Shown here: piece by piece, positions 1 through 64,000 of the stretch | Layout of the letters: every line of letters begins with the position of its first letter | How positions within the stretch are numbered: the first letter of the stretch is position 1 | From: a virus | Taxonomy: Duplodnaviria > Heunggongvirae > Uroviricota > Caudoviricetes | Strand: one strand, 5' to 3' | Virus record (IMG/VR): IMGVR_UViG_3300042259_000065 | DNA length: 64,000 nucleotides | Program-made: the position numbers and the translations under genes | Notes under the pieces: model-generated | Told to the model about the DNA's origin: nothing | The model's input: only the letters and a program-made list of their open reading frames with translations | The model's database searches: none

Positions 1-207
1 GAAATCTGAATTAATGAGTTGATGTTTGGTGCCATTATCTTTTGTAATAATCAAATCTTTCCCCTAATAACATTGACTTTCTGACCAAGGATCAATAATA
101 ACCAGTTCACCATTAATATCTTGCATAATATTTGAGTCACGCAAGTCCCAATGTAGACTGTGTTCTTTGTTATTATCTTCATAGAAATCTTGTAGTTTGT
201 TAAGTGT

Positions 208-375
208 TTAGCTTTCCACAACAGGATAATCACTCAAGTCAATTTCTTCAAGTGGTGTGACATCTTCATCAAACCCTTCTAACCCTGTTACTAAAGCATC
301 CTCAACAATTCCAAGTAGTTCACTATCAAACAGCAGTTCTCGTAAAAGGTCTTCACTAATTTTGTAATATTTCAT
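208..375 (-). CDS. Small acidic hypothetical protein (~55 aa), below the ORF-track size cutoff
   Basis: Its ATG overlaps the stop of the upstream gene (ATGA). It sits in the same minus-strand block. Confidence 0.3.
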   Translation of the reverse strand: MKYYKISEDLLRELLFDSELLGIVEDALVTGLEGFDEDVTPLEEIDLSDYPVVES

Positions 376-818
376 TTATTCTCCTCTACACGAAAACCTT
401 TATCAATATCTTCTTTATCAACAGGGAAAACTTTAACTTCAACAATATCTTCAACCATAAACCATGTAGGTTCTAAGTCATGCTTCTCTGCCCATTTACA
501 AACAACATTTTCTAAATCATCAATTACATCTTGTGGTAGTTTTTGCAAATAATCCTCTGCGAAATCGCCACATTCATCATAAGCACGTTCATTGATGCTT
601 TCAATCAAATGATCTACATTAAAGTAAGAGGTAAAACTCTGAGGTTTCTGCACACCTTTGTAAATTGTTATATACCCACACTCAGAGAAATCTTCCTCTG
701 TGGTATCATCTAAAACTTGTTGTGCAACATCTTCAATAGATTCCTCTGCAAAAGACCAGTTATCTTCATATTGACTGTATAAGATTACTTGTTCCATATT
801 TCCTCTCCTTACAAACAC
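372..818 (-). CDS. Hypothetical acidic protein
   Basis: 148-aa ORF in the co-directional minus block with an RBS-like GGAGAGG upstream. Confidence 0.5.
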   Translation of the reverse strand: MFVRRGNMEQVILYSQYEDNWSFAEESIEDVAQQVLDDTTEEDFSECGYITIYKGVQKPQSFTSYFNVDHLIESINERAYDECGDFAEDYLQKLPQDVIDDLENVVCKWAEKHDLEPTWFMVEDIVEVKVFPVDKEDIDKGFRVEENK

Positions 819-895
819 ATAATTGTACTAAAACTTACTCTTTTAAGATATTCTTGTTCAGAAATCAACTCTTGATACCAATTCATAATCAATCT

Positions 896-1216
896 TCATT
901 CATTTTCTCCTTTAACAAATAATTTCTTAATTTTACTCCACAATGTCATCTTTCCTACAAAATCAATAATCCATGAAAGAATCACAACAATTGGAAAGAT
1001 AATAAATGCCATTAGCAACATATATACTTGAAATAATAGCATAAAGATACCAAACATTGCAAGAATAATCAATGCTGGATAACCACCTAAGATTTTCCCA
1101 CAAAGGTTCATGTTGTTTTGTGTAAAGTTATATACTTTTGTGATGACACTCTTAAAATCATCACGCATCTCTTTCTCTTGGGCTAGAAAGCCAAGGAATA
1201 GTTGTTTGATGTTCAT
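896..1216 (-). CDS. Small membrane protein
   Basis: Long hydrophobic stretch (LAMFGIFMLLFQVYMLLMAFIIFPIVVILSWII). Confidence 0.5.
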   Translation of the reverse strand: MNIKQLFLGFLAQEKEMRDDFKSVITKVYNFTQNNMNLCGKILGGYPALIILAMFGIFMLLFQVYMLLMAFIIFPIVVILSWIIDFVGKMTLWSKIKKLFVKGENE

Positions 1217-1224
1217 AGCTGTAC

Positions 1225-1461
1225 CTATTTAATAGAGTTAGTTTCACTTACATTGATAATAGTTCGTTTATCTTGAGTGAGTTTCTTTTCCCACACAAGA
1301 AGATCTGTATAAAGTTCTTGTAGGGATTTATCACCTTCACCCCAAGCAATGATGTTTGCTAACATGGGGTGAAAATCATATTCTCCTGTGTAAACTTTGT
1401 ATTCAGTACCTTTGTGAATGTAAGTACTTGTTGAAGCATCATAGGTATATGTAAAACTCAT
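1225..1461 (-). CDS. Hypothetical protein
   Basis: 78-aa ORF, tightly spaced in the operon. Confidence 0.45.
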   Translation of the reverse strand: MSFTYTYDASTSTYIHKGTEYKVYTGEYDFHPMLANIIAWGEGDKSLQELYTDLLVWEKKLTQDKRTIINVSETNSIK

Positions 1462-1919
1462 AATTTTCTCCTTAGTTTAAATATATGTGAGTATACTCTT
1501 ATCGAGAGCATATTCTATTTTCACACAATATTATATTAACTTCAAATGTAATATTTTATCGTGACGATAGAAATTATTTGTCATCATTAACAAGGATTTT
1601 GATATCCTTTGGACATTCGAATACAGTGTCACCAATAACTAGCTGCCAACCTTCAGTATTGTATGGAGAAAATGAAAGAGTATCAGTATCTTTTTCATTC
1701 AAACACCAACCATCTTGTTCAAAGTAATCAATAATTTCATCTTTGTTCATTATTTACCACCTCTTAAACAAATACCAACACAAGCAGTATCTGAAAATTT
1801 ATAATAGTAATGGGTTAGATACTTAATGTTACTTGTAACATCTTTCTCATAAACATCCCACTCTTTTCGTGTGCAACATACAAGTGTATCATTATTTTCA
1901 ATAGCTTTCTGTAATCGTT

Positions 1920-2150
1920 CTAACATAAATCCTCCACATTAATCTTAAACTCTTTATTCCCCAAAGATAAAACATTCACCTTTAAATTGTCAAGCTGTTT
2001 CTCAGCAAGAATTTCTTCTATATCCGAAATAGCACCTTGTCGAGTAAGAAGTCCTTGTTCAGAGAGTTCAACTAAGTGCAGAAGGATTTCATCTTTTAAG
2101 GATTGATATTTATCTGTAACAGGTGTGTTTTTGGAAGGTTTCTTTTTCAT
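1920..2150 (-). CDS. Hypothetical protein
   Basis: 76-aa ORF whose stop overlaps the downstream gene start. Confidence 0.4.
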   Translation of the reverse strand: MKKKPSKNTPVTDKYQSLKDEILLHLVELSEQGLLTRQGAISDIEEILAEKQLDNLKVNVLSLGNKEFKINVEDLC

Positions 2151-2497
2151 AGTGATTGACTCGTTTTAGATAAGGTTTGTGTACAAACTTTATGAATACT
2201 CTTTACAGGAAGGTCTATATACTTCAAGTAATAATCTTTAATGTCAGACTTATCCTTTACAGAAAGAGTTTGACTTTCCACCAAACTTTTAACCTTCTGT
2301 GAGAATAGGTGTTGTTCATAAACCTTACCTTGCACACGATAGAAACTCTCACAAACTAATAGTGTTGAAATATATTGAAGCTTATTCTGATGTTCAACTT
2401 CCATTGTGAGGTGATCTTTGTGCACAGGAGTGTTGATTGTTGAAACACAACCTGTTAACAACAACCCTGTTAAGATAAGTAAACTTTTCATAATCAA
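2147..2497 (-). CDS. Putative lipoprotein
   Basis: N-terminus MIMKSLLILTGLLLTGC has a signal peptide followed by a lipobox LTGC. Confidence 0.5.
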   Translation of the reverse strand: MIMKSLLILTGLLLTGCVSTINTPVHKDHLTMEVEHQNKLQYISTLLVCESFYRVQGKVYEQHLFSQKVKSLVESQTLSVKDKSDIKDYYLKYIDLPVKSIHKVCTQTLSKTSQSL

Positions 2498-2742
2498 CCC
2501 TCCTTCTGTGTACGATTGAAATATTCTTCATCATATTCATCAGCTTCTTTTGTGGAAACATTTGCCAATAGCTGATGGTCATATTCACTTTGTGGATACC
2601 AATCGGAGATAACCTTACGAGAACGTTTCTTATCATTCCCATAGACAATATTCACTACTTTGAAACCTTGTTTCTCAATATACGTTTGCAAAGCATCTGT
2701 TGTGGATTGAGTATATCCGGTGTAGACATATAACTTTTCCAT
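2494..2742 (-). CDS. Hypothetical protein
   Basis: 82-aa ORF with 4-nt overlaps on both neighbours. The overlapping ORF 2394..2648 is judged spurious. Confidence 0.45.
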   Translation of the reverse strand: MEKLYVYTGYTQSTTDALQTYIEKQGFKVVNIVYGNDKKRSRKVISDWYPQSEYDHQLLANVSTKEADEYDEEYFNRTQKEG

Positions 2743-2752
2743 AAGAATTCTC

Positions 2753-3517
2753 CTATACTCGACTAATATTCAATTTATCTAAAATTCTCTGTGTTTGTGA
2801 AGGATTCAGTGATTTACCTTCACGAGAAGTAATATTCATCTTGTTCAGATTAGAACAAATATTTGCAAAAGTCAACTTTGTCTTAGAAGCTTTCATCATA
2901 GTGATAATGTGTTCAATTTGAGGGCGCTGTTGTTCCCAGTAATCTGAAGCTTCTGATGAAGTACGTTTTGATACATGCTTGATTTTCCCTTGTGCAAGTT
3001 TTTGTTGATAAGCATCAGAAGCTGCACCAAGTTTAACACCTTTTGATTTAGCTGCAGCAAGGCCACGTTTAACACGGTCAGCAATCATTAGGCGCTCTTG
3101 TTCCGATAAAGCTGCATATATGTGCAATTGGAAATTATCTGCATTAGGCAGCGCTGCAACTTTAAACTTAATCTCACCCTCCATATGACGAGCAATTTGT
3201 GAAACACGTCTTGAGATACGATCCAACTTCGCCACAAGTAAAACAGCTTTTTCCTCTTTGCAGAGTTGCATTGCTTTCTCAAGCTCAGGTTTGTGTTCTG
3301 CAGTACCCGAAATGAATTCTTTGAAGTCACCAATAACTTGACCACAACCTTCTTTATCAAGGAAGTATTTGATATCATTCATTTGTGAATCAAAACCATG
3401 TTGTGTACGAGACTTATCTTCTTTAGAAAGACGACGATATACAACATATTTAATTTCTGACATAATAAAAACCCTCTGTGTAAAACTAACCTTTTTGATA
3501 TAGGCTAATCTTAGCAA
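2753..3517 (-). CDS. Serine recombinase (resolvase/invertase family)
   Basis: N-terminal RRLSKEDKSRTQHGFDSQ, then LLVAKLDRISRRVSQIARHMEGEIKFKVAALP and ERLMIADRVKRGLAAAKSKGVKLG. These match the catalytic-domain blocks of small serine recombinases. Confidence 0.65.
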   Translation of the reverse strand: MLRLAYIKKVSFTQRVFIMSEIKYVVYRRLSKEDKSRTQHGFDSQMNDIKYFLDKEGCGQVIGDFKEFISGTAEHKPELEKAMQLCKEEKAVLLVAKLDRISRRVSQIARHMEGEIKFKVAALPNADNFQLHIYAALSEQERLMIADRVKRGLAAAKSKGVKLGAASDAYQQKLAQGKIKHVSKRTSSEASDYWEQQRPQIEHIITMMKASKTKLTFANICSNLNKMNITSREGKSLNPSQTQRILDKLNISRV

Positions 3518-3544
3518 CAGAGGATTCTTGTGTCAATGGTTTAT

Positions 3545-4645
3545 TTAGATATTATTTAGTTTAGAGATATAGAACTCTCGTGCTTTGTTTGCAACATACT
3601 TACCAACATCCTTCATAGAGAGGTTACTACTTTCAAGTGTGTCGGCTTCTTCCTTGTTTACATCCTTACTCACCCATCCAATGAAGGTTCCAACAAGTTT
3701 TTGGTCAAGACCTACTTCTGCTAGTCCTTGTTCAAGACGATTCTCCGTAACAGCGTAATCTACGAACTCTTTGATTGAATTAAGTTTCTCAGTATCAACT
3801 GCTGCAACAGATTTAACCTTTGACACAGAATGTTTCTGTCCTTTAGTTTTAAACCAATTACCGCTATCCCAACAATACTCAGGGTCTTTCGGAGTCCACA
3901 CTAGACCCTCTCCAAGTTCTGCTGGATTATCATCTGTATCTTTCAAACCTAGTGTACTTGCTACTGGACATGATTTTTCTACAGCTTCTGTAGCTTCTAC
4001 AAGGGTATTCTGTGAGTAAGCTGCATTGTTAAAATCAATGGTGATATGTTTAACAGGAAAATCTGTGATAGCATAAATACCATTATCTTCATCATCTACG
4101 ATATCGCTACAAACTGTAACTGGCAGCCAACCCTGTTTAACTTGCTGAATAGTCTCACCACCTTTAATACCAAATACAAAGAATGAACGTTTAGGTAGGT
4201 AAGAAATACCAACACCTTTCTGGATACCAGATCCACACCACTCACCTGACACTTTAACAGGGTATAGTTCCACACCTTGATGATACTTAACTTCATCTAG
4301 AGCTTTGTACATCATTTCTTTTACACTATCAAAACGACGATACATTGTTTGTGCAAACTCTGCGTTATCTGAGAGTAGTGTAAACTCTTCATCACGCACA
4401 TAACCAAGAAGTTGTGATTTACTGTGGAATGAAATTGTACTATCTTCATGAAGAACGATACTTGCATTAGTCCCATGAAGCTTAGTTGTGCCGATATACT
4501 CAAGTTTAGGGATAGGTTTAGTTGAATCTTTGATTACATTACCATCTTCATCAACACCTACAAAAGTAGCTTGGTCACGAATAGATTTTACCACATTACG
4601 AAATTGTTGTGTGCTGTGATATTTATAATTAGTTGGATGTTCCAT
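3545..4645 (-). CDS. RNA ligase, Rnl2-like
   Basis: Nucleotidyltransferase motif I KLHGTNAS, as in T4 Rnl2 (KIHGTN). The size, 366 aa, fits. Confidence 0.6.
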   Translation of the reverse strand: MEHPTNYKYHSTQQFRNVVKSIRDQATFVGVDEDGNVIKDSTKPIPKLEYIGTTKLHGTNASIVLHEDSTISFHSKSQLLGYVRDEEFTLLSDNAEFAQTMYRRFDSVKEMMYKALDEVKYHQGVELYPVKVSGEWCGSGIQKGVGISYLPKRSFFVFGIKGGETIQQVKQGWLPVTVCSDIVDDEDNGIYAITDFPVKHITIDFNNAAYSQNTLVEATEAVEKSCPVASTLGLKDTDDNPAELGEGLVWTPKDPEYCWDSGNWFKTKGQKHSVSKVKSVAAVDTEKLNSIKEFVDYAVTENRLEQGLAEVGLDQKLVGTFIGWVSKDVNKEEADTLESSNLSMKDVGKYVANKAREFYISKLNNI

Positions 4646-4654
4646 AATTTTCTC

Positions 4655-5056
4655 CTATTTAGTTTTCTTTAAATAAATCTGCATTAAATCCTCACCTTCT
4701 TCTCTATGCTTCTCTCCGTACCATAAAGTTTTACAGATGATATCTCCATATTTACTCTTAACTAGTGTTACTCTAAAATCCTGATCGATAATGTCTAGAG
4801 TTTTATGAGAACACCCTTTATACCAAAATAATAGCTCACAAAGATTATTATCTAACATGTGGTACAGCATTGCCTTTACAACATGCTGATTAAGTATGGT
4901 TAGCCTATCCATAACTCTGTCAGCGAAATGTTTAGGTATAATTATCCTTGGGTGGGTAATAAATACACTCTTTAATTTTTGTTTAAGGTAATCTGAGATT
5001 TCATACCCAAAGAGTTTCCACTTCCTCTCTATAACAAACCTATTTTCATTAATCAT
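4655..5056 (-). CDS. Hypothetical protein
   Basis: 133-aa ORF. Confidence 0.45.
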   Translation of the reverse strand: MINENRFVIERKWKLFGYEISDYLKQKLKSVFITHPRIIIPKHFADRVMDRLTILNQHVVKAMLYHMLDNNLCELLFWYKGCSHKTLDIIDQDFRVTLVKSKYGDIICKTLWYGEKHREEGEDLMQIYLKKTK

Positions 5057-5117
5057 AAAACCTCCTTCTCAATATGAGTAATATTATCAGAAGTGGTGCA
5101 GTTGTCAATAGTAAATT

Positions 5118-5339
5118 TTAATTTTCTTCAACATTTTCATGTGCAGAAAGAAGCAATTTGAAGGCATCTTTTTCTGTCTCAAGCTGGAGGACTCTTTCGC
5201 GCAAGTATTCATTATCTTCGTGTAGACGAAGAAGGGTTTGCGCAAGATGGTATGGTTGAGAAGTCATAGCCAATTCTTGAATCTTAGTTGTGCGAGGAAT
5301 AGATTCTTCCTGCAAAAGTGTATAGATTGTTTCCATCAT
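5118..5339 (-). CDS. Hypothetical protein
   Basis: 73-aa ORF with a coiled-coil-like sequence. Confidence 0.4.
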   Translation of the reverse strand: MMETIYTLLQEESIPRTTKIQELAMTSQPYHLAQTLLRLHEDNEYLRERVLQLETEKDAFKLLLSAHENVEEN

Positions 5340-5536
5340 AGGTCTACCTTTTTAACCACTTTATTACTTTTATTTTTAATGAAGTTTTCTGCTTGTTCTA
5401 CAGAACTCCAAGTATTACATCCTGTATGATTATGCATTTGAAAATAGCACAAGGGAAACCACCAAAACTTGACTTGAGCCTCATAACCACAGTAACAGTC
5501 TTTAACAATACGATATTTATTCTTAAACATAATCAA
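5336..5536 (-). CDS. Hypothetical Cys-rich small protein
   Basis: 66-aa ORF with a 4-nt overlap with its neighbours. Confidence 0.35.
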   Translation of the reverse strand: MIMFKNKYRIVKDCYCGYEAQVKFWWFPLCYFQMHNHTGCNTWSSVEQAENFIKNKSNKVVKKVDL

Positions 5537-5787
5537 TCCTCAATTGCTCGGTCACAAACTTCCATAGCTTTCAAAAGTTCACGCATTTCCTTAATAGACA
5601 ATTGTTTACCAGCGACACTTTCTGGAATTGTGACAACAGCTTCATCACCATTTTCTTGCAGAAGAGTACTAATTTCGAAATCATGAAAACCTTGAGAAGT
5701 CCAGTTTACTTTATCTGAACTTGTAGAGACTTCATCAAGAATTGCAGTTGTTTTAATCTTAGCCAATGTTATTCTCCTCATAAGCAA
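5533..5787 (-). CDS. Hypothetical protein
   Basis: 84-aa ORF. Confidence 0.4.
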   Translation of the reverse strand: MLMRRITLAKIKTTAILDEVSTSSDKVNWTSQGFHDFEISTLLQENGDEAVVTIPESVAGKQLSIKEMRELLKAMEVCDRAIED

Positions 5788-5968
5788 GTTTATTTACATA
5801 ATATACACGTTTCTTAAAGTAATCCGTCTTTTGGATATAAGGTACATCTTCAAGAGTATATGTACAAGTTTTCTTATCAGAAGACCATTCTACAATAGCA
5901 CCTTTTGCAGCAAGTTCAGATGCTTTGGAATAGTAATCTTCTTGAGTAGTAGTTGTGAAGCAGGTCAT
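5759..5968 (-). CDS. Hypothetical protein
   Basis: 69-aa ORF. Confidence 0.35.
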   Translation of the reverse strand: MTCFTTTTQEDYYSKASELAAKGAIVEWSSDKKTCTYTLEDVPYIQKTDYFKKRVYYVNKLAYEENNIG

Positions 5969-6882
5969 AGTACTTCCTCTAGGACTTTGAGTTTACAAGC
6001 GCGCAATTTCATACCATTATAATCTGTTGGAACGGAGACTACATCTGAAGGACAAACCTGTACCTTCACCAAATGTGAATTACCACTACCAAAAGTACTT
6101 GCATATTCAAAAGATGCACAATGGATACCGCTTGAACATGTACGATTTGGGTCGTCATCCACTAAACTGCGAGGCATAGATACTACTGTGCCAATACTGT
6201 TATCCATTGTACCTGTATGGAAATCTTTCCAATCATGACGTACACTACGGTATGCAATAATATCACCATCTTCTGAAATCTCAATATCATTGTGTTTCAA
6301 GAAGGGATACAATTCTTCGATTACTGTTGTCTTAGGGTTCATCATTAATTTCTCTAAGAACTTAACTAAAGGCTTGATGTCCTCACGACCATCAAGCATC
6401 AACATCATTCGATCAACAACACTATTCTTAATTTCAAAAGTACCATAAAACACTTTACCATTTTCATGATCAACAGTGATATTACCTTCACTAAACTTTT
6501 CTACAAACTTAGGTAGATTCAATAGTTCATATACTTCTGCAAGAACATCATCACTAAAATCAGACTCCATCAACTTAGTGCGAAGACTTTTGAACTTAGG
6601 ATAATCTTTAGCAACACTACGACTATCTTCATTGCAGAAAATGGTAATCTGATTCTTAGTTACTGTGTAATCATAACAGCAAACTTTATCAGACTTAAAT
6701 TCATCCAGGATGCGGTTTAAAGTACGTACAGAAATACCATACTGCTTTGCAAATTGAGTTTTGTTAAGGACATTTTGCCACTCCCACCCTTTATATATAA
6801 TCTCTTTCTCTTGGTGTGTTTTACATTTTACAATATTTGTACGATTGGACATAATCTTCTCCTTATTTAATAACTTTCTCAA
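5965..6882 (-). CDS. rIIB: rIIB protein
   Basis: C-terminal VVSVPTDYNGMKLRACKLKVLEEV and PRSLVDDDPNRTCSSGIHCAS closely match T4 rIIB (VVSIPTDYNDAKMRTC; PRTRVNDDDTQTCSRGLHVCS). 305 aa versus 312 aa in T4. Confidence 0.85.
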   Translation of the reverse strand: MRKLLNKEKIMSNRTNIVKCKTHQEKEIIYKGWEWQNVLNKTQFAKQYGISVRTLNRILDEFKSDKVCCYDYTVTKNQITIFCNEDSRSVAKDYPKFKSLRTKLMESDFSDDVLAEVYELLNLPKFVEKFSEGNITVDHENGKVFYGTFEIKNSVVDRMMLMLDGREDIKPLVKFLEKLMMNPKTTVIEELYPFLKHNDIEISEDGDIIAYRSVRHDWKDFHTGTMDNSIGTVVSMPRSLVDDDPNRTCSSGIHCASFEYASTFGSGNSHLVKVQVCPSDVVSVPTDYNGMKLRACKLKVLEEVL

Positions 6883-9016
6883 GTTTTAAGTAATACTTAA
6901 ATTTTTCAATGTTACTTTGCGAACAATCTGAAAACTTATCTGTAAGAGGTAGCTTACTCATTGTATTTTCTACCTCAAGTTTAACTTTCTCAAACATAGC
7001 TTTCTTGATACTAACTTGTTTTTCAAACATCTTTGTTTTATTCAGATGGAAATCTGATAAACTCGAAATCAGTTCAATCTTTTCACAAGGTTTAATTCTA
7101 TTTTGAATCTGTTGTTTAATCTTAACATGACTAGGCTTGTTGTCAACCAATACCATTTCTTTCTTGGTAAGATTAGTAAATGGGTTGTTCTTCCACGAGA
7201 GATATTTAACTAAATCTTGTTTATGTTTCTTAACAACCTTTTGCACAGCAACATCAATCTTTTCAATACCGGAGCGTTCAATCTTACCTTTGTTATTAAG
7301 ATTTTTGAAAACAACCTTTGTACCTTCTACTACTTTAAGCATTTTACAAATATTAGCACCATAGGTAGAGAATGTTGTTTCCTGTCTAGGTACAATACCC
7401 TTAACAACAATAGAGTCTTGACTTGCCCAATAAACACCTTTTTCAGATAGATTAACCTTTCCAGTAGATTGTACCCAACCCTCATTCATTAACTCAATAT
7501 AGGTTGCAACAGTTTCATAATCCTCTTTGATACCATAGGTACCACGAGAAGATTTCTCACCTTTAACATGGACTTTCTTCTCTGGGGAATATTCATCTCC
7601 GCAGACAACATCTTCTGAACCAAACCATTTTGCAATATTCTCAGCTTTTTCTTTACATTCAGCAGCCAGAACATGACGACCTTCAAAATGTTTATTTACA
7701 TTCTCAAGTGTATCCTTAATTTTGTAGAAACCTTTTTCTTTTTCAGAATAGATAACAATTGGATTGTTGATCTTAATCAAACGATCTTGATACATGGACT
7801 CTACACTATGAGCAAACATTAATGAGTTTACAGTAGATGGAATAATACCACGAATTTTACCATACTTTTCTTCATTAAGAAGGAACATTAATTGTTTATA
7901 TTTCCACTCGCCTTTACGTGAAGGATCTACATAAGCCAGTACATTACCACGTGTAATAGGTAATTCTAAGTTCTTCATAAGAGTCCATGCATTAGTGCGA
8001 TGATACTGTTTATAGAACTTATAGAAGCTCAAATCAAAATTAATGTCCTTGGTAAACTTACGAAACTCTTTCTTAATATCACTATTGACACGACGACGTA
8101 CTTTGTTAAAAGTCTGTGGGTCATAACTAATAGCTTCACGAGAAGGTGCATGGTCTAAGTCACCGATATTAAAGTTTGTTACATACATACCATTTTCAAC
8201 AAAACTTCCAACTAAGTTTTTAATTTTAGTCTTACCTACTAAACTTTCAAAATCTGGTAGATGATAAAGAACATCACCCATAAGTGCAAGTGTACGTGAA
8301 CGGTGGTTGCTCAGTTCAATTGAGGGTGATTGTACAAACACACTACCTTCTTCACGAACCTGTTCACACAAATTCAAGATTGCTTCATATTCGTCTTGAT
8401 AATTACCAAAGGTATTAACATTGTGTGGTACACGAAAAGCACCTAGTACACGAGCACAGGCTTCTTGCCATTGAGGTACTTGTGACAATTTAACGGGAAT
8501 CTCTACCACAGTACCATTGACTTCGGTTGTCTTTGTTTCAAGTTTTACATCTGCTTTTGGTAACCCTGTACGGTCTTTATAACATACAACTACAGTTTTA
8601 ATACTATCCTTCACAGACGTAACTGTAAATTGTTCAGATACAGAGAAAGCACTTTTGCTCCCGTAACCTAAAGACCCGTTCGTGGTATTGTCATGTTCTT
8701 TTGTAGACTTACCAAAAACAGTATAGATTTTAAAAATAGTTTCTTTTGTCATACCAATACCAAAATCTTGGAACTTGATGACAGGGTTTAATTTTGTAGG
8801 TACATGCACAAAACCAGCTTTCTCAGGAAAACCCGCATCTGTATGACTATCTGTAATATTGGTAGAATACTCACGAACAACAGCTTCTACTTTGTAATCA
8901 TACAGAGTTTCTGCCAAGGTACGTGCAAGTTTAGCAGAAAAATGAAAACCGAAATCTTGACTTTCTTTACTCTTACCTACATTCACTTCATATTCAGGTG
9001 TTACTGGGATTGCCAT
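6863..9016 (-). CDS. rIIA: rIIA protein (GHKL ATPase N-domain)
   Basis: The N-terminus carries GHKL motifs (DFGIGM, GSLGYGSKSA). The 717-aa ORF sits immediately upstream of rIIB, as in T4. Confidence 0.8.
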   Translation of the reverse strand: MAIPVTPEYEVNVGKSKESQDFGFHFSAKLARTLAETLYDYKVEAVVREYSTNITDSHTDAGFPEKAGFVHVPTKLNPVIKFQDFGIGMTKETIFKIYTVFGKSTKEHDNTTNGSLGYGSKSAFSVSEQFTVTSVKDSIKTVVVCYKDRTGLPKADVKLETKTTEVNGTVVEIPVKLSQVPQWQEACARVLGAFRVPHNVNTFGNYQDEYEAILNLCEQVREEGSVFVQSPSIELSNHRSRTLALMGDVLYHLPDFESLVGKTKIKNLVGSFVENGMYVTNFNIGDLDHAPSREAISYDPQTFNKVRRRVNSDIKKEFRKFTKDINFDLSFYKFYKQYHRTNAWTLMKNLELPITRGNVLAYVDPSRKGEWKYKQLMFLLNEEKYGKIRGIIPSTVNSLMFAHSVESMYQDRLIKINNPIVIYSEKEKGFYKIKDTLENVNKHFEGRHVLAAECKEKAENIAKWFGSEDVVCGDEYSPEKKVHVKGEKSSRGTYGIKEDYETVATYIELMNEGWVQSTGKVNLSEKGVYWASQDSIVVKGIVPRQETTFSTYGANICKMLKVVEGTKVVFKNLNNKGKIERSGIEKIDVAVQKVVKKHKQDLVKYLSWKNNPFTNLTKKEMVLVDNKPSHVKIKQQIQNRIKPCEKIELISSLSDFHLNKTKMFEKQVSIKKAMFEKVKLEVENTMSKLPLTDKFSDCSQSNIEKFKYYLKLEKVIK

Positions 9017-9242
9017 AAAATTCTCCTATTCATATTCAACATATTTCTCTCAACAAGATGACTTCATTATAAAGCCACCTTAGTAAAAGTCAACAAGTTT
9101 TAAGCATAAATTTCTTCTTGTGGAACACAAAGATAATCAAACTCTTCTGCAGAGAAATGTACTTCGAGAAGGTTATCTTCTTGGTAAAGTGTTTCTAGAT
9201 AGTTGTTCATTAATTCTGACATTGATACCTCTTAATTCAATA

Positions 9243-10571
9243 TTATTTAATACGTTGTTTGTCTAAGATGTCTTGGTAAGAATCGGCATCCAATTTATCA
9301 AATCGTAACTTCTTGAAGATTGGGAATGTTACACTCTTCTGCTTAGTTTTAGAATTTTCACTTACCTTTTCATATTCAATTTCAACAATCTTACCAAGAA
9401 TCTCATTCTTATTCAACCAAAAGTATTCACGTTGTTCATCAGAGAATCCACTACCACAATCAGTCTTGATTTCACCATCACCAGACTCTAGTTTAATACC
9501 ACCAAGTTTACCAGAAGCTTTACCTGTACCTTCATACAAATCTACAACAAGTAAATCAGCGGGGTCTTGTTTCTTCATCTTAACACAGTGAGAAGGTTTA
9601 TCTACTGCTTTCCAAGGAGCATCCATGTCTTTGAGAATACAACCTTCAAAACCACGAATAACATAATCTTCAAAAATAGCTTTAGCTTCTTCCATAGTAA
9701 CTAGTTCTTTACGAGGAATGAGTTTAATCTTAGGAACAATACTATTCTCATCACACCATTCATGATATTGTTGCATCATACATTCTAGAGTTTCACGACG
9801 TTTATAGTTTGGAGTTTTATCCACACCTTTAGGTTCATAACATTCTGCTCGTATACAATCCCACACAAGGTAGATCGCCGAATCTTTTTCTTCAAAACTA
9901 GCCGTATCTTGTACAAACTTGTTCACAATACCATTATCTTCTCGTGCAGCTTTAGTTTCATCAAAGATGATTTCCCCCTCGAAAGCATAACCATTAAAAG
10001 CTCCACAATCAAGATGCTCTTTTAGAGGTTCCAGTGTTACTGGTTGACCACTTCGAGTCATAAAATCATCGAAGTATGCCATAAAGCTACCATCAGCTTT
10101 CTGCTCGATTGCTTTACGTTTCTTAGCAAGCTTACTGAGGTTTTCTTCATTACAACCTTTAGCTCCTTGACGTGGAGGTGTTACAATAAGATTCTTCCAA
10201 ACTTTATTGATTGTTTGTTTACCAACACCAACCTTTAGATCTTTATGTAGTACACGGATAAACAAGTCACTCATAAAGTTTGGTAATGTTGAGAGATATT
10301 CTACTACAAAAGCTTGTGCTTCATTACCAGTTTTCTTCCTAAGACGTAGTGTATCTAAAACAGCAAAGAATTCTGTCCATGAAAAACTTTCACCTGTTGG
10401 CGTAAAGTCTGGAATCTTTCTCATAAAATATTGCATTGTTGGAGAGTAAGCATACTCAAAGATTTGTTTCAATGCAGAACTTTCTTTGTGTTGCAGTAAG
10501 ATTGCTTCTTTTTCATTTTTACTCTGTGTAACAGATACCGTCTTTAAAGTATTATAAACACTCTTATCCAT
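9243..10571 (-). CDS. ATP-dependent DNA ligase
   Basis: KxDG adenylation motif (EQKADGSF). 442 aa. Confidence 0.7.
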   Translation of the reverse strand: MDKSVYNTLKTVSVTQSKNEKEAILLQHKESSALKQIFEYAYSPTMQYFMRKIPDFTPTGESFSWTEFFAVLDTLRLRKKTGNEAQAFVVEYLSTLPNFMSDLFIRVLHKDLKVGVGKQTINKVWKNLIVTPPRQGAKGCNEENLSKLAKKRKAIEQKADGSFMAYFDDFMTRSGQPVTLEPLKEHLDCGAFNGYAFEGEIIFDETKAAREDNGIVNKFVQDTASFEEKDSAIYLVWDCIRAECYEPKGVDKTPNYKRRETLECMMQQYHEWCDENSIVPKIKLIPRKELVTMEEAKAIFEDYVIRGFEGCILKDMDAPWKAVDKPSHCVKMKKQDPADLLVVDLYEGTGKASGKLGGIKLESGDGEIKTDCGSGFSDEQREYFWLNKNEILGKIVEIEYEKVSENSKTKQKSVTFPIFKKLRFDKLDADSYQDILDKQRIK

Positions 10572-10588
10572 AATTGTATTACCCTCCC

Positions 10589-10909
10589 TTAAAACTTAGG
10601 TCGTGCTTGGTAGTACACAACACCATTAACACCAATCCGAGTAACGCTTGAAAGTTTAATATCTTGATTTCGGTAGATTGAAACTTTCTTAGTTTTTGTA
10701 TCATAGCTCACAAGATAATCACAATCTTTACGGAATTGTCGTGATTCTACAGTGCCGGATGTTGATACTGTGATATTGATTAATTTACCTTGAGTGTTGC
10801 GGAAGAAATTACTATTACCCTCTTGTACCCAACCCATTTTAACAGCAACTTCTTTAGCAATTTTACGTGAAATGTTATTCGCTTCCATAATGTTTCTCCC
10901 AAATTTCAA
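10589..10909 (-). CDS. Hypothetical protein
   Basis: 106-aa ORF. Confidence 0.45.
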   Translation of the reverse strand: MKFGRNIMEANNISRKIAKEVAVKMGWVQEGNSNFFRNTQGKLINITVSTSGTVESRQFRKDCDYLVSYDTKTKKVSIYRNQDIKLSSVTRIGVNGVVYYQARPKF

Positions 10910-11687
10910 TAATTTCTGATTTAGTAAACCAACTCACTCCACCATTGACAGAAGATTTACCATATTGTTTCCAGTTAATAGCTTTAACTTGTGATATGAA
11001 TGTATCAAGTGGTGATTGCGTTGTCAAGTAATATCCTCTATTATTTTTACAAACTTCATCTGGTGATATCAGTTTTGTTGGGGCTGCACCAAACATAAAT
11101 AAGTCTGGACATTCATGTTTCTTCACAAAAGAGAACTTGTCTGTAAACTCTTTACCTTTAACCTTACGATAGTTTTGTGTGAAATCTTCCGAACATGACC
11201 AAACTTGAAAAACACAGGGTACATGATAATCTTCCCCATCAAGTAAGAAGCTATTAACAGGGAGTATCATTTCCCCTAACAGTTTCCAATTATCAGGGAA
11301 TACTTTCTGACTGGTATATTTCTCAAATACAGAAGGGAGTACAAAACCAATATAGGTACACCCCTGTTCAATACCTTTTAAGATGAACTTTTTAGTCAAT
11401 ATGTTCCTACTACCAAACGGTGGATTACCAAACATTACCCATTCACCTGAAGAAGTATGTTTATATGACAACCAATCTTGTTGTATAATGTTTTCACTCT
11501 CAGGCTTTATATCATAAGCTATACAATCTACTTGTAAAGAGAAACTACCATTGCCAGCAGACGGTTCTACCCAAAGGATGTCATCTTTAATAAAACACTT
11601 TAGGAAATCTATACATTCTTTAGCAACAGCAGGTTTAGTGTAAAATTTATCATCTTTTGACTTCTTTTTAATAGGATTCTTAGGCAA
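10875..11687 (-). CDS. DNA methyltransferase, gamma-class (N6-adenine or N4-cytosine)
   Basis: Motif X FYTKPAVA, motif I EPSAGNGSF, motif IV GNPPFG. Confidence 0.7.
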   Translation of the reverse strand: MPKNPIKKKSKDDKFYTKPAVAKECIDFLKCFIKDDILWVEPSAGNGSFSLQVDCIAYDIKPESENIIQQDWLSYKHTSSGEWVMFGNPPFGSRNILTKKFILKGIEQGCTYIGFVLPSVFEKYTSQKVFPDNWKLLGEMILPVNSFLLDGEDYHVPCVFQVWSCSEDFTQNYRKVKGKEFTDKFSFVKKHECPDLFMFGAAPTKLISPDEVCKNNRGYYLTTQSPLDTFISQVKAINWKQYGKSSVNGGVSWFTKSEIIEIWEKHYGSE

Positions 11688-11698
11688 AGTTATCTCCT

Positions 11699-11959
11699 TT
11701 ATTCATACTCAATTTCATTCTCCTGTAATAAATCTTCTAAATAATCAATACGACTTTCTGCAGATTGTAAGTCATCCTCAAGTATTGTACACTTCTCCTC
11801 GAGTTCGTAAATAGCATTGGAACGTACTCTTTCTTCAAAGTCAGACAGCATATATTCAAGCTGTTCACCATCTCTGAAGTTAATCTCTGTGATATACTCA
11901 AATATAACGTCATGGATGAAATCTTCGATAGTTTTGCCAATAAGTTTAGATTGTATCAT
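11699..11959 (-). CDS. Hypothetical acidic protein
   Basis: 86-aa ORF. Confidence 0.4.
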   Translation of the reverse strand: MIQSKLIGKTIEDFIHDVIFEYITEINFRDGEQLEYMLSDFEERVRSNAIYELEEKCTILEDDLQSAESRIDYLEDLLQENEIEYE

Positions 11960-12217
11960 TTAACTATCCATCATTTTAAAAGCATGTTCAACATCTTCAA
12001 AGAAAGTATCAGGACTTCCGTCCATAAAAGTTTCATTCTCCCAATCTTCAAACTGCTGAACAGAATAATTCTCCTTGACAATAAAAGCAAGGAATACTGG
12101 CAAAAAGAAACTATTTGTTACAAGATTAATAAATCCTTGAGCTGAACCTTTTGTTGGCAAAGTACCTTGTTTACAGAAGTCACAATATAGGTGACAAAGT
12201 GTTGTTGTATTAAGCAT
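11960..12217 (-). CDS. Hypothetical small membrane protein
   Basis: 85-aa ORF with a hydrophobic segment (FFLPVFLAFIV). Confidence 0.4.
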   Translation of the reverse strand: MLNTTTLCHLYCDFCKQGTLPTKGSAQGFINLVTNSFFLPVFLAFIVKENYSVQQFEDWENETFMDGSPDTFFEDVEHAFKMMDS

Positions 12218-12273
12218 TGTGTTCTCCTATTAAAATAAAAGCCCTATCCTTTTACAGATAGAGCCATTGTACA

Positions 12274-13149
12274 TTATTCTTCTACAGTGTCAAGTGTTTC
12301 TAAGATACGAGAGCGAAGTTTTTCGATTCCGATATTATGTGAATATTTAACTGATAAAGTATCAGCAAGAGATTTCAACATAGACAGATCTTGTGTGGTT
12401 TTGATAACTTCACAATCTACAGGTAGTTCATTATCGTCACCAAAGATTGAATCAAATTCTTCATCTTCCATTTCACCTGTAATTAAACGAATCAAGGTAG
12501 ATTTATCTAGAGTTTCCAATTTGTCTTTAGGTAGTGATTCTGCGAACATAGCTTCAAGTTCTTGTTCAAGATTTTTCTCATCTTCTTCCATACGTTCGAT
12601 AGCTTCAACATCAGTAGTTACAATAGTACATTCTTCACTAACACTGTTTGTAAAGTAACTAGCTGTTTGGATAGCCTTCTGAAGAACATAAGCAGGGTCA
12701 AAATCATTATCTTCAGTAAGAACTTTAAGTGCTGCGTCTGCATGGTAAGAGCCACTACCAATTGAAGCAAAATCTTCATTCTTCAAAATACTGAAATTAG
12801 GTTGCATTTCATATAGACCTCCACGATAACCAATTAAGAAGTTACCACCTTGGTGCTCACCTTCTCGGAATTCCCCAACCCCATAGTTAGATAGTGTTGT
12901 TCGGAAACTTTCAATGACATCCAGTTGAAGGTACTCTCGATCAGTCATACCTTCCATACGTGGTGGTTGCTCCCAGTTATATTGGAGAATTTGACCTACA
13001 CGGAAAGATCCACAATATCCAAAAATGAATTCACCGTTTTGGAACACTTTAGTATCAGGGTATACCTTATGAGTATAGCCATTCGACCCCATCAAGTCAC
13101 CTGCCATCCAAACATGACCTTCTTTAATTACACCTACAATACAAGTCAT
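12274..13149 (-). CDS. HslV-like Ntn-hydrolase peptidase with an acidic C-terminal extension
   Basis: MTCIVGVIKEGHVWMAGD matches HslV MTTIVSVRRNGHVVIAGD, and FASIGSGSYHADAALKVL matches IAIGSGGPYAQAAARALL. 291 aa versus ~176 aa for HslV. Confidence 0.7.
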   Translation of the reverse strand: MTCIVGVIKEGHVWMAGDLMGSNGYTHKVYPDTKVFQNGEFIFGYCGSFRVGQILQYNWEQPPRMEGMTDREYLQLDVIESFRTTLSNYGVGEFREGEHQGGNFLIGYRGGLYEMQPNFSILKNEDFASIGSGSYHADAALKVLTEDNDFDPAYVLQKAIQTASYFTNSVSEECTIVTTDVEAIERMEEDEKNLEQELEAMFAESLPKDKLETLDKSTLIRLITGEMEDEEFDSIFGDDNELPVDCEVIKTTQDLSMLKSLADTLSVKYSHNIGIEKLRSRILETLDTVEE

Positions 13150-13164
13150 AAACCTCTCCTCTAT

Positions 13165-13626
13165 TCATTCATACTCAATTTCATCAATAACGAAATCCAT
13201 TTCCATATAATACTCTTTGTTATCCAAAACTCTGTCAATTGCAAGAAGTTCCCACAATTCTGCCATAACATGAAAATCTTCAGAACGTGAACCTACTGCT
13301 TTGATATTTAGAATCTTCCGCAAATCTTGAATATCTTTGAAAGCATCAACAATTTGTTTCTTGCAAGGAAAGTGTACGTAGTCTGGAAGATTCATTACAT
13401 CTTTTGCACTTGTGCAAGAAATAGCTTCTGATTCTGAAAAGGTTAATTCACGTTTATGAAAGATTCGTGTTACAAAAGAGTCATTCTCTTTGAGAAGGTC
13501 ATTCTCATACTGCTTTGCAAATTCAGCCACTTTCTGATTAAGTTTAGGTTCCAAATCATCAGGGTGTGGATAATTGTTATCAAGTAGATTCTTAATTTTC
13601 CAAGTTTTAACAAGACCAGATGCCAT
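13165..13626 (-). CDS. Hypothetical protein
   Basis: 153-aa ORF with its own TTGACA-16-TATACT promoter-like sequence and an AAAGAGGAG RBS upstream. Confidence 0.5.
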   Translation of the reverse strand: MASGLVKTWKIKNLLDNNYPHPDDLEPKLNQKVAEFAKQYENDLLKENDSFVTRIFHKRELTFSESEAISCTSAKDVMNLPDYVHFPCKKQIVDAFKDIQDLRKILNIKAVGSRSEDFHVMAELWELLAIDRVLDNKEYYMEMDFVIDEIEYE

Positions 13627-13691
13627 AATATTACTCCTCTTTGGTTGAATTCAGTTTTGAGTATATAGCATCTGGAAATGTTGTCAAGGGG

Positions 13692-14168
13692 TTATTTTAG
13701 GTTTACAATAAAACTCTCTATATTATCAAACAATATAGTGTCTACGTCTGAAAATCGTTGACGTAATTCTAACAACTTACCTATCTTAAATGTTTTATAG
13801 GCATTAAGAGCATCTTCTTCATTAATATAAGTACCTAAGTAAGTTTGTCGCTTCTTTCCGTTCGAACACACCTCACCATTCTGGCATTGTGCAATCCACT
13901 TACCTTTGCTCTTACTGTAATGAATACCTCTTTTCAACCCTCCAGTTAGGAATGAATTTAGTTCAACAGGTATGAATGTGCAGGTTTCAGGTGAATACAC
14001 TTTAGTGCCCATAACTTTTAAGTCTTTATCTAAACGATAACCTTCTATATGGTACTTATAATACCATTCTGCAAATGTCTGGTAATTATGCCACTCTTTA
14101 CACACCTCCACATCCTTATAAAATTTAGCTATATCCTTGTTTTTAGGGGCATAACACCTTTTGATCAT
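13692..14168 (-). CDS. Homing-endonuclease-like protein with AP2-type DNA-binding domain
   Basis: N-terminal RCYAPKNKDIAKFYKDVEVCKEWHNYQTFAEWY block, then an AP2-like segment (GIHYSKSKGKWIAQ...YLGTYINEEDALNAY). It is a paralog of 45236..45880. Confidence 0.5.
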   Translation of the reverse strand: MIKRCYAPKNKDIAKFYKDVEVCKEWHNYQTFAEWYYKYHIEGYRLDKDLKVMGTKVYSPETCTFIPVELNSFLTGGLKRGIHYSKSKGKWIAQCQNGEVCSNGKKRQTYLGTYINEEDALNAYKTFKIGKLLELRQRFSDVDTILFDNIESFIVNLK

Positions 14169-14632
14169 ATCTAACCAAGTCTGATAACAAGTAACGTCTT
14201 TTCCCCTAGACCCATAGATACCTTCACCAAAGTAACCAACCCCACCTATTGCGGGATTATATAGGTCTTTTATGGAGCCATTCCTAACTTCCTTGGAAGT
14301 AGTTAACCTAGTAGACCCTGAATCTGAGAACCTTATTAAGAGTTTTGTAGGTTCTTTACCATTACGGACGTAATCAATTACGGTTAGTTATAGCCCTTCC
14401 TTATTCTTAAAGGTACTACCTCGGATGGGGAGAGACCTACAACCGCAGGTCTCAGTATTACCACTAGTCAGATAATTCAGAGGGATTTCTATTGTTTCAG
14501 GGTTCCACAGGCACATGAACATCTGACCAACCTACCACCACGTTCATTTGTTTTACAGCAATCTTCTAGAATAGTTAATCTTCCATAAGTCTTACCTATA
14601 TAATCGTCTATATTTAATTTAGCAGGCATATT

Positions 14633-15391
14633 TCAATAACCACCCTCTTTAGCTAAGGCTAATGCTACCTCTCGTACAAAACCCCCACGAACGATATCCT
14701 CTGGGTCATTAAACTCTACAAACCCAACACCCGATAGATTGTGTTCCTTGGCAAAACGTTTAAACCATGCCAAACCTGACTCACCTTTAATGTCACGCTG
14801 ACTATCATCTCCGCACAAAACTAAGGTACAATTATCTGAAACTCGGGTGATGATACTTAACATCTCCTCTGGGGTGGACTGTTGAGCCTCATCGATGATA
14901 AGGAAACAGGGGTCATCAAAACTTCGACCACGGATATCTTCTAATGCTTGAACCTCAATCTGTCCTGTCATACCATCTTTCAGTGCATTATAGTAAGCGC
15001 CGTCACCAATACGTTGACGAACAGTATCTAGAATATTACGTACATAAGGATATAATTTATCTAAGGTGTTTCCTGGACGGAACCCAGCGGTCTTACCTGT
15101 CTGTACGTAAGGACGAGCCACAATAATCTTCTCAATTTCACCTTTACGAAGTTTATCCCCCGCAGTAACTGCGGCACAAAAACTTTTACCTGTACCAAAT
15201 AAGCCTTCACTACAAATTACATTGCAAGTCTCTAAGATACTAAAGTAGTGTTTTTGTTTAGCATTCTTAGCTTGGATTGGTGGTGGGTTATTACGCTGTT
15301 CTTGAAATTTAGGTTTAATCACTCTACCCATCTCCTCTTTCTTCTCCAAACGAGCATCAATTACTTTGTCACGGTTACGTTTACCAGCCAT
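14633..15391 (-). CDS. phoH: PhoH-like ATPase
   Basis: Walker A GLFGTGKSF and the characteristic PhoH-length layout; 252 aa. Confidence 0.7.
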   Translation of the reverse strand: MAGKRNRDKVIDARLEKKEEMGRVIKPKFQEQRNNPPPIQAKNAKQKHYFSILETCNVICSEGLFGTGKSFCAAVTAGDKLRKGEIEKIIVARPYVQTGKTAGFRPGNTLDKLYPYVRNILDTVRQRIGDGAYYNALKDGMTGQIEVQALEDIRGRSFDDPCFLIIDEAQQSTPEEMLSIITRVSDNCTLVLCGDDSQRDIKGESGLAWFKRFAKEHNLSGVGFVEFNDPEDIVRGGFVREVALALAKEGGY

Positions 15392-15417
15392 ATATACACA
15401 ACTCCTTGTTGCTTTAT

Positions 15418-15828
15418 TTAAAGACGTTCGATTGTAATCAAACCAGTTTCTTCTACAAGAGATAGAAGTTCTTTCAAAGTAGCACCACTACTTGTCACAT
15501 CAGGGATACCATCTCCATTAATATCTGCAATAGTTTTACCTACAAGCATACAACCTACTACGTCAGAAGTGTAATTACCTTTGTGAACTTGAATATATTT
15601 ACGATTTGGTACATTCTTCAGTTCGAGCACTTCTCCATTTGAAGGTGATACCCGTTTGAAGTATTCATAAGTTCCTGCGGGAATACAACTTATATTTGAA
15701 GTATTACCCTTATCTGGGAGTTCTAATGTGAAGCAACGGAAATCACTTCCTTCAATATTCATTACACCAAGAGTACAATCCTCTTGACGAATGGTTTTCA
15801 CTTTAATATGAGTCATATCACCTCTCAT
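15418..15828 (-). CDS. Hypothetical protein
   Basis: 136-aa ORF. Confidence 0.5.
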   Translation of the reverse strand: MRGDMTHIKVKTIRQEDCTLGVMNIEGSDFRCFTLELPDKGNTSNISCIPAGTYEYFKRVSPSNGEVLELKNVPNRKYIQVHKGNYTSDVVGCMLVGKTIADINGDGIPDVTSSGATLKELLSLVEETGLITIERL

Positions 15829-15991
15829 TGCTTAGTAAACAAATAATCACCTTTCGGTAAATTCAATCTCATAACAACATACCTTGTTAACATTTGCTTG
15901 CACATTCCATCTGCTGGGCAGATAAAAGATACTTGTTCTTGTGTAGAAAGGTTTGTTGCTACAAGAGTGTCTCCTTTGTTGAAACGAAGTT

Positions 15992-16483
15992 TCATGAGGA
16001 TTTTTCTACAAATAGTAGGTTGAATGAAAGTTCTTTACCTTCGATACCAAATCCACTACAAGCTACAAATTCTTGTTCATAGTCATAATAACAATGATCA
16101 TAATGTGCAGAAAAGAATCCTTCACCGTAAACAGGCAACTCTTTCGACAAAAACTTTTTCTGTTCTTCTGATAGCTTGTTAAGAACAAAGTAATCACCTT
16201 TTTGGATTATATAATCCGAACGTACTAGATTGTCGAAACTGGATTCTTCTTCTGCATCTACTTTTGATGGAAGCAATTCTTCACGAGAGGGTTCTGGGTA
16301 GAAGAAAGATGAATTGATATCAACATCCTTATTACCAACACGAACAGTGTAAGTGGTTGAAGAAATTTCTTGACTATCTTTGGTAATATATCCAATGACT
16401 ATATAATCTTTGTCGTGCTCAAGAACTCCAGCCCACACATCAAAAATATCGTTATATTTATTGAAAGTAACATACTTTTTCAT
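15992..16483 (-). CDS. Hypothetical protein
   Basis: 163-aa ORF. Confidence 0.5.
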   Translation of the reverse strand: MKKYVTFNKYNDIFDVWAGVLEHDKDYIVIGYITKDSQEISSTTYTVRVGNKDVDINSSFFYPEPSREELLPSKVDAEEESSFDNLVRSDYIIQKGDYFVLNKLSEEQKKFLSKELPVYGEGFFSAHYDHCYYDYEQEFVACSGFGIEGKELSFNLLFVEKSS

Positions 16484-16543
16484 AAAATCTCCTTTGGTTA
16501 AGTGATGAACTCCTTTTCATCATAGGTTATGAGTTTGGTTGTG

Positions 16544-17911
16544 TCAAGAATATTTTGCAATAAAACTTGTACAATCTCCGTGATAGTTACCCTCTGAATC
16601 AAACACCTGTGGAACAGTCTTAAGGCCTTTGCCAAGAAGATATTCTTTGTGTTCTGGATTACTAACAACATCTTTCTGTACATAGTCAACACCTTTACTA
16701 CCGAGAAAATCTTTAAGTTTAGTACAGAAGGGACAATCTGGTTTTGTATAGATGGTGAGATTATGTAAATCACTAAGCTCATACTTAACCAAGACTTCCC
16801 CATCACCCATGTCAAAAATATCCAAATCTGAGAAATCTATATTCTCTGCTTCTCTGCTCACTGAACTAACCATATAGTTAGTGGCATCTGACTCCATATT
16901 AGCATTTTGCTGGCTATTCAAATCCATCCAATCAGTCTCAAACCAAGGCAAAGGACAAGTAACTGTTTTACGGAAGGGTTGGTCGAATTCGAGATTATCA
17001 TATACATCTTGAGCACAGTATCGTGTCCAGTCATTTAAGATCCCTTCGTTCAAACCAACCAAAGAACGTCCACTACTGAACAAATACTTGTTCCAACTTA
17101 ACTCTTGTTTAACCACACCAGATACAATATCCGTCAGTTCTTGTTTATAATCTTCAAAAATATAATCAAAGTCTTTTGACTCTTTTAAAATACTAAGTGC
17201 GTACCTCTGAGTCTCAAAATGAATCATCTCATCAATAAGAATTTTCTGAACTAACCGTGCCATACCAACAAAATATTCCTGTTCTGCTAGTGCAAACGTA
17301 CAAGCGAAACTAGACATAAAACTAATGCGTTCTAAAGCATAAATTGCAACTAAACCTTTAATAACATAGGGTTTAGCTTCTTCACTTGTAATTAAACCTA
17401 ATGTATACTTCGCACCAACCTCTTTTAAATCCGCTAAAGCTTTACTGACAACTGAACTACGTTCAAGGACTTGTTCATGCTTAAACACCATATCAAAAAT
17501 TTCTTGAGGATCTGGTACACACTGCCTAACAATATTAGAATAAGTAACGGAATGTAGATTCTCATTCTCACCAATACGTGCAATCACATGACCATATTCA
17601 CTATTTGTAACAAAAGGTGCTAGTAATGTTGGAATACTTGTTGCAATGGAATCTAAACTCCATTGGTAAGCCAAATTAAATAAACTAAGGTTACGGGTGT
17701 TTATATCACAACGTAGTAAATCCATACGGGTTTGCGTTAAGTCTACATCATTCTCAGACCAATCTAATTGCTTAAGCTTTTCCATTAGCTCATAGAAATA
17801 AGGGTATGGTTGGTTAATACTATCATATAAACTTGGCTCTTGTCCAAAGAAGATTGGATAATCCCCTGTTTTATGGGCAGTACTTTTCTGGTTAAAAACT
17901 GTAATTGTCAA
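16544..17911 (-). CDS. nrdB: Ribonucleotide reductase small subunit (R2) fused to a C-terminal glutaredoxin domain
   Basis: Ferritin-like R2 blocks (ALERISFMSSFACTF; LIDEMIHFE). The last ~85 aa carry CPFC...TVPQVF glutaredoxin motifs. The internal ORF 16498..16815 is judged spurious. Confidence 0.8.
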   Translation of the reverse strand: MTITVFNQKSTAHKTGDYPIFFGQEPSLYDSINQPYPYFYELMEKLKQLDWSENDVDLTQTRMDLLRCDINTRNLSLFNLAYQWSLDSIATSIPTLLAPFVTNSEYGHVIARIGENENLHSVTYSNIVRQCVPDPQEIFDMVFKHEQVLERSSVVSKALADLKEVGAKYTLGLITSEEAKPYVIKGLVAIYALERISFMSSFACTFALAEQEYFVGMARLVQKILIDEMIHFETQRYALSILKESKDFDYIFEDYKQELTDIVSGVVKQELSWNKYLFSSGRSLVGLNEGILNDWTRYCAQDVYDNLEFDQPFRKTVTCPLPWFETDWMDLNSQQNANMESDATNYMVSSVSREAENIDFSDLDIFDMGDGEVLVKYELSDLHNLTIYTKPDCPFCTKLKDFLGSKGVDYVQKDVVSNPEHKEYLLGKGLKTVPQVFDSEGNYHGDCTSFIAKYS

Positions 17912-17956
17912 TTAATTTTCTCCTTATAAAAGCACATCCTTGTGCAAAACAATGTA

Positions 17957-20900
17957 TCATAAACTACAACCACCACTTGCGCAACCAACGTCTTGTACAG
18001 TCTCAATTTTTTGGTGCTTGGAATCTTTACCTGAATTAGTTTTACTATTCACATAATACCGAGTCTTCATACCCATCATATTCATATACATCCAATCTTT
18101 AAGTAAATCCTCCCCTGAGATCTTTTCCTTAGTAAAATCTAAGTAAATATCGGCAGAGATTGATTGGTCTGTGAAAGCTTGTATTGCTGCATAAACATCA
18201 ATTAGATCTTTAGTTTTGATGTCCCAAGCTAGCTCGTAGTAATCTCCGTGGGTATCTACATTAGGTGCCAAGAAACGTGTTTTCTTATTACCATTAGTTT
18301 TTACAACTTTTAATGCTCTAGCAGGTAAAATGCTATTTGTACCATTGGTTGCAATAGAACTAGACTCATTAGGCATAAAGTTTACCATAACACTGTTACG
18401 TACCCCAAACGTTTTAACCTCACTCCTCAAAGTTTCCCAGTCTTGCGTTAAAGGTTGTTTTATAACTTTAAAAACATTCTTGTTCATTGTGTCTATAGGT
18501 AGCCAACCATCTTTCCATTTGGTTTTATGAATCCACTCACATTCTCCACGTTCTTTTGCTAAACGCACACTAGCTTTTATCATTGAATATGAATGTAACT
18601 CTGCCAGTCGGTGAATAAATTGTTTACCTTCTAAACTAGAATACTTCATTTTCTTAACAGCCATTAGCCCTGCAAGATCTGTAATACCTACACCTATATT
18701 ACGACGAGCTTTAGCTGTTGTTTCTAAGGATGGAAAAGGATAATCCATAATATCCATCACATTGTCGATTGACAGTGCTGCATAATAACATACATCCTCC
18801 CATTCGGATTCAGCAACTCTTCTCGCAACTATAGCTGAAAGGCTACACAAGCCTATCTCTGGAATACTACCATCTGAATTGACTGGATTACTTTGATAAA
18901 GCTGTTCTACTGAATCATAACCAACTGTTGGGAACGCGGTTTCCTGACAATTACCTGTTAGAATACCATTAAACATCCCCATCCCACGTTTAGGTTCTGT
19001 AAAACAATACGTATCATCTACACGACCCTCATCAACAACAGAGGATACTTTAACAAACTGTTTAGCATCTCTTTGAGGAAGACGTTTTACTACTTGCATA
19101 CGATTTAGGTATTCTCCTAAACCTAAACACATTAACCGATATACATCATAACTGGTTACTAATAACCTCCAAGATTCTCGACACCAGAAATCCCCATTTT
19201 CACCAGAACCATCATTAAGTGGTAACTTCCGGTAACCTTCTTCCATCATAGGAGTAATCTTAGCAGAGACACCCAGTGTCTGCAACATGTATTGAACTTC
19301 TTTAAGGAAGTTTAATTCTACACTACTACCTACGAGTTGTTGGTTTGTGCCGTTTCTATACACACAACCATCACCATCTAACCAACCGGCAAACCACTTC
19401 AATTTTGACTCAATATCATAATCTTCAGATGGTACGAAAAATTTATCTTTAAGTCCGTCCATTCTACCGATTTCACGGTTTTGTTTATCATCAACAGTAT
19501 GTGTTCGTAAATTAAAGAGTTTTGTTAACTTACGTTTTTCATGGTAGAAATATAAGACTTTCTGACCACCACTCTCACATCCATCCGCAGTAAAGAATCC
19601 GTTTTCATAAGCATTTAGAAGTGTCTTGGCACCATCTAAAACGGGAAGGTCAAACTTAGCTAATTTATCACCTACAGACAATTCATGCGTTCTTTTTACT
19701 GTATAAGGCTTACCGTACCCATCGAATACATACCATTTATGGTAAGGTGTACATTCAAGCTCCTGACCAGATGAAGTTGTTACTTTGAGTAGTTTTTGAT
19801 TTACTCCTGTTTTAACAACCGTAGTCTCTGAGAACTCTTCACCATTCCATACGTTAACAACCTCACCTTCCATTTCTGCTATAGGTATATAGCCGTTGCT
19901 TGTTAAAATCTGAGTTTCAGGGGCAACACAAAGATTTGAGCTATAAATCTTATCTTTATGAGGGGTATGATAATTCATCTCATAAGTATTATGCAGATAA
20001 ACCTGACCACTCTCTTGACCTTGTACTAGAGCTTCAATAGCTAGTTTCTGTGCATTAACAAATTCTTTCTTAACAGGAGCATTAAGGTAGAATTTATAAA
20101 GGTTTTCGAACTTCTCTTGATCTGCTTCATACAGAGCTTCGTGTAAGTCTGGTGCATCTTTATAACTAATAAGCATCCAAGGTTCATTAAGGTACACCTT
20201 CTTTGCAAAAAGTCGATTACTGCCGAAAGAATAGTGAATACCATCCACACGTACCTTAGATGCAGTCTTCTTATTCTTCCATGTAAGGATATCCATAATC
20301 TCAGGGTCAAGGCAGGTTACATGCATAGTAGCAGAACCACCACGACTATTTTGCAAATTTGCAGCGACAGCACTTTGTGTCATAACATAGTAAGGACGTT
20401 TCCCTTGATGGATAGTAGTTCCGCCACGAACCTCATCACCTTTACTACGTGTTTTAATATGTGCCCCAATACCAGCGGATGCACATGTCAACATGTACGC
20501 AATATGATCTCCTGCAGCTAGACTCTTTGCTGTATCATGTGTTGTAAAGGTTGCACAAGATGCATACCCGCGATTTGGTGTACGTAATTGTGTCATAAAT
20601 GGGGTAGGTGCACAGATTTTCTTATCACTGAGGTATGTGTAATACTTTACTACATCATTGATACGACGTTCTTTTGGCATGGTTTTCATATTAGCCATCG
20701 CCATCCCCATATACATGAACTGTGGTGATTCCAGTGAGCGTTGTTCTACACGATTACGAATTACATACTTATCATTAATTTGCTTAATCTCTGGGTAGGA
20801 ATATGTCAGGTCTTTATTATGGTCAATAACACCTTCCAGCAACTTAAATTCATCCTCAGAATAATCTAGTTTTTCCCAGTAACCTTTTGCTACCATGTTA

Positions 20901-21208
20901 TCATGATGCTGTTTTAACGTAGGGATATTTTTAAAACCACCAAAAGCTTCCTTATAAATAACCCCTGCAAGAACTCGTCCAGCCAACATGAAATGTTTTT
21001 CGTCAAACTCTTCTACACAAGCGTCAATAATTGCTTTATCAATAGAACCTGTTGAACATTTATCTGAGAGAAGTTTAAGAGCTTTTAGTGAAATTGTTGA
21101 CCAGTTTACCTTCCTATCTGCTGCCCATCGCATTTTCTTATTGAATTTATTTGGGTCAAAAGGTTCTTCTCGACCATCTGCTTTAATAACAGTTTTAATA
21201 GCTGTCAA
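17957..21208 (-). CDS. nrdA: Ribonucleotide reductase large subunit (class I alpha) interrupted by an intein
   Basis: ATP-cone N-terminus (VIKADGREEPFDPNKF). The active-site region SNL|C..QETAF is split by a 327-aa intein. The ORF is 1083 aa; a normal alpha subunit is ~750 aa. Confidence 0.9.
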   Translation of the reverse strand: MTAIKTVIKADGREEPFDPNKFNKKMRWAADRKVNWSTISLKALKLLSDKCSTGSIDKAIIDACVEEFDEKHFMLAGRVLAGVIYKEAFGGFKNIPTLKQHHDNMVAKGYWEKLDYSEDEFKLLEGVIDHNKDLTYSYPEIKQINDKYVIRNRVEQRSLESPQFMYMGMAMANMKTMPKERRINDVVKYYTYLSDKKICAPTPFMTQLRTPNRGYASCATFTTHDTAKSLAAGDHIAYMLTCASAGIGAHIKTRSKGDEVRGGTTIHQGKRPYYVMTQSAVAANLQNSRGGSATMHVTCLDPEIMDILTWKNKKTASKVRVDGIHYSFGSNRLFAKKVYLNEPWMLISYKDAPDLHEALYEADQEKFENLYKFYLNAPVKKEFVNAQKLAIEALVQGQESGQVYLHNTYEMNYHTPHKDKIYSSNLCVAPETQILTSNGYIPIAEMEGEVVNVWNGEEFSETTVVKTGVNQKLLKVTTSSGQELECTPYHKWYVFDGYGKPYTVKRTHELSVGDKLAKFDLPVLDGAKTLLNAYENGFFTADGCESGGQKVLYFYHEKRKLTKLFNLRTHTVDDKQNREIGRMDGLKDKFFVPSEDYDIESKLKWFAGWLDGDGCVYRNGTNQQLVGSSVELNFLKEVQYMLQTLGVSAKITPMMEEGYRKLPLNDGSGENGDFWCRESWRLLVTSYDVYRLMCLGLGEYLNRMQVVKRLPQRDAKQFVKVSSVVDEGRVDDTYCFTEPKRGMGMFNGILTGNCQETAFPTVGYDSVEQLYQSNPVNSDGSIPEIGLCSLSAIVARRVAESEWEDVCYYAALSIDNVMDIMDYPFPSLETTAKARRNIGVGITDLAGLMAVKKMKYSSLEGKQFIHRLAELHSYSMIKASVRLAKERGECEWIHKTKWKDGWLPIDTMNKNVFKVIKQPLTQDWETLRSEVKTFGVRNSVMVNFMPNESSSIATNGTNSILPARALKVVKTNGNKKTRFLAPNVDTHGDYYELAWDIKTKDLIDVYAAIQAFTDQSISADIYLDFTKEKISGEDLLKDWMYMNMMGMKTRYYVNSKTNSGKDSKHQKIETVQDVGCASGGCSL
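18950..19930 (-). mobile_element. Intein (LAGLIDADG homing-endonuclease type) inside nrdA, aa 427-753
   Basis: Begins CVAPETQILTSNGYIPIAEM (block A). Contains WFAGWLDGDGCV and a second LAGLIDADG-like helix. Ends GMFNGILTGN, followed by the +1 Cys, which is the RNR catalytic cysteine. Confidence 0.7.
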
Positions 21209-21960
21209 CTCACTTTCTCCTTATTTGTTATAATATAATTGATTTCATCTATAGTTATACTTCTAACACCTGCTGTGTAAGAAGCCTCTTTGCATATTAA
21301 ATCTTGGTATTTTTCTATAAGGTTTAAATCCCCTTTCACGTAAAGACTACTTGATGCAGTAAACTCATCTAAACTAATGACTTTACCTGCCCTTCCACCA
21401 ACACGTCTAATTGTGAAATCATAATCCTCTGGATTACCTTTTTCAAGATATTTATTAAACTTTAAAACTTCTCTATGTTTACGAACCCATATTTGAAATA
21501 CACAAGGGACATTGTAAACCACTCCATTAAGAATGAAGCTATTATCAGGTAAATCCACCTCTAAAGCAACAGATAAATTATGGGAAACTTTCTCTTGGAA
21601 CAATACCTTCTTAAAAGTTTTTGGTAAGATAAACGCAATAACAGTAGCCCCATATTTTTCCGAGTGGTTAATAAATTTTAGAGCTAAAGAACTTGCAAAA
21701 CCAAAAGGTGGATTTCCTACTACAATTTTGTTCTCAAGATCATATATATCAAAAAAATCAGATTTTACTACGCTTTCGTGTTTAGGCTCAAGATCGTAAG
21801 CTTCCCATGTCAGGCTATTATCCAAGAACGCTCCACACCCTGCACTGGGTTCTACGAAAGTATAATCTGTCTTACCTAGATAATTTGTTAGTAGTGATAA
21901 GCAATATTGAGCAACCTCTGGGCGCGTATAGTATTGATCGAGAGAATTCTTTTTACTCAT
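21205..21960 (-). CDS. DNA methyltransferase, gamma-class; paralog of 10875..11687
   Basis: YYTRPEVA, EPSAGCGAF, GNPPFG. Confidence 0.7.
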   Translation of the reverse strand: MSKKNSLDQYYTRPEVAQYCLSLLTNYLGKTDYTFVEPSAGCGAFLDNSLTWEAYDLEPKHESVVKSDFFDIYDLENKIVVGNPPFGFASSLALKFINHSEKYGATVIAFILPKTFKKVLFQEKVSHNLSVALEVDLPDNSFILNGVVYNVPCVFQIWVRKHREVLKFNKYLEKGNPEDYDFTIRRVGGRAGKVISLDEFTASSSLYVKGDLNLIEKYQDLICKEASYTAGVRSITIDEINYIITNKEKVS

Positions 21961-22360
21961 CTAAAAACACCTTACCTTTCTCGGACACTTCCAAGGATCT
22001 CCAATCTTTAAACCAAAGTTTAACACTATAAACATCTTTCAAGTTGATAAAAATACAACCAGAATAATTCTCCTTAGCATCACTCAATATATCTGTACCC
22101 TCTTTACTACGTCCAAAACCCTTAGTTAATGATGGAGATATGTCAAAAGTATTATCCCTAGAACACCAAACCTTCCAACGATTACCTTGAAAATCCTCCA
22201 GACACACCAAATTCTTTTTGTCTAAGTGTAGCACAGATAATTCTGGAAAATAATCACTTAAAATATATGGGATCACTTGTGCTAATGCGGAAGTCTTCTT
22301 CCAAAGTATTTTAGAGGTATAATCTTTAAAGTAGTTTTCTAAGTTAATAACACATTTCAC
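21953..22360 (-). CDS. Hypothetical protein
   Basis: 135-aa ORF. Confidence 0.45.
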   Translation of the reverse strand: MKCVINLENYFKDYTSKILWKKTSALAQVIPYILSDYFPELSVLHLDKKNLVCLEDFQGNRWKVWCSRDNTFDISPSLTKGFGRSKEGTDILSDAKENYSGCIFINLKDVYSVKLWFKDWRSLEVSEKGKVFLDE

Positions 22361-22372
22361 AATAACCCCCTG

Positions 22373-22555
22373 TTAATCTCGTACTGATTCGCAAAAGTTA
22401 TCATATTCTTCATCATTCTTCCAACGTTGAAAATCAAGATAACCTTCCCATTCAATATTCTTATATCCAAACAACTCTGCATCAGATTTCTTAGTATAAT
22501 CAGTATCTGTTAATCCAAGGCGAGTCAAATCTTCTGTATTAATTTCTTCTTTCAT
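22373..22555 (-). CDS. Hypothetical small protein
   Basis: 60-aa ORF. Confidence 0.35.
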   Translation of the reverse strand: MKEEINTEDLTRLGLTDTDYTKKSDAELFGYKNIEWEGYLDFQRWKNDEEYDNFCESVRD

Positions 22556-22947
22556 TAAATCACCTTTCTAGATTTAGGATTGTTTGGGTCATAATCACCC
22601 ACTTCCAGAATATCAATCAAATTTGTAAGATGTGCGTTACCTGTTACAACAGCACACCCTTCATAAAGTTTAGATAGTGGATGTGGAATATTAGTATAAA
22701 CAATCTTACCTTTTTCGTCAAGACATTTTACTCTGTTTCGAAGATAGCCCTTTATGACCAAACCTTCTTTAACTTTACTAGGTGTTTTTTGACAACGGAA
22801 CAATTGCATCCGAGTTTCAATCTTCTTTGTAATATCAAACCCTATCAGAAAAAGTGCTTGCTTTTGGGTAAGTTCTTCACCTTTCAGAAGAGTATATCGT
22901 TCCATCCATTGATTAAGTGTTTCCAGTGAAATTGCTGCTAATTGCAT
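22555..22947 (-). CDS. Hypothetical protein
   Basis: 130-aa ORF. Confidence 0.45.
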   Translation of the reverse strand: MQLAAISLETLNQWMERYTLLKGEELTQKQALFLIGFDITKKIETRMQLFRCQKTPSKVKEGLVIKGYLRNRVKCLDEKGKIVYTNIPHPLSKLYEGCAVVTGNAHLTNLIDILEVGDYDPNNPKSRKVI

Positions 22948-22950
22948 ATA

Positions 22951-23337
22951 CTACTCCTGAATAAAGCCTTGACGGTTTGCTGAGGATTCAACGATTTTAT
23001 AAATAGGTTCATGAAAATCATCGAGGAAGCGTTGCATCGCATCAGAAACCCGTTGTTCCAAGATTTCTGGGGTAATGTTACAATCTTCATAGCACTTCTT
23101 CATGAGGGTTTCGAATTTAACAGATTCCTCCATCAACTGGTCTAGCATACTGTCTTCAAAAGTAACTTTGTATGAATTAGCAAATACTTCTTTTACAAAA
23201 CCTTGTTCTTTTAGAAGGTCATCCATTTCTTTCATACCCTCTTTATCTAACCCAAGATAATTATACATTCCAACTTGTAGGTTCTTCATCATTTGCTTTT
23301 CTAGGTTAGCAAAATATTGTTGTTTTACATCTGACAT
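22951..23337 (-). CDS. Hypothetical protein
   Basis: 128-aa ORF. Confidence 0.45.
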   Translation of the reverse strand: MSDVKQQYFANLEKQMMKNLQVGMYNYLGLDKEGMKEMDDLLKEQGFVKEVFANSYKVTFEDSMLDQLMEESVKFETLMKKCYEDCNITPEILEQRVSDAMQRFLDDFHEPIYKIVESSANRQGFIQE

Positions 23338-23930
23338 TTATTCTCCTTATATTTCTCCTTTGGTAGAACAATAGAACCATATTCAAAAGGTTTAGTCTCT
23401 CCAAAACTTACAATCATTGAGGGAAAAGGTGCTGGATTAAGCTTACCGTGTTTACCATACAGACTGTTCTTCTTACCGTCAACAATCTCTTGTTCCCAAA
23501 GCCACTCCCAATACTCATCCATACCGAAAGTAATACGACCTTTTACGAATCTGACAGATGTAGCTTTGTTTAATATAATGTCGTGGTATAGTTCTGTATC
23601 TGTCCTAGATGGTATCAATACATCTGCAATAATACCGTCATATTCACACCAATCAACAACCTTCTCGATAAATTTCTTTTGATTACGACCATACTCAGGG
23701 TTAACAAACATTTGAATAGGTTCACCGAGTGCTGTTTGGAAACCTTCTAAAGTTTCGTAAGAGAACATATCCATTTCTGGTGTGATATACATACTACATT
23801 TTGCTGTCTCAGGCAATGCACATGGATCAAGATTATATTTACGTCCTAATTGTTCTTGGATACTATAAAACGTCTTCCATCGAGTACCCCATTGTTGATT
23901 TTGTGATGAAAACATTAAATCTTTATTCAA
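23325..23930 (-). CDS. Phage Dam-family DNA N6-adenine methyltransferase
   Basis: WGTRWKTF...LDPCAL and FVNPEYGRN resemble the DPCA / NPPY-like blocks of the phage Dam family. Confidence 0.55.
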   Translation of the reverse strand: MNKDLMFSSQNQQWGTRWKTFYSIQEQLGRKYNLDPCALPETAKCSMYITPEMDMFSYETLEGFQTALGEPIQMFVNPEYGRNQKKFIEKVVDWCEYDGIIADVLIPSRTDTELYHDIILNKATSVRFVKGRITFGMDEYWEWLWEQEIVDGKKNSLYGKHGKLNPAPFPSMIVSFGETKPFEYGSIVLPKEKYKENKCQM

Positions 23931-24419
23931 CTATACTTTCCTCCAAATATTAACACCAACATTATCACACAGTGGTACAGTTTCTACAACCTTAAAATCA
24001 GGATTATTTTCCCAAAGGTTTGTATCAATAAAAGTATCACATTTATAAGAGGTATTAATCTTCGAATGATGTACCTCCTCTACAAAAGGAAACAATTGCT
24101 CATATATTGATTTACCACCAATAATCCAAATATCACCCCTAACACGATTTAAGTATTCCGAATGGGATTCCCATGCTGACACATCTGTGACAATATTCCC
24201 AATACCTGCTGCCTTTTTATTATGAGAGATAATCCAGTTTAATCTGTTAGGTAACCCATTCTTAAAGGGTAAACTTTCAAAAGTCTTACGCCCCATGACA
24301 ACAGTTTTACCTTGTGTGATATCTCTAAAGTATTTTAAATCTTCTGGAATGTGCCAAGGTAATGAGTTTTCATAACCTAATCCTCCATTGATATCTGTTG
24401 CCAAAATCATTTTAATCAT
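23931..24419 (-). CDS. frd: Dihydrofolate reductase
   Basis: MIKMILATDINGGLGYENSLPWHIPEDLKYFRDITQGKTVVMGRKTFESLP matches the DHFR N-terminal consensus. Confidence 0.85.
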   Translation of the reverse strand: MIKMILATDINGGLGYENSLPWHIPEDLKYFRDITQGKTVVMGRKTFESLPFKNGLPNRLNWIISHNKKAAGIGNIVTDVSAWESHSEYLNRVRGDIWIIGGKSIYEQLFPFVEEVHHSKINTSYKCDTFIDTNLWENNPDFKVVETVPLCDNVGVNIWRKV

Positions 24420-24427
24420 GGAAACTC

Positions 24428-25348
24428 CTAACTTGCTTGTGGTGCTTTAATGAATCCATGAGGATTATAACCCTTTAGTTTAAAGTCTGCACCTGTTAAT
24501 TTAAGTAAATCTTCTAAACTATTAAACTCTGGTAAAATTAATTCTGGTAATACCCTTGGTTCACGAGAAAGTTGTTCTTTTACTTGTTCAATGTGATTAG
24601 AATAAATATGAATATCAGTTCCCATGTAAACAAGTTCCCCTACTTCCAAACCAGTCAATTTGGAAAGGATATGGCATAGTAGTGCATAACTAGATACATT
24701 ATATGGATTTCCCAAGAAAACGTCATTTGACCTGCAGTGGAAACGTAGATTCAATTTTCCATCACGAACAATACATTGGAAAGAGTCATGACATGCACTT
24801 AATGCTGCTACTTCTTTCTCACCAGTTGTATGATCATATGGGTTCCAAGCTGTTACAATCAATCTACGGGCTTGTTTTAAGTTACCATTCTTTACATCAA
24901 TAATATTATCAATCAAAGTTTTAATTTGATCATGTTGGAAAGGGTAACCATTTTTATTGCACGAGTAATAACCTCTCCACTGTTTACCGTAAATTCTACC
25001 ACCAAGTTCATTACAACGTTGACCTAAAATATCTTGTCCAATATTATCGATATTATCCCAGTACTTTTCGAAATCATCTGACCAAATAGTATGGGAACCT
25101 TTTTCCTTATTTTGATACTTACGAAGAGATTTCAAATCAGTATTTGCACTCAAGAACCATAGAAGTTCCCCAGCAATCAGATTGAAGTTAATTTTCTTTG
25201 TTGTAAGCAAAGGAAAACCTTTGGATAAATCATGCCGAATCATCCCACCAAAGATTGAATATGTCCCTGTACCTGTCCTGTCTCCAACAAAGTCACCTTC
25301 TGATAAAACCTTATTGCACAATGCAAGATATTCTGTCTCGTAATTCAA
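24428..25348 (-). CDS. thyA: Thymidylate synthase
   Basis: DRTGTGT, the ACHDSFQ active-site Cys block, RSNDVFLGNPYNVSSYALL, and a C-terminal GYNPHGFIKAPQAS. The ORF is uninterrupted, with no intron. Confidence 0.9.
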   Translation of the reverse strand: MNYETEYLALCNKVLSEGDFVGDRTGTGTYSIFGGMIRHDLSKGFPLLTTKKINFNLIAGELLWFLSANTDLKSLRKYQNKEKGSHTIWSDDFEKYWDNIDNIGQDILGQRCNELGGRIYGKQWRGYYSCNKNGYPFQHDQIKTLIDNIIDVKNGNLKQARRLIVTAWNPYDHTTGEKEVAALSACHDSFQCIVRDGKLNLRFHCRSNDVFLGNPYNVSSYALLCHILSKLTGLEVGELVYMGTDIHIYSNHIEQVKEQLSREPRVLPELILPEFNSLEDLLKLTGADFKLKGYNPHGFIKAPQAS

Positions 25349-25854
25349 ACCAACCTCACTTCACACGACGATTAATTTCATTCACAATTTGAGACTTTCG
25401 TGAACCAGATGCATTCTTCAATTCGGAACGCAATGCTTCAAGCGACATTTCTTTAACACTTTTACGCTGTTTATTCTTTGCCATTATCATTCTCCTTTCT
25501 AAATTATAATCTTACTTAACCAAAACAACCCTGTTATTAAAATAGCCAATCCGTTAGCTACAATAAATATTACCACATAATCCCCTTTTGTCAATGGCTT
25601 AGTTGTCAAATAATGCAAGAATTTTCCAATAACAATTGTGGCTATGAGGTAGAGTATTAGTAATTCAACCATACTTACTCTAGAGGCTTATCCTCTTTCT
25701 GATAAACACCACTTGCTTCACACAAATCTGCTAAAATGCATATAAGATGTGGGACAAGTTTAGGTTGATAAATATCTTCTTCACTTTGTGGAATAGGTAA
25801 TCCTTGTTGTGTGAAAAGATGCTCAATTAAGGCTTTGGTTTCTTTCATGTTAAA

Positions 25855-26892
25855 TCACCGATTAGTTACATTCATAAGTAAACTTGCACGTTTATCTTTA
25901 GAAAACAAATTAACACGTCCCCGAACAAAACTCCCACAATCTTGACAACGATACTGTTGGAATTTACTCAGTGATGTATAAGCATAACCATCTTCAACAA
26001 GATGTGTAGAGCCACATGTGCAACGTGTGTGTGTATCATCCAAGTAGAGTGCATAGTTTACAGAACGATCATCCCAAGCACGTAGTTTTAACCACAATTC
26101 CTCTAAAGATAATACATCATAAATGTTATAAACTCTCATTTCTTCCCAAGCTTCTTCATTCTCAAGCATACATTGCTTCCAAAGTTCAAAACCAGCGAAA
26201 CTCCCATGTGTCTGTTTCTTAAATTCAACACAAAGCTTATCAGTCATCCATTCAAGCTTATTAGACGTGAACCCAAACTTACGTTTAGCAATATCAAGTG
26301 TATCTTCTGTTTTAACAGGAGAATATGGTTTATAACCATTCATAATTAAACGAGCGTTAAGTTTCTTGATATCAAATCTACGATGGTTTTGACCAACCAC
26401 AACCTCTGCTTCATCCATAAGACACCAAAGGTCATGTAGTAACTCTGAATCATCTTCTGTGCTAACTTTACCTTTTAGATCTTTATACATCACCTCATCA
26501 GAACCTAACCATTTTGCAGAGTAGCTAAGAATATACCACTCATTCTCGATTTGATTAAGACCGAAGTTCTGATTGAAAAGTGCCCACCCATATAAAGTAC
26601 ACGGTGCTGTTTCCAGATCGATCAGAAGTACTTTAGGATGTAGAGTTTTTAAAGTTGTATCACTCTTACTATACTTCACCTTACCTTCCCGCCAATCAGA
26701 AAGGATATAATTTACACTAGATTTCTTCTTCTCAGAAATCCCTAATTCACGACAAATCTTACGAGATGAAACTCCCTGTAAATGAAGTTCAATGATTTTA
26801 TCAACTTGCTCTTGTGTATATTTTGACAAACTACTCTCCTTTCTCAAGTAACTTCTTCTCTTCACGAAGCTTAACATTTCGCGCATATTCAA
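25855..26892 (-). CDS. Putative DEDD 3'-5' exonuclease with N-terminal HTH and C-terminal Zn-ribbon
   Basis: HTH-like QGVSSRKICRELGIS, a DEDD-like VLLIDLETAP, and C-terminal CTCGS...CQDCGS. Confidence 0.4.
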   Translation of the reverse strand: MNMREMLSFVKRRSYLRKESSLSKYTQEQVDKIIELHLQGVSSRKICRELGISEKKKSSVNYILSDWREGKVKYSKSDTTLKTLHPKVLLIDLETAPCTLYGWALFNQNFGLNQIENEWYILSYSAKWLGSDEVMYKDLKGKVSTEDDSELLHDLWCLMDEAEVVVGQNHRRFDIKKLNARLIMNGYKPYSPVKTEDTLDIAKRKFGFTSNKLEWMTDKLCVEFKKQTHGSFAGFELWKQCMLENEEAWEEMRVYNIYDVLSLEELWLKLRAWDDRSVNYALYLDDTHTRCTCGSTHLVEDGYAYTSLSKFQQYRCQDCGSFVRGRVNLFSKDKRASLLMNVTNR

Positions 26893-27076
26893 GTTTATAA
26901 ATAAACTGTGCAGCTTTGGTTACAGTTTTAAATTTCTTCAATTTATGGTTGATTGTGACAAATCGACCTTCTCCATCTTTAATGTAAATGAATCCATTGA
27001 TACGAGGTGTGGGATGGAACCAATAATCTTTAGGGTTGTTCAAATTATTTCCTCTTATAAAATGTGTGGTTATCAA
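26831..27076 (-). CDS. Hypothetical protein
   Basis: 81-aa ORF that overlaps the downstream gene start by 62 nt. Confidence 0.35.
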   Translation of the reverse strand: MITTHFIRGNNLNNPKDYWFHPTPRINGFIYIKDGEGRFVTINHKLKKFKTVTKAAQFIYKLEYARNVKLREEKKLLEKGE

Positions 27077-27602
27077 TTGTAGTAACCTTCTTCATCCTTG
27101 ATGAAGTGCTCCACTCTGGAGTGATGTTCACATGATGATAGTGATCCACCCCTTGTGACAACGAAAGAAACAACTCTTTATTAAGAATGTACTTATCTAC
27201 AAGTTTAGTTAATCTCTTAATTTGATGTTTATCTTTCATTAAATCATCACGACCATCCGATGACCACGAATACTGAAATTTCTGTTTAATTACCTCACAA
27301 GGTGTATTTGGAAAGTTCTTAGATTTAACACGATTGAACACACTATTGAGAACCATAATGTTTGCCATATCAGAGTCACTGCGACTTTCATGGTAAAGAT
27401 TCATCACAAGGCAAGTTCTGTCACCAACATCAGCTTTCATGATATCGTGAACATTCTCAACCTCACTACTCTTTGCATCACAACTTACCAAGATTGCAGA
27501 AGCAACAAGTGTTCCAAGCAACATTGGCATTGAAAAGTCTAATGCTTTATCGAAGTGTGGCACAAGTCTCTGCTTGAGTTTATTCTTTAATTTACGCATC
27601 AT
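27045..27602 (-). CDS. Cell-wall hydrolase (SleB / Hydrolase_2-like) with N-terminal signal/TM
   Basis: LVMNLYHESRSDSDMANIMVLNSVFNRVKSKNFPNTPCEVIKQKFQYSW resembles the Hydrolase_2 core. The N-terminus is hydrophobic. Confidence 0.5.
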   Translation of the reverse strand: MMRKLKNKLKQRLVPHFDKALDFSMPMLLGTLVASAILVSCDAKSSEVENVHDIMKADVGDRTCLVMNLYHESRSDSDMANIMVLNSVFNRVKSKNFPNTPCEVIKQKFQYSWSSDGRDDLMKDKHQIKRLTKLVDKYILNKELFLSLSQGVDHYHHVNITPEWSTSSRMKKVTTIDNHTFYKRK

Positions 27603-27798
27603 CTAATCTTCCGTTCAAGGTGTTGATGACCACAATCTTGACAAGTAGTTACATGAAAGCATTCTGTTTCTGTGTAGTGTGTATTTGAATGACTACACAA
27701 CAATCTTTTCCATAAACGTTTTAGCCAGTACATAAAGTTCTCCTTTTGGTGTCATAGGAATATTGATAATAACACAGAAACAATTATTGTCAACTGTT

Positions 27799-27999
27799 TT
27801 AATCCAATAAACCTAGTTCTTTAAAAGTAAGATTATTTGTATATTCAATATCCTCTTTGGTAACATCTAATCCTGCCAGAATATCATAGATTGTCAAATA
27901 CTTACCTTCGCCAAGATAAAGGTCTTCATCTGGCATAGCATCATAGATTTTCTGAGCACTCAGAAGTTTTACTGCTTGATATTTATTAACTTTTGTCAA
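27799..27999 (-). CDS. Hypothetical small protein
   Basis: 66-aa ORF. Confidence 0.35.
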   Translation of the reverse strand: MTKVNKYQAVKLLSAQKIYDAMPDEDLYLGEGKYLTIYDILAGLDVTKEDIEYTNNLTFKELGLLD

Positions 28000-28547
28000 A
28001 ACATTTTCTCCACGTCATAAACCCAAGATTGCATGTACATTTGAACAAGATCTTCCACCAAAGTTTTACTATCTGGAGTAAGATTATAATCTTCTTTGAG
28101 TCTCAAGAGCAAGTAATCTTTCCTCCAATATTTAACTTTCTTGCGCATCTCAGTGACATACATATAATGAAACTTTTCTTGGGAGTTGTCCAGTTTAAGA
28201 TATTCTCCCATATTAATCAACATATCTGGAAAAGAAATTCCATACTTTTCTTGAATACGTGCTTTTTGATAAAGTTTCAGATATCGGCCTTCTAACATGT
28301 TGACCGCTGATTCCAGCACACCTCTGCAGCGACCCGGTTCATTATAAGGATTAATATCACAATTATCTTCATAGAACATATGAGAATGGTCGAGAACAGG
28401 CTTCTCAGGTGGATTACCATGTATAGCACAATTACCCCCTTGTTCACGAAGTTTCTCTTCTCTAACATCCTTCACATCCGTAGATTTAACCCACATTCTA
28501 TCATCAAGAATTATTGACTTCGAGCGTCTCTTTCTACGTTTAGGCAT
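27996..28547 (-). CDS. Endonuclease VII-like Holliday-junction resolvase
   Basis: GNCAIHGNPPEKPVLDHSH...GRCRGVLESAVNMLEG parallels the T4 gp49 zinc/catalytic region. Confidence 0.6.
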   Translation of the reverse strand: MPKRRKRRSKSIILDDRMWVKSTDVKDVREEKLREQGGNCAIHGNPPEKPVLDHSHMFYEDNCDINPYNEPGRCRGVLESAVNMLEGRYLKLYQKARIQEKYGISFPDMLINMGEYLKLDNSQEKFHYMYVTEMRKKVKYWRKDYLLLRLKEDYNLTPDSKTLVEDLVQMYMQSWVYDVEKMF

Positions 28548-29160
28548 TAACCTTCCTTAGATAAGCTTTACCAATATAATATGCATCAGGGATATCATGT
28601 GCACCAGTTGGTTTACTCTTTGATGAAGTTGTATAACCATCTACCAACCAAGCATCTTGAGTATTACACAGAGCTTTCTTCACCCACTTTTTCTCTTTCA
28701 TCGGATTGAGCTTAGGTTTCTTACTCTTGAGGTAAATAATACCGTTCTTGTCAGAAGCATACTGTTCATCACCAATCAAATCTTCTCGTGCAATAGATTT
28801 AACTTCTGTTGGTGTAACAGTGATAATATCTTCTGGTAAAATCAAACCTTTCTCACAAAGAGTTGTTGTAATGTGGTAAAACAATCCACCAAGTTGAAAA
28901 ACTCTATCACCTTTTGCACCAAAGGCAAGTCCTTCAAAGACAAGTTTCTCTGGTTTATGTTTCATGAAGAATTCTTCATATTGGTGCATAAGGTACATCA
29001 ACTGTTGTTGCATAGTAGGGAAGTATTCACCAAACACTTTATCTTCATTACTCTTGTTGACATCACCTGTATGGAAGACTTCTCTGTCAATAGGAATACC
29101 ATCTTTGAAGACAACAACCGCAAAATTACTATAGGATTGGTCATTTGCAAAGATTATCAT
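28540..29160 (-). CDS. Hypothetical protein
   Basis: 206-aa ORF. Confidence 0.45.
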   Translation of the reverse strand: MIIFANDQSYSNFAVVVFKDGIPIDREVFHTGDVNKSNEDKVFGEYFPTMQQQLMYLMHQYEEFFMKHKPEKLVFEGLAFGAKGDRVFQLGGLFYHITTTLCEKGLILPEDIITVTPTEVKSIAREDLIGDEQYASDKNGIIYLKSKKPKLNPMKEKKWVKKALCNTQDAWLVDGYTTSSKSKPTGAHDIPDAYYIGKAYLRKVNA

Positions 29161-29303
29161 TCACCCCCCTCAGTTTGTGGTTTGATATAACCATTATAAT
29201 TCAACCAATCCCACAGATGTCTGCAATCACCGACTTCAACAGAGGTTTCCCATACTTCACCAAAATCGATTAGTGATAAAGGTTCTACACATTCATCTTC
29301 CAT

Positions 29304-30893
29304 TTATTTCGCCTTCAACACACTTTTCATTTCATAATGATCTTCAAAACTAATTGATTCAAGTTTCGATTTGATAATATCAATTCGTTCAGCAGCATCT
29401 ACTTTCTTCAAAGATTTAATACCAACCATATCTTCTTTGAGAATGCTCTCCACTAGAGACATCACTTGCTTAATATTATCTTCATTACCAACATACACTT
29501 TTTGTGGTGAATAGTAAAGATTGTTGTTGGTGATTTTTGAATAATCTACCTCAAAACGATCAAGCAAATCCATTACGGTAGATTTATCATCCTTACCTTC
29601 CAACATGTAGGCCAATTGGTAATGCTTTTGTAAGTAGGATAATGTATCTTCATCAACCTCTGTACCATCCCATGCAGTGTAGGTTAATCCATTCGGAAAC
29701 CACTCATAATACTTATCTACAACTAATTGCCATACTTCATGGGAAGTTTTAAGTCCTGCAAAATCTTTGTAGAAACTTTCATCCCCATAACCTTTGCCGA
29801 AGTGTTCAAAATTCTCAGGTAAGTATTTTCTAGGAGAGTACTCATCAGCCTGATCTCCCATCAAAATTTGATAGGCAAAAAAGACACTACCTCCTCCCTT
29901 GACTTCACCCTTTTTCATCTCGATATAACCCACATCTTCATCGAAATCTTTTATTAACCAACATTGTGGATTATTGAAGTGAAAAGTCTTAGCCCAGTCT
30001 TGTAGGACTCCTCGTTTAGAACGTGCGTCTTTATCATTTGCAGATTTTACAGCTTTTATTTTAGTTCCTGTTGCTCTTGCATAGTCATAAGCTCTTGCAC
30101 AGACTGCATCAACCACCTCATCAGCTTCGAGTAGTTTAGGAGCTACAACTGTATCATAATTATCAATCAAATGTTGACGAGCTTCAGATAATAGGATGGG
30201 TCTAACATCAGACCTACTACTCTTGTACTGGTGGGGTACTAAAACACTATGGCGGTGAGTTGGTCCAGATCCTACGACAGGACGTAACTTTTTGAGTCGT
30301 GATTGAACAAGACAAGCATCTAACCATTTGTCAATATAGTACTTACAAACCTCTAGGGAGTTTTCAAATTTAATACCATCAATAATTGCACCATTTTCAT
30401 ACTTTAGGCGTTTAGATTGTGTGATTTCAAAATCTGCCATAGTATAAGGTTCTAGCCCAGCAACCTCTCTTGAGATATTGATGTCATAAAGAAAACTTCC
30501 AGAACCTATCTTATCACCCTTAGTCTTACCTTTGAACTCGGTTTTGTTTTTGAACTCTTGTTCTTTTGGTAAAACAAGTTTCTTATCTTCTAGGGATTCT
30601 TCTTTAATTTTCTTAACTATAATAAAATCTTCTTCTACACTCGAAGCACACTTGTATGGAATACCATCATAATCTCCCCACAATACTGCATCCTCATCTA
30701 CAATGTCAAAGAAATTATCTTTAATTTGTAAAGGGTAAAGAAGTTCATTATCTTGTTTGCTACGAATGAATTTATCTTGGCGAATATTCTCACCACTATC
30801 TACCACCTGCACTGAAGGTTTAAAACTCATTGAGAATTTATTTGTCATTCTTCCTCCTACAAAACATGGATTATATTCCCAACAATAATACAT
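29304..30893 (-). CDS. Large hypothetical protein (529 aa)
   Basis: Long uninterrupted ORF with no motif I could recognise. Confidence 0.5.
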   Translation of the reverse strand: MYYCWEYNPCFVGGRMTNKFSMSFKPSVQVVDSGENIRQDKFIRSKQDNELLYPLQIKDNFFDIVDEDAVLWGDYDGIPYKCASSVEEDFIIVKKIKEESLEDKKLVLPKEQEFKNKTEFKGKTKGDKIGSGSFLYDINISREVAGLEPYTMADFEITQSKRLKYENGAIIDGIKFENSLEVCKYYIDKWLDACLVQSRLKKLRPVVGSGPTHRHSVLVPHQYKSSRSDVRPILLSEARQHLIDNYDTVVAPKLLEADEVVDAVCARAYDYARATGTKIKAVKSANDKDARSKRGVLQDWAKTFHFNNPQCWLIKDFDEDVGYIEMKKGEVKGGGSVFFAYQILMGDQADEYSPRKYLPENFEHFGKGYGDESFYKDFAGLKTSHEVWQLVVDKYYEWFPNGLTYTAWDGTEVDEDTLSYLQKHYQLAYMLEGKDDKSTVMDLLDRFEVDYSKITNNNLYYSPQKVYVGNEDNIKQVMSLVESILKEDMVGIKSLKKVDAAERIDIIKSKLESISFEDHYEMKSVLKAK

Positions 30894-30917
30894 TATTAGG
30901 AATATAATCCTATAAAA

Positions 30918-31142
30918 TTAACCCCAGATTTCTACAACCTTGATTGCATCTGGATAGTCTTCTAAATCATCAGGATGAATGCTTTCCGCCATATATGAAT
31001 CATCTTCAATATAAGAAACCCCTGCACCACTACACATCATACTACATTGACCATGGTCTGCATACACACGAACTTGTGTATCACCACTTACACCAGAGTC
31101 TTTTAAATCCTGTAGTTCAACTATAAGTTCATTTAGTGTCAT
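30918..31142 (-). CDS. Hypothetical small acidic protein
   Basis: 74-aa ORF. Confidence 0.4.
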   Translation of the reverse strand: MTLNELIVELQDLKDSGVSGDTQVRVYADHGQCSMMCSGAGVSYIEDDSYMAESIHPDDLEDYPDAIKVVEIWG

Positions 31143-31153
31143 AGTGTACCCCT

Positions 31154-31471
31154 TTATTTTACATACTTCTTAGCAATTTCAATTTGATCGATAACGTTCT
31201 CCAGTTTAGTAATATTCTCACTTACTTTACCATCAGTCATCTCAGAAACAGTATTTTTCACAAATGCTGAGTAATCTCCTTTTTTGCTGTCTGAATCTAT
31301 CTTTTCCTTATACACGTCAAAACCTTTGGCAATGGCATCTTTGATAGCTTCTTGTGCAGACTGAATCTCTAATGTGAGATTATAAACTGTCTGAACACAA
31401 TTCTGCATTGCACCACCATCTTTCTCTGGTTGAGTGAATGTAATTTGTGTGTTAATGTTTTCTATTGTCAT
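31154..31471 (-). CDS. Hypothetical protein
   Basis: 105-aa ORF. Confidence 0.45.
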   Translation of the reverse strand: MTIENINTQITFTQPEKDGGAMQNCVQTVYNLTLEIQSAQEAIKDAIAKGFDVYKEKIDSDSKKGDYSAFVKNTVSEMTDGKVSENITKLENVIDQIEIAKKYVK

Positions 31472-31498
31472 ATTTATTTCTCCTTTGTTAAATTAATC

Positions 31499-32473
31499 TT
31501 ATTGACCAGTAGATGCAACAGGAACACCAATTGCACGTAGGTTTGTTTCACCGATAATAGTTGTCGGTACATTACCTACAGATTTACTATAAAGAACAGC
31601 TTCATTATCCAGACGTTGTTTTTCAAGAATCTCTGGTGTCAAAGATTTAGTAAGTTTCAAGTTAGCATCTGCAATAAGTTTAATCGCTTCTGCTTCACCT
31701 TGTGCTTTAGCAATTGCTGCATTTTTATGTGCAGTAGCTTCCGTGGTTAATTTATAAGCCTCTGCATCTGCAGCTTCCCGTTTCTTGTTTGCTTCACCTA
31801 CAGCTTCTTGTTTCTTAATCAGAGCGTTGGTGATTGCAATACGTTCCTCAGACTTCTTACGTTCCTCTTGTTGGATACGTTCTTGAGTATCAAGAATCTG
31901 TTTTGCAATACGTGGGTCAAATTCAATATCTTGGACAAGAACCTCTTGAATATCAATCCCTGTACCGTCCATTTGTTCCACTAAACGTTGTTTTGTATTC
32001 TCCTGCATAATAGATACCGTATCTGAGTTTGCTAATCCACGAGAATCTTGTACTTTCCGACCTTCATCCCTCACAATAGAACGTAGGTATTGTCGTAGAG
32101 TCTTATCTACATATTCCTGTGCGTTACCATAGTTCTGTTTAATATATGGTGTTTTTGAATCTTGAATACGATATAGAACTGTCACATTACCTGTTGAATT
32201 GAAACGGTCTTGAGTTGGGATATTGAGTCCATTTACTTCATATTTATTATTTCGTGTGTCAAACTCATCAAAACTTGAAAGAGGATTTACTGGAAAATGC
32301 AAACCTTCGCCATAATGTTGTTGATTGACTGTACCAAATGTGGTTTGTACTTTAGCAGTACCTGCTGATACTACAGTATAAGAATTTGCAAGAATGATTG
32401 CTACAGCAAACAAACCTAGACCTGTAGCAACTTTACCTTTTGTTACCTTGAATTTAGGCATTTCGTTAATCAT
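31499..32473 (-). CDS. SPFH/Band-7 (stomatin/HflC-like) membrane protein
   Basis: N-terminal TM helix, an SPFH-like core, and a long A/E/K coiled coil. Confidence 0.55.
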   Translation of the reverse strand: MINEMPKFKVTKGKVATGLGLFAVAIILANSYTVVSAGTAKVQTTFGTVNQQHYGEGLHFPVNPLSSFDEFDTRNNKYEVNGLNIPTQDRFNSTGNVTVLYRIQDSKTPYIKQNYGNAQEYVDKTLRQYLRSIVRDEGRKVQDSRGLANSDTVSIMQENTKQRLVEQMDGTGIDIQEVLVQDIEFDPRIAKQILDTQERIQQEERKKSEERIAITNALIKKQEAVGEANKKREAADAEAYKLTTEATAHKNAAIAKAQGEAEAIKLIADANLKLTKSLTPEILEKQRLDNEAVLYSKSVGNVPTTIIGETNLRAIGVPVASTGQ

Positions 32474-32549
32474 AAAACTACTCTCCTTTATTAAATTGAT
32501 TTACTTTTGTCGATATTAGTTGTAAACAGTTATTCGTTTAAAACTAAAA

Positions 32550-32753
32550 TTATTTTTTACTTTCCCACACAACACCTGCAATAAGCAGTAAATACCCTAC
32601 AATAAGCTGGATAACCCAGAATAGAGTATTAGATAGCATCAAATACCAGAAACTTAGATCAGTCTTAACTAACTGGTATATTGTATGACCTCCCCAAACA
32701 AACGTTGATGTTGCCAAAAGACTCCACCCAATAATCATCAATACATAAACCAT
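32550..32753 (-). CDS. Small membrane protein
   Basis: 67 aa with two hydrophobic helices. Confidence 0.4.
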   Translation of the reverse strand: MVYVLMIIGWSLLATSTFVWGGHTIYQLVKTDLSFWYLMLSNTLFWVIQLIVGYLLLIAGVVWESKK

Positions 32754-32766
32754 TATTATCTCCTAA

Positions 32767-33453
32767 TTAATAAACAAAAGAACTTAAACCACCTAAGTCT
32801 TCCACTGACAAAAATAAACTACTTTTAATTATCTTAGCTTTATCAAATACTACATCATCTCGAACATCTTGTCCAGCTTTAAATACAAAATATTCACCTG
32901 AACGTTCACATGTGATGTCACCATAACGTCCTTGAGATTCAATATACGCAATCTCTGCAGAAATGTCAATATCTTTTGATTCATGCACAGCTTTAGAAAG
33001 GTTACTTTCATACACAAGATTGAATGCACCAACAATATCAATTACATCTGAATAGCTTTCTAATAGGTGCAAAAGTGCTGTTTGTGCTTTATATGAATCA
33101 CCCTCGATAACAGCATCCTTATATTGTTCAAGAGCAATAGTTTTCATGTTATTACCTTTGACAACTCGATCAAACCATTGCTTGTCATCAAGCGTTAGAG
33201 GTTTGCCATCAAGCACAGCCCATTGCAGACAGGTGAATAGATTGTCTGCCAAAGCATCTGCTACTCCAACCATATCACCTTTCTCAATAGATTCTACTAA
33301 CTCGTTTTCCTTGAAACATTCTTCAAAAGTCAATTGTTGATAAAGTCCTGTATACTCTTTTGAATCAGGATTAATACCAAAAATCTGATTCCACTCAATC
33401 ACTTTTGTTTGAAAGTCTAAAATGTCTGCAAAGGTTAACTCTTTTTTAGTCAA
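32767..33453 (-). CDS. MazG-like nucleoside triphosphate pyrophosphohydrolase domain protein
   Basis: FEECFKENELVESIEKGDMVGVADALADNL resembles the MazG EExxE...D metal-binding helix pair. Confidence 0.45.
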   Translation of the reverse strand: MTKKELTFADILDFQTKVIEWNQIFGINPDSKEYTGLYQQLTFEECFKENELVESIEKGDMVGVADALADNLFTCLQWAVLDGKPLTLDDKQWFDRVVKGNNMKTIALEQYKDAVIEGDSYKAQTALLHLLESYSDVIDIVGAFNLVYESNLSKAVHESKDIDISAEIAYIESQGRYGDITCERSGEYFVFKAGQDVRDDVVFDKAKIIKSSLFLSVEDLGGLSSFVY

Positions 33454-33464
33454 TGTTGTTCTCC

Positions 33465-34583
33465 TTATAGAATGCTTTCAATATCTTCTGGTTGTTCACC
33501 AGTTACACCCATCATACGGTCTACTAGTGTGCAAATGTAAGTTGAATTAAATTCGAAGGTTGGGTCATCTTTCTTCTTATCTTTAACAGCATGGATAATC
33601 TGATGTAGGTATGCAGCATCTACACCTGTCAACTGTTCTTCAAGAACTTCTGGGTCACACAAATCCATATCATTCAACTGCATTGCCATTTTGACATAGT
33701 TACCTACATGACAAGTCCATTCACGTTTCAAGAATTTACGTGTACGGAAGATGCTTGCAAGAGGGTATTTACTTCCACTGTAAACTAATTCTTTAGCTAG
33801 AATAGCTTCAAGAGCTTTAGTGTTTGTAACAAGACCTTCTTTCATTGTCCAATAGTTTGTCGCATGGATAAAGTCATATGTATCATGAATTTTACTTGGT
33901 TCACCAAAGAATCGAATTACGAGTTGAACACGGTCACTTAGGGTAATAGCATTACTTGACATAAACACAATGCGGTACTTATCACCTTTGGGTTCTAAAG
34001 CATCCCCTGACATAATAGTTTTATCAATGTAATCTTCTGCAGCTTGAGGTTCACAGCTTTCAAAGTAGTCATACTCTTCGTCGGGGTTTTCACCCACCAT
34101 ACCAGCACTCTGGATAAAGATTTCAACACGTTCTACTTCTGACCAGTAATTTGCAGAATCAAATAGTGTGTTCAGACCTTCATCGTTTGGGTGAATAACC
34201 ATTTTACCGTTTGGGTAATACGTATTTGACTCTTTGTGTGTAAAAATAGCTGCAATATTACCTTTCTTATCTGCACCTAAATCTTCTGAAAATGTCAGAC
34301 GCAGTTTAGGTACAATTGATTTACTAACATGACCTGCTTTGGAAGCTTCATTGTTTTTGGTAATCCATTCTTGGCAATAATGACGTGTTACCACCATAGC
34401 TGCCTTTATGTTCCTAAAATACATATCAAAATCGTTCACAGGTTCTTTCAGGAACATAGATGCAATACTCCCACCTGTTACAACAACTTTGCTACCAACA
34501 TATTCTTGTAGTTCTACAGGAAGTGAATTCATCCAATCTAGAACTTTCTCTTTAATTGTTTTCTCAATAGTACGTGCTTTCAT
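33465..34583 (-). CDS. Pol-beta-superfamily nucleotidyltransferase-like protein
   Basis: VVVTGGSIASMFLKEPVNDFDMYF shows a GGS...DxD pattern spaced like CCA-adding or CD-NTase head domains. 372 aa. Confidence 0.5.
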   Translation of the reverse strand: MKARTIEKTIKEKVLDWMNSLPVELQEYVGSKVVVTGGSIASMFLKEPVNDFDMYFRNIKAAMVVTRHYCQEWITKNNEASKAGHVSKSIVPKLRLTFSEDLGADKKGNIAAIFTHKESNTYYPNGKMVIHPNDEGLNTLFDSANYWSEVERVEIFIQSAGMVGENPDEEYDYFESCEPQAAEDYIDKTIMSGDALEPKGDKYRIVFMSSNAITLSDRVQLVIRFFGEPSKIHDTYDFIHATNYWTMKEGLVTNTKALEAILAKELVYSGSKYPLASIFRTRKFLKREWTCHVGNYVKMAMQLNDMDLCDPEVLEEQLTGVDAAYLHQIIHAVKDKKKDDPTFEFNSTYICTLVDRMMGVTGEQPEDIESIL

Positions 34584-34774
34584 TAAATATTCTCCTCTTT
34601 AATATCAACAAATTCATCTAGAAATAGAAACAAAAAGCTTCCATCTGCATCAAGTTTAATTTTTGCCATAGGATGTTGTCCATCTGTGCAAACTGATACC
34701 ACTTCTCCAGTCATACCTTCATACACAGGATCTGTAATCATTACTCGTTTCATAGTGCCTCCATTCTCTGGCAA
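34583..34774 (-). CDS. Hypothetical small protein
   Basis: 63-aa ORF. Confidence 0.35.
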   Translation of the reverse strand: MPENGGTMKRVMITDPVYEGMTGEVVSVCTDGQHPMAKIKLDADGSFLFLFLDEFVDIKEENI

Positions 34775-35352
34775 ATAAAATCTTCTACATCATGCCAATT
34801 CTTAGCAAGTTTGTAATCTTGTGTTGATTCTACATCCTGTTTATATGGTGTGTCAAATAAAATTCGAAGAGTATCATTATTCTCAAATCCGTTAAGATTA
34901 TCTAGACGGTCATCTACTATTGCAAAACAACCATCCATACAATCCTTAGCATCTGTTGCAACAAAATTGATATTATCCATAAAATCAAAACTTCGTGCAA
35001 GGTAATCTTTCTTGCTTTGCATATGTGCTGGTTCTGTTACACTAATAAAGTAAATCTCAAAACCTGATTGCCATAAATTCTTTACTACTTCATAACAACC
35101 TTCTGCAAGAATTTGGTCTTCATACAGATCACTTTGTTTCCAATATTCAAAATCATCAATATGTTCTGGAAGATTGAAATATTTAGCAATATTATACTCT
35201 GCACAACCATTTTCATAATCCTTAACAAATTGCTCATAAGATTCATATGTTAAGTATTCTCGATAACTCTCAATAAGATAATGATACCAACCAACATCTA
35301 TATTCTTTGTTATAGTAAGGTCGATGTCAATTGCAATCTTTTTCTTCTGCAT
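34750..35352 (-). CDS. HAD-superfamily hydrolase (putative nucleotidase)
   Basis: IAIDIDLTIT carries a DxDxT motif I. Confidence 0.45.
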   Translation of the reverse strand: MQKKKIAIDIDLTITKNIDVGWYHYLIESYREYLTYESYEQFVKDYENGCAEYNIAKYFNLPEHIDDFEYWKQSDLYEDQILAEGCYEVVKNLWQSGFEIYFISVTEPAHMQSKKDYLARSFDFMDNINFVATDAKDCMDGCFAIVDDRLDNLNGFENNDTLRILFDTPYKQDVESTQDYKLAKNWHDVEDFICQRMEAL

Positions 35353-35650
35353 TGGATTTACCTCGATTAAATTTATCTTCTACACGGTCAATGTAGTATC
35401 GAACCTTGTTACATTCGTAACTATGGGTATTCCCTGCCTTACCAACCCCATTTTCAATAGAGATAGCTCGAACCATACTCTTGAAAATGGTAGAATAATT
35501 GAAATCATTACCTAAAATTTCATTAATCTCTTCTGTCTTAATAAAACATTTACCATCCATGTTACGTGCATTAAGTTTTTCCAATAGCCACTCTGGAATC
35601 TCAATATCGTAATATGAAGAACTTCCTCCATCAGATTTAATAGCCGACAT
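35327..35650 (-). CDS. Hypothetical protein
   Basis: 107-aa ORF. Confidence 0.4.
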   Translation of the reverse strand: MSAIKSDGGSSSYYDIEIPEWLLEKLNARNMDGKCFIKTEEINEILGNDFNYSTIFKSMVRAISIENGVGKAGNTHSYECNKVRYYIDRVEDKFNRGKSNAEEKDCN

Positions 35651-36222
35651 TATTTATCCTCTCCAAATTCTACACCAAGACTTCCATGTTCTGCTGCTTC
35701 AATTGCTGCCATATCAAACAGATGGTAAATTGTTCCTTCACCTCCATCATCTGAAATTGTAGTCTTAATATCTCTTGCAAACTCATATGTATCAACAATC
35801 TTATCTTCTTCGTTCCAATTATCAGAATGACTTACGGCATATGCAAGGTTGTCAATACCAATTGAAATCAAAAGTTTACCACTCTTTAATTCAACCTTAA
35901 GTGGCTGGGAACGTTGCTTTTCAGTGCCCATACATTTAATTTTATAAACTTCCATTTCTTGACAATATTCTTTTGATAGATAATGTCCACATTCTGTGTG
36001 ATGTTCATAAGGAATATGAGGTGTAAGTGTACCACAACCTACACAAAAACTTTTACTTTCTTTACAAATGCCGAACCACTTTAATCGTGGATCCAACTTT
36101 TCAAACTTATCTGGATGTACAGGTGTTTCTCCAAATAGTTCAATAATACTAAAAGTTACTTTGTTTGTAGGTGAAGGATTTACACCTTCTACGTAACCAA
36201 TACAATTTTCATACTTCTTCAT
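35650..36222 (-). CDS. Hypothetical Cys/His-rich protein
   Basis: CVGCGTLTPHIPYEHHTECGHY is a putative metal site. Confidence 0.45.
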   Translation of the reverse strand: MKKYENCIGYVEGVNPSPTNKVTFSIIELFGETPVHPDKFEKLDPRLKWFGICKESKSFCVGCGTLTPHIPYEHHTECGHYLSKEYCQEMEVYKIKCMGTEKQRSQPLKVELKSGKLLISIGIDNLAYAVSHSDNWNEEDKIVDTYEFARDIKTTISDDGGEGTIYHLFDMAAIEAAEHGSLGVEFGEDK

Positions 36223-36464
36223 TACTTACCCCCTAATTTATCCAAAACTTTTTGTGCTTTCTCTGCTTGTGTTGGAACAGACAGTTTACCATTACAAGCA
36301 TAGTCTTTTACAACATGCAAACTGTTTGCATAACAAGTAAATCCTGTTTCACAAGTATCTAATTTTGTCTTACCCTTCTTGTTTGGTGTTGTAAAGTATT
36401 CTACATTTGCAATAGCCTTGTCAAGTGTAATATAAGTTTTAATCATATTAAGTTTTCTCCTCAA
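36222..36464 (-). CDS. Hypothetical protein
   Basis: 80-aa ORF. Confidence 0.4.
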   Translation of the reverse strand: MRRKLNMIKTYITLDKAIANVEYFTTPNKKGKTKLDTCETGFTCYANSLHVVKDYACNGKLSVPTQAEKAQKVLDKLGGK

Positions 36465-36838
36465 CGTTTAGATTTCTTTCCAAGAATAGACGCAATTTCT
36501 TCGCTTGTCAATAATATTTTGCCACAGCATTCATCTTCTGCCTGCCTTAGATAATGTTCTAAATTAGCAATGACATTGCAAGTATGTGTATTTCCTTCCC
36601 AGAAGCGTTTCTGAGAGTATTTATTCTTAAGCAGTAGTCTTGCTTCACTTGTCTTGAAAAGGTGCTTATATTCAATCACAGGAGCCTCTAGGACTATTTT
36701 ACCAACATCTTCTGCATCACCACGATTTCTCTTGCAGAAGTAGGATATTACTTGATGATTATTGTTATCTTCATCATCATAAGTGCACATAAGTTTCCAC
36801 AATTCTTTGTGACGCTTATCATATCTTTCTGAGGTCAT
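36461..36838 (-). CDS. Hypothetical protein
   Basis: 125-aa ORF. Confidence 0.45.
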   Translation of the reverse strand: MTSERYDKRHKELWKLMCTYDDEDNNNHQVISYFCKRNRGDAEDVGKIVLEAPVIEYKHLFKTSEARLLLKNKYSQKRFWEGNTHTCNVIANLEHYLRQAEDECCGKILLTSEEIASILGKKSKR

Positions 36839-36841
36839 AAA

Positions 36842-37135
36842 CTACTCTCCAGCACTTTCAATACTGTCAGCTAAGTTTCTCAAGAAATTAGCAACTCTGT
36901 AACATTCATCTTTATTAGGTTTATGACTTGTTGGTGCACACCCGTATCCAGCACCAAAGTGACTTGTGTAAGGCACAATAAGTGTAGGTAATTCAAATTG
37001 ATCACAGATAGTGCTTAAGTATGTAGGTTTTGTTAGATAATCACCTTGATACTGTTGTGAATCTGGAATGTAACCAATAACCTCACCTCTTGCAATATTA
37101 TTCCAAAATTTAATAGCTTGTTTTTCATCCAACAT
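36842..37135 (-). CDS. Hypothetical protein
   Basis: 97-aa ORF. Confidence 0.45.
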   Translation of the reverse strand: MLDEKQAIKFWNNIARGEVIGYIPDSQQYQGDYLTKPTYLSTICDQFELPTLIVPYTSHFGAGYGCAPTSHKPNKDECYRVANFLRNLADSIESAGE

Positions 37136-37145
37136 GATCTTATCC

Positions 37146-37400
37146 TTAATAATTCCTCATATATTCTACATGTAAATCTTCTATTACACTTTTTACAACA
37201 CTAACTACATAGTCAAAATCTGTATCATGTGTCATATCTGCGCAGTGGAATTCATAACCTAATCTAAAACTTATTTCTTTGTAGATTCTGCTTTTAGACA
37301 TACCTCTTTCAGCATACTTATCAATGTATTCTTCATGAATAATTCTCTTAGCAGCTTTCAACCTCTTGTTATTCCTCTTCATAAAACCCTCCATATACAA
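37146..37400 (-). CDS. Hypothetical protein, first gene of the minus-strand block
   Basis: 84-aa ORF with a GGAGGG RBS. A promoter lies just upstream. Confidence 0.45.
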   Translation of the reverse strand: MYMEGFMKRNNKRLKAAKRIIHEEYIDKYAERGMSKSRIYKEISFRLGYEFHCADMTHDTDFDYVVSVVKSVIEDLHVEYMRNY

Positions 37401-37409
37401 ATTTCCTCA

Positions 37410-37437
37410 ATCATACCACCTCTCTCACCAAAGTCAA
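37410..37437 (-). promoter_or_regulatory. Sigma70-like promoter for the leftward block (TTGACT-16-TATGAT on the minus strand)
   Basis: On the minus strand the sequence is ttgact ttggtgagagaggtgg tatgat. An RBS and ATG at 37400 follow. Confidence 0.4.
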
Positions 37438-37472
37438 CCTTTACCTATGATAAATTTTCTACAAAATACTTA

Positions 37473-37500
37473 TTGACAACAAGATTCTGTTTGCTAAGAT
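37473..37500 (+). promoter_or_regulatory. Sigma70-like promoter for the rightward block (TTGACA-16-TAAGAT)
   Basis: ttgaca acaagattctgtttgc taagat sits ~28 nt upstream of an AAAGGAG RBS and the ATG at 37529. Confidence 0.45.
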
Positions 37501-37528
37501 TAAGGTAAATTTTGAAAAGGAGATAGTT

Positions 37529-37744
37529 ATGAAGAAAGAAACTTTTATTAAGATGATTAACAATCCACCACAAGGTGCAACACATTACCGAAAGTTTAAA
37601 AGTCACGTTGTATTCTATCGCAATGTTGACAATAGTTTTGGAAGTTACGATACACTCGATTGGTATGCTGATGAAGATTACCCAGATGAGCAATGGTGTA
37701 CTTGGAGAAGTTTTCCGAATTACTCTAAACTAACCAAATTATAA
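37529..37744 (+). CDS. Hypothetical protein
   Basis: 71-aa ORF with a strong RBS. Confidence 0.45.
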   Translation: MKKETFIKMINNPPQGATHYRKFKSHVVFYRNVDNSFGSYDTLDWYADEDYPDEQWCTWRSFPNYSKLTKL

Positions 37745-37754
37745 GGATTGACCT

Positions 37755-38057
37755 ATGAAAGAAATGCAACAAATTTACTTACTACTTGGTCGTATCAAGA
37801 ATGAGATACAATGTTTTAGTGTTGAAATCAAGCTTGGTGAATACGAAGATGCTTCTGGTATTTTTGAAAGTCTAGATCTGGTACTCTATTCTGAATTGTT
37901 TGATTATCCTATTGAAGTCAACATTAATCTTAATGAAGAATATTTAAGCAACTTTGATCTTGACATGTGCTTGGAACATCTTAAAATGGAACTTGAAGCT
38001 GGAATTGCTTCAAATGGAAATTATTATCTTTATGATGCATGTAAAACTATCCACTAA
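37755..38057 (+). CDS. Hypothetical protein
   Basis: 100-aa ORF. Confidence 0.45.
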   Translation: MKEMQQIYLLLGRIKNEIQCFSVEIKLGEYEDASGIFESLDLVLYSELFDYPIEVNINLNEEYLSNFDLDMCLEHLKMELEAGIASNGNYYLYDACKTIH

Positions 38058-38062
38058 GGAGA

Positions 38063-38275
38063 TTGATTATGACTACATTAAAAGTTGATAAAGAATTGAA
38101 TATTATAGACTTAGATAGTTTTACACATCGTAAATTAGGTAAGATTGTTGTAAACTCAGAAGGTCTTGCAAAGTTTGAACGTGAGAAGCAACAGGTTGGA
38201 TTTGTGCGTTTACCAATCCGACTCTCTACAGAAGAAGAGGAACAACTTTGCTGGCTATTGAGAGAATACTATTAA
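38063..38275 (+). CDS. Hypothetical protein
   Basis: 70-aa ORF with a GGAG RBS. Confidence 0.4.
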   Translation: MIMTTLKVDKELNIIDLDSFTHRKLGKIVVNSEGLAKFEREKQQVGFVRLPIRLSTEEEEQLCWLLREYY

Positions 38276-38377
38276 AGCTTCTGTAATCGCTTTAGAGAAG
38301 AGTTAGTATATTTAAAGCTCGTAGGACACCAACCAATAGAAGGTATTATACGGAAGCGGATTTGCAATTATATTTAA

Positions 38378-39490
38378 ATGGGGAATTTTATAATGTTGTT
38401 AGCACACAAGATAGAGATACGTCCAACACTTGAGCAAGAACAATTCTTTGAAAGTGCTTGTGGTAGTTCCCGTCATTTATGGAATAACATGGTTGCACAT
38501 TTCTCGAATAAAGAGAATAAGTTTTCGAAGAAATCTGCGAGAGAGTTTTATTACAGTAGTCGTAATGAGTTTACTTGGTACAACGAGTTAAGTACAGAGA
38601 TCTTCCAATCTACTATTGACAATCTTGAAAATGCTTTTAAAGGTTTCTTTAAAAATAAGAAAGGGTTTCCTAAGTTTAAGAAGAAGGGCATCAAAGATTC
38701 CTTTAGAATCTCTCAATCACCTAAATTCTCTGTTGTCGGCAGAGAACTTCGTATAGAGAAATTCAATAAAGTTAAGAGTCTACCTCCTATATCTTTACGA
38801 GAAAAACTTCGATTTACAGGTAAACCTAAACAATTGACAATTAGTAAAACAGGTGGTAAATGGTTTGCATCTGTGTTGGTAGAAGTAGAGTCTGGGTATA
38901 ATCTTAAACAACCTACAAGCAATAAACATGTTGGTATAGATTTGGGTATCAAGGCATTAGTTACCACGTCTGAAGGTGTATGTATTGGAAAATCTAATAG
39001 ACTTTCTAAACAATTAAGTAAACTAGCTAAATTGCAACAAAGACTTGCAAAGCAAAAGAAAGGTAGTAATCGTAGAGCGAAAACCAAGCAAAATATTAGT
39101 AAACTACATTTCTATGTTGCACAACAACGTAAATCATTGTTACATTCAGTAAGTGACTACTTGACATCAGAATATGAAATAATTTGCATGGAAGACTTAG
39201 ATGTCAAAGGTATGCTTGAGAATGGTAACAAGAATTTATCACGTATGATCTCTGATGTTGGTATGTACGAGTTATGTAGACAATTGGAGTATAAATCCTT
39301 CTTAAGAGGATGTAAAGTATTGTTTGTTGACCAATACTTCCCTTCAAGCAAACTGTGTAGTGTTTGTGGTAACATCAAGGAAGACTTAAAACTGTCAGAT
39401 AGAACATACAGTTGTGATTGTGGTTCTAGTATAGATAGAGATTTGAATGCTGCAAGAAATATCTTGACAGAATGTTTGAAACAACTATAA
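38378..39490 (+). CDS. tnpB: TnpB (IS200/IS605-family OrfB, RuvC-like RNA-guided nuclease family)
   Basis: The C-terminus CSVCGNIKEDLKLSDRTYSCDCGSSIDRDLNAARNI is the TnpB zinc-finger plus RuvC-III signature. The N-terminus HKIEIRPTLEQEQFF fits. No tnpA lies nearby. Confidence 0.8.
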   Translation: MGNFIMLLAHKIEIRPTLEQEQFFESACGSSRHLWNNMVAHFSNKENKFSKKSAREFYYSSRNEFTWYNELSTEIFQSTIDNLENAFKGFFKNKKGFPKFKKKGIKDSFRISQSPKFSVVGRELRIEKFNKVKSLPPISLREKLRFTGKPKQLTISKTGGKWFASVLVEVESGYNLKQPTSNKHVGIDLGIKALVTTSEGVCIGKSNRLSKQLSKLAKLQQRLAKQKKGSNRRAKTKQNISKLHFYVAQQRKSLLHSVSDYLTSEYEIICMEDLDVKGMLENGNKNLSRMISDVGMYELCRQLEYKSFLRGCKVLFVDQYFPSSKLCSVCGNIKEDLKLSDRTYSCDCGSSIDRDLNAARNILTECLKQL

Positions 39491-39892
39491 TGTTTTCAGT
39501 GGCGACAGATAACAGCGTCACTATAAAATGCACACCTTGGTGTGAATATGTTGCACTTGTTGCACATTTAGTTATTTGAAGTCTGGAATAAAAATGATAA
39601 AGGTCGTGAGCATCATATTGGTTGGTTCATCAAAGAACAAGACCAACCTTATCACTTTAAGAAAGTACCTTTCACAATTCTGAGTCCTTCTGAGCAAGAG
39701 GAAATTTGTTGGGTGCAGTATAATCTTGAAGATTAATCCGTAAGGACATAGTATGTAGCTTTAGATAGTATCTGTAAGCTCTGTGGTGAAGAATTAATAT
39801 TAACTAAGGTAGTTTATCATCTTAGAGGTTAAAACCTTACCACAAGCTTTACACGTTGTCTGAGAAGTATTATACTTACACTGGAGGTATGT

Positions 39893-40105
39893 ATGAGTAA
39901 ATCTAAATATGAACATTTATGGCAAGGTAATTTCTATGAAGATGACACAACCGCACACTTCTATGGAGAATACCTTTTGGATGAAGAAGTTTGGACAGAA
40001 AGTGGACTGTACCTTTCTGAGTATGATACCAAAATGCCAGATATTCTGGAAGATGTAGAAATTGTTGAAATTGTAGACACTATTATTTGGAGGATGATGA
40101 AATGA
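39893..40105 (+). CDS. Hypothetical acidic protein
   Basis: 70-aa ORF with a GGAGG RBS. Confidence 0.4.
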   Translation: MSKSKYEHLWQGNFYEDDTTAHFYGEYLLDEEVWTESGLYLSEYDTKMPDILEDVEIVEIVDTIIWRMMK

Positions 40106-40287
40106 GCAAAGATTACATTAACCTAAAATTATCTTACAGCAAAGATAACTTGATTGACGAAGAATCTCTGCAGAAGTATTACGATGGTGATATTATTGCT
40201 TATTTGAAAGAGTTTCTTGCAGATGATGGAAAGTTTGAATTTATAGATTGGTTTGAAATTGAAGATATGGAGGAAAGTAATGGATAA
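40087..40287 (+). CDS. Hypothetical acidic protein
   Basis: 66-aa ORF. Confidence 0.4.
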   Translation: MEDDEMSKDYINLKLSYSKDNLIDEESLQKYYDGDIIAYLKEFLADDGKFEFIDWFEIEDMEESNG

Positions 40288-40418
40288 TTTTGATTATAAA
40301 TTATTAATTTTGATTGGAGTTTACTTGTGTGGATTTGTGAGTGGGTTGCTCTATTGATTTATTGTTTAATTTGTTATACAATTAATTTAGATATTAATGA
40401 ACCAAGACAGAGGATATT

Positions 40419-40793
40419 ATGAAATATAAAACTTCTGATGAAGTATTTAATGCTTTAGATGGTGGACAATTGAAGAGATCATCCGCATTAGCTTGTAAAA
40501 GTAGAGCTAAATCTAAAGGGGATATGATAATGTTTAATATATACGCAGAAGGAATCTCTAAGTTTGATAGTCATAAAAGTACATTAGTATGTTCTTATTA
40601 TAATAAACCAATTGACCATCTGACTGCTTACCAATTAGTTAAATTGTATGACTATGATCCTAGACTGTTCACTAATAATCATCTTATTAGATACAACATA
40701 CTCATGATAGGAGATGATGACAATACCTTAGTGAAAGACTATAAAGGTAGTATATTGGTACATGTATATGATATGGACAGAGACATAGAATAG
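40419..40793 (+). CDS. Hypothetical protein
   Basis: 124-aa ORF with an AGAGGA RBS. Confidence 0.45.
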   Translation: MKYKTSDEVFNALDGGQLKRSSALACKSRAKSKGDMIMFNIYAEGISKFDSHKSTLVCSYYNKPIDHLTAYQLVKLYDYDPRLFTNNHLIRYNILMIGDDDNTLVKDYKGSILVHVYDMDRDIE

Positions 40794-40881
40794 TAATTCT
40801 ATAGATATACCGTTAACAAACCAAATAATCAAAATTATCTAAGATATTCAATAGTTTATCTACACTTAATCGGAGAAAACC

Positions 40882-41061
40882 ATGCGAATCTATGTATATG
40901 ATACCAATATAGAGTTGGTAAATAGATTAGCCAAGGTGTACAAAACCACACCAACAAAACTTATCAACTTTTTAATTAACGATTTAGACAGAATTAGCCA
41001 AGATAAAGAGGCAACTGCATATGATTTATTTAAAGACCTTATCAATCGAGAAACAAGATGA
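40882..41061 (+). CDS. Small protein, possible ribbon-helix-helix-like regulator (59 aa, below the track cutoff)
   Basis: MRIYVYDTNIELVNRLAKVYKTTPTKLINFLI is a strand-helix pattern typical of RHH/Arc-like proteins. A GGAGAAAACC RBS lies upstream. Confidence 0.25.
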   Translation: MRIYVYDTNIELVNRLAKVYKTTPTKLINFLINDLDRISQDKEATAYDLFKDLINRETR

Positions 41062-42334
41062 TATAAGGATTTTAGTAGGTAGTTCTTACCTAGATTTACA
41101 TTTTAGGAAAACGCACAAAGTATTCAACAAAGTTATGGGCGTGTTATTGAAAGATGTTGGTATTAAATTCAAAGAAGAACTGTCTACATTGTTGTACAAC
41201 TCTATCTCTGCACTTAAGAGAATGGATAAAGGATTATACCTTTCAAGAAACAACATAACCTACACTAACTTTAACAAGAATAACCCTGAATATAAACCTA
41301 TTTCTTGGAGAAAAATTAAATCTCTTTTAGAGGTACTTGAAAATTTAGGATATATCACAAACTATTCAGGCTACAATGACAAGATACAAGGTTTATCTAT
41401 GTCTAGCTGTATTGTGTTTTCTGATAAATTTATTTCTATGTTTGATCATAAAGATATAGACACTTTCGGAAGGGTTATTGTACACAAGAAAGCTGTAGTA
41501 CGTGAAAAGCTTGATTATGACTTGGTTGTTGAAATTAAAAACGTTCAAGGTATAGGTAAGAAACAAAAAGAAATATTGGAAATACAACAATGGTTGGATA
41601 CCCATAGATTCAAATTTGTAACATGTGAGAAAAAGGTTGACTTACAAAGAATATTCCTTGAAGATTTGACAAAATCAGGGAGGGTGTATTTTGGTGGACT
41701 ACAATGCATTGAGCGCACCAGACGTAGATTGTACGAGATAAATGACGTAAAGGTTTCTGAATATGATTTTGATAGTAATCATATGTTTATTTGTGCAGAG
41801 TTGGAAAGAGTAATCCTACCAGAAGATTTCAAACCTTATGAAATAGATGTTAGCGATCTTATCCAATGTGATGATATCAAAAAGATACGCACCATACTGA
41901 AATTTTGCTGTATGTTTCTATTGAATTCTGGGACACCTGAGGCTACATTCAAGAAGTTTTGGAAATCCCATATCAAGCTCATTGATGAAGCGGTAAAGGT
42001 TGGTGATTACAAGAGTGCTGAGAAGAATATATTCTATGGAGTTTCTGGATTGAAGAATACTAAAGCAGTGATAAAACGTCTAGAGGGACACAACTCTTTT
42101 GCCAAAAACTACTTCAGAATTAAAGGTGGTTGTTGGGAATATCTGCAAAACATAGACTCTAACATTATGTTGAAAATTATGCAAAAGATGAAAGACCTTG
42201 ATTCTCCATTTCTCCCATATCATGACAGTATTGTTGTTTACAAAGATAATGATATTGTGATAGATTTAATGAAAGAGTCTTGGAGAGAAGTTTTAGGTTC
42301 TAACAATAACTGCAGGGTCAGTAAGAAATATTAA
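41021..42334 (+). CDS. Large hypothetical protein (437 aa)
   Basis: Long ORF with no recognised motif. Confidence 0.5.
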   Translation: MIYLKTLSIEKQDDIRILVGSSYLDLHFRKTHKVFNKVMGVLLKDVGIKFKEELSTLLYNSISALKRMDKGLYLSRNNITYTNFNKNNPEYKPISWRKIKSLLEVLENLGYITNYSGYNDKIQGLSMSSCIVFSDKFISMFDHKDIDTFGRVIVHKKAVVREKLDYDLVVEIKNVQGIGKKQKEILEIQQWLDTHRFKFVTCEKKVDLQRIFLEDLTKSGRVYFGGLQCIERTRRRLYEINDVKVSEYDFDSNHMFICAELERVILPEDFKPYEIDVSDLIQCDDIKKIRTILKFCCMFLLNSGTPEATFKKFWKSHIKLIDEAVKVGDYKSAEKNIFYGVSGLKNTKAVIKRLEGHNSFAKNYFRIKGGCWEYLQNIDSNIMLKIMQKMKDLDSPFLPYHDSIVVYKDNDIVIDLMKESWREVLGSNNNCRVSKKY

Positions 42335-42344
42335 GGAGAAATAA

Positions 42345-42575
42345 ATGAACAAATACATTATCACCAATAAAGCTTCACCTGTTGCAGAATATGCTTGCAT
42401 CTCAGTAGATACTTTCTGTAATGAAGAACAACCTTCACACGAGTATGCTTTTTCATATACAGAAAACCTTTTTGATGCAACTAAATTCTTGTGCATCAAC
42501 GATGCTTTTGTTATGATTGGAGAAGTTTGTCCTAATCCAGAAGATTGGGATGTTATTTTGTTTGAGGAGGAATAA
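42345..42575 (+). CDS. Hypothetical protein
   Basis: 76-aa ORF with a GGAG RBS. Confidence 0.4.
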   Translation: MNKYIITNKASPVAEYACISVDTFCNEEQPSHEYAFSYTENLFDATKFLCINDAFVMIGEVCPNPEDWDVILFEEE

Positions 42576-42726
42576 TATGAATAAAGATAAAATGCTGCAG
42601 ATTGTTTTTTACAAATTAGCAGACTTGAAGAGAAATTACACAAGTTCCCGTGGTATCCTGTTGGAGTAGGGTTCAGTATTGCAAGCCTATTTTGGGGAAT
42701 CATGTTTATGATTTTTGGAGGGTGAT

Positions 42727-42885
42727 ATGGTACTACTACTTGGAGAACGCAAAGTCCGTTTCTGGAATGGTGATAAATTTGTATTATATCGTGTCGATAA
42801 AGGTTTGTGGAGATTTGCAGAAGATGAATCGGATTCAACATGGATTCCTGCACAAATTGAAGATGAGATTAAGGAGTGGGAATGA
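42727..42885 (+). CDS. Small hypothetical protein (52 aa, below the track cutoff)
   Basis: ATG follows GGAGGGTGA, and the stop overlaps the next start (ATGA). This is in-sequence evidence of coupling. Confidence 0.3.
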   Translation: MVLLLGERKVRFWNGDKFVLYRVDKGLWRFAEDESDSTWIPAQIEDEIKEWE

Positions 42886-43082
42886 ATATCAACATAAATT
42901 GTATTTACAATGATAAAGGTGCTTGGTGTAAAAATGAGAATGTACCTAAAAGCTTCTTTGGTATTGGATCACGTTGTTGCAAAGAATTCAATGGTTGTGA
43001 AAAGTGTGAGTTTAAAGAGGAACATACCCGTGCTAAAGCACCACCTCCACCACCAAAACCTTTGAAGATTAGGGGAGAATAG
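42882..43082 (+). CDS. Cys-rich small protein (zinc-binding-like)
   Basis: CIYNDKGAWC...CCKEFNGCEKC; the C-terminus is proline-rich. Confidence 0.4.
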   Translation: MNININCIYNDKGAWCKNENVPKSFFGIGSRCCKEFNGCEKCEFKEEHTRAKAPPPPPKPLKIRGE

Positions 43083-43346
43083 AATGACTTTACTACAAGA
43101 ACTCATGCAAGACTTAGAATACTTGCAAGCAAAGATTAATTATGCTATAAAAGAACATCCTGAGTATACAGAATATTTAGTTGATGCAAAGGAACGTCTT
43201 GAAGAAGCAGATAGTATGATTTATATGGCATTGATGGATTAACTTCTCACAAGCTCTTAGAGAAGATTTGATATTTACTAAGGTGATTATCCATTTTAAA
43301 GGTTAAAACGTCTGAGAAAGGCTCTCAGTTAGAAATAGGAGGTATT

Positions 43347-43607
43347 ATGGATATAATTTTAATTGTATTGACATTACTCGTAGTTGTAGATATATTCTGC
43401 ATATTATTACTACAAAAGTACAAAATTGTTAAACACGAACACCATGAAAATTTGTACATACCTAAGAAAAGGTTCTTCTTAAACTTTTACAAAACTCTAC
43501 CTGTTAAAAGATATTGCCTTAGTATGTGGGATATTTATTGTAAGGAAAACAGTCTCTGTACATGGCGTGAGGCAGAAAGAGTGATCAGAGAGGATAAACT
43601 TAAATGA
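43347..43607 (+). CDS. Small membrane protein
   Basis: The N-terminus IILIVLTLLVVVDIFCILLL is hydrophobic. Confidence 0.4.
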   Translation: MDIILIVLTLLVVVDIFCILLLQKYKIVKHEHHENLYIPKKRFFLNFYKTLPVKRYCLSMWDIYCKENSLCTWREAERVIREDKLK

Positions 43608-43837
43608 CAACACATGAATTAGCAAGACAATTACTTGCACTAAAAGACGTACCTATTGTACATTTGCATACACATTTTGATTATGTAGATAATTTTGTGC
43701 AAGTAAATACTATTGGAATCAATCTTCTTGAAGAAAATGGAGTCTTGCAAGAAGTAGGGCTTTATCCAGAAAAGTTGATTCGTGAAGAGGGCGGTTTTGG
43801 TGTGATTGACCATACTTTGGAGGAGAATTGTGATTGA
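43604..43837 (+). CDS. Hypothetical protein
   Basis: 77-aa ORF. Confidence 0.4.
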   Translation: MTTHELARQLLALKDVPIVHLHTHFDYVDNFVQVNTIGINLLEENGVLQEVGLYPEKLIREEGGFGVIDHTLEENCD

Positions 43838-45239
43838 TGAAAAGTTGCAGAGTGTTAATGATTTAATTGCTTCAGCATCAGTACCTTTGAATGAAAAACA
43901 ACAAATGTTTTTACACAAATTCATTTCAAGCAACAGGCATGGAATTCTCCAAGGTATTGCTGGTGTTGGAAAAGGGGAGATGATTAAACTTCTCAAAAAG
44001 TGGTATGGTGAAGAGTTAGCTGTTTTCTGTAGTACAGGGGTAGCTTCCCAAAACTTATCTTGCTCATATGGGACAGCACACGCTTATCTTTCACTACCAA
44101 TTAAACCTGCTACAGAGTATGACTACAAGAAAGTTTCTTCCAAATCTTCAGGTTTATTAGGTGGTTCAGATAAGATTAAGATTATTTTGATAGATGAAGC
44201 TTTCTTATTGAACTCTGATAATCTAGATGTTATTTGGAGGAGATTGGAAAGGTTTAATCGAAAATACCGTAAACGTAAGAAGCGTAATATTCGTTTAGTC
44301 TTGGTAGGTGATACAGGACAATCTGTAACTATTGCAGATGATGATTTGAAGGCTGAACTAAAATCTCGATGGGGTTCACATTTGATGTTTGAATCGTCTG
44401 TATGGGGTAGATTTAATTTTGAGTACTATGTTCTAGATAAAGTCGAGCGCCAAGAAGATAAAGTTTTCAAAGCTTGCCTTGATGTGATCAGATACAACCA
44501 GAAAGAACGTTTTGATAAATGCTTCAAGTGGTTAAATAAACGTCAAAGCAATCAATATAACCCTGAGTGGATTTATCTTGCAGCTACCAATAAACAAGTT
44601 GATAGTATTAACGAAAGTGTGTTAAACAATAACCCAAATGAAAAGTTTCATTTTCCTGCTTTAATACAAGGCGATTTCAATATCAAAGACACTTTGGTAA
44701 GAGAAAATGGGGTGACTATTTGTAAAGGTTTGAAAGTTATGACAATCACCAATGAAGAATATGGTAGATGGAGTAATGGTAGCACAGGAATTGTAACTCT
44801 TGCGGATAGTGAAGGTTGTTATATTAAGTTTGACCACTCAGGAAAAGAAGAATATGTAACTTTAAACGAATGGCAAAACAAAGAAGTCTACACAGAAGAT
44901 GTTGTTGATAAAGAATCTGGTGAAATCACAACCAAAGTTAAAGAGAAAATTCTTGGTTCTATGGTGTGTCTGCCTGTACTACCTAGTTCAAGTATTTCCA
45001 TTATGAAGTCACAAGGGCTTACAATTAGCACAGATTATATTATTGACCTTGGAGAAGATTACTTATACACTTGGAAAAAGATGGGAGACTTTGCGACAAA
45101 CTTTTTGTATCTTGGATTAAGTAGAGGTGTTGACATTAACAAAATTCACCTTAAACAGCAAGTTAAACCTTTTCATGTGAAAGTATCTGAGGAATCAATT
45201 AAATTTTGGAAATATTGTAAGGAGAAGAGTTTGATATGA
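43806..45239 (+). CDS. Dda/RecD-like SF1 helicase
   Basis: The Walker-A region GIAGVGKGEM, Walker-B-like ILIDEAF, and SIMKSQGLTIS (motif V/VI) are laid out as in T4 Dda. Confidence 0.6.
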   Translation: MTILWRRIVIDEKLQSVNDLIASASVPLNEKQQMFLHKFISSNRHGILQGIAGVGKGEMIKLLKKWYGEELAVFCSTGVASQNLSCSYGTAHAYLSLPIKPATEYDYKKVSSKSSGLLGGSDKIKIILIDEAFLLNSDNLDVIWRRLERFNRKYRKRKKRNIRLVLVGDTGQSVTIADDDLKAELKSRWGSHLMFESSVWGRFNFEYYVLDKVERQEDKVFKACLDVIRYNQKERFDKCFKWLNKRQSNQYNPEWIYLAATNKQVDSINESVLNNNPNEKFHFPALIQGDFNIKDTLVRENGVTICKGLKVMTITNEEYGRWSNGSTGIVTLADSEGCYIKFDHSGKEEYVTLNEWQNKEVYTEDVVDKESGEITTKVKEKILGSMVCLPVLPSSSISIMKSQGLTISTDYIIDLGEDYLYTWKKMGDFATNFLYLGLSRGVDINKIHLKQQVKPFHVKVSEESIKFWKYCKEKSLI

Positions 45240-45880
45240 GTAAAAGATTAGTTTTTGGGGTAGGCATAAACAATGCTGATTATAAACAGGAGGAAAGGAT
45301 TAGATGGAAAACTGAAGACGGTATTAATAAATCTAAACTTTTATGGCAATGTCCTTACCATTTAAAATGGCACAACATCTTACAAAGATGTTACTCTCCA
45401 GCCTATCATAAACTTAAGGAAACTTACAGGGATTGTTACATATGTGATGAATGGAAATTATTCTCAAACTTTAAGGCATGGATGGAATTACAAGATTGGG
45501 AGAATAAAGTGCTTGATAAAGATTTACTTATAGAGAATAATAAAGAGTATTCACCGGATACTTGTATCTTTATAAGCAGAGATTTAAATACATTCCTAAC
45601 CCTTAGTGATAAGACTAGAGGTAATTATCCTATAGGTGTGAACTATTACAGGTGGAATAATTCTTTCAGGGCGGGTATTTGTTATAAAGGTAAGTCTAAA
45701 AGTTTAGGATACTTTAGCACTCCAGAGGAAGCACATTTGCAATGGCAAAAAGCTAAATTGGATAGGGTTATAGAGTTTATAGATGATACAACAGAAGATA
45801 GAGTTCTATTCGGGTTGAATAGGATAAAATTAAAGTTAGAACACGACATTAAATATGGACTGGAGACTAAAGATTTATGA
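45236..45880 (+). CDS. Homing-endonuclease-like protein with AP2-type domain; paralog of 13692..14168
   Basis: LQRCYSPAYHKLKETYRDCYICDEWKLFSNFKAWM, then an AP2-like YKGKSKSLGYFSTPEEAHLQWQ. Confidence 0.5.
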   Translation: MSKRLVFGVGINNADYKQEERIRWKTEDGINKSKLLWQCPYHLKWHNILQRCYSPAYHKLKETYRDCYICDEWKLFSNFKAWMELQDWENKVLDKDLLIENNKEYSPDTCIFISRDLNTFLTLSDKTRGNYPIGVNYYRWNNSFRAGICYKGKSKSLGYFSTPEEAHLQWQKAKLDRVIEFIDDTTEDRVLFGLNRIKLKLEHDIKYGLETKDL

Positions 45881-45949
45881 ACCAAACAGAAAAAGGTTTC
45901 AGAGAAGAATTCTCATTCTTATCAAACTTTACATATTTCGAAAAAACCA

Positions 45950-46324
45950 ATGTTTTACTTTGGACTAACCTTTACCACAAATGAACACTTTTACCAAGCA
46001 ATGAAATTTGATAAAGGTAGTGTACATAGGAAAGAGATATCTAATCACCCAAGCAAAGGTTTGAAGAAATATGTCAATTCTCTCAAACATGAATGGAGAT
46101 CGGATTGGGATGAAGTTAAAATCAATGTTATGGAATATAGTTTAAGATATAAGTTCTCTGAACATAACCCAATTCTACGTCAAAAACTCATCGAGACTAG
46201 AGATGTAGAACTTGTAGAAATGAATTGGTGGAATGATATCTTTTGGGGTGTAAGTCTTAAAACTAATGAAGGTGAAAACAATCTTGGTAAATTACTTATG
46301 AAAATCAGAGAGGAGATTTCATGA
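45950..46324 (+). CDS. NADAR (YbiA-like) domain protein; the N-terminus looks short
   Basis: NEHFYQAMKF, W..VK..VM...L.YKF..HN..LRQKL..T, and WGVSLKTNEGENNLGKLLMKIR match the NADAR signature. The family N-terminal segment (~25 aa) appears to be missing. Confidence 0.55.
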   Translation: MFYFGLTFTTNEHFYQAMKFDKGSVHRKEISNHPSKGLKKYVNSLKHEWRSDWDEVKINVMEYSLRYKFSEHNPILRQKLIETRDVELVEMNWWNDIFWGVSLKTNEGENNLGKLLMKIREEIS

Positions 46325-46605
46325 AACTTAAAATCTATTACCGAAAGAACTTAAAACTTTCACCACAAAAACTTGCTGCAGTATGTACACATATTGGCAA
46401 AGAGTTGGGTAAAGTTTGTGGATACACATATGCTTGGGAAGATAAGGTTGTTATCCTTACAGCAAGTGATAAGAAGTTCGAAGAGTATAAGGATAATTGT
46501 CGTAATAATAGTGGTGTTTTATATCATATTCATATTGACAGAGGTTTTACAGAAGTAGAACCTAATACAGAGTGTGCAATCGGTTGGATTGAGGAAGATG
46601 AATAA
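46321..46605 (+). CDS. Hypothetical protein
   Basis: 94-aa ORF. Confidence 0.45.
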   Translation: MKLKIYYRKNLKLSPQKLAAVCTHIGKELGKVCGYTYAWEDKVVILTASDKKFEEYKDNCRNNSGVLYHIHIDRGFTEVEPNTECAIGWIEEDE

Positions 46606-46914
46606 ATGACAATTAAACTTAAAGCAACACATTCTCAAGAAGTCACAGTTTCTGTCACAAAGTTGGAACTTCTTCATCAAGCAAAACAAAATCTTGATGA
46701 AAAGGATATTTACTCGTTGACAAAACATAAACTTTATCAGAAAATTAACCTTCCACAAGAGGCTTTCATCAAAGATGGGAAATGGTTTGTGGAAGGGGAA
46801 CTTTATTCATCACATTCATTTACTACAAATAAATACTTGCGTAATGTGGAAGAAAGTGATAAAGTTGTTTTGAAAGTGTTAGATGATTTGAAGGAGGTAC
46901 TTGATTTTGAATAA
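46606..46914 (+). CDS. Hypothetical protein
   Basis: 102-aa ORF. Confidence 0.45.
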   Translation: MTIKLKATHSQEVTVSVTKLELLHQAKQNLDEKDIYSLTKHKLYQKINLPQEAFIKDGKWFVEGELYSSHSFTTNKYLRNVEESDKVVLKVLDDLKEVLDFE

Positions 46915-47191
46915 AGAAGATATGAAATACTGCATTACTATTCTAACTAATTACTATGTAAAAGGTCTGGTTCAACACGATTTTAGATTAGATAAAGTAG
47001 AAAATAAAGATAAGTTTATTCTATATGCAGATAAAGCCATTTTTGCTATAGGTAGTCTTGATGAGTTGAAAGGTTACTGTTTAGGTATCCAAGCTGTAAC
47101 CTCTGTCAGTGGTGTGTGGACAGGTAGTTATGTTGGATATTTCAGTGAAAATTTATGGGAGTATATTGACAATGAATATACCTTTGACTAA
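46901..47191 (+). CDS. Hypothetical protein
   Basis: 96-aa ORF. Confidence 0.4.
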   Translation: MILNKEDMKYCITILTNYYVKGLVQHDFRLDKVENKDKFILYADKAIFAIGSLDELKGYCLGIQAVTSVSGVWTGSYVGYFSENLWEYIDNEYTFD

Positions 47192-47405
47192 ACTTGATAT
47201 TATCAAATCCTCTCGTGTAACAGAAATTATTTGGCGACAAGAGTTGAATTCTACACAAGATGATGATAAGCTTAAAATGTTAATTGATGCTTATTGTGAA
47301 TGTGTACCACTGCACTATGTTGGAATGGGAACAACTTTCAAAGATTTCATTGATGATGTGAAAAGTGTGTATTTTAATAAAATTAAAATTTTAGAGGAGA
47401 ATTGA
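47172..47405 (+). CDS. Hypothetical protein (start trimmed to an internal ATG to limit overlap)
   Basis: The track ORF 47109..47405 overlaps its upstream gene by 83 nt. The ATG at 47172 gives a more typical short overlap. Confidence 0.35.
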   Translation: MNIPLTKLDIIKSSRVTEIIWRQELNSTQDDDKLKMLIDAYCECVPLHYVGMGTTFKDFIDDVKSVYFNKIKILEEN

Positions 47406-47593
47406 TTATGATTTCAAAAACTATTAATATTTTAGGTTTGATTGCAGCAGTACTACTATTAGTTGGTATGTTTACAGGAATCTTACATTTCAATACGAAG
47501 GAAGATACTTTTGATTTCTTTTTCGTAGCATTTATGATCGTCTGTAGCTTGGTAGATTTCGTTAAGACTCTGCTTGACAAAAGTAAACAATAA
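47402..47593 (+). CDS. Small membrane protein
   Basis: 63 aa with two hydrophobic helices. Confidence 0.4.
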   Translation: MIMISKTINILGLIAAVLLLVGMFTGILHFNTKEDTFDFFFVAFMIVCSLVDFVKTLLDKSKQ

Positions 47594-47812
47594 CTGCTAA
47601 GATTAAAGTATAGAAAAGATTCGACCTTGGGACCGAAGTTGTTATAGCAAGGCGCATGAGAAGTGGCTCAACTCATGGATATAATCGGAATGTGTCGCTA
47701 CCGGATGATTGTATCAGTAGGGCTTTTAATTTAGTTTTCTTAAATAAAACTCCTTTAATGAAACGAGGTGTTAAAGTGGGAGCTGTCACTCCCCTTTATT
47801 TAAGAGAATTAA

Positions 47813-47887
47813 GCAGGTGTGATGTAATGGAGAGCATATTTCTCTTCTAAAGAAATCGTCAGCGTTCGAATCGCTGCACCTGTACCA
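47813..47887 (+). tRNA. tRNA-Arg (anticodon TCT) with encoded CCA
   Basis: Hand-folded cloverleaf. The acceptor pairs gcaggtg with cacctgt (G-U first pair), the D-loop has GG, the anticodon stem pairs tttct with agaaa, the loop is cTTCTaa, and the T-arm is cagcg TTCGAAT cgctg. A discriminator A and CCA follow. Confidence 0.7.
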
Positions 47888-48126
47888 AATTATGAAACCT
47901 CCTTTACAGGAGACGAATAAGCCGAGAAATTGGTTGACCATCTAAGAGAGTTAGAGTAGAATCAAGTGATTCGAAATCGGTCAGAACTGTGTGGTGACAT
48001 ATAGCTGTAACATGTGGTTACGGGGAGTAATTAACGACTACTCTTGAACATATAAAGATGATGTGACGAATCACCAACCTTAAAGGTTGGATAGTCTGAC
48101 AGCTCGGAAAGACGGCACTTAATTTA

Positions 48127-48201
48127 GGGTATGTAGCTCAGAGGCAGAGCAATTGGCTGTTAACCAATAGGTCGAGATTTCGAAATTCTCCATATCCGCC
48201 A
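48127..48201 (+). tRNA. tRNA-Asn (anticodon GTT) with encoded CCA
   Basis: The acceptor pairs gggtatg with catatcc, the D-arm is gctc agaggca gagc, the anticodon stem pairs attgg with ccaat, and the loop is cTGTTaa. The T-loop is TTCGAAA, with one T-T mismatch in the T-stem. A discriminator G and CCA follow. Confidence 0.65.
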
Positions 48202-48499
48202 AATTTTAACACCTTTCACACAAGGTCTGGACAATTCTCACGACTACCATCGTTGTTCACAATAGATTTTGGTTTAAGGTGTTAATTACTGGAACGTAAT
48301 AACCAGTTTAAAAACGTCATTGTGTTGCGATACACAAGTAAGAGTCATTGATGGTTACTCACATACCTTCGGTTAAGACTTTAAAAAGAGAAATGAATGT
48401 GACGTTCTGTTAGTTGACGACTATACTCGACCACTACGTGAAGGTGGCTATCCTACTTTAGAACATTAATCAAACAAATAATCAATCAAGGAAACAACT

Positions 48500-48739
48500 A
48501 TGTTTACAATTAAACTTTACTATGATATCGACAGTTATAATGTAATCTGCTCACCACATTATAATATTAGAACTTTTAATACAGATGAAGGTTTTGTAAC
48601 AGAAATCACGGTTTACAAGGATATGACTACACAAGATGGTACTACTTACCGTGTAGCCAAAGATATTAGTGTACCACATTGGAACTATGCTTATATTGAA
48701 AACTCCTCTGGAAAGACTATTGACCATATCAAACACTGA
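48500..48739 (+). CDS. Hypothetical protein
   Basis: 79-aa ORF with a GGAAAC RBS. A terminator follows. Confidence 0.45.
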   Translation: MFTIKLYYDIDSYNVICSPHYNIRTFNTDEGFVTEITVYKDMTTQDGTTYRVAKDISVPHWNYAYIENSSGKTIDHIKH

Positions 48740-48744
48740 TAAAA

Positions 48745-48770
48745 GACCTCGCTTCGGCGGGGTTTTATTG
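48745..48770 (+). terminator. Rho-independent terminator
   Basis: Hairpin cctcgc-ttcg-gcgggg followed by ttttatt. Confidence 0.5.
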
Positions 48771-48784
48771 TATATAGACTATAG

Positions 48785-48813
48785 TTGATAATAATTGTTA
48801 TTCGTGTTAGAAT
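48785..48813 (+). promoter_or_regulatory. Sigma70-like promoter (TTGATA-17-TAGAAT)
   Basis: ttgata ataattgttattcgtgt tagaat sits ~30 nt upstream of the ATG at 48845. Confidence 0.4.
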
Positions 48814-48844
48814 AGTTTATGTTAACAACAATAGGATTAATACA

Positions 48845-49387
48845 ATGGCACCATTATTAGCAATGGCAATCCCCTCACTAGTTAAACTATTACCAGATGT
48901 TGCTGGATGGTTTGGTGGTGACAAAGCAGAACAAATGACATCAGAAGTATTAGACATTGCATCAAGCGTTACTGGTATCTCTGATAAGAATAAAGCATTA
49001 GAAGCAATCAACGCTGACCCTAATGTCGCACTAAAATTCCAAGAAGCTGTGATGGCTGACAAATACCGTCTTGATGAAATATATCTTGCTGATCGTAAAG
49101 ATGCTCGTGATATGCAGAAGGAAGCTTTACGCCAAGAAGATACTTTCAGTAAAAGGTTTATCTACTATTTAGCCTCTGCTTGGTCAATTTTCGCAATGAT
49201 TTATCTGGTAGGTATTACATTTTTCACTGTACCAGAAAGCGCTGTAAGGTTCGCTGATACCACGCTAGGTTTTCTTCTCGCGACTATTATAAGCGGTATT
49301 ATTCAATTCTTTTTTGGTTCTTCAAAAGGTAGCAAAGATAAAAATGAAATCACTGCTGAACTTTTGAGAAAATCAAAGAACCAATAA
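48845..49387 (+). CDS. Membrane protein with two C-terminal TM helices (start moved to the ATG after the promoter)
   Basis: The track ORF begins at 48785, inside the promoter. The AGGAT RBS and the ATG at 48845 look better. TM segments are WSIFAMIYLVGITFFTV and LGFLLATIISGIIQFFF. Confidence 0.5.
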   Translation: MAPLLAMAIPSLVKLLPDVAGWFGGDKAEQMTSEVLDIASSVTGISDKNKALEAINADPNVALKFQEAVMADKYRLDEIYLADRKDARDMQKEALRQEDTFSKRFIYYLASAWSIFAMIYLVGITFFTVPESAVRFADTTLGFLLATIISGIIQFFFGSSKGSKDKNEITAELLRKSKNQ

Positions 49388-49405
49388 CAAATATTAGGAG
49401 GTCGT

Positions 49406-49591
49406 ATGCAATGCGGCTCATGTTTTAAATTCTTTGCTTTCCCAGCATCAGATAATGCTCCAGATGAACACTATCAGTTTTGTCCAAGTTGTCGTCGCCC
49501 CAGTGAATATGATTATGCATACACAAGTCGTGACTATGAGCATTCTCATTTGACAGAGCAATTCTATGTTGGTGAAAAGGATGATTATTAA
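49406..49591 (+). CDS. Zinc-ribbon small protein
   Basis: CGSC...CPSC; an AGGAGG RBS lies upstream. Confidence 0.4.
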   Translation: MQCGSCFKFFAFPASDNAPDEHYQFCPSCRRPSEYDYAYTSRDYEHSHLTEQFYVGEKDDY

Positions 49592-49640
49592 ATTCATCCC
49601 TGCAAGGACAAGATAAAGTATAGTTTTAAAGAGGTAAATT

Positions 49641-50030
49641 ATGGCTACTAAGAAGCAAGTAGAAGCACGTAATCAGGAAAAGGAACGAGGTCGCCAACCA
49701 CGTCCAGCAGCAGGAAACTTTAAAAGTGTTTTGAATGCTATTCAACATGTTCAAGATAAAGTTCATGCCCAGACAGCTAAGGATTTGGAAGATTACTATT
49801 TGATGATGGAAGAACTTGCAAAAGGTAAAGGTGACTTTGCTAAAGCAGGTATTAAGGATCGTGTAATGGCGATTAAGTTTCATCTGGATATGGCAGATAA
49901 ATTCCTTAATGATTATTATGAAACTGAAGATGAAGAATCTTCTGAAAGTAACGAAACTTCTGAAAAAGTAGAATCTAAAGCAAATGGTACAAATGGTTTA
50001 ATTTGCCTAGATTTCAATTCTGAAGATTAA
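49641..50030 (+). CDS. Hypothetical acidic protein
   Basis: 129-aa ORF with an AGAGG RBS. Confidence 0.5.
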   Translation: MATKKQVEARNQEKERGRQPRPAAGNFKSVLNAIQHVQDKVHAQTAKDLEDYYLMMEELAKGKGDFAKAGIKDRVMAIKFHLDMADKFLNDYYETEDEESSESNETSEKVESKANGTNGLICLDFNSED

Positions 50031-50185
50031 TTCTTATTGACAAGCATTAATATTTGTGCAAGAATGGTTTATAGAAATATACATTTCTCTCAAAATTATA
50101 TTTCTCCTCAACATCTTATACACAAGAATATAAGTGTCATAAAAGAATAGTCACTCTATGTGATATTTATTCTCCTCTCAAACAC

Positions 50186-50219
50186 AACCCCTTCCGTTTT
50201 GGAAGGGGTTTCTTTTATT
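50186..50219. terminator. Bidirectional rho-independent terminator between convergent blocks
   Basis: Perfect hairpin ccccttcc-gtttt-ggaagggg with T-tracts on both sides. Confidence 0.6.
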
Positions 50220-50222
50220 ATA

Positions 50223-50651
50223 TCAACGTAATTTTAAACTATGCTGTAAACGTTCTTCCATTTTATTAACAACATCTTCTGGAACATTGTGATTGTTCTT
50301 ATTACTGTGACGTTTTTCTATAATCAGACTTACAACTTTATATCCATAAGCATTAGCCATAGATGTATATGGTTTTAGTTCTTTTTCAGATGTCGATGTA
50401 TTATGAACCACAATATTAGCTACACCAGCATCCATACAAACCATAACACTGTCTTGACACCACTTATGAGCTAAATGAACATTTTCTGGTTTCCAATTAT
50501 AATTCCCTTGGTCATCATAATGAAAATCATCTGCTGCATATGCAATACAATCCTGTAAGGAAATTTCCAAGGTTTTAGCTAAAGTTGTCTTTCCGCTAGA
50601 TGGTAGTCCTCTTAGAATATATAAAGTTTTCTTAGTCATTTTATTCTCCAT
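50223..50651 (-). CDS. P-loop polynucleotide-kinase-like (5'-OH kinase) protein
   Basis: Walker A LRGLPSSGKTTLAKTL, and the size fits a stand-alone PNK kinase domain. The start was chosen at MENK (ATGGAGAATAA overlaps the Rnl1 stop). The track ORF starts at 50729 and would overlap Rnl1 by 89 nt. Confidence 0.55.
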   Translation of the reverse strand: MENKMTKKTLYILRGLPSSGKTTLAKTLEISLQDCIAYAADDFHYDDQGNYNWKPENVHLAHKWCQDSVMVCMDAGVANIVVHNTSTSEKELKPYTSMANAYGYKVVSLIIEKRHSNKNNHNVPEDVVNKMEERLQHSLKLR

Positions 50652-51534
50652 AATAATACCTCTCAATAAATTCTCGTCGTTGTTGATCATTATAAGAACG
50701 CCATACTTCCTTGTCAACATTTTCTGCAAGATAGTCTACGAACTCATAAAATTCTTCATCAATTCGTTGTTTAAACAAGTCTGGTTTATCAAACAAAATG
50801 TCCACTTTAGCTTTACCAAGACGCATAATTGCTTTCTTAGAGAGGTAGTGTGGTGATTTTAATTTACAAAGAACCTCTTCTGTGAAGTAATCCTTAACCA
50901 TATACCCCTCATGATTAACGTCAGTAGGTAGATCTTTAAATTTACCTACCCACAACTCACCACGCCTACATTCAGCAGCCTTGGATAGCCCATTTAGAAA
51001 ATATTCTGATGACATTTTACCTGTGTCATGATACCTACGTCCTATTAGATAAATACCTTCATTTTCCTCTACAATGTGAGGGTCACGTTTATCGCAAACT
51101 TCAAATATATGGGTAACACCTTCTTCATATAGAGCATCCTTGTTAATTGTTTCTAGCCACTCTTCACCAAGTTTAACATACTCAGAATCAAGACTTCCTG
51201 TTGTAGATACAATATAACCATAAGCTTTATTATAAGTTACAGAAAGCATATAACCGTTTACTTTACGAGGACAGATCACCACTTGCTCAGGGTCAACAGT
51301 TGTTCCATTATCACCAAAATTAAACACCTTACGGAAAGGCAGTACAATAACATTCCAAGCTTCATCTACAACAGTTCCTCGGCATTCAAGCAGTCGCTCG
51401 TCAATATGCCACAGATTATTGTAGAAAACCTTTCGATGATATTTAAGGACTGACAAACCTTTATATTTACCTTCGGTGTAAGTTTTCTTAATAACTAGAC
51501 CCTTTTCGATAAGGTCAGATACATCTAATTTCAT
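50641..51534 (-). CDS. RNA ligase, Rnl1-like
   Basis: LLECRGTVVDE matches T4 Rnl1 ALECRGIMFE; motif I RKVNGYMLSV matches KEDGSLVS; EGYMVKD...CKLKS matches EGYVAVMKDG..FKIKS. Confidence 0.7.
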   Translation of the reverse strand: MKLDVSDLIEKGLVIKKTYTEGKYKGLSVLKYHRKVFYNNLWHIDERLLECRGTVVDEAWNVIVLPFRKVFNFGDNGTTVDPEQVVICPRKVNGYMLSVTYNKAYGYIVSTTGSLDSEYVKLGEEWLETINKDALYEEGVTHIFEVCDKRDPHIVEENEGIYLIGRRYHDTGKMSSEYFLNGLSKAAECRRGELWVGKFKDLPTDVNHEGYMVKDYFTEEVLCKLKSPHYLSKKAIMRLGKAKVDILFDKPDLFKQRIDEEFYEFVDYLAENVDKEVWRSYNDQQRREFIERYYYGE

Positions 51535-51544
51535 ATTAGTTCTC

Positions 51545-52117
51545 CTAGTGTTGGTCAGGTGAATAAATTTCTTTCTTGTTAAGAATCTTCATAATTTCTT
51601 TAATGTTCTTAATTTCACCAAGATTATCATACCCAACATCAATTTGTCTACCTTTAGGTTCAGGAAGAGACCCGTGACAGTGGCCGAACAATTGTAAACT
51701 TCCCCGCCCAGCATTATTCCAAGTGGTGAGGGGGTAGTGGCATAGAACTACTTTTTGTTTATCAATCTGTATCTCAAGATAATCACCTTTCCAGACAATA
51801 CCAAACTTACCATCAGCAATACCATTACGTAGTGATTTGTCATGATTTCCATGGATCATAATTTTCTTACCATTCAAGCGTTGTAAGAAGCTACTTGTTA
51901 CCTCCACACCTTTAAAGCAGAAATCTCCAAGATGGATAATGTAATCTTCTGGTTTAACCTTAGTATTCCATTCGGTAATCAAAGCCTCATTCATGGAATT
52001 AGTCTTCTTGAAATTACGTGTTTTTGGACAGAAGTGTAAAATATTACCATGGTCAAAATGTAAATCACTTGTTACCCAAATATCTTGTTCTTCTGTGTTA
52101 AATTTTCTTCCAAACAT
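51545..52117 (-). CDS. Calcineurin-like metallophosphoesterase
   Basis: Motifs SDLHFDH, HLGDFCFKG, and MIHGNHD (DxH / GD / GNHD). Confidence 0.7.
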   Translation of the reverse strand: MFGRKFNTEEQDIWVTSDLHFDHGNILHFCPKTRNFKKTNSMNEALITEWNTKVKPEDYIIHLGDFCFKGVEVTSSFLQRLNGKKIMIHGNHDKSLRNGIADGKFGIVWKGDYLEIQIDKQKVVLCHYPLTTWNNAGRGSLQLFGHCHGSLPEPKGRQIDVGYDNLGEIKNIKEIMKILNKKEIYSPDQH

Positions 52118-52127
52118 TATTTACCTC

Positions 52128-52646
52128 TTAAAAATCTTTAAATTTATACAACAATTCCAATTGTGTAGAATACTTCCGTACACGTTTCACATCTGAAACC
52201 TTAATACTTTCTGTAAGATTAGAATAAGTATCTGCAACTTTAACTTTCCAAGCAAGTTCATCTTTTGATAGATTACGTAGATAATCTTTGTAAGATAATC
52301 CTTCTTTCTTGGTGACAAGATCAATTGCTTGTACAATCTCGGAGTCATAACCAGCTTCAAGTAAAGATTCCTTAGTAACATAAGTATCTTCATACAAATC
52401 GTGCCCAAGGGAAGCTGTAGCCAATTTCACATCTGCAATTGTAGGATTATGTATCTTACCTTCACCAAATAATTCATGTGCTTTCTCAGCAACCATACGT
52501 AGATGGTAAGTGTAGGGTTTGTCACCATACTTTTGTTCATGATGCGCTACAACAATAAGACTGCTCATCTTAGATTCAAAAGCTCTTAATTTATCCAATG
52601 TATAATTCACAATTATTCTCCTTTCTCCAAAATCTACACACATCAT
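52128..52646 (-). CDS. HD-domain phosphohydrolase
   Basis: VVAHHEQKYG...YHLRMV...LGHDLYEDT is an H..H...HD...D pattern. Confidence 0.5.
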   Translation of the reverse strand: MMCVDFGERRIIVNYTLDKLRAFESKMSSLIVVAHHEQKYGDKPYTYHLRMVAEKAHELFGEGKIHNPTIADVKLATASLGHDLYEDTYVTKESLLEAGYDSEIVQAIDLVTKKEGLSYKDYLRNLSKDELAWKVKVADTYSNLTESIKVSDVKRVRKYSTQLELLYKFKDF

Positions 52647-52692
52647 AACATCTGCTTTTCACAAATCAACTACTTTTATATAAAAATTATTG

Positions 52693-52721
52693 TTGACAAG
52701 GGTTGTTGTGGTTGGTAAAGT
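52693..52721 (+). promoter_or_regulatory. Sigma70-like promoter (TTGACA-17-TAAAGT) at the divergent junction
   Basis: ttgaca agggttgttgtggttgg taaagt sits upstream of an AGGAGA RBS and the ATG at 52748. Confidence 0.4.
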
Positions 52722-52747
52722 AAGGGAAGTTTTTAATAGATAGGAGA

Positions 52748-52942
52748 TTGAAGATGTTTAAAACCGTGGCAATATTTATCACAATGTGTCTGTACATTTT
52801 TGCAGGAGTTGTACTTCTTGCAAGTGTACCTTTTGTAGATAATCTAGTTAATTTAGTGATATTCTCACTTTGTGCATGTGGTTATGCTTGGGTGTCAAGT
52901 TGGTGGATTAAAAATGGTTGGTTTGATAAGGAGTTATTTTGA
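52748..52942 (+). CDS. Small membrane protein
   Basis: 64 aa, mostly hydrophobic. Confidence 0.4.
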   Translation: MKMFKTVAIFITMCLYIFAGVVLLASVPFVDNLVNLVIFSLCACGYAWVSSWWIKNGWFDKELF

Positions 52943-53151
52943 TGAAATCAAAAGGTGTTCTCTACAATGGTGCTATGTACAAAGTTCCAATGTGGGTTAA
53001 ATTTATGACTACAGATAATGATGGGACTGTTTTTGGTTGGTCACATAAACCTACACTTGACCATAAATTAAGTTGGATTGTAGATTCAGATATTGGTAAA
53101 GGTGATATTTTTGAACCTTACTATGTATTTGAGAAAATTGAGGAGGTTTGA
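52939..53151 (+). CDS. Hypothetical protein
   Basis: 70-aa ORF. Confidence 0.4.
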   Translation: MMKSKGVLYNGAMYKVPMWVKFMTTDNDGTVFGWSHKPTLDHKLSWIVDSDIGKGDIFEPYYVFEKIEEV

Positions 53152-53152
53152 T

Positions 53153-53791
53153 ATGATGTATAAACTGATGACAGACCCAAGAAAATTTAAACGTTCTGGT
53201 GCAAAGGTAAAAGTATCTGCTGAAAAAGTTATTGCTGTTGAAAACTATACTTATTCAAGAACCGTAGAACATCAAGGTAAGACTTATGATGTACAAACAG
53301 AAGTGTTTACCAAGAATGGTGAGATTGTCAAATACGAAAGCACATTTACACCAAGTAGTATTTGTTTAGATGAGTATGACTTTGATCACGATTTGACAAT
53401 TTGGGATTTAACACCAGAAGAGAGAGTTGGTGTAAAAAGTAAATTCTTTGGGCATGATATCCACATCTACAATGATATATGGGTTTTCTCTGATACATTA
53501 GAGCCTACTGAGACTACACATCACTCTCGTCCATGTGGACATTGTGGATTTATTCGTGGTGAAGATGATCATGACCCTTGCATCAAAAGCTTACCTTATG
53601 TGCTAAATGCTTGTTGTGGTCATGGTGACCAAGAATCAGCTTATGTGATGCTACAAGATAGAGAATGTTATTATGGTGAAGATGCTTTGCGATTGATTGA
53701 ATGGTTGAAACAAGAGAAAGTGTCACCACAAGCATTCAAACCTATTGAAGTCAGTCGAGCTTTAAGAAGTGAACGGAGGAAGCGTAAATGA
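53153..53791 (+). CDS. Hypothetical Cys/His-rich protein
   Basis: GGAGG precedes the ATG at 53153, internal to the track ORF 53093..53791. The motif is RPCGHCG...CCGHG. Confidence 0.45.
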   Translation: MMYKLMTDPRKFKRSGAKVKVSAEKVIAVENYTYSRTVEHQGKTYDVQTEVFTKNGEIVKYESTFTPSSICLDEYDFDHDLTIWDLTPEERVGVKSKFFGHDIHIYNDIWVFSDTLEPTETTHHSRPCGHCGFIRGEDDHDPCIKSLPYVLNACCGHGDQESAYVMLQDRECYYGEDALRLIEWLKQEKVSPQAFKPIEVSRALRSERRKRK

Positions 53792-54270
53792 AAATAATCT
53801 TCCTTGATATAGATGGTGTTTTGAATAGTGATTCTATATTAAGTGAATATATCTCTGAAATTGACGGAGAATATTACCCATATCAACCCCACCTTGTTGA
53901 TAACTTGAACATTATTCTTAAACGTACAGGTGCTAAGATTGTAGTATCTTCAACTTGGAGACTAGGGGAGTCTGTAGAAAGGTTGCAATATCTTCTGACA
54001 CATATGGGTGTTAAAGGTGAAGTGATTGGTAAAACGGATTCTTACAATGATAAGTTTGTTGTCAGAGGTAATGAAATTCTAAAATGGATTCAAGATAATG
54101 AAAGTTTATTTGGTTGTCATTATTATGATTTCTGTGATTATGTAATTCTTGACGATGATTCAGATATGTTATACAGTCAACGAAACAACTTTGTTCATAT
54201 ACAAGGTGAAGAAGGTTTGACGAAAGAGTACACTGAACAAGCAATTGAAATTTTAGGAGATGAATCATGA
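53788..54270 (+). CDS. HAD-like hydrolase
   Basis: MKIIFLDIDGVLNSD is a classic HAD motif I. Confidence 0.5.
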   Translation: MKIIFLDIDGVLNSDSILSEYISEIDGEYYPYQPHLVDNLNIILKRTGAKIVVSSTWRLGESVERLQYLLTHMGVKGEVIGKTDSYNDKFVVRGNEILKWIQDNESLFGCHYYDFCDYVILDDDSDMLYSQRNNFVHIQGEEGLTKEYTEQAIEILGDES

Positions 54271-54659
54271 GTTATTATAACTATGTGTTTAAAGCTAAGA
54301 AACTTGAAAGTTATAGTGAAGTAGAGGAAAGTGGTCTTGTGTTTGAATCATTTGATAGTGGCTATCAAGACTTAAAAGACTTTGTTGGAGAAAATAAAGT
54401 ATCTTTCAATGAAGATGGATGCGAGTACATTTATCTAGAAGAATGTAGTGGAGGTGGCGATTATATTCGCCCATATGACCTTAAATTTGGATTATCAAAC
54501 AACAAACCGACTTTTCAAGATGCCAGTTATTTTGTACCAGTTAAGGATATGCATAACCGTATTGATTGGTCATTGGTTAAAGATATTGATAAGATGGAAG
54601 AAGCACTCAAGTCCTATCAAGAAGATCGTGACGGTGATGAGTTAGTGTTTCCACTATAA
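54267..54659 (+). CDS. Hypothetical acidic protein
   Basis: 130-aa ORF. Confidence 0.45.
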   Translation: MSYYNYVFKAKKLESYSEVEESGLVFESFDSGYQDLKDFVGENKVSFNEDGCEYIYLEECSGGGDYIRPYDLKFGLSNNKPTFQDASYFVPVKDMHNRIDWSLVKDIDKMEEALKSYQEDRDGDELVFPL

Positions 54660-54669
54660 GGAATTTAAT

Positions 54670-54876
54670 ATGACAAAACGCTATAATTGTACAGTATCAG
54701 ATCGTAGAGGTGAGTTTGGTCTATGCATGGAGAAGTCTACTTCTGGTAAGTTTGTCCTCTTTTCAGAATATGAGAAACTTTTGAAGAAGATTAAAACTTT
54801 TGAGAAAACCAAACCTTCTAAGAAAAGTGTGCTTGGTACAGAAGAAGAACAAATAGATATGTTTGGAGGTGAGTAA
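54670..54876 (+). CDS. Hypothetical protein
   Basis: 68-aa ORF. Confidence 0.4.
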   Translation: MTKRYNCTVSDRRGEFGLCMEKSTSGKFVLFSEYEKLLKKIKTFEKTKPSKKSVLGTEEEQIDMFGGE

Positions 54877-54951
54877 GATTTGCAATAACTTGCAAGAAAT
54901 TGATATTTGGGGTAGAATGGTATATACACTTTAACATAGAGGAGAAATAGA

Positions 54952-55254
54952 GTGAAATTAGAGTACGCAGTTTTCATCCAAGATGGTGATGGAATTTTAA
55001 CATTCAAAGAAATGTCTAATATTAAAGCAAAAGATTATTTCAATGGATGCAAGAAACTTGTGAAAGGTAAACCTTTTAACAAAGATAAACTTCTGTCAAT
55101 GGCAGAAGATATTCGTGATAAGATTTGTCCTTGCTGCTTAGCAGAGAATGATTACTTTGAACAAATCGTAGGTTATGCCCAAAAGCAGAATATGATTATG
55201 GAAGAAGATGGTGATTATTATATCTGTGTAGGATGTATGGCACGAGAGTGTTAA
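54952..55254 (+). CDS. Hypothetical protein (GTG start)
   Basis: A GGAG RBS precedes the GTG start. 100 aa. Confidence 0.45.
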   Translation: MKLEYAVFIQDGDGILTFKEMSNIKAKDYFNGCKKLVKGKPFNKDKLLSMAEDIRDKICPCCLAENDYFEQIVGYAQKQNMIMEEDGDYYICVGCMAREC

Positions 55255-55367
55255 TATTTTAGGCGTCATGATTGATTGCAAGCAATTGTGGTGATAAATG
55301 CAGAAGATAGATAACATCTCCGCTATCTTCTGTTTCCTATTTATTTGGAGATGATAAGTAAGGAGAA

Positions 55368-56054
55368 GTGCTTATGGTGACAGTAAAATTAACCTTAAAA
55401 GAATCAGAATTGACTCAAGAATTACTTCATGAATGTTTCGAATACAATCCAGAAGGGTTTCTTATCTGGAAAGAACGTCCACTAAAACATTTTAAGAATG
55501 AAGGTAACCAAAAACGTTTTAATACACCTTGGGCTGGAAAGATTGCAGGTTATTACAATAAGAGAACTGATTCAAAACGTGACGATTTTGGTTATCATAT
55601 AGTAAGGATAACTTTGGAGAAATCACAAGGACTATTTAAATTACACAGATTGATATTCTTAATGCACCACGGATACCTTCCAGCTGTTGTCGATCACATA
55701 GACGGTAACTCAACTAATAACCGTATAGATAATTTAAGGGAAAGTTCTGTACAACAAAATAGTTGTAATCTGAAACTGAACATAAACAACACCTCTGGTT
55801 ATAAAGGTGTACATTCTATAAGGGAAGGTTTTTGGAGTGCACACATAAGGTCGAAAGGTGTAACCTATTATCTTGGTAGCTATAAAGAGAAGCACCTTGC
55901 AGCATACGCTTATAATTTAGCTGCTGAGGTCTTGCATAAAGAATTTGCATGTCTTAATGATATAGAAGAAGATGTATCGGATTTCGATTACTCTTCGAAA
56001 TTCTTTACTGAAATATACCCAACTCTTACAGGGGAGGTAATTTGTAATGGCTAA
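55368..56054 (+). CDS. HNH endonuclease with AP2 DNA-binding domain
   Basis: HNH core HHGYLPAVVDHIDGNSTNNRIDNLRES, then AP2-like YKGVHSIREGFWSAHIRSKGVTYYLGSYKEKHLAAYAYN. Confidence 0.7.
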   Translation: MLMVTVKLTLKESELTQELLHECFEYNPEGFLIWKERPLKHFKNEGNQKRFNTPWAGKIAGYYNKRTDSKRDDFGYHIVRITLEKSQGLFKLHRLIFLMHHGYLPAVVDHIDGNSTNNRIDNLRESSVQQNSCNLKLNINNTSGYKGVHSIREGFWSAHIRSKGVTYYLGSYKEKHLAAYAYNLAAEVLHKEFACLNDIEEDVSDFDYSSKFFTEIYPTLTGEVICNG

Positions 56055-56769
56055 GAAAGTTACACTAAAAGAAAAAGATTTAACACAGAAAATCGTAAAG
56101 GAATGTTTTGACTATCATGAGGATGGGTATTTAATTTGGAAAGACAGACCTGACTATCATTTTGCTAAACCTTCGAGTAAGAAAATCTACACTACGCAAA
56201 AGGTTGGTAAAAGGGCTGGTAGATGGCATAAGCGTACTGATAGAACAAAAGAAGGTTTTGGTTACTGGGTCACTAGCTTGACAATAGATGGAGAACTAGG
56301 AGCTTTCAAGTTACACAGATTGATATTCATGCGGCATCATGGATATTTTCCTGAAGTTGTAGACCATGTTGATAACGATACTGATAACAATAAAATAGAA
56401 AACCTTAGAGAATCTTCAAGTAAAACTAATATTTACAATATGTATAAACCAAAACACAATACATCTGGGTATAAAGGTGTAACAACTCTGTCAAAGATTA
56501 ATAAGTTTAGGGCAGAAATAACCTGTAAAAATGTTTGGTTTCATATGGGTCATTATGAAGATCCTAGAGATGCAGCCTGTGTTTATGATTATGTAGCACA
56601 ATTATTGTTTGGTGAGTTTGCTAGGACAAATTGTATTGAAGATAGAGTTTTTGAAGATTGTGTTAAAAAGAGCACTAAGTTCTATAGGGTTAAACTTCCC
56701 GAATTACTAAATGGTACTTTTGACTGGAGTGTTAACACAAACAGAAGAGGTATTAAAGAAGATGAGTAA
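56047..56769 (+). CDS. HNH endonuclease with AP2 DNA-binding domain; tandem paralog
   Basis: HHGYFPEVVDHVDNDTDNNKIENLRES, then YKGVTTLSKINKFRAEITCKNVWFHMGHYEDPRDAACVYD. Confidence 0.7.
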   Translation: MAKKVTLKEKDLTQKIVKECFDYHEDGYLIWKDRPDYHFAKPSSKKIYTTQKVGKRAGRWHKRTDRTKEGFGYWVTSLTIDGELGAFKLHRLIFMRHHGYFPEVVDHVDNDTDNNKIENLRESSSKTNIYNMYKPKHNTSGYKGVTTLSKINKFRAEITCKNVWFHMGHYEDPRDAACVYDYVAQLLFGEFARTNCIEDRVFEDCVKKSTKFYRVKLPELLNGTFDWSVNTNRRGIKEDE

Positions 56770-56959
56770 GTACTGGGAAAAGTTTCCTACATTAAATAAA
56801 CTAACTTTAGATTTAAGAAAAGTCTTTGGTGCGGGTTATCTTGAAGTGACCCCACAAATTGGTCCACAACGTACCTTCTTATCCTGTTGGGGAGGTTATT
56901 CTGGAAAGCCAATGAGAGACCAAGACTTCCCTTTGATATTTTATGGTGGAGCTAAATAG
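56762..56959 (+). CDS. Small protein upstream of the terminase (possible small terminase-associated protein)
   Basis: The ATG overlaps the stop of the HNH gene (ATGA). The internal start was chosen over the track ORF 56711..56959. Confidence 0.35.
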   Translation: MSKYWEKFPTLNKLTLDLRKVFGAGYLEVTPQIGPQRTFLSCWGGYSGKPMRDQDFPLIFYGGAK

Positions 56960-57142
56960 TCCAGTGGTTCCACATTAAACAACCCTGCTAATTCGAGGAA
57001 ACCTAAGTCTGTATGATATTAGATATGGTAACATCGAGCCGAACGATTAAATTCGTGGGTGGAGAGGTCATCGCTGATGAGTGTAAGCGAGTAGGTGTCA
57101 AGTGGCATCGAAATGTAGGGCTATAATTTTATTATAGAAGAT

Positions 57143-58657
57143 ATGATCCGGCAACACAAGAAATTGTGGAAAGAGAGTAACGTCTCTAAAATTGAACCCT
57201 TGGCTGGCGGGGGTAAGAGTTGGTCATTATTGGCTGACGCATTAAAATATGTAGACTGTCCTTATTTCTATGCAGTATTCTTCCGTAAAACTATTAAACA
57301 ATTAAGACGTACTTTATGGAAAGAAGCTAAGAAAATGTACATGCCATTACTTATTGATAAAAATGGTAAGTTTATTGGTCAAGCAAATATAAAAGAACAG
57401 GAAATGCTCATTAAATTTCCTACGGGTGCAACAATAGAATTCTCATATTTGGATAGGGATTCCGACGCTGAAATGAACTGGCAAGGTGCTGAATTAACAG
57501 CAGCTTATTTTGATGAGTTCACCCACTTCAGTGAATATAGTTTCAACTATATTCGAACTCGTATGCGTTCTAATAGTAAATACTCATCATTCATTCGATG
57601 TGGTATGAACCCACACGCTACCCATTTTTGTCACAAGTACCTAGACATCTTTCTCAGGGATGACGGGTTCGCAGAGAAAGAATTTTCAGGAAGACCTGCT
57701 TACTTTATTGTAGATCAAGGTCAAATTATTACATCTTGGGATAAAGAAGATCTATTAGCGAAGTACCCAAAGAAAAAACCACGTAAGTATACGTTTATAC
57801 CATCTTCTCTTGAGGATAACCCTTACATGTTATCTAAGAACGAAGATTATCGTGAAAATCTTGAAGCGAACGACCCTGCTAATGCTGCAATGTTGTTGGC
57901 AGGTAATTGGAAGTACCAGATTGCTGCAAATGGAATTTTTGAGCGGTCTAATGTAAGATCTTCACAGATTATTATGGAAAGGGATATGCCAACAGATTGT
58001 GTATATTATAGGGCGTATGATAAAGCATCTTCCGTACCTGCCAAAGAAGGGGGTGATAGTAAAACACTTGACCCTGATTATACATGTAGTATACTTTTTG
58101 CAAAATCTCCTTCTACTTCAAATATCTATGTACTTGGAAACTATATCAAAGATAAAGATACCAATCAACAAGTAGCTAGGTTCAGGAAGAAACCGGGTCC
58201 AAGGGATGAGTTGATTCGTGATCAATGTTTATTGGATATTGAGAATTATGGTGATAATGTGTATTGCCTGTTACCTAAGGACCCAGGCCAAGCAGGTGCC
58301 TCAGAACAGCAGCAAGCCATGAAGGAATTAAGTAAATATGGTATAAAAGTAAAGCCTGATCCGACACATGGCAACAAATCTAAACAGGTGAGATTTGAAC
58401 CTTTCTGTGTTCAGACTTATTCTGATAGTATCTATTGGGTAAAAGACACTTTTGATACTGCAGTGTGGGATTATATGCTTCTTGAATTGGAAAACTTTAA
58501 TCCTATAACTAAGAATAATGGTTTTCACGATGACTTAGTAGACTGTTTTTCAACAGCACATGCTGCTTGTGTTAATATCAAAACCCACAGACCAGTCCCT
58601 ATCCCAACAACATCTGTCCGCACAAAGTACCATGACATGAAAAAGTCTATGCGATAA
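57143..58657 (+). CDS. terL: Terminase large subunit
   Basis: Walker A LAGGGKSWSLL (GGxGxGKSW-type), Walker B AYFDEF, and a C-terminal nuclease-like region. 504 aa, immediately upstream of the portal. Confidence 0.75.
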   Translation: MIRQHKKLWKESNVSKIEPLAGGGKSWSLLADALKYVDCPYFYAVFFRKTIKQLRRTLWKEAKKMYMPLLIDKNGKFIGQANIKEQEMLIKFPTGATIEFSYLDRDSDAEMNWQGAELTAAYFDEFTHFSEYSFNYIRTRMRSNSKYSSFIRCGMNPHATHFCHKYLDIFLRDDGFAEKEFSGRPAYFIVDQGQIITSWDKEDLLAKYPKKKPRKYTFIPSSLEDNPYMLSKNEDYRENLEANDPANAAMLLAGNWKYQIAANGIFERSNVRSSQIIMERDMPTDCVYYRAYDKASSVPAKEGGDSKTLDPDYTCSILFAKSPSTSNIYVLGNYIKDKDTNQQVARFRKKPGPRDELIRDQCLLDIENYGDNVYCLLPKDPGQAGASEQQQAMKELSKYGIKVKPDPTHGNKSKQVRFEPFCVQTYSDSIYWVKDTFDTAVWDYMLLELENFNPITKNNGFHDDLVDCFSTAHAACVNIKTHRPVPIPTTSVRTKYHDMKKSMR

Positions 58658-58720
58658 CACTCCTCAGAGAGTTTCTTTGTATTCTCTCTGAAATTTATAT
58701 CCATTATCGCAACACATTAA

Positions 58721-58766
58721 CCCTCTTTTGTCCAATTAATTTTGTGCGGAAGAGGGTTTCTTTTGC
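58721..58766 (+). terminator. Candidate terminator after terL
   Basis: ccctctt ... aagaggg stem with a large loop, followed by tttcttttg. Confidence 0.35.
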
Positions 58767-58822
58767 AAATAATTATCATTTATGTTAAAATAGGTTATAT
58801 CATAATAATTTAAGAGGATTTT

Positions 58823-59392
58823 ATGTCACAGTTACCATATTTTTTCGATGAGGAGCTTAATAAAGTTTCTTGTCATACATACAATGACTTTTTGAAAACT
58901 ATCAATATTCTTACAGATAAAGATATCGATGTCAATCGTTGTGGTTTTACTACTCCATATAATATCTTTTTTGTGGATGGTGACCACAAGAATTACTTTG
59001 CTTGGTACAATATGTTTGCTGCAATGAAAGAAGATTTCGGCATTGACATTGATCTTAAGAAATCTTTCAAGAATCTTTCTGCACACTATCTCTATTTTAA
59101 TGAGAACCCTTTCAAAGATGTTGTTCAAGAAGTTGTAGAAGAATCTACTGCACCACTTATTTCTTTGGGTGTTGATGATACAGAAGAAACTCTTGTAGAG
59201 GAGTCTGTTGAACAAGTTTCTAATGTTCCAGACTATGACTTCCTTATGGCAATGTATGATGATTCTGCTAAAGCAAAAAGTAAAGATGCTTTAGAACGTT
59301 ACTGTATCAAACATTATAATATCAATCTACGTAAGAATCAACCTTTTGATAAGATGATTGTTGAGTTGCGTGGTTATTTTGAAGATAAGTAA
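58823..59392 (+). CDS. Hypothetical acidic protein
   Basis: 189-aa ORF with a AAGAGGA RBS. Confidence 0.45.
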   Translation: MSQLPYFFDEELNKVSCHTYNDFLKTINILTDKDIDVNRCGFTTPYNIFFVDGDHKNYFAWYNMFAAMKEDFGIDIDLKKSFKNLSAHYLYFNENPFKDVVQEVVEESTAPLISLGVDDTEETLVEESVEQVSNVPDYDFLMAMYDDSAKAKSKDALERYCIKHYNINLRKNQPFDKMIVELRGYFEDK

Positions 59393-59409
59393 TCTTTATG
59401 GAGATGTAA

Positions 59410-61089
59410 ATGTCACGTCGTAGAAATCGGAAGAATACAAAACAGACTTCTCAGACAAATGTCTCTGAGGTGTCTAAAGTTAATGGTGTACCAAGCACAC
59501 AGAATATACGACGTTATCGTACAGGTACATCTGGTATTGCTTATTATCAAGACATCATCAATAGATTACAACCTTTTGAGCTTCGTTGGCCTTATTCAAT
59601 GAAGACATTTGAGATAATGAAGAATGATGATGCTATTGCAACAGTACTTAATCTTCATTATATTCTTGTGGAGAATGCTTTTACAAACTGGAAGATTAAA
59701 TACAACAAGAAATCAGCTAAAAGTAAACGTGCTGCAGAATTTCTAGAATGGAACTTAAATAATCTAGATGGTCAGTCACTTCTACAAGTTGTAAAAAATA
59801 TTGAGACTTTCAAAGAAAAAGGTTTCTCTATTGTAGAGAAAGTCTATGAGCAAGTTAAGTCTGGTGAACAAGTTGGCAAGTGGAAAATTAAGAAATTAGC
59901 TAATCGTCCACAACTTAGTTTAGATGAATCAACACCGTTTGAAATTGCTGCAGGTGGACGAGATATTCTTGCTGTTCGTCAGAATACACAATATTTCCAG
60001 AATAAGTTCAATAATAATTTATTTATTAATGCAGTAGATATTACTGGAACTGGTTATAAACGTATTCCACGTAAGAAGTTTATCTTATTTGGGGAGAGTG
60101 CTACAGATAGTACACCTTATGGTCAACCTATCCTACGTTCATGTTATAAAGCTTGGAAAGAAAAAGTATTGCTTGAAGACTTAGAAGTCAATGGTGCTTC
60201 TAAAGATTTAGCTGGTATTATTGAACTGGCTGTTCCTGCGGATATTCTTGAGAAAGCTGCCAATGACCCTGCATCACCTGAAGCTCAAATGCTTGACCAA
60301 ATGATGTTGGATGCTGCAAATGTACATGCTGGTGAACAACCTTACTTTATTCGTCCAAGTGATGTGCAGGAAAGAAGTACAAGTGTTGCTGAGTATAGTC
60401 TGAAGCTACTGGGTATCGACGGTGCAGGTCGTCAGTTTAATACATCAGAACTTATTCAGAAACGTCGTAAGGCTATCTTTGATGTATTTGGTGCTGGTCA
60501 TGCTCTAACTGGTGAGGGTAGTGTAAGTTACAACTCTGCAGAAGTTAAATCTGCAACGCATATGTACTATATCAAACGTGATATTAAGATTATTGAAGAT
60601 GGTTTAAACAACGACCTTATTCCAGAGTTATTGAATGTATATAACGAAATGGGATTATCTTACAAAGATATGCCACGAATTGTAGCTGGTGAGATTGATA
60701 AGATCAGTTATGACGAAGCAGGTAAACTTATTCAACGTGCTAAATCTGTAAATGGTATTGCTCTTACTAAAGAAAATATGATCAAGATGCATGAAATGAT
60801 GGGTTTTGATACAGAAGATATGGAACATTTAACTCAAGAAGAATTGTTAGAGTTAATGGAGAGTGGTAGCAAAGGTGCTTCACGAGCAGGTGAGAGCCAA
60901 GGTTCAAGTGGTACTGGTGATTCTCAAATAGCACAAGGTGGTAACCTTAACATGGAGAATAAATCCTTTAATAATCTACGTGTAGATGCCAAAGGAATTT
61001 ATAAAATGCATGATAATGGTGAACGAGAATATATAAATTTATCAGATTTACCAGAAGAATTGCAAGAAGGTTTTGATATTTTTAAATAA
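59410..61089 (+). CDS. Portal protein
   Basis: 559-aa ORF directly downstream of terL and upstream of the scaffold and capsid genes. The call rests on synteny and size only. Confidence 0.55.
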   Translation: MSRRRNRKNTKQTSQTNVSEVSKVNGVPSTQNIRRYRTGTSGIAYYQDIINRLQPFELRWPYSMKTFEIMKNDDAIATVLNLHYILVENAFTNWKIKYNKKSAKSKRAAEFLEWNLNNLDGQSLLQVVKNIETFKEKGFSIVEKVYEQVKSGEQVGKWKIKKLANRPQLSLDESTPFEIAAGGRDILAVRQNTQYFQNKFNNNLFINAVDITGTGYKRIPRKKFILFGESATDSTPYGQPILRSCYKAWKEKVLLEDLEVNGASKDLAGIIELAVPADILEKAANDPASPEAQMLDQMMLDAANVHAGEQPYFIRPSDVQERSTSVAEYSLKLLGIDGAGRQFNTSELIQKRRKAIFDVFGAGHALTGEGSVSYNSAEVKSATHMYYIKRDIKIIEDGLNNDLIPELLNVYNEMGLSYKDMPRIVAGEIDKISYDEAGKLIQRAKSVNGIALTKENMIKMHEMMGFDTEDMEHLTQEELLELMESGSKGASRAGESQGSSGTGDSQIAQGGNLNMENKSFNNLRVDAKGIYKMHDNGEREYINLSDLPEELQEGFDIFK

Positions 61090-61146
61090 ACCCTTGCTTA
61101 ACAATGTTATACATGATATAATTAAATTATAAGATACGGATTAGAT

Positions 61147-61809
61147 ATGCCTTATAGAACAAATGCTGTATCTCAAGCAAGAAAAGATATCCCAAGTCTA
61201 AAGAATCTTTCTGATTCTAAAGTAAAGAAATTTATCAAAGTATTTAATGCACTTATTAAAGATGGGATGGCTGAGAAGAAGGCTATCCCTTTAGCATTGA
61301 GTCAAGTTAATAAAGAAGCTAAGGAAAACTCTTCAATGAATAATTCTTTTGTAGAGGGTTTAGCTAAACTTATCACAAAACATTTCGGTGCTGCAAATAA
61401 TCTTCAACAAATTGTTAAATTTAATGAAGAGCAAATGATTGCTATCGAACCTCTCTATTGTAAACCGATGGAAGCTGACCTTCATGAAGAGGGTATGACT
61501 GAAGAAGAAATCCGTAAAATGGTAGATAACATTAATTCTAACATTGATAAGATTTCTGGAAATATTGGTCATGCTGTTAATACGGATGGTTTCTATTTTG
61601 TTAAAGCTTGGGTTAATGAATGTGATTGTATTATCGGTGATGAGATTGTACCAGAAGGTATGCCTATTATCAAAGTACAATTTGTAGATGACAAGCTTTG
61701 GGAATTACGCAAGTCTGGTAAATTAACAGGCTTGAGCATTGGTGCTCTTGGTGCTGTCGTAGATAACCCAGATTATAAAGAAGAGGAAAGTGAAAGTGAA
61801 GCAGCCTAA
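61147..61809 (+). CDS. Head-assembly protein (protease or scaffold-associated; unassigned)
   Basis: Called by position, between portal and scaffold. Confidence 0.35.
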   Translation: MPYRTNAVSQARKDIPSLKNLSDSKVKKFIKVFNALIKDGMAEKKAIPLALSQVNKEAKENSSMNNSFVEGLAKLITKHFGAANNLQQIVKFNEEQMIAIEPLYCKPMEADLHEEGMTEEEIRKMVDNINSNIDKISGNIGHAVNTDGFYFVKAWVNECDCIIGDEIVPEGMPIIKVQFVDDKLWELRKSGKLTGLSIGALGAVVDNPDYKEEESESEAA

Positions 61810-62926
61810 GAAATTAATTAAGGATATTACATTTGACTTCGACAAAGAAGCAACCAAATGTGGTCCTCATATTGCGTATACACTTCCTATCCAAGGTGGT
61901 GCTGCATCAGGTCATAACACAAGTTTCCTCTTCAAAGCAGAAGAAGTAGGTGAAGAAGTTTTGAAAGCAATTAAAGAACTTGGACTTGAAGAAGTAAATA
62001 AAGATTTTGGTCTGATTGAGAATAAACGTCGGTTTATTGAACATGCTGTACGTAAGCAGTTTAGTGATGATGACGAATGGATTTGGATTGTTGATTTTAA
62101 TGATACAACAATTTATTTCTCAAACTGCAAAGGTGTATATGCTGTAGGTTATGAATATGATGTAACTACAGGTGAAGTAATGCTAGATAAACTAGCTGAA
62201 AAAGCTATCCACCTTAATATGTTTACCATTCAATCAGGTAAGATGAAATTATCAGAAGAAGCTGAAGATCAAATTGAAGAAGGCTTGCTGGTAATTATGG
62301 AAAAAGCTTTTGAAGCTGGTGAGAACACCGAAGACTTAGGTGTTTTGAAATCATTGGTTGAAGGTTTTTCAGAAATTTCCTCACAAGGAGATGTTAATAA
62401 GTCTTCTGGGGAAACAGATTCTGATCCCGTATTAGAATCGAACGTTAACGTAGAACACCCTGATACGGGTATCACCAAAAATAAAGAGGATACTATGACC
62501 GAAGAAGTCAAAACTCCAGAGTTGGATGTAGAAGCCCTCAATAAGTCTCTGGCTGACATGCAAGAACTTTTGAAAGCTGAACAGAAAGCTCGTGAAGCTG
62601 CTGAAGCTAAAGCACTTGAAATTGAGAAAGCTGCTGAAGTTGAACGTATTGAAAAAGCTAAAGCTGACCTTTCTGAAGTAGTTAAAGGTTGGGAATCTGT
62701 AGAAAATACAGAAGAAGTTGTAGAAGCTCTATTTAAAGCTGAAGCATCAGATGTTCTTATTAAAGCTATGGAAGCCATGAATGCTCGTGTAGAAGAAATT
62801 AAGAAAGCTGTTGGTGAAGCAGAACATGGTCTGGATGGTCAAGTTGAAGTGACCTCTGACATCAGTAAAGCCAAAGATGCTGTTGCTGAAATTCTAAAAA
62901 ATCGTCGTAACAAACAATCTAAATAA
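61790..62926 (+). CDS. Scaffolding protein
   Basis: The C-terminal half is an A/E/K-rich coiled coil (AEQKAREAAEAKALEIEKAAEVERIEKAKADL), and the ORF is immediately upstream of the capsid genes. Confidence 0.5.
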   Translation: MKVKQPKKLIKDITFDFDKEATKCGPHIAYTLPIQGGAASGHNTSFLFKAEEVGEEVLKAIKELGLEEVNKDFGLIENKRRFIEHAVRKQFSDDDEWIWIVDFNDTTIYFSNCKGVYAVGYEYDVTTGEVMLDKLAEKAIHLNMFTIQSGKMKLSEEAEDQIEEGLLVIMEKAFEAGENTEDLGVLKSLVEGFSEISSQGDVNKSSGETDSDPVLESNVNVEHPDTGITKNKEDTMTEEVKTPELDVEALNKSLADMQELLKAEQKAREAAEAKALEIEKAAEVERIEKAKADLSEVVKGWESVENTEEVVEALFKAEASDVLIKAMEAMNARVEEIKKAVGEAEHGLDGQVEVTSDISKAKDAVAEILKNRRNKQSK

Positions 62927-62944
62927 TTTAAGAGGAATTAAATA

Positions 62945-63328
62945 ATGGCTACTGGTGTTATTGATACTCGTCCTACTAAAGTAGGTGAAGTTCTTAAACA
63001 TGAATATGTTCCATCAACTGGTTACTGCCGTCGTGAAGTTACTGTGACAGTTCCAGCAGGTGGTTTGAAAATTGGTGCAGTACTAGAATCTACTTCTGTT
63101 TCTGGTAAGTATACTCTTGTTGCTAATCTAACTCAAGCAGATGCAGATGCAGTTCTCATTGATACTCGTGTCAATGATGACACAACTGTTGGTGGAGATT
63201 TTACTCTTGCTGTTCTTGTTAAAGGACCAGCTCAAGTTCGCGGTGACTCTCTATCTTACAATGCTGATGTTGCTGACCCATCAACCGCTATTGCAGCTCT
63301 AGAAGCTCTTGGCATCCAAGTACTGTAA
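62945..63328 (+). CDS. Head decoration protein (lambda gpD-like)
   Basis: 127 aa, Gly/Thr/Val-rich beta-type sequence, positioned between the scaffold and the major capsid protein as in lambda D-E. Confidence 0.4.
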   Translation: MATGVIDTRPTKVGEVLKHEYVPSTGYCRREVTVTVPAGGLKIGAVLESTSVSGKYTLVANLTQADADAVLIDTRVNDDTTVGGDFTLAVLVKGPAQVRGDSLSYNADVADPSTAIAALEALGIQVL

Positions 63329-63350
63329 TCTTTGAGGAGATAATTTAAAA

Positions 63351-64000
63351 TGGCTATTACACATGATCCAAGCAACATCAATGGTATTATTGATTGGACC
63401 AACGAAGTACGAGTAATTGATAACCAGTTTGGTTTCATTCGCTCAATGGGTGGTATGTTTGCTACTCAAGCAACTTCTCAAGATTCTATCATCTTTGACC
63501 GTGTTAAGAACAGCATCAACATGATGTCAGAAGGTTCTGCTCAAGCTAAAACTCATGGTGTTGGTAAAGACCGTGAAGTTGAGCAAATTGCAATGCTTCT
63601 GAAATTCTACAAAGAGATGGATTATATCGATGTATATGATATTCAATCTCAACGTATGCCGGGTTCTCCTGATATGTCAGAAACTCTTGCTAACGTTCGT
63701 GCTACCAAACTTGAAGATCTACGTCTTGCACATGACCAACGTGATGAGTACCTACGTTATAAAGCAATGAAGGGTGACCTTCCTACTGGTGCTGTTGCTG
63801 GTCAAACTGACATGTACGGTGTATACGGTCTGAATAAGGCTGCTGACTTTACTGTTGACCTAGATACTGGTAATACTTCTGTTGACCTAGATGGTAAGAT
63901 TGCAGAAGTTAAGCGTAAAATTGCAAGTGGTATCAAGGCTGGTACTCCAGTACAAGGTATTGACTTCTACCTAGATTACGCTCTGTTTGATGAAATTATT
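63351..64000 (+). CDS. Major capsid protein (lambda gpE-like family), 3' end beyond the window
   Basis: Strong RBS GAGGAG; a long ORF in the expected position. Confidence 0.6.

What the first reader, a model, noticed from the sequence alone, without database searches (positions are those of the whole stretch)
45236..46324. NADAR-domain gene with a shortened N-terminus directly behind a homing-endonuclease-like gene; possible anti-DarT function
ORF 45950..46324 carries the NADAR signature (EHFYQAMKF ... WGVSLKTNEGENNLGKLLMKIR) but starts ~25 aa later than typical family members. The sequence upstream up to the HEG-like gene's TGA (45878..45880) is in the same frame (TKQKKVSEKNSHSYQTLHISKKP-M...). 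NADAR enzymes are known to remove ADP-ribose from guanine bases written by DarT-type toxins. A phage copy is a plausible counter to DarTG-like abortive-infection systems. The juxtaposition suggests the HEG insertion clipped the NADAR 5' end, or that the effective start lies upstream or involves readthrough.
Basis: partly seen in the sequence, partly recalled or inferred. Interest (0 to 1): 0.55.

Follow-up and report, generated by a model that had tools for sequence, protein, structure and literature searches.

The report
Frameshifted phage NADAR gene behind endonuclease
This Vibrio phage carries a normal-length NADAR (ADP-ribose-removing, anti-DarT-type) gene that one extra A in an A-run has broken in two, so the 124-aa "short NADAR" is the out-of-frame remnant of a recently inactivated accessory gene and not a new short enzyme.

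Summary
The ORF 45950..46324 is a genuine NADAR match, and the gene 45236..45880 is an HNH/AP2-type homing-endonuclease-like gene. The N-terminus is not missing and was not clipped by the endonuclease gene. It is encoded in another frame, starting at ATG 45877, which overlaps the endonuclease stop codon as ATGA. It reads MNQTEKGFREEFSFLSNFTYFEK.

The two frames meet at an A6 run (45941..45946). Removing one A gives a 148-aa protein that is 76-78% identical end to end to intact 147-152 aa NADARs of related Vibrio phages. Those phages have five bases at this position.

The extra A is real: ten contigs from at least nine samples carry it, with zero differences across the endonuclease and NADAR genes. 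No intact allele of this lineage and no short NADAR subfamily were found. The 124-aa product lacks the superfamily-wide FLSNF motif, a helix and most of a beta-strand, and it has no ribosome-binding site. No frameshift-stimulating signals are present.

The best reading is a recent slippage mutation (A5 to A6) that gave a null or weak allele, possibly hitch-hiking with the endonuclease gene. Anti-DarT1 activity of phage NADARs is already published (AdfN). This is an ordinary finding, with a small residual chance of low-level recoding.

The parts
45236..45880 (+). Free-standing homing-endonuclease-like gene (214 aa, HNH/AP2 type). Its start overlaps the helicase stop and its stop overlaps the NADAR start (ATGA).
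   Evidence: PHROG 953 at E=3.8e-81. Weak Pfam AP2 at E=0.024, and no Pfam HNH model matched. It is 27-34% identical to paralogues in this window (about 13710-14300, minus strand) and in vB_CoeS_P1, with shared LDKD...YSPxTC...LN and RGV...LG motifs.
45877..46324 (+). Whole NADAR (YbiA-type) gene, interrupted by a +1-nt frameshift.
   Evidence: With one A removed it gives 148 aa that is 76-78% identical end to end to intact NADARs of Vibrio phages PWH3a-P1 and IBT_VpB-34, and about 70% identical to that of VPMCC14. Pfam score is 84.4 bits. The AlphaFold model has pLDDT 94.2 and matches YbiA 2b3w and NADAR 8bau at TM 0.76-0.78.
45877..45984 (+). 5' fragment ORF (35 aa). The first 23 codons are the authentic NADAR N-terminus with the FLSNF motif. 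The last 12 codons (TNVLLWTNLYHK) are out of frame.
   Evidence: S16 and N17 are invariant, and F8, L15 and F18 are at least 90% conserved, in 26 homologues.
45941..45946 (+). A6 run, the frameshift site. Relatives have 5 bases here (AAACA or ATAAA). The inferred ancestor is GAA AAA CCA (E-K-P), with an A5 run.
   Evidence: DNA alignment A1. The identical GAAAAAACC is present in 10 independent contigs. It is the only A6/T6 run in the window that sits at a frame break.
45950..46324 (+). It carries the catalytic residues E36, K43 and E114 (numbering of the repaired protein). Homology in this frame begins at codon CCA 45947.
   Evidence: Pfam E=1.1e-22. Residues were mapped onto P. nicotianae NADAR E43/K50/E125 by profile alignment and the literature. 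No Shine-Dalgarno sequence precedes ATG 45950.
43957..46326 (.). A 2.37-kb block (most of the Dda-like helicase, the endonuclease gene and the frameshifted NADAR) that is 100% identical between two otherwise diverged phage haplotypes.
   Evidence: The window compared with L021 has zero mismatches across 43957..46326. The flanks carry 22 mismatches in 43619..43810 and 41 in 46327..46588.

Best explanation
This is a standard-length, YbiA-type phage NADAR gene (148 codons). It belongs to an accessory class of ADP-ribose N-glycosidases that several phages use to strip DarT1-written ADP-ribose from guanines in their DNA. In this lineage the gene has been disrupted by a single-base insertion.

Replication slippage lengthened an A5 run (GAA AAA CCA) to A6 at codons 23/24. 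Ribosomes starting at the true start codon (45877, translationally coupled to the upstream endonuclease-like gene through ATGA) now make a 35-aa peptide and stop at 45982..45984. The remaining 124 codons form an out-of-frame remnant ORF whose ATG is simply the family's conserved internal Met25.

The allele is therefore null or strongly hypomorphic. It is young, because the rest of the gene shows no decay. It is fixed in the sampled phage population. It lies inside a perfectly conserved block centred on the endonuclease gene, so it may have spread by recombination or homing-associated co-conversion. It is one slippage step (A6 to A5) from reversion.

Shown: the anatomy, the insertion, that it is real, the family assignment, and the loss of conserved N-terminal elements from the 124-aa ORF. 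Inferred: loss of function, the slippage origin, hitch-hiking, and the anti-DarT role of the intact ancestor.
For: - The frame-1 ORF encodes the conserved N-terminus.
- The DNA alignment shows exactly one extra base in the A-run compared with three intact orthologues.
- The repaired protein aligns over residues 3-148 in one piece to 436 of 439 phage records at 80% coverage or more.
- Homologues in a 5.8-billion-protein search are almost all 138-159 aa and full coverage. The only 100% hit is the 124-aa fragment itself.
- Ten contigs from at least nine JGI and Logan samples carry A6, with 0 mismatches in 1089 nt, so it is not a sequencing error.
- Only two flagged split-frame hits appear among 113 ORFs compared with vB_CoeS_P1. 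One lies on the non-coding strand and the other is intact in the window, so the window is not error-prone.
- S16 and N17 are invariant, and F8, L15 and F18 nearly so. The same FLSNF motif is present in YbiA and in P. nicotianae NADAR.
- The AlphaFold model places helix 10-15 and strand 20-27 (pLDDT 94-97) in the lost or broken part.
- There is no SD before ATG 45950, no RNA structure around the site (z=-0.69), and the frameshift is not conserved in relatives.
- Vibrio phage 277E43-1 has an independent NADAR frameshift at a different homopolymer and of opposite sign. Frameshifted NADAR fragments also occur at other positions in metagenomes (P0097 and P0109). Sporadic decay of this gene is therefore recurrent.
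- Inactive alleles of other anti-DarT factors (AdfA, AdfB) circulate in phages (PMC11481870).
Against: - Apart from the one base, the gene is pristine. All 37 invariant or near-invariant family columns are retained and there is no second lesion. That is also what a still-used, recoded gene would look like.
- The frameshifted allele is the only allele seen in 19 contigs. The intact allele is absent from a 15-billion-protein collection, so the broken state is not obviously being purged.
- A +1 slip of tRNA-Lys from AAA to the overlapping AAA would re-pair perfectly and give exactly the consensus FEKPM.
- All copies are identical, so no dN/dS test was possible.
Confidence: 0.75

Rival explanations
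1. Compensated ('savior') indel or recoding. The gene is still expressed as a full-length 148-aa NADAR at a low level. This would occur either by a +1 ribosomal slip of peptidyl-tRNA-Lys on AAA_A (45943-45946) or by RNA polymerase slippage that drops one A from the A6 run. The insertion would then act as an attenuator or as a reversible on/off switch.
For: - Perfect AAA to AAA re-pairing is possible, and the shifted product reproduces the family consensus FEKPM.
- The gene shows no other decay.
- The allele is fixed in all 19 contigs.
- A/T runs of 6 or more are 8-10-fold depleted in this window, which fits such runs being slippage-prone in this phage.
- There is precedent for low-level compensatory frameshifting on a homopolymer indel, namely HSV thymidine kinase (PMC5009743).
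Against: - The A-site codon ACC is not a stop codon. I take it to be a commonly used codon in Vibrio; this is from memory and was not tested here.
- There is no SD-like stimulator upstream and no downstream structure (z=-0.69).
- Efficient bacterial transcriptional slippage is described for runs of about 9 A/T, not 6 (PMC5009743).
- Other A6/T6 runs sit inside long, presumably essential ORFs of the same window, so slippage at A6 must be rare.
- The break is not conserved in any diverged relative.
- A second split NADAR uses a different site and the opposite sign.
Confidence: 0.12
2. One reading: the 124-aa C-terminal fragment is itself the functional product. It would be made from ATG 45950, or as an endonuclease-NADAR fusion by readthrough of the endonuclease TGA, which is in the same frame. 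It would be a naturally short NADAR that still removes ADP-ribose.
For: - The fragment keeps the catalytic Glu, Lys and Glu (E36, K43, E114 of the repaired numbering) and scores 81.4 bits against Pfam NADAR.
- The endonuclease frame and the fragment frame are the same, with no stop between 45881 and 45950.
- ATG 45950 is a conserved Met codon.
Against: - There is no ribosome-binding site before 45950.
- The fragment lacks the invariant S16/N17 of the FLSNF motif, helix 10-15 and most of strand 20-27 of a compact, high-confidence domain.
- None of 179 homologues forms a short subfamily.
- In the intact relative IBT_VpB-34 the endonuclease and NADAR genes are in different frames, so a fusion is not a conserved design.
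Confidence: 0.06
3. Endonuclease-linked lesion. The indel lies in or next to the recognition site of the adjacent homing endonuclease. It persists because it protects the carrier genome from self-cleavage, or it arose during repair of a cut. This would resemble the T4 mobA / gene 60 cassette, where an insertion next to a homing endonuclease gene protects the DNA. It is compatible with the best explanation for what the allele does now.
For: - Both split NADARs found (the window and phage 277E43-1) lie directly behind homing-endonuclease genes of different families. Both breaks fall within the first 100 nt or so of NADAR.
- In a small, biased survey, 2 of 3 endonuclease-adjacent NADARs are split against 0 of 10 others.
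- The NADAR 5' coding region is the most conserved DNA stretch among orthologues, which is the kind of site homing endonucleases favour.
- There is a perfect 2.37-kb identity block centred on the endonuclease gene.
- Precedent exists in bioRxiv 10.1101/2022.08.31.505936 (title and abstract only, the paper was not opened).
Against: - The sample is tiny and biased, because both split cases were found through being split.
- NADAR frameshifts also occur mid-gene and near the 3' end in other contigs.
- Both lesions are plain homopolymer slips (A5 to A6; G5 to G4 inferred).
- The endonuclease's target site is unknown, and Pfam does not detect its HNH motif.
Confidence: 0.05
4. Sequencing or assembly artefact: a homopolymer miscall created a false frameshift.
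For: The break is at a homopolymer, the classic site of sequencing indels.
Against: - Identical A6 occurs in 10 contigs from at least nine different samples and two assembly pipelines, JGI and Logan.
- Gene callers found the same 124-aa product on 19 contigs.
- No other genuine frameshift was found in the window among 113 comparable ORFs.
Confidence: 0.02

Closest known systems
Intact NADAR orthologues of related Vibrio phages (PWH3a-P1 VPIG_00148 / YP_007676007, annotated 'GTP cyclohydrolase II'; IBT_VpB-34 WQZ33519; VPMCC14 UUW39758)
   Same: They sit at the same position just downstream of the Dda-like helicase and share the same ATGA-coupled start. They are 76-78% (VPMCC14 about 70%) identical over the full 148 residues once one A is removed. 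IBT_VpB-34 also has an HNH endonuclease gene in the slot between helicase and NADAR.
   Different: They are single uninterrupted ORFs of 147-152 aa, with five bases where the window has AAAAAA. In PWH3a-P1 and VPMCC14 the upstream slot holds SLOG-type (YAcAr) or DprA-like genes instead of an endonuclease gene.
NADAR of T5-like coliphages Bas32/Bas33 (NADAR^Bas32), an anti-DarTG1 factor (Johannesman, Carlson and LeRoux 2024, PMC11257639)
   Same: It is a stand-alone phage NADAR outside the T4 gp30.3 clade. The Bas33 (HildyBeyeler, MZ501074) homologue is 40% identical over 95% of the repaired protein. It was shown experimentally to neutralise DarT1 and to restore phage growth on DarTG1 hosts.
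   Different: It is intact and tested, whereas the window's copy is frameshifted and untested. At 40% identity, substrate specificity cannot be transferred with confidence. E. coli YbiA, for example, hydrolyses ADPr-guanine in vitro but does not rescue cells from DarT1 (PMC11125620).
T4 AdfN (gp30.3)
   Same: It belongs to the NADAR superfamily and is a phage-encoded orphan 'antitoxin-like' DNA ADP-ribosylglycohydrolase.
   Different: The gp30.3 clade has a histidine at the family-defining position of the last strand, while this protein has glutamate (E114), the YbiA-family state. T4 gp30.3 is 208 aa.
E. coli YbiA (PDB 2b3w) / YbiA family of NADARs
   Same: It is the best sequence and fold match among solved structures (profile E=6.8e-28; Foldseek TM 0.76; 32% identity). 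Both are a 'naked' YbiA domain without N-terminal extension, with glutamate in the last strand.
   Different: It is a cellular protein linked to riboflavin-intermediate N-glycosidase activity and to swarming. This one has a phage context and a frameshift.
Naturally circulating inactive alleles of anti-DarT factors (AdfA in RB69; AdfB G62 allele in ICP1)
   Same: These are phage counter-defence genes against DarTG that are found in nature in inactive form and can become active again by simple mutation (PMC11481870).
   Different: Those are missense alleles of non-NADAR proteins. Here the lesion is a homopolymer frameshift.
Homopolymer 'savior' indels with low-level compensatory frameshifting (HSV thymidine kinase G7), and the T4 mobA / gene 60 bypass cassette
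   Same: In the first, an indel in a homopolymer run within a viral accessory gene is partly compensated by slippage. In the second, a coding interruption lies directly next to a homing endonuclease gene (PMC5009743; 10.1101/2022.08.31.505936).
   Different: No recoding signal or expression evidence exists here. A6 is shorter than the runs known to slip efficiently, and the interruption is not conserved across diverged relatives.

Membership tests
NADAR superfamily (Pfam PF08719 / DUF1768) | Significant match to the family profile above the curated threshold | tested here: met
   The 124-aa ORF scores 81.4 bits and the repaired 148-aa protein 84.4 bits, against a cut-off of 35.1. It also matches PHROG 1017 at E=3.3e-35.
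NADAR superfamily | YbiA fold: helical core flanked by two small beta-sheets | tested here: met
Foldseek gives TM 0.76 to 2b3w (YbiA) and 0.78 to 8bau (P. nicotianae NADAR with ADP-ribose).
NADAR superfamily | Catalytic Glu and phosphate-binding Lys (E43/K50 of P. nicotianae; E88/K95 of E. coli C7 NADAR) | tested here: met
   E36 and K43 align to them in NEHFYQAMK. Both lie in the 3' ORF.
NADAR superfamily | Conserved N-terminal F-x-G...[FW]LSNF motif as part of one continuous polypeptide | tested here: not met
   The motif is encoded (45898..45930) but in a different frame from the catalytic part. S16 and N17 are invariant in 26 homologues. One base must be skipped to join the two parts.
YbiA family within NADAR (versus BC4488/DarG1-like and gp30.3/AdfN-T4 clades) | [quoted passage not shown] | tested here: met
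   E114 (ELVEMNWWND) aligns with the YbiA and P. nicotianae E125 glutamate. The criterion is taken from PMC11543638 and PMC11125620. The protein is therefore not a member of the DarG1-like or gp30.3 clades.
AdfN-type anti-DarT1 counter-defence (functional class) | Removes ADP-ribose from guanine in DNA and restores phage growth on DarTG1 hosts | not testable with these tools
   There is only homology: 40% identity to the active Bas32/33 NADAR. In addition, the native allele is frameshifted.
HNH homing endonuclease (free-standing) | HNH nuclease motif plus a DNA-binding module; multi-copy and sporadically distributed between conserved genes | tested here: inconclusive
   There are strong PHROG matches to 'HNH endonuclease' families (953 at E=3.8e-81; 374 at E=1.4e-34), a weak AP2 domain, paralogues within the genome, and variable occupancy of the slot in relatives. 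However, no Pfam HNH model matched, and the position aligned to the usual D-H reads D-K-D. Nuclease activity is untested.
Programmed ribosomal frameshift / transcriptional slippage site | Shift site conserved across diverged homologues, with stimulatory elements (SD-like sequence, slow A-site codon, downstream structure, or a long homopolymer) | tested here: not met
   Relatives lack the extra base, and 12 of 13 related loci have single-ORF NADARs. No structure was found (z=-0.69). The run is only A6, whereas known slippage uses runs of about 9.

The most novel reading that the evidence does not exclude
The single-A insertion is not mere decay but part of the biology of the endonuclease-NADAR cassette. 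It would alter the homing endonuclease's own target in the highly conserved NADAR 5' region, giving self-immunity as the T4 mobA / gene 60 insertion does. Low-level +1 slippage on AAA_A, or A6 to A5 reversion, would keep NADAR available as an attenuated or switchable anti-DarT function. The recurrence of a second, independent 5' frameshift behind a different homing endonuclease gene in phage 277E43-1 would then be a pattern and not a coincidence.
Probability: 0.06. Interest if true: 0.6.

Novelty: new member of a known kind. Interest (0 to 1): 0.2.

Why it matters
It matters mostly for annotation and interpretation. Gene callers record this locus as a 124-aa 'ribA/ribD-fused uncharacterized protein', which could be mistaken for a minimal NADAR or counted as an active anti-DarT gene.

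In fact it is a frameshifted allele of a normal 148-aa phage NADAR, and it is fixed across many samples. This adds to the reports that anti-DarT counter-defence genes often circulate in inactive form and can return by a one-step mutation.

If the low-probability reading were true, with the indel tied to homing-endonuclease immunity and compensated by slippage, it would be a second natural example of a coding interruption co-evolving with a free-standing homing endonuclease. As it stands, the finding is ordinary.

Tried and rejected
- **Sequencing error.** Rejected. Ten contigs from at least nine samples share A6. A tblastn screen of 113 ORFs found no other genuine frameshift in the window. Of the two flagged hits, one lies on the non-coding strand and the other, at about 36750, is an intact 125-aa ORF.
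- **Homopolymer-error estimate.** Comparison with the closest complete genome (vB_CoeS_P1) was uninformative, because the genomes are only 73-93% identical and most indels are compensating pairs in divergent stretches.
- **dN/dS or polymorphism test for continued selection.** Impossible. All copies of the endonuclease and NADAR genes are 100% identical, and the protein cluster has a single member.
- **Search for an intact A5 allele.** None was found in IMG/VR, where the pattern accepted both A5 and A6 and only A6 turned up. None is in the 15-billion-protein exact look-up. Two scans of metagenome contigs returned nothing at all, not even the known A6 contigs, so that collection evidently lacks these samples and the result says nothing.
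- **Short NADAR subfamily.** Rejected.
- **Endonuclease gene clipping the 5' end.** Rejected.
- **Recoding signals.** No RNA structure, no SD and no terminators were found.
- **Split-protein complementation** (as in Aeh1 NrdA; from memory, not tested). Considered unlikely, because the break falls inside a beta-strand and the N-fragment carries 12 out-of-frame residues.
- **Association between endonuclease adjacency and NADAR lesions.** The numbers are suggestive (2/3 against 0/10), but the sample is biased and too small.
Full report
**What is in the sequence**

Three tightly packed plus-strand genes fill the region. A Dda/PIF1-like helicase lies at 43806..45239 (Pfam AAA_30 and PIF1). A 214-aa gene lies at 45236..45880. 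The NADAR-matching ORF lies at 45950..46324.

The 214-aa product matches PHROG 953 'HNH endonuclease' at E=3.8e-81 and weakly matches Pfam AP2. It has 27-34% identical paralogues elsewhere in the window (about 13710-14300, minus strand) and in the related phage vB_CoeS_P1. 'Homing-endonuclease-like' is therefore a fair description, although no Pfam HNH model matches it and nuclease activity is untested.

The 124-aa ORF matches Pfam NADAR at E=1.1e-22, but only profile positions 34-162 of 163. It really is short at the N-terminus.

**Where the N-terminus went**

The ORF list shows a 35-aa ORF at 45877..45984 in a different frame. Its ATG overlaps the endonuclease stop (ATGA). Its product begins MNQTEKGFREEFSFLSNFTYFEK, which is the conserved NADAR N-terminus.

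The two frames overlap at an A6 run, 45941..45946 (cgAAAAAAcc). Deleting one A gives a 148-aa protein that extends the Pfam match to positions 9-162. A tblastn search aligns its residues 3-148 in a single piece to intact genes of Vibrio phages PWH3a-P1 (77%), IBT_VpB-34 (76%) and VPMCC14 (67%). In all, 436 of 439 matching phage records cover at least 80% of it.

The nucleotide alignment shows the lesion directly. Where the window reads TTCGAAAAAACCAATG, the relatives read TTCG-AAACACCAATG or TT(T/C)G-ATAAACCTATG, so the window has one extra base. The inferred ancestor is GAA AAA CCA (E-K-P), an A5 run that slipped to A6.

It contains no start codon, and it is not the family N-terminus.

**Is the extra base real?**

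Yes. Two IMG/VR contigs from different metagenomes have the same A6. The exact 124-aa product is on record from 19 contigs in JGI and Logan assemblies. All ten loci I read carry GAAAAAACC, with 0 mismatches over the 1089 nt of the endonuclease and NADAR genes.

These copies are not one clone. The flanks define at least three haplotypes: 0 or 2 mismatches in the helicase, and 0 or 48 mismatches in 281 nt of the next gene.

The window itself is not error-prone. Among 113 ORFs comparable with vB_CoeS_P1, only two split-frame hits were flagged. One lies on the non-coding strand and the other is an intact ORF in the window.

**Is there a short NADAR subfamily?**

No. Of the 120 best homologues in a 5.8-billion-protein search, all but the fragment itself and three other truncated or frameshifted calls are 134-239 aa and cover 89-100% of the repaired protein.

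In an alignment of 26 homologues down to 45% identity, S16 and N17 are invariant, and F8, L15 and F18 are at least 90% conserved. The same FLSNF motif is present in E. coli YbiA and in the Phytophthora NADAR crystal structure.

An AlphaFold model of the repaired protein has pLDDT 94.2 and pTM 0.87. It superposes on YbiA (2b3w, TM 0.76) and on NADAR with ADP-ribose (8bau, TM 0.78). In the model the lost or broken segment comprises helix 10-15 and most of strand 20-27, which pairs with strand 30-34.

The catalytic residues defined by Schuller et al. (E43, K50 and E125 of P. nicotianae; PMC11543638) map to E36, K43 and E114, and all lie in the 3' ORF. Glutamate at the last-strand position places the protein in the YbiA family. 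It is not in the DarT1-associated (Asp) clade or the T4 gp30.3 (His) clade.

**Could it be recoded or otherwise expressed?**

A +1 slip of tRNA-Lys from AAA (45943-45) to AAA (45944-46) would re-pair perfectly and would reproduce the consensus FEKPM. Nothing else supports programmed recoding:

- The next codon (ACC) is not a stop codon; I take it to be commonly used in Vibrio, from memory.
- There is no SD-like element upstream.
- The surrounding 121 nt fold no better than shuffled sequence (z=-0.69).
- The break is absent from every diverged relative.
- Efficient bacterial transcriptional slippage is described for runs of about nine A/T (PMC5009743).

A/T runs of 6 or more are strongly depleted in the window: 6 A-runs against about 57 expected, and 9 T-runs against about 71. 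The few that exist sit inside long ORFs, and the NADAR run is the only one at a frame break.

ATG 45950 is the family's conserved internal Met25, and it has no ribosome-binding site. The endonuclease gene and the 124-aa ORF share a frame, so TGA readthrough would give a fusion. That fusion would still lack the N-terminal motif, and the shared frame is not conserved in IBT_VpB-34.

**Context and history**

The synteny helicase, then a variable slot, then NADAR is conserved. The slot holds an HNH endonuclease gene in IBT_VpB-34, a YAcAr/SLOG protein in PWH3a-P1 and a DprA-like protein in VPMCC14.

The closest complete genome, vB_CoeS_P1, replaces the endonuclease gene, NADAR and the next gene with a cpYpsA/SLOG gene and two small ORFs. 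The exchange occurs exactly at gene junctions. SLOG-NADAR neighbourhoods in phages have already been described (PMC9503650).

Between the window and a diverged haplotype (L021) there is a 2.37-kb stretch, 43957..46326, with no mismatch at all. It ends exactly at the NADAR stop. It is flanked by 22 mismatches in 43619..43810 on one side and 41 in 46327..46588 on the other. I infer that the block of helicase, endonuclease gene and frameshifted NADAR moved recently between genomes by recombination. That fits homing-associated co-conversion, with the dead NADAR allele as a passenger, but it is an inference.

A second, independent split NADAR occurs in Vibrio phage 277E43-1. It lies directly behind a different, canonical homing endonuclease gene (PHROG 655/10088). 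The frame change there has the opposite sign and lies roughly ten codons further in, best explained by G5 to G4. Other metagenomic NADAR calls are frameshifted mid-gene or near the 3' end (P0097 and P0109). Sporadic decay of this accessory gene is therefore recurrent.

In a small, biased survey, 2 of 3 endonuclease-adjacent NADARs are split against 0 of 10 others. I treat this as a lead only.

**Comparison with what is known**

The proposed function is not new. Phage NADARs that strip DarT1-written ADP-ribose from DNA were reported as AdfN (T4 gp30.3). Divergent NADARs from T5-like (Bas32/33) and Vequintavirinae (Bas60) phages also neutralise DarT1 (PMC11257639). The Bas33 (HildyBeyeler) homologue is 40% identical to the repaired protein.

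Activity in vitro does not guarantee protection in vivo. E. coli YbiA and T4 gp30.3 failed to rescue cells from DarT1 in one study (PMC11125620). The anti-DarT role of the intact ancestor is therefore plausible but unproven.

Inactive alleles of other anti-DarT factors circulate naturally (PMC11481870).

**Verdict**

The real feature is a recent homopolymer frameshift that splits an otherwise pristine, ordinary-length YbiA-type phage NADAR gene, and it is fixed in a sampled Vibrio-phage population.

I rate it most likely (0.75) a null or weak allele that could revert in one step. Low-level recoding (0.12), a functional fragment (0.06) and an endonuclease-linked origin (0.05) remain possible. 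Interest is low (0.2). The main practical value is to stop the 124-aa ORF from being read as a minimal NADAR or as an active counter-defence gene.

Noticed in passing
window 46321..46605 (+): The gene directly after NADAR (94 aa, start overlapping the NADAR stop) is a short PTH2-like peptidyl-tRNA-hydrolase-fold protein (Pfam PF01981 at E=3.9e-6 and 27.5 bits, above the cut-off; PHROG 31188). It differs at 48 of 281 nt between haplotypes that are 100% identical across the adjacent 2.37 kb. Other haplotypes replace it with unrelated small genes.
   Followed up: partly
L017 (Vibrio phage 277E43-1, OX241464.1) 2403..2845: A second, independent split NADAR (annotated CDSs of 43 aa and 104 aa) lies directly behind a 315-aa canonical homing endonuclease gene. 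The frame change has the opposite sign to the window's and lies about ten codons further downstream, probably through G5 to G4.
   Followed up: partly
window 45245..46605 versus L001/L019 (vB_CoeS_P1, PV206818.1 49090..49997): There is cassette polymorphism at exact gene junctions. The closest complete phage has a cpYpsA/SLOG gene (179 aa) plus two small ORFs where the window has the endonuclease gene, NADAR and the PTH2-like gene. PWH3a-P1 and VPMCC14 have YAcAr-SLOG or DprA-like genes in the slot upstream of NADAR. This looks like a hot spot for NAD/ADP-ribose-related accessory genes.
   Followed up: partly
whole window (runs listed): A and T homopolymers of 6 or more are 8-10-fold rarer than in dinucleotide-preserving shuffles (A: 6 against about 57; T: 9 against about 71). 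Runs of 3-4 are at or above expectation, so there is a sharp cut-off at length 6. This suggests strong selection against slippage-prone runs in this phage.
   Followed up: partly
window 43957..46326: This stretch is a perfect identity block between two haplotypes that differ by 2-17% immediately outside it. The right edge coincides exactly with the NADAR stop and the left edge lies near the helicase start. The pattern fits recent recombination or homing-associated gene conversion around the endonuclease gene.
   Followed up: partly
window about 13710..14300 (-): A paralogue of the endonuclease-like gene (27% identity, same LDKD...YSPxTC and RGV...LG motifs) is present. vB_CoeS_P1 carries two more (XTP71303, XTP71317). 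This is a multi-copy free-standing endonuclease family in this phage group.
   Followed up: no
window 47813..47887 and 48127..48201 (+): Two tRNA genes, tRNA-Arg(TCT) and tRNA-Asn(GTT), lie 1.5 kb downstream of the NADAR locus (ARAGORN and Rfam agree).
   Followed up: no
proteins P0097, P0109 and P0092: Other metagenomic NADAR homologues are truncated. P0097 and P0109 show what look like out-of-frame C-terminal tails, which suggests frameshifts at mid-gene or 3' positions. They sit on short contigs, so sequencing error cannot be excluded.
   Followed up: no
L018 (Vibrio phage 166E36-1, OZ196864.1): tblastn reports two NADAR-like places in this record. The intact 153-aa NADAR at L018 2489..2950 is followed by an overlapping 138-aa ORF. 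I did not examine whether that ORF is the second copy.
   Followed up: no

Follow-up and report, generated by a model that had tools for sequence, protein, structure and literature searches.

We analysed a four-gene cassette that belongs to a Vibrio-type phage and lies within a 64-kb window (the whole stretch of DNA under study). Four leftward open reading frames, proposed in a preliminary description of this DNA, are all found on the minus strand, where the mechanically called frames span 52128-52646, 51545-52117, 50641-51534 and 50223-50729. Their products are an HD protein, a metallophosphoesterase (MPE), an Rnl1-like RNA ligase and a P-loop kinase (Table 1). The domain calls for the last three hold, as each scores above the curated Pfam cut-off and the PHROGs matches agree; the cassette as a whole matches phrog_990 (4.7e-37), phrog_547 (2.5e-53, the MPE), phrog_562 (1.6e-55) and phrog_2071 (1.8e-51). 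The genes are separated by 10, 10 and 1 nt, and ATGGAGAATAA is found at the ligase stop, as described earlier. This compact spacing makes the translational coupling suggested for the ligase and kinase genes plausible.

Table 1. Features of the cassette and its surroundings, with positions in the window.
Feature	Position	Strand	Details
HD protein, small-alarmone-hydrolase type (predicted)	52128..52610	-	160 aa from GTG 52610; mechanical ORF extends to ATG 52646
Binuclear metallophosphoesterase, aq_1665-like family	51545..52117	-	190 aa; Pfam, PHROGs, motifs
Short Rnl1-like ATP-dependent RNA ligase	50641..51534	-	297 aa; Pfam, model fold, catalytic residues
Stand-alone P-loop kinase	50223..50639	-	138 aa (142 aa if ATG 50651 is used); mechanical ORF 50223-50729
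HAD_SAK_2 phosphatase	53788..54270	+	160 aa; divergent operon; Pfam PF18143
Hairpin terminator	50186..50210		stem AACCCCTTCC/GGAAGGGGTT; between the convergent kinase gene and rightward ORF 49641-50030
Divergent promoter region	52642..52721		consensus matches only
Candidate internal promoter	50689..50717	-	sigma-70 consensus TTGACA-17-TATAAT, 12/12

The terminator downstream of the kinase gene had been called perfect and bidirectional. Its stem is indeed perfect over 10-11 bp (-18.5 kcal/mol, z = -4.08). The T-tract, however, is strong for the plus strand only (TCTTTTATTA), whereas the tail on the operon (minus) strand is a weak GTGTTTG, so that 'perfect bidirectional' overstates the case. At the other end of the cassette, the divergent promoter region was borne out to the extent of promoter-like sites on both strands, TTGATT-16-TATGAT at 52669..52642 (minus) and TTGACA-17-TAAAGT at 52693..52721 (plus), each a consensus match with a TG extension. 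Simple co-transcription of the four genes is complicated by a conserved candidate promoter 5' of the kinase gene. This site lies inside the 3' end of the ligase gene, ~40 nt upstream of the kinase start, and is the sole 12/12 match to the sigma-70 consensus in the window. Vibrio phage VnaP and locus L033 have it at the homologous offset (11/12 in both), and it recurs at similar offsets in loci L010 and L041 (10/12); as a background rate, 1.5% of random 170-nt windows score 11/12 or better.

GTG 52610 is the most likely start of the HD gene, as judged from an AAAGGAG ribosome-binding site, the length of the homologues (147-170 aa) and a 99%-identical protein of 160 aa; the upstream ATG is overlapped by the minus-strand -10 hexamer. 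As a single sequence the protein falls below the cut-off of Pfam HD (E 0.029), and one distant homologue carries Pfam HD_4. A profile of the family, searched against the PDB, matched Aph1 (7SMG) over the full length at 1.8e-18, PaSAH (6YVC/6Z3N) at about 1e-14, SpoT, and Rel/RelA and Mesh1 at 1e-9 to 4e-4. Residues H23, H36, D71, E74-D75, K101, D127 and N131 are invariant among 21 homologues, and H70 nearly so, which completes the RSH hydrolase motif set (H..H, HDxxED, TK, KxxDxxxN). Judged by these motifs and profiles, the HD protein is a small alarmone hydrolase of the SpoT/Mesh1/Aph1 (RSH) type, and the earlier view of it as a cyclic phosphodiesterase, and with it a role as an end-healing phosphodiesterase, was rejected. 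We predict that it is a 3'-pyrophosphohydrolase of nucleotides or RNA. Aph1 is a (p)ppApp hydrolase with D24 and R119 as specificity residues (PMC10083569). In the profile alignment neither has a counterpart in the HD protein: D24 lies in a two-residue insertion and, counted from a conserved Gln, would fall on invariant Tyr28, while R119 is within an insertion that the HD protein lacks. Its substrate is thus not predictable.

The calcineurin-type MPE, proposed on its DxH, GD and GNHD motifs, stands: D18, H20, G64-D65, G90-N91-H92, H127, G145-H146 and H148 are invariant, so that all the metal motifs (DxH, GD, GNH, H, GHxH) are present, and Pfam Metallophos is matched at E 1e-8. The further likening of this enzyme to that of bacterial Pnkp/Hen1 does not stand. 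With hits accepted up to E 0.1, the family profile matched 1XM7 (aq_1665; 8.6e-23), GpdQ, 6UNC and YfcE in the PDB, and matched neither the Clostridium thermocellum Pnkp (CthPnkp) phosphatase nor lambda phosphatase; membership of the Pnkp/lambda-phosphatase clade was therefore rejected. 1XM7, the sole solved relative, has no assigned function. The NCBIfam ligase-associated PdeM model was matched weakly, with E 3.4e-4 and 20 bits where the cut-off is 150. We predict that the MPE is a 2',3'-cyclic-phosphate / 3'-phosphate end-healing enzyme of the uncharacterised aq_1665 family.

The identification of an Rnl1-like ligase with blocks alignable to T4 gp63 is upheld by a Pfam match, a fold and catalytic residues that agree. 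The protein matches RNA_lig_T4_1 with 36.9 bits (cut-off 28.3, E 4.5e-9), and hhalign pairs it with T4 Rnl1 at 92.8% probability. A structure model (pLDDT 93.7) consists of a nucleotidyltransferase domain and a helical C-terminal domain of ~68 aa. Its best PDB folds by Foldseek are the T4 Rnl1 structures 5TT6, 2C5U and 9DO4 (E 3e-11 to 2e-10, TMq 0.63-0.66), followed by fungal Trl1 and then archaeal Rnl3; Rnl2 and Rnl5 folds gave E > 1e-4 and DNA ligase folds E > 5e-4 with TM < 0.4. By sequence or profile, no PDB chain was matched, Pnkp ligase domains included. K91/G94, E145, E209-G210 and K224/K226 align with T4 K99/G102, E159, E227-G228 and K240/K242, and motifs I (with the KxxG lysine nucleophile), III, IV and V are invariant or nearly so in 25 homologues. 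The Rnl1-specific upstream elements are conserved as well, R52, K69 and F71 corresponding to T4 R54, K75 and F77. Altogether the ligase matches 10 of 11 T4 Rnl1 residues that we take, from published mutagenesis, to be essential. At the position of T4 K119 it has Thr112, within a conserved STTG block.

The cassette ligase is shorter than T4 Rnl1 (297 against 374 aa), and its helical C-terminal region has ~68 aa against ~120 aa in T4 Rnl1 (residues about 255-374). The C-terminal domain of T4 Rnl1 confers tRNA specificity. No domain of this type was found in the cassette ligase, whose profile alignment ends near T4 residue 270. With a C-terminal domain so short and dissimilar, tRNA as the substrate is something that we infer.

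The kinase has two possible in-frame starts, ATG 50651 and ATG 50639, both with a Shine-Dalgarno sequence; the latter is favoured, since most homologues are 136-139 aa long. The protein is a member of Pfam AAA_33 (E 5e-10), and its profile gave full-length PDB matches to Pnkp1 (5.7e-8), T4 Pnk (7.9e-8), PSTK (5e-7) and CthPnk (8e-6). An AlphaFold model (pLDDT 89) is closest to T4 Pnk (TM 0.79-0.81), then to CthPnk (0.76), with Pnkp1 also near. In both alignments of family members, the P-loop G11-x4-G16-K17-T18 and D37, which sits in a DD[FY] motif and aligns with T4 D35, are invariant or nearly so. The same alignments offer no counterpart of the substrate-phosphate arginine T4 R38, the position being His or variable, and no invariant Arg equivalent to the lid arginine T4 R126; the invariant residue is instead His117, and R110 is found in most of the family. 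We predict that the protein is a polynucleotide 5'-OH kinase. Its 138 aa hold the kinase only, with no fused 3'-phosphatase domain, as has also been described for a Pakpunavirus homologue (PMC12846349).

Phosphate removal had been assigned to the MPE and not to a HAD domain. The latter half of this claim is not supported: a gene for a HAD_SAK_2 'RNA repair' phosphatase lies 1.1 kb from the cassette in the divergent operon. Its product matches PF18143 with E 2e-27 (96.7 bits, cut-off 27.5), and the DxD nucleophile motif FLDIDGV and an ILDDD motif are visible in the translation. In other viral loci HAD_SAK_2 homologues adjoin the ligase, KIN-LIG-HADSAK-MPE being one such order, and the protein is probably an accessory enzyme of this repair island that removes 3'/2' phosphates. 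Two phage tRNA genes are located 2 kb from the cassette, homing endonuclease genes are frequent around it, and separate DNA ligase genes lie near it in related phages.

Of 71 non-redundant viral loci with the ligase, 56 also have the MPE and 53 the kinase, a figure that rises to 59 with iterated profiles; 47 have both. The three genes are almost always on the same strand, in several different orders. The HD gene adjoins this triad in 12-14 of the 71 loci (~17-20%), in five different arrangements. Among bacteria, Moraxella, Kingella, Neisseria, Cardiobacteriaceae and Pasteurellaceae have kinase-ligase fusions of ~508 aa with a gene of the same MPE family behind them; in 36 of 46 bacterial loci the MPE gene comes directly after the fusion. 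Such fusions are known from phage-like sequences too, and fusions in the reverse order, ligase-kinase, also exist. There are also kinase-Metallophos-ligase proteins of 700-812 aa, whose MPE domain is of a different subfamily. In Moraxella osloensis the kinase-ligase fusion lies a few genes away from two open reading frames for RlaP RNA-repair nucleotidyltransferases, and a UvrD helicase gene was seen near a bacterial fusion. Finally, Vibrio phage vB_CoeS_P1 has, in the same slot, flanked on one side by a homologue of the HD gene and on the other by one of ORF 49641-50030, a T4-type Pnk (kinase plus HAD_PNKP phosphatase) and a different Rnl1-like ligase.

The conserved linkage, the kinase-ligase fusions and the exchange for a T4-type Pnk in a related phage, along with the motifs and the T4 Rnl1 and Pnk folds, support the end-healing and sealing function originally suggested for these three enzymes (MPE, ligase and kinase). 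What the analysis shows is gene content, catalytic motifs and folds, together with conserved linkage, fusions and the replacement of a module; on these grounds we propose, with moderate confidence, a phage island for reversing RNA damage, most likely of tRNA, with a three-enzyme heal-and-seal pathway on separate polypeptides as its core. The damage to tRNAs that the cassette repairs would most likely come from host defences. The binuclear MPE would remove a cyclic or 3' phosphate to leave a 3'-OH, and family chemistry and gene linkage suggest that the HAD_SAK_2 phosphatase may assist. By homology, the PNK-like kinase would phosphorylate the 5'-OH with Asp37 as general base, and the ligase, going by its conserved Rnl1 catalytic residues, would be adenylylated on Lys91, activate the 5'-phosphate and seal the break. 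The HD protein most likely strips 3'-pyrophosphate groups, its targets being either (p)ppGpp/(p)ppApp or the CCA ends of tRNAs that toxSAS (CapRel-type) defences have modified; if true, this would be a second kind of damage reversal.

An unlikely alternative is that only the ligase and kinase repair RNA, and that the MPE and the HD protein have separate targets among small-molecule immune signals or alarmones, such as cyclic nucleotides and (p)ppGpp/(p)ppApp, their genes being no more than co-located and co-expressed with the repair genes. The HD protein is an alarmone-hydrolase homologue, and its Pakpunavirus homologue has been interpreted purely as a small alarmone hydrolase (PMC12846349). 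The MPE family is without a characterised member. In PAK_P1 (Pakpunavirus) and phiPsa267 (Otagovirus), moreover, the cluster adjoins genes for ribose-phosphate pyrophosphokinase and nicotinamide phosphoribosyltransferase, and such NAD-salvage neighbours fit a mixed counter-defence island as well as they fit a single pathway. However, independent action of the MPE agrees poorly with its association with the ligase in the phage loci and with the bacterial fusions noted above. It agrees poorly also with the existence of kinase-Metallophos-ligase proteins, albeit with an MPE domain of another subfamily, and with vB_CoeS_P1, where MPE and kinase are replaced jointly by the kinase-HAD-phosphatase Pnk.

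We consider it improbable that the enzymes mature or join phage-encoded or host RNAs in the ordinary course of infection, without a host nuclease as trigger, for instance in tRNA or intron-related processing or in RNA circularisation. An RNA-modifying system had been raised as an option before, and the nearby tRNA and homing endonuclease genes, together with the RNA-processing roles of the Rnl3 and Trl1 relatives among the fold matches, would suit it. Against it, the window yielded no intron-like or structured RNA besides two intact tRNAs, the module is optional and swapped among related phages, as is typical of accessory counter-defence genes, and bacterial versions of it are found together with RlaP repair nucleotidyltransferases. 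The chance is slimmer still that the kinase, phosphatase and ligase act on DNA, processing and sealing nicks or breaks of the phage genome. T4 Pnk-type kinases act on DNA too (ssDNA structures are among the kinase fold matches), and the PdeM match and the UvrD gene hint in that direction; but the ligase fits RNA ligases (Rnl1, Trl1, Rnl3) far better than DNA ligases, the PdeM score is far under its cut-off, and related phages have DNA ligase genes of their own close by. Tail-fibre attachment, the second activity of T4 gp63, is suggested by the inherited database name 'RNA ligase and tail fiber protein attachment catalyst' only, and is very improbable for a ligase family that is fused to kinases, also within bacterial chromosomes, is linked to end-healing enzymes rather than to tail genes, and spans phages of many morphologies.

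The damage-reversal island that we favour has the same logic as the T4 tRNA repair pathway, in which Pnk (pseT) and Rnl1 (gp63) act against the PrrC anticodon nuclease: a 5'-OH kinase is combined with a phosphoesterase for the 3' end and a ligase of Rnl1 type. T4 Rnl1 and the cassette ligase have a common fold, and the kinase shares the fold, P-loop and catalytic Asp of T4 Pnk. The cassette differs in having separate polypeptides, a binuclear metallophosphoesterase in place of the DxDxT HAD domain, Thr at Lys119 and no Arg38 counterpart, and in a sequence identity of only 18-20% to the T4 enzymes. [quoted passage not shown] The 700-812-aa proteins have the Pnkp domain order with a ligase domain of the cassette's type. 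Unlike in Pnkp/Hen1, the cassette MPE is outside the lambda-phosphatase/Pnkp clade, and no Hen1-like methyltransferase was found in the four cassette proteins or the ten flanking proteins scanned. According to PMC7824862 and PMC12776372, Burroughs & Aravind (2016) predicted RNA repair systems of 'Swiss Army Knife' type and of a type associated with RlaP; the cassette locus has the HAD_SAK_2 protein in common with these, and the bacterial fusion lies near RlaP genes, but no RlaP gene was detected in the window.

The alarmone hydrolases PaSpo (Salmonella phage SSU5), PbcSpo (PVP-SE1) and Aph1 belong to the RSH-hydrolase HD fold family, as does the cassette HD protein with its full motif set. Its profile matched an HD protein of Seunavirus, the genus of PVP-SE1, at 2.5e-21 (identity about 31%); identity to Aph1 is weaker, and the likeness to PaSpo and PbcSpo is drawn through relatives. 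The hydrolases of SSU5 and PVP-SE1 neutralise all toxSAS toxins tested, tRNA-pyrophosphorylating ones included (PMC7229694), and that of SSU5 removes the tRNA modification (bioRxiv 10.1101/2024.07.05.602228). The literature searched made no mention of an alarmone hydrolase linked to an RNA ligase module, and contained no experiments on any member of the ligase, MPE or kinase families. Kinase and ligase homologues of Pakpunavirus (phage Adele) have been annotated as tRNA repair enzymes (PMC12846349), and calcineurin-like and HD-like phosphatases have been noted in phage RNA repair (PMC7824862).

The system had been thought distinct. The triad is, however, widespread, with the ligase family found in 610 phage records, and the cassette is a known kind of module, computationally predicted before and shared by many known phages. 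Orthologues of the MPE, ligase and kinase genes occur in VnaP, Pakpunavirus (PAK_P1, Adele), Otagovirus (phiPsa267) and Vequintavirus (ime). Otagovirus and Pakpunavirus have the HD gene upstream as well, in the same layout, HD..MPE..ligase-kinase. The cassette differs from these in its compactness, as a single operon whose genes lie 1-10 nt apart, and in its divergent HAD_SAK_2 gene. Small open reading frames are interspersed in the other phages; in Vequintavirus the MPE and kinase genes are divergent from the ligase gene. The cassette ligase is 68% identical to that of VnaP and 41-47% identical to those of other cultured phages.

The four tightly packed leftward ORFs of the preliminary description are present on the minus strand, separated by gaps of 10, 10 and 1 nt, and a Shine-Dalgarno sequence precedes each start. 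Three of their products, the metallophosphoesterase (MPE; Metallophos), the ligase (RNA_lig_T4_1) and the kinase (AAA_33), scored above the curated Pfam cut-offs, with the Pfam HD match of the fourth falling below threshold; PHROGs gave strong matches for all four. The string ATGGAGAATAA spans the ligase stop, and two in-frame starts are possible for the kinase, of which we favour ATG 50639 because most homologues are 136–139 aa long. Judged from sequence, GTG 52610 is the probable start of the HD gene, whose product would then have 160 aa; its homologues have 147–170 aa, a 99%-identical database protein has 160 aa, and a minus-strand −10 hexamer overlaps the ATG upstream of this GTG. Promoter-like hexamers lie in both orientations at 52642–52721. 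The hairpin at 50186–50210, described earlier as a perfect bidirectional terminator, is real (z = −4.1), but only on the strand of the convergent plus-strand gene does a good T-tract follow it. The TTGACA-17-TATAAT site within the ligase gene is the sole 12/12 match in the 64-kb window. It recurs at the same offset in phage VnaP and comparison locus L033 (11/12), and at similar offsets in loci L010 and L041 (10/12); a separate promoter may serve the kinase gene.

Features of the cassette and its surroundings
Feature	Position	Strand	Remarks
HD gene	52128-52646	minus	mechanical ORF
MPE gene	51545-52117	minus	
Ligase gene	50641-51534	minus	
Kinase gene	50223-50639/50651	minus	two start options
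Candidate internal promoter, TTGACA-17-TATAAT	50689-50717	minus	inside ligase coding region, ~40 nt upstream of kinase start
HAD_SAK_2 ('Swiss Army Knife RNA repair') phosphatase gene	53788-54270	plus	PF18143, E 2e-27; divergent operon, 1.1 kb from cassette
70-aa ORF and Cys-rich ORF (212-232 aa, CGHCG...CCGHG)	52939-53791	plus	Cys-rich ORF at 53093-53791
tRNA Arg(TCT), tRNA Asn(GTT)	47813-47887, 48127-48201	plus	~2 kb from cassette

Only Pfam, hhalign and fold search brought out the likeness of the ligase to T4 Rnl1; against the PDB, neither its sequence nor its profile had any match at E up to 1. A confident AlphaFold model (pLDDT 93.7), built from a 25-sequence alignment, matched T4 Rnl1 best (E 3e-11, TMq 0.64–0.66); fungal Trl1 ligase domains and archaeal Rnl3 came next, and Rnl2, Rnl5 and DNA ligases had far lower scores. 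With a T4 Rnl1 sequence confirmed as 100% identical to T4, hhalign gave a probability of 92.8% and paired R52, K69, F71 and K91 of the ligase with T4 R54, K75, F77 and K99, and G94, E145, E209-G210 and K224/K226 with T4 G102, E159, E227-G228 and K240/K242. A Thr occupies the position of T4 K119. The C-terminal helical region is ~68 aa long, compared with ~120 aa in T4, and can be aligned at its start only. Since the motif residues pair with those of T4 and the C-terminal region is short, we classify the protein as a short Rnl1-like ligase that is predicted from its motifs to be catalytically complete and lacks a T4-like tRNA-specificity domain. Our literature searches found no characterization of this ligase family.

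The kinase family profile has full-length PDB matches to Pnkp1, T4 Pnk, PSTK and CthPnk, and the structure model (pLDDT 89), built from an alignment of database homologues, is nearest to T4 Pnk (TM 0.79–0.81), then to CthPnk and Pnkp1. The P-loop and Asp37 (T4 Asp35) are invariant among homologues; the positions matching T4 R38 and R126 are unconserved. In the MPE all calcineurin-type metal ligands are invariant among homologues. Its sole strong relative of solved structure is the uncharacterised Aquifex protein aq_1665 (1XM7, 8.6e-23), and in our searches we found no literature characterizing aq_1665 or COG4186. Because the MPE profile matches aq_1665 and, in the PDB, neither CthPnkp nor lambda phosphatase, the comparison with Pnkp/Hen1 made earlier stands as an analogy and not as family membership. 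Assignment to PdeM-like enzymes was rejected (NCBIfam score 20 against a cut-off of 150).

The ligase family is found in 610 phage records and, with E no higher than 1e-30, has 459 representative clusters. Among 71 non-redundant viral ligase loci, an MPE gene lies within 8 kb of the ligase in 56, a kinase gene is found in 53 (59 with iterated profiles), and 47 have both; the three are nearly always on one strand. The gene orders include MPE-ligase-kinase (16 loci), kinase-ligase-MPE (11) and HD-MPE-ligase-kinase (9, counting the window's own). An HD gene accompanies the module in 12–14 of the 71, in five arrangements. Cultured phages with the module include VnaP, phiPsa267, PAK_P1 and Vequintavirus ime. 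In phiPsa267 (Otagovirus) and PAK_P1 (Pakpunavirus), genes for ribose-phosphate pyrophosphokinase and nicotinamide phosphoribosyltransferase (NAD salvage) follow just downstream of the HD..MPE..ligase-kinase cluster; the phiPsa267 MPE is annotated as a 'MutT/nudix' phosphohydrolase, probably wrongly.

The enzymes are also joined covalently. Chromosomes of Moraxella, Kingella, Neisseria, Cardiobacteriaceae and Pasteurellaceae (L092–L132, e.g. L128 5344–7614) encode a kinase-ligase fusion of ~508 aa followed by an MPE of the same family, which is present in 36 of 46 bacterial kinase-ligase loci, and ligase-kinase fusions were found as well. Metagenomic proteins of 700–812 aa (P0223, P0233, P0244, P0256 and P0266) combine an AAA_33 kinase, a Metallophos domain and an Rnl1-like ligase in the domain order of Pnkp; the ligase domain is closely related to that of the window (E 1e-64 to 1e-70), and the MPE domain and the window's MPE are of different subfamilies. 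A few genes from the Moraxella osloensis fusion there are two RlaP ORFs; its neighbours also include a TerD/vWA-TerF protein and a UvrD helicase.

In place of MPE, ligase and kinase, the syntenic slot of Vibrio phage vB_CoeS_P1 (L001 3050–5490) holds, beside an HD alarmone hydrolase, an Rnl1-like ligase (327 aa, sharing 29% identity with that of the window) and a T4-type kinase plus HAD_PNKP enzyme. We read this as a natural replacement of the module; the presence of a T4-type Pnk with a different Rnl1-like ligase in this slot suggests that MPE and kinase would together do the job of Pnk.

The best PDB match of the HD protein is the (p)ppApp hydrolase Aph1. The family profile matched Aph1 over its full length (1.8e-18), then Pseudomonas small alarmone hydrolase structures, Rel/RelA hydrolase domains and Mesh1, and the RSH hydrolase motifs are kept throughout the family. 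A role as an HD-Pnk-like 2′,3′-cyclic phosphodiesterase was rejected as the best reading, as all significant PDB matches were RSH hydrolases. Neither of the two specificity residues of Aph1 (PMC10083569) has a counterpart in the alignment, so the substrate preference cannot be read from sequence. The alarmone hydrolases of phages SSU5 and PVP-SE1 neutralised every toxSAS tested (PMC7229694), and the SSU5 enzyme strips FaRel2-added pyrophosphate from tRNA (bioRxiv 10.1101/2024.07.05.602228). Our HD profile matches the HD protein of a Seunavirus, the genus of PVP-SE1 (2.5e-21); an 'RNA ligase' near that alarmone hydrolase gene was unmatched by the window's ligase profile, and the locus was dropped as linkage evidence.

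The best explanation of the locus is an RNA, probably tRNA, heal-and-seal pathway of separate enzymes, which an alarmone-hydrolase-type 3′-pyrophosphohydrolase and the HAD_SAK_2 phosphatase would accompany. We infer all of its enzymatic steps; in the literature searched there was no biochemical or genetic experiment on any member of the kinase-MPE-ligase module. In the main rival reading the locus would be a mixed counter-defence island, with small-molecule signals as the targets of the HD protein and, less probably, of the MPE. A more ambitious version of the heal-and-seal pathway, which we consider rather doubtful, makes the HD protein an integral fourth tRNA-repair step and not an alarmone scavenger: it would strip the 3′-pyrophosphate added by CapRel/toxSAS from tRNA CCA ends, and breaks in the anticodon loop would be mended by MPE, kinase and ligase together with HAD_SAK_2. 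On this version two chemically different tRNA lesions would be reversed from a single operon, and the aq_1665-type MPE would represent a new class of RNA 2′,3′-end-healing enzyme.

The system had been called distinct, which published phage annotation contradicts. ATP-grasp RNA ligases in phages are accompanied by polynucleotide kinases and phosphoesterases (PMC7824862), and in Pakpunavirus the kinase, which lacks a phosphatase domain, and ligase homologues were interpreted as tRNA repair enzymes and the HD homologue was named a small alarmone hydrolase (PMC12846349). The window's cassette is therefore a compact instance of an already known, predicted module and yields no new principle. What this analysis adds is a family for the MPE, the evidence from fusions and from the module swap, the neighbouring HAD_SAK_2 gene and an internal promoter-like site that is conserved ahead of the kinase gene. 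The module is among the commonest accessory gene sets of large lytic phages of Vibrio, Pseudomonas, Escherichia and Klebsiella, therapy candidates included, and occurs in fused form in Moraxellaceae and Neisseriaceae chromosomes. If the heal-and-seal reading is true, it would assign a role to a large, uncharacterised family of metallophosphoesterases in which 1XM7 is the sole solved structure, define a minimal Rnl1-type ligase and help account for phage escape from tRNA-cutting defences (PrrC, RloC, PARIS and retron types); with the alarmone hydrolase, the phages could also evade defences that pyrophosphorylate tRNA (CapRel).

The absence of a HAD domain had been part of the original view, which overlooked the HAD_SAK_2 gene; the divergent operon encodes this protein, so a HAD phosphatase annotated for RNA repair does lie in the cassette's neighbourhood, and its homologues adjoin the ligase in several further viral loci. 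Small ORFs and the Cys-rich ORF sit between the divergent promoter and this gene. The 70-aa and Cys-rich ORFs have no Pfam or PHROG family assignment, and both are absent from the 97%-identical IMG/VR contig L003, where ~800 nt of unrelated sequence occupy another part of this intergenic region; the segment is a variable insertion adjoining the cassette. The Cys-rich ORF, familyless, absent from L003 and without a homologue among the related loci compared, was rejected as a cassette part.

The two tRNAs were the only Rfam hits in the window. Anticodon nucleases of the colicin D and colicin E5 types target tRNA-Arg and tRNA-Asn. A repeat scan of the window gave nothing meaningful, and RlaP, a T4-type Pnk and paralogues of the four cassette genes were not found elsewhere in it. 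Two tandem HNH homing-endonuclease genes (55368–56054 and 56047–56769, plus strand) immediately precede the large terminase gene (57143–58657, plus strand), and a further HNH gene is at 45236–45880; the terminase of VnaP is annotated as four pieces, beside a GIY-YIG gene.
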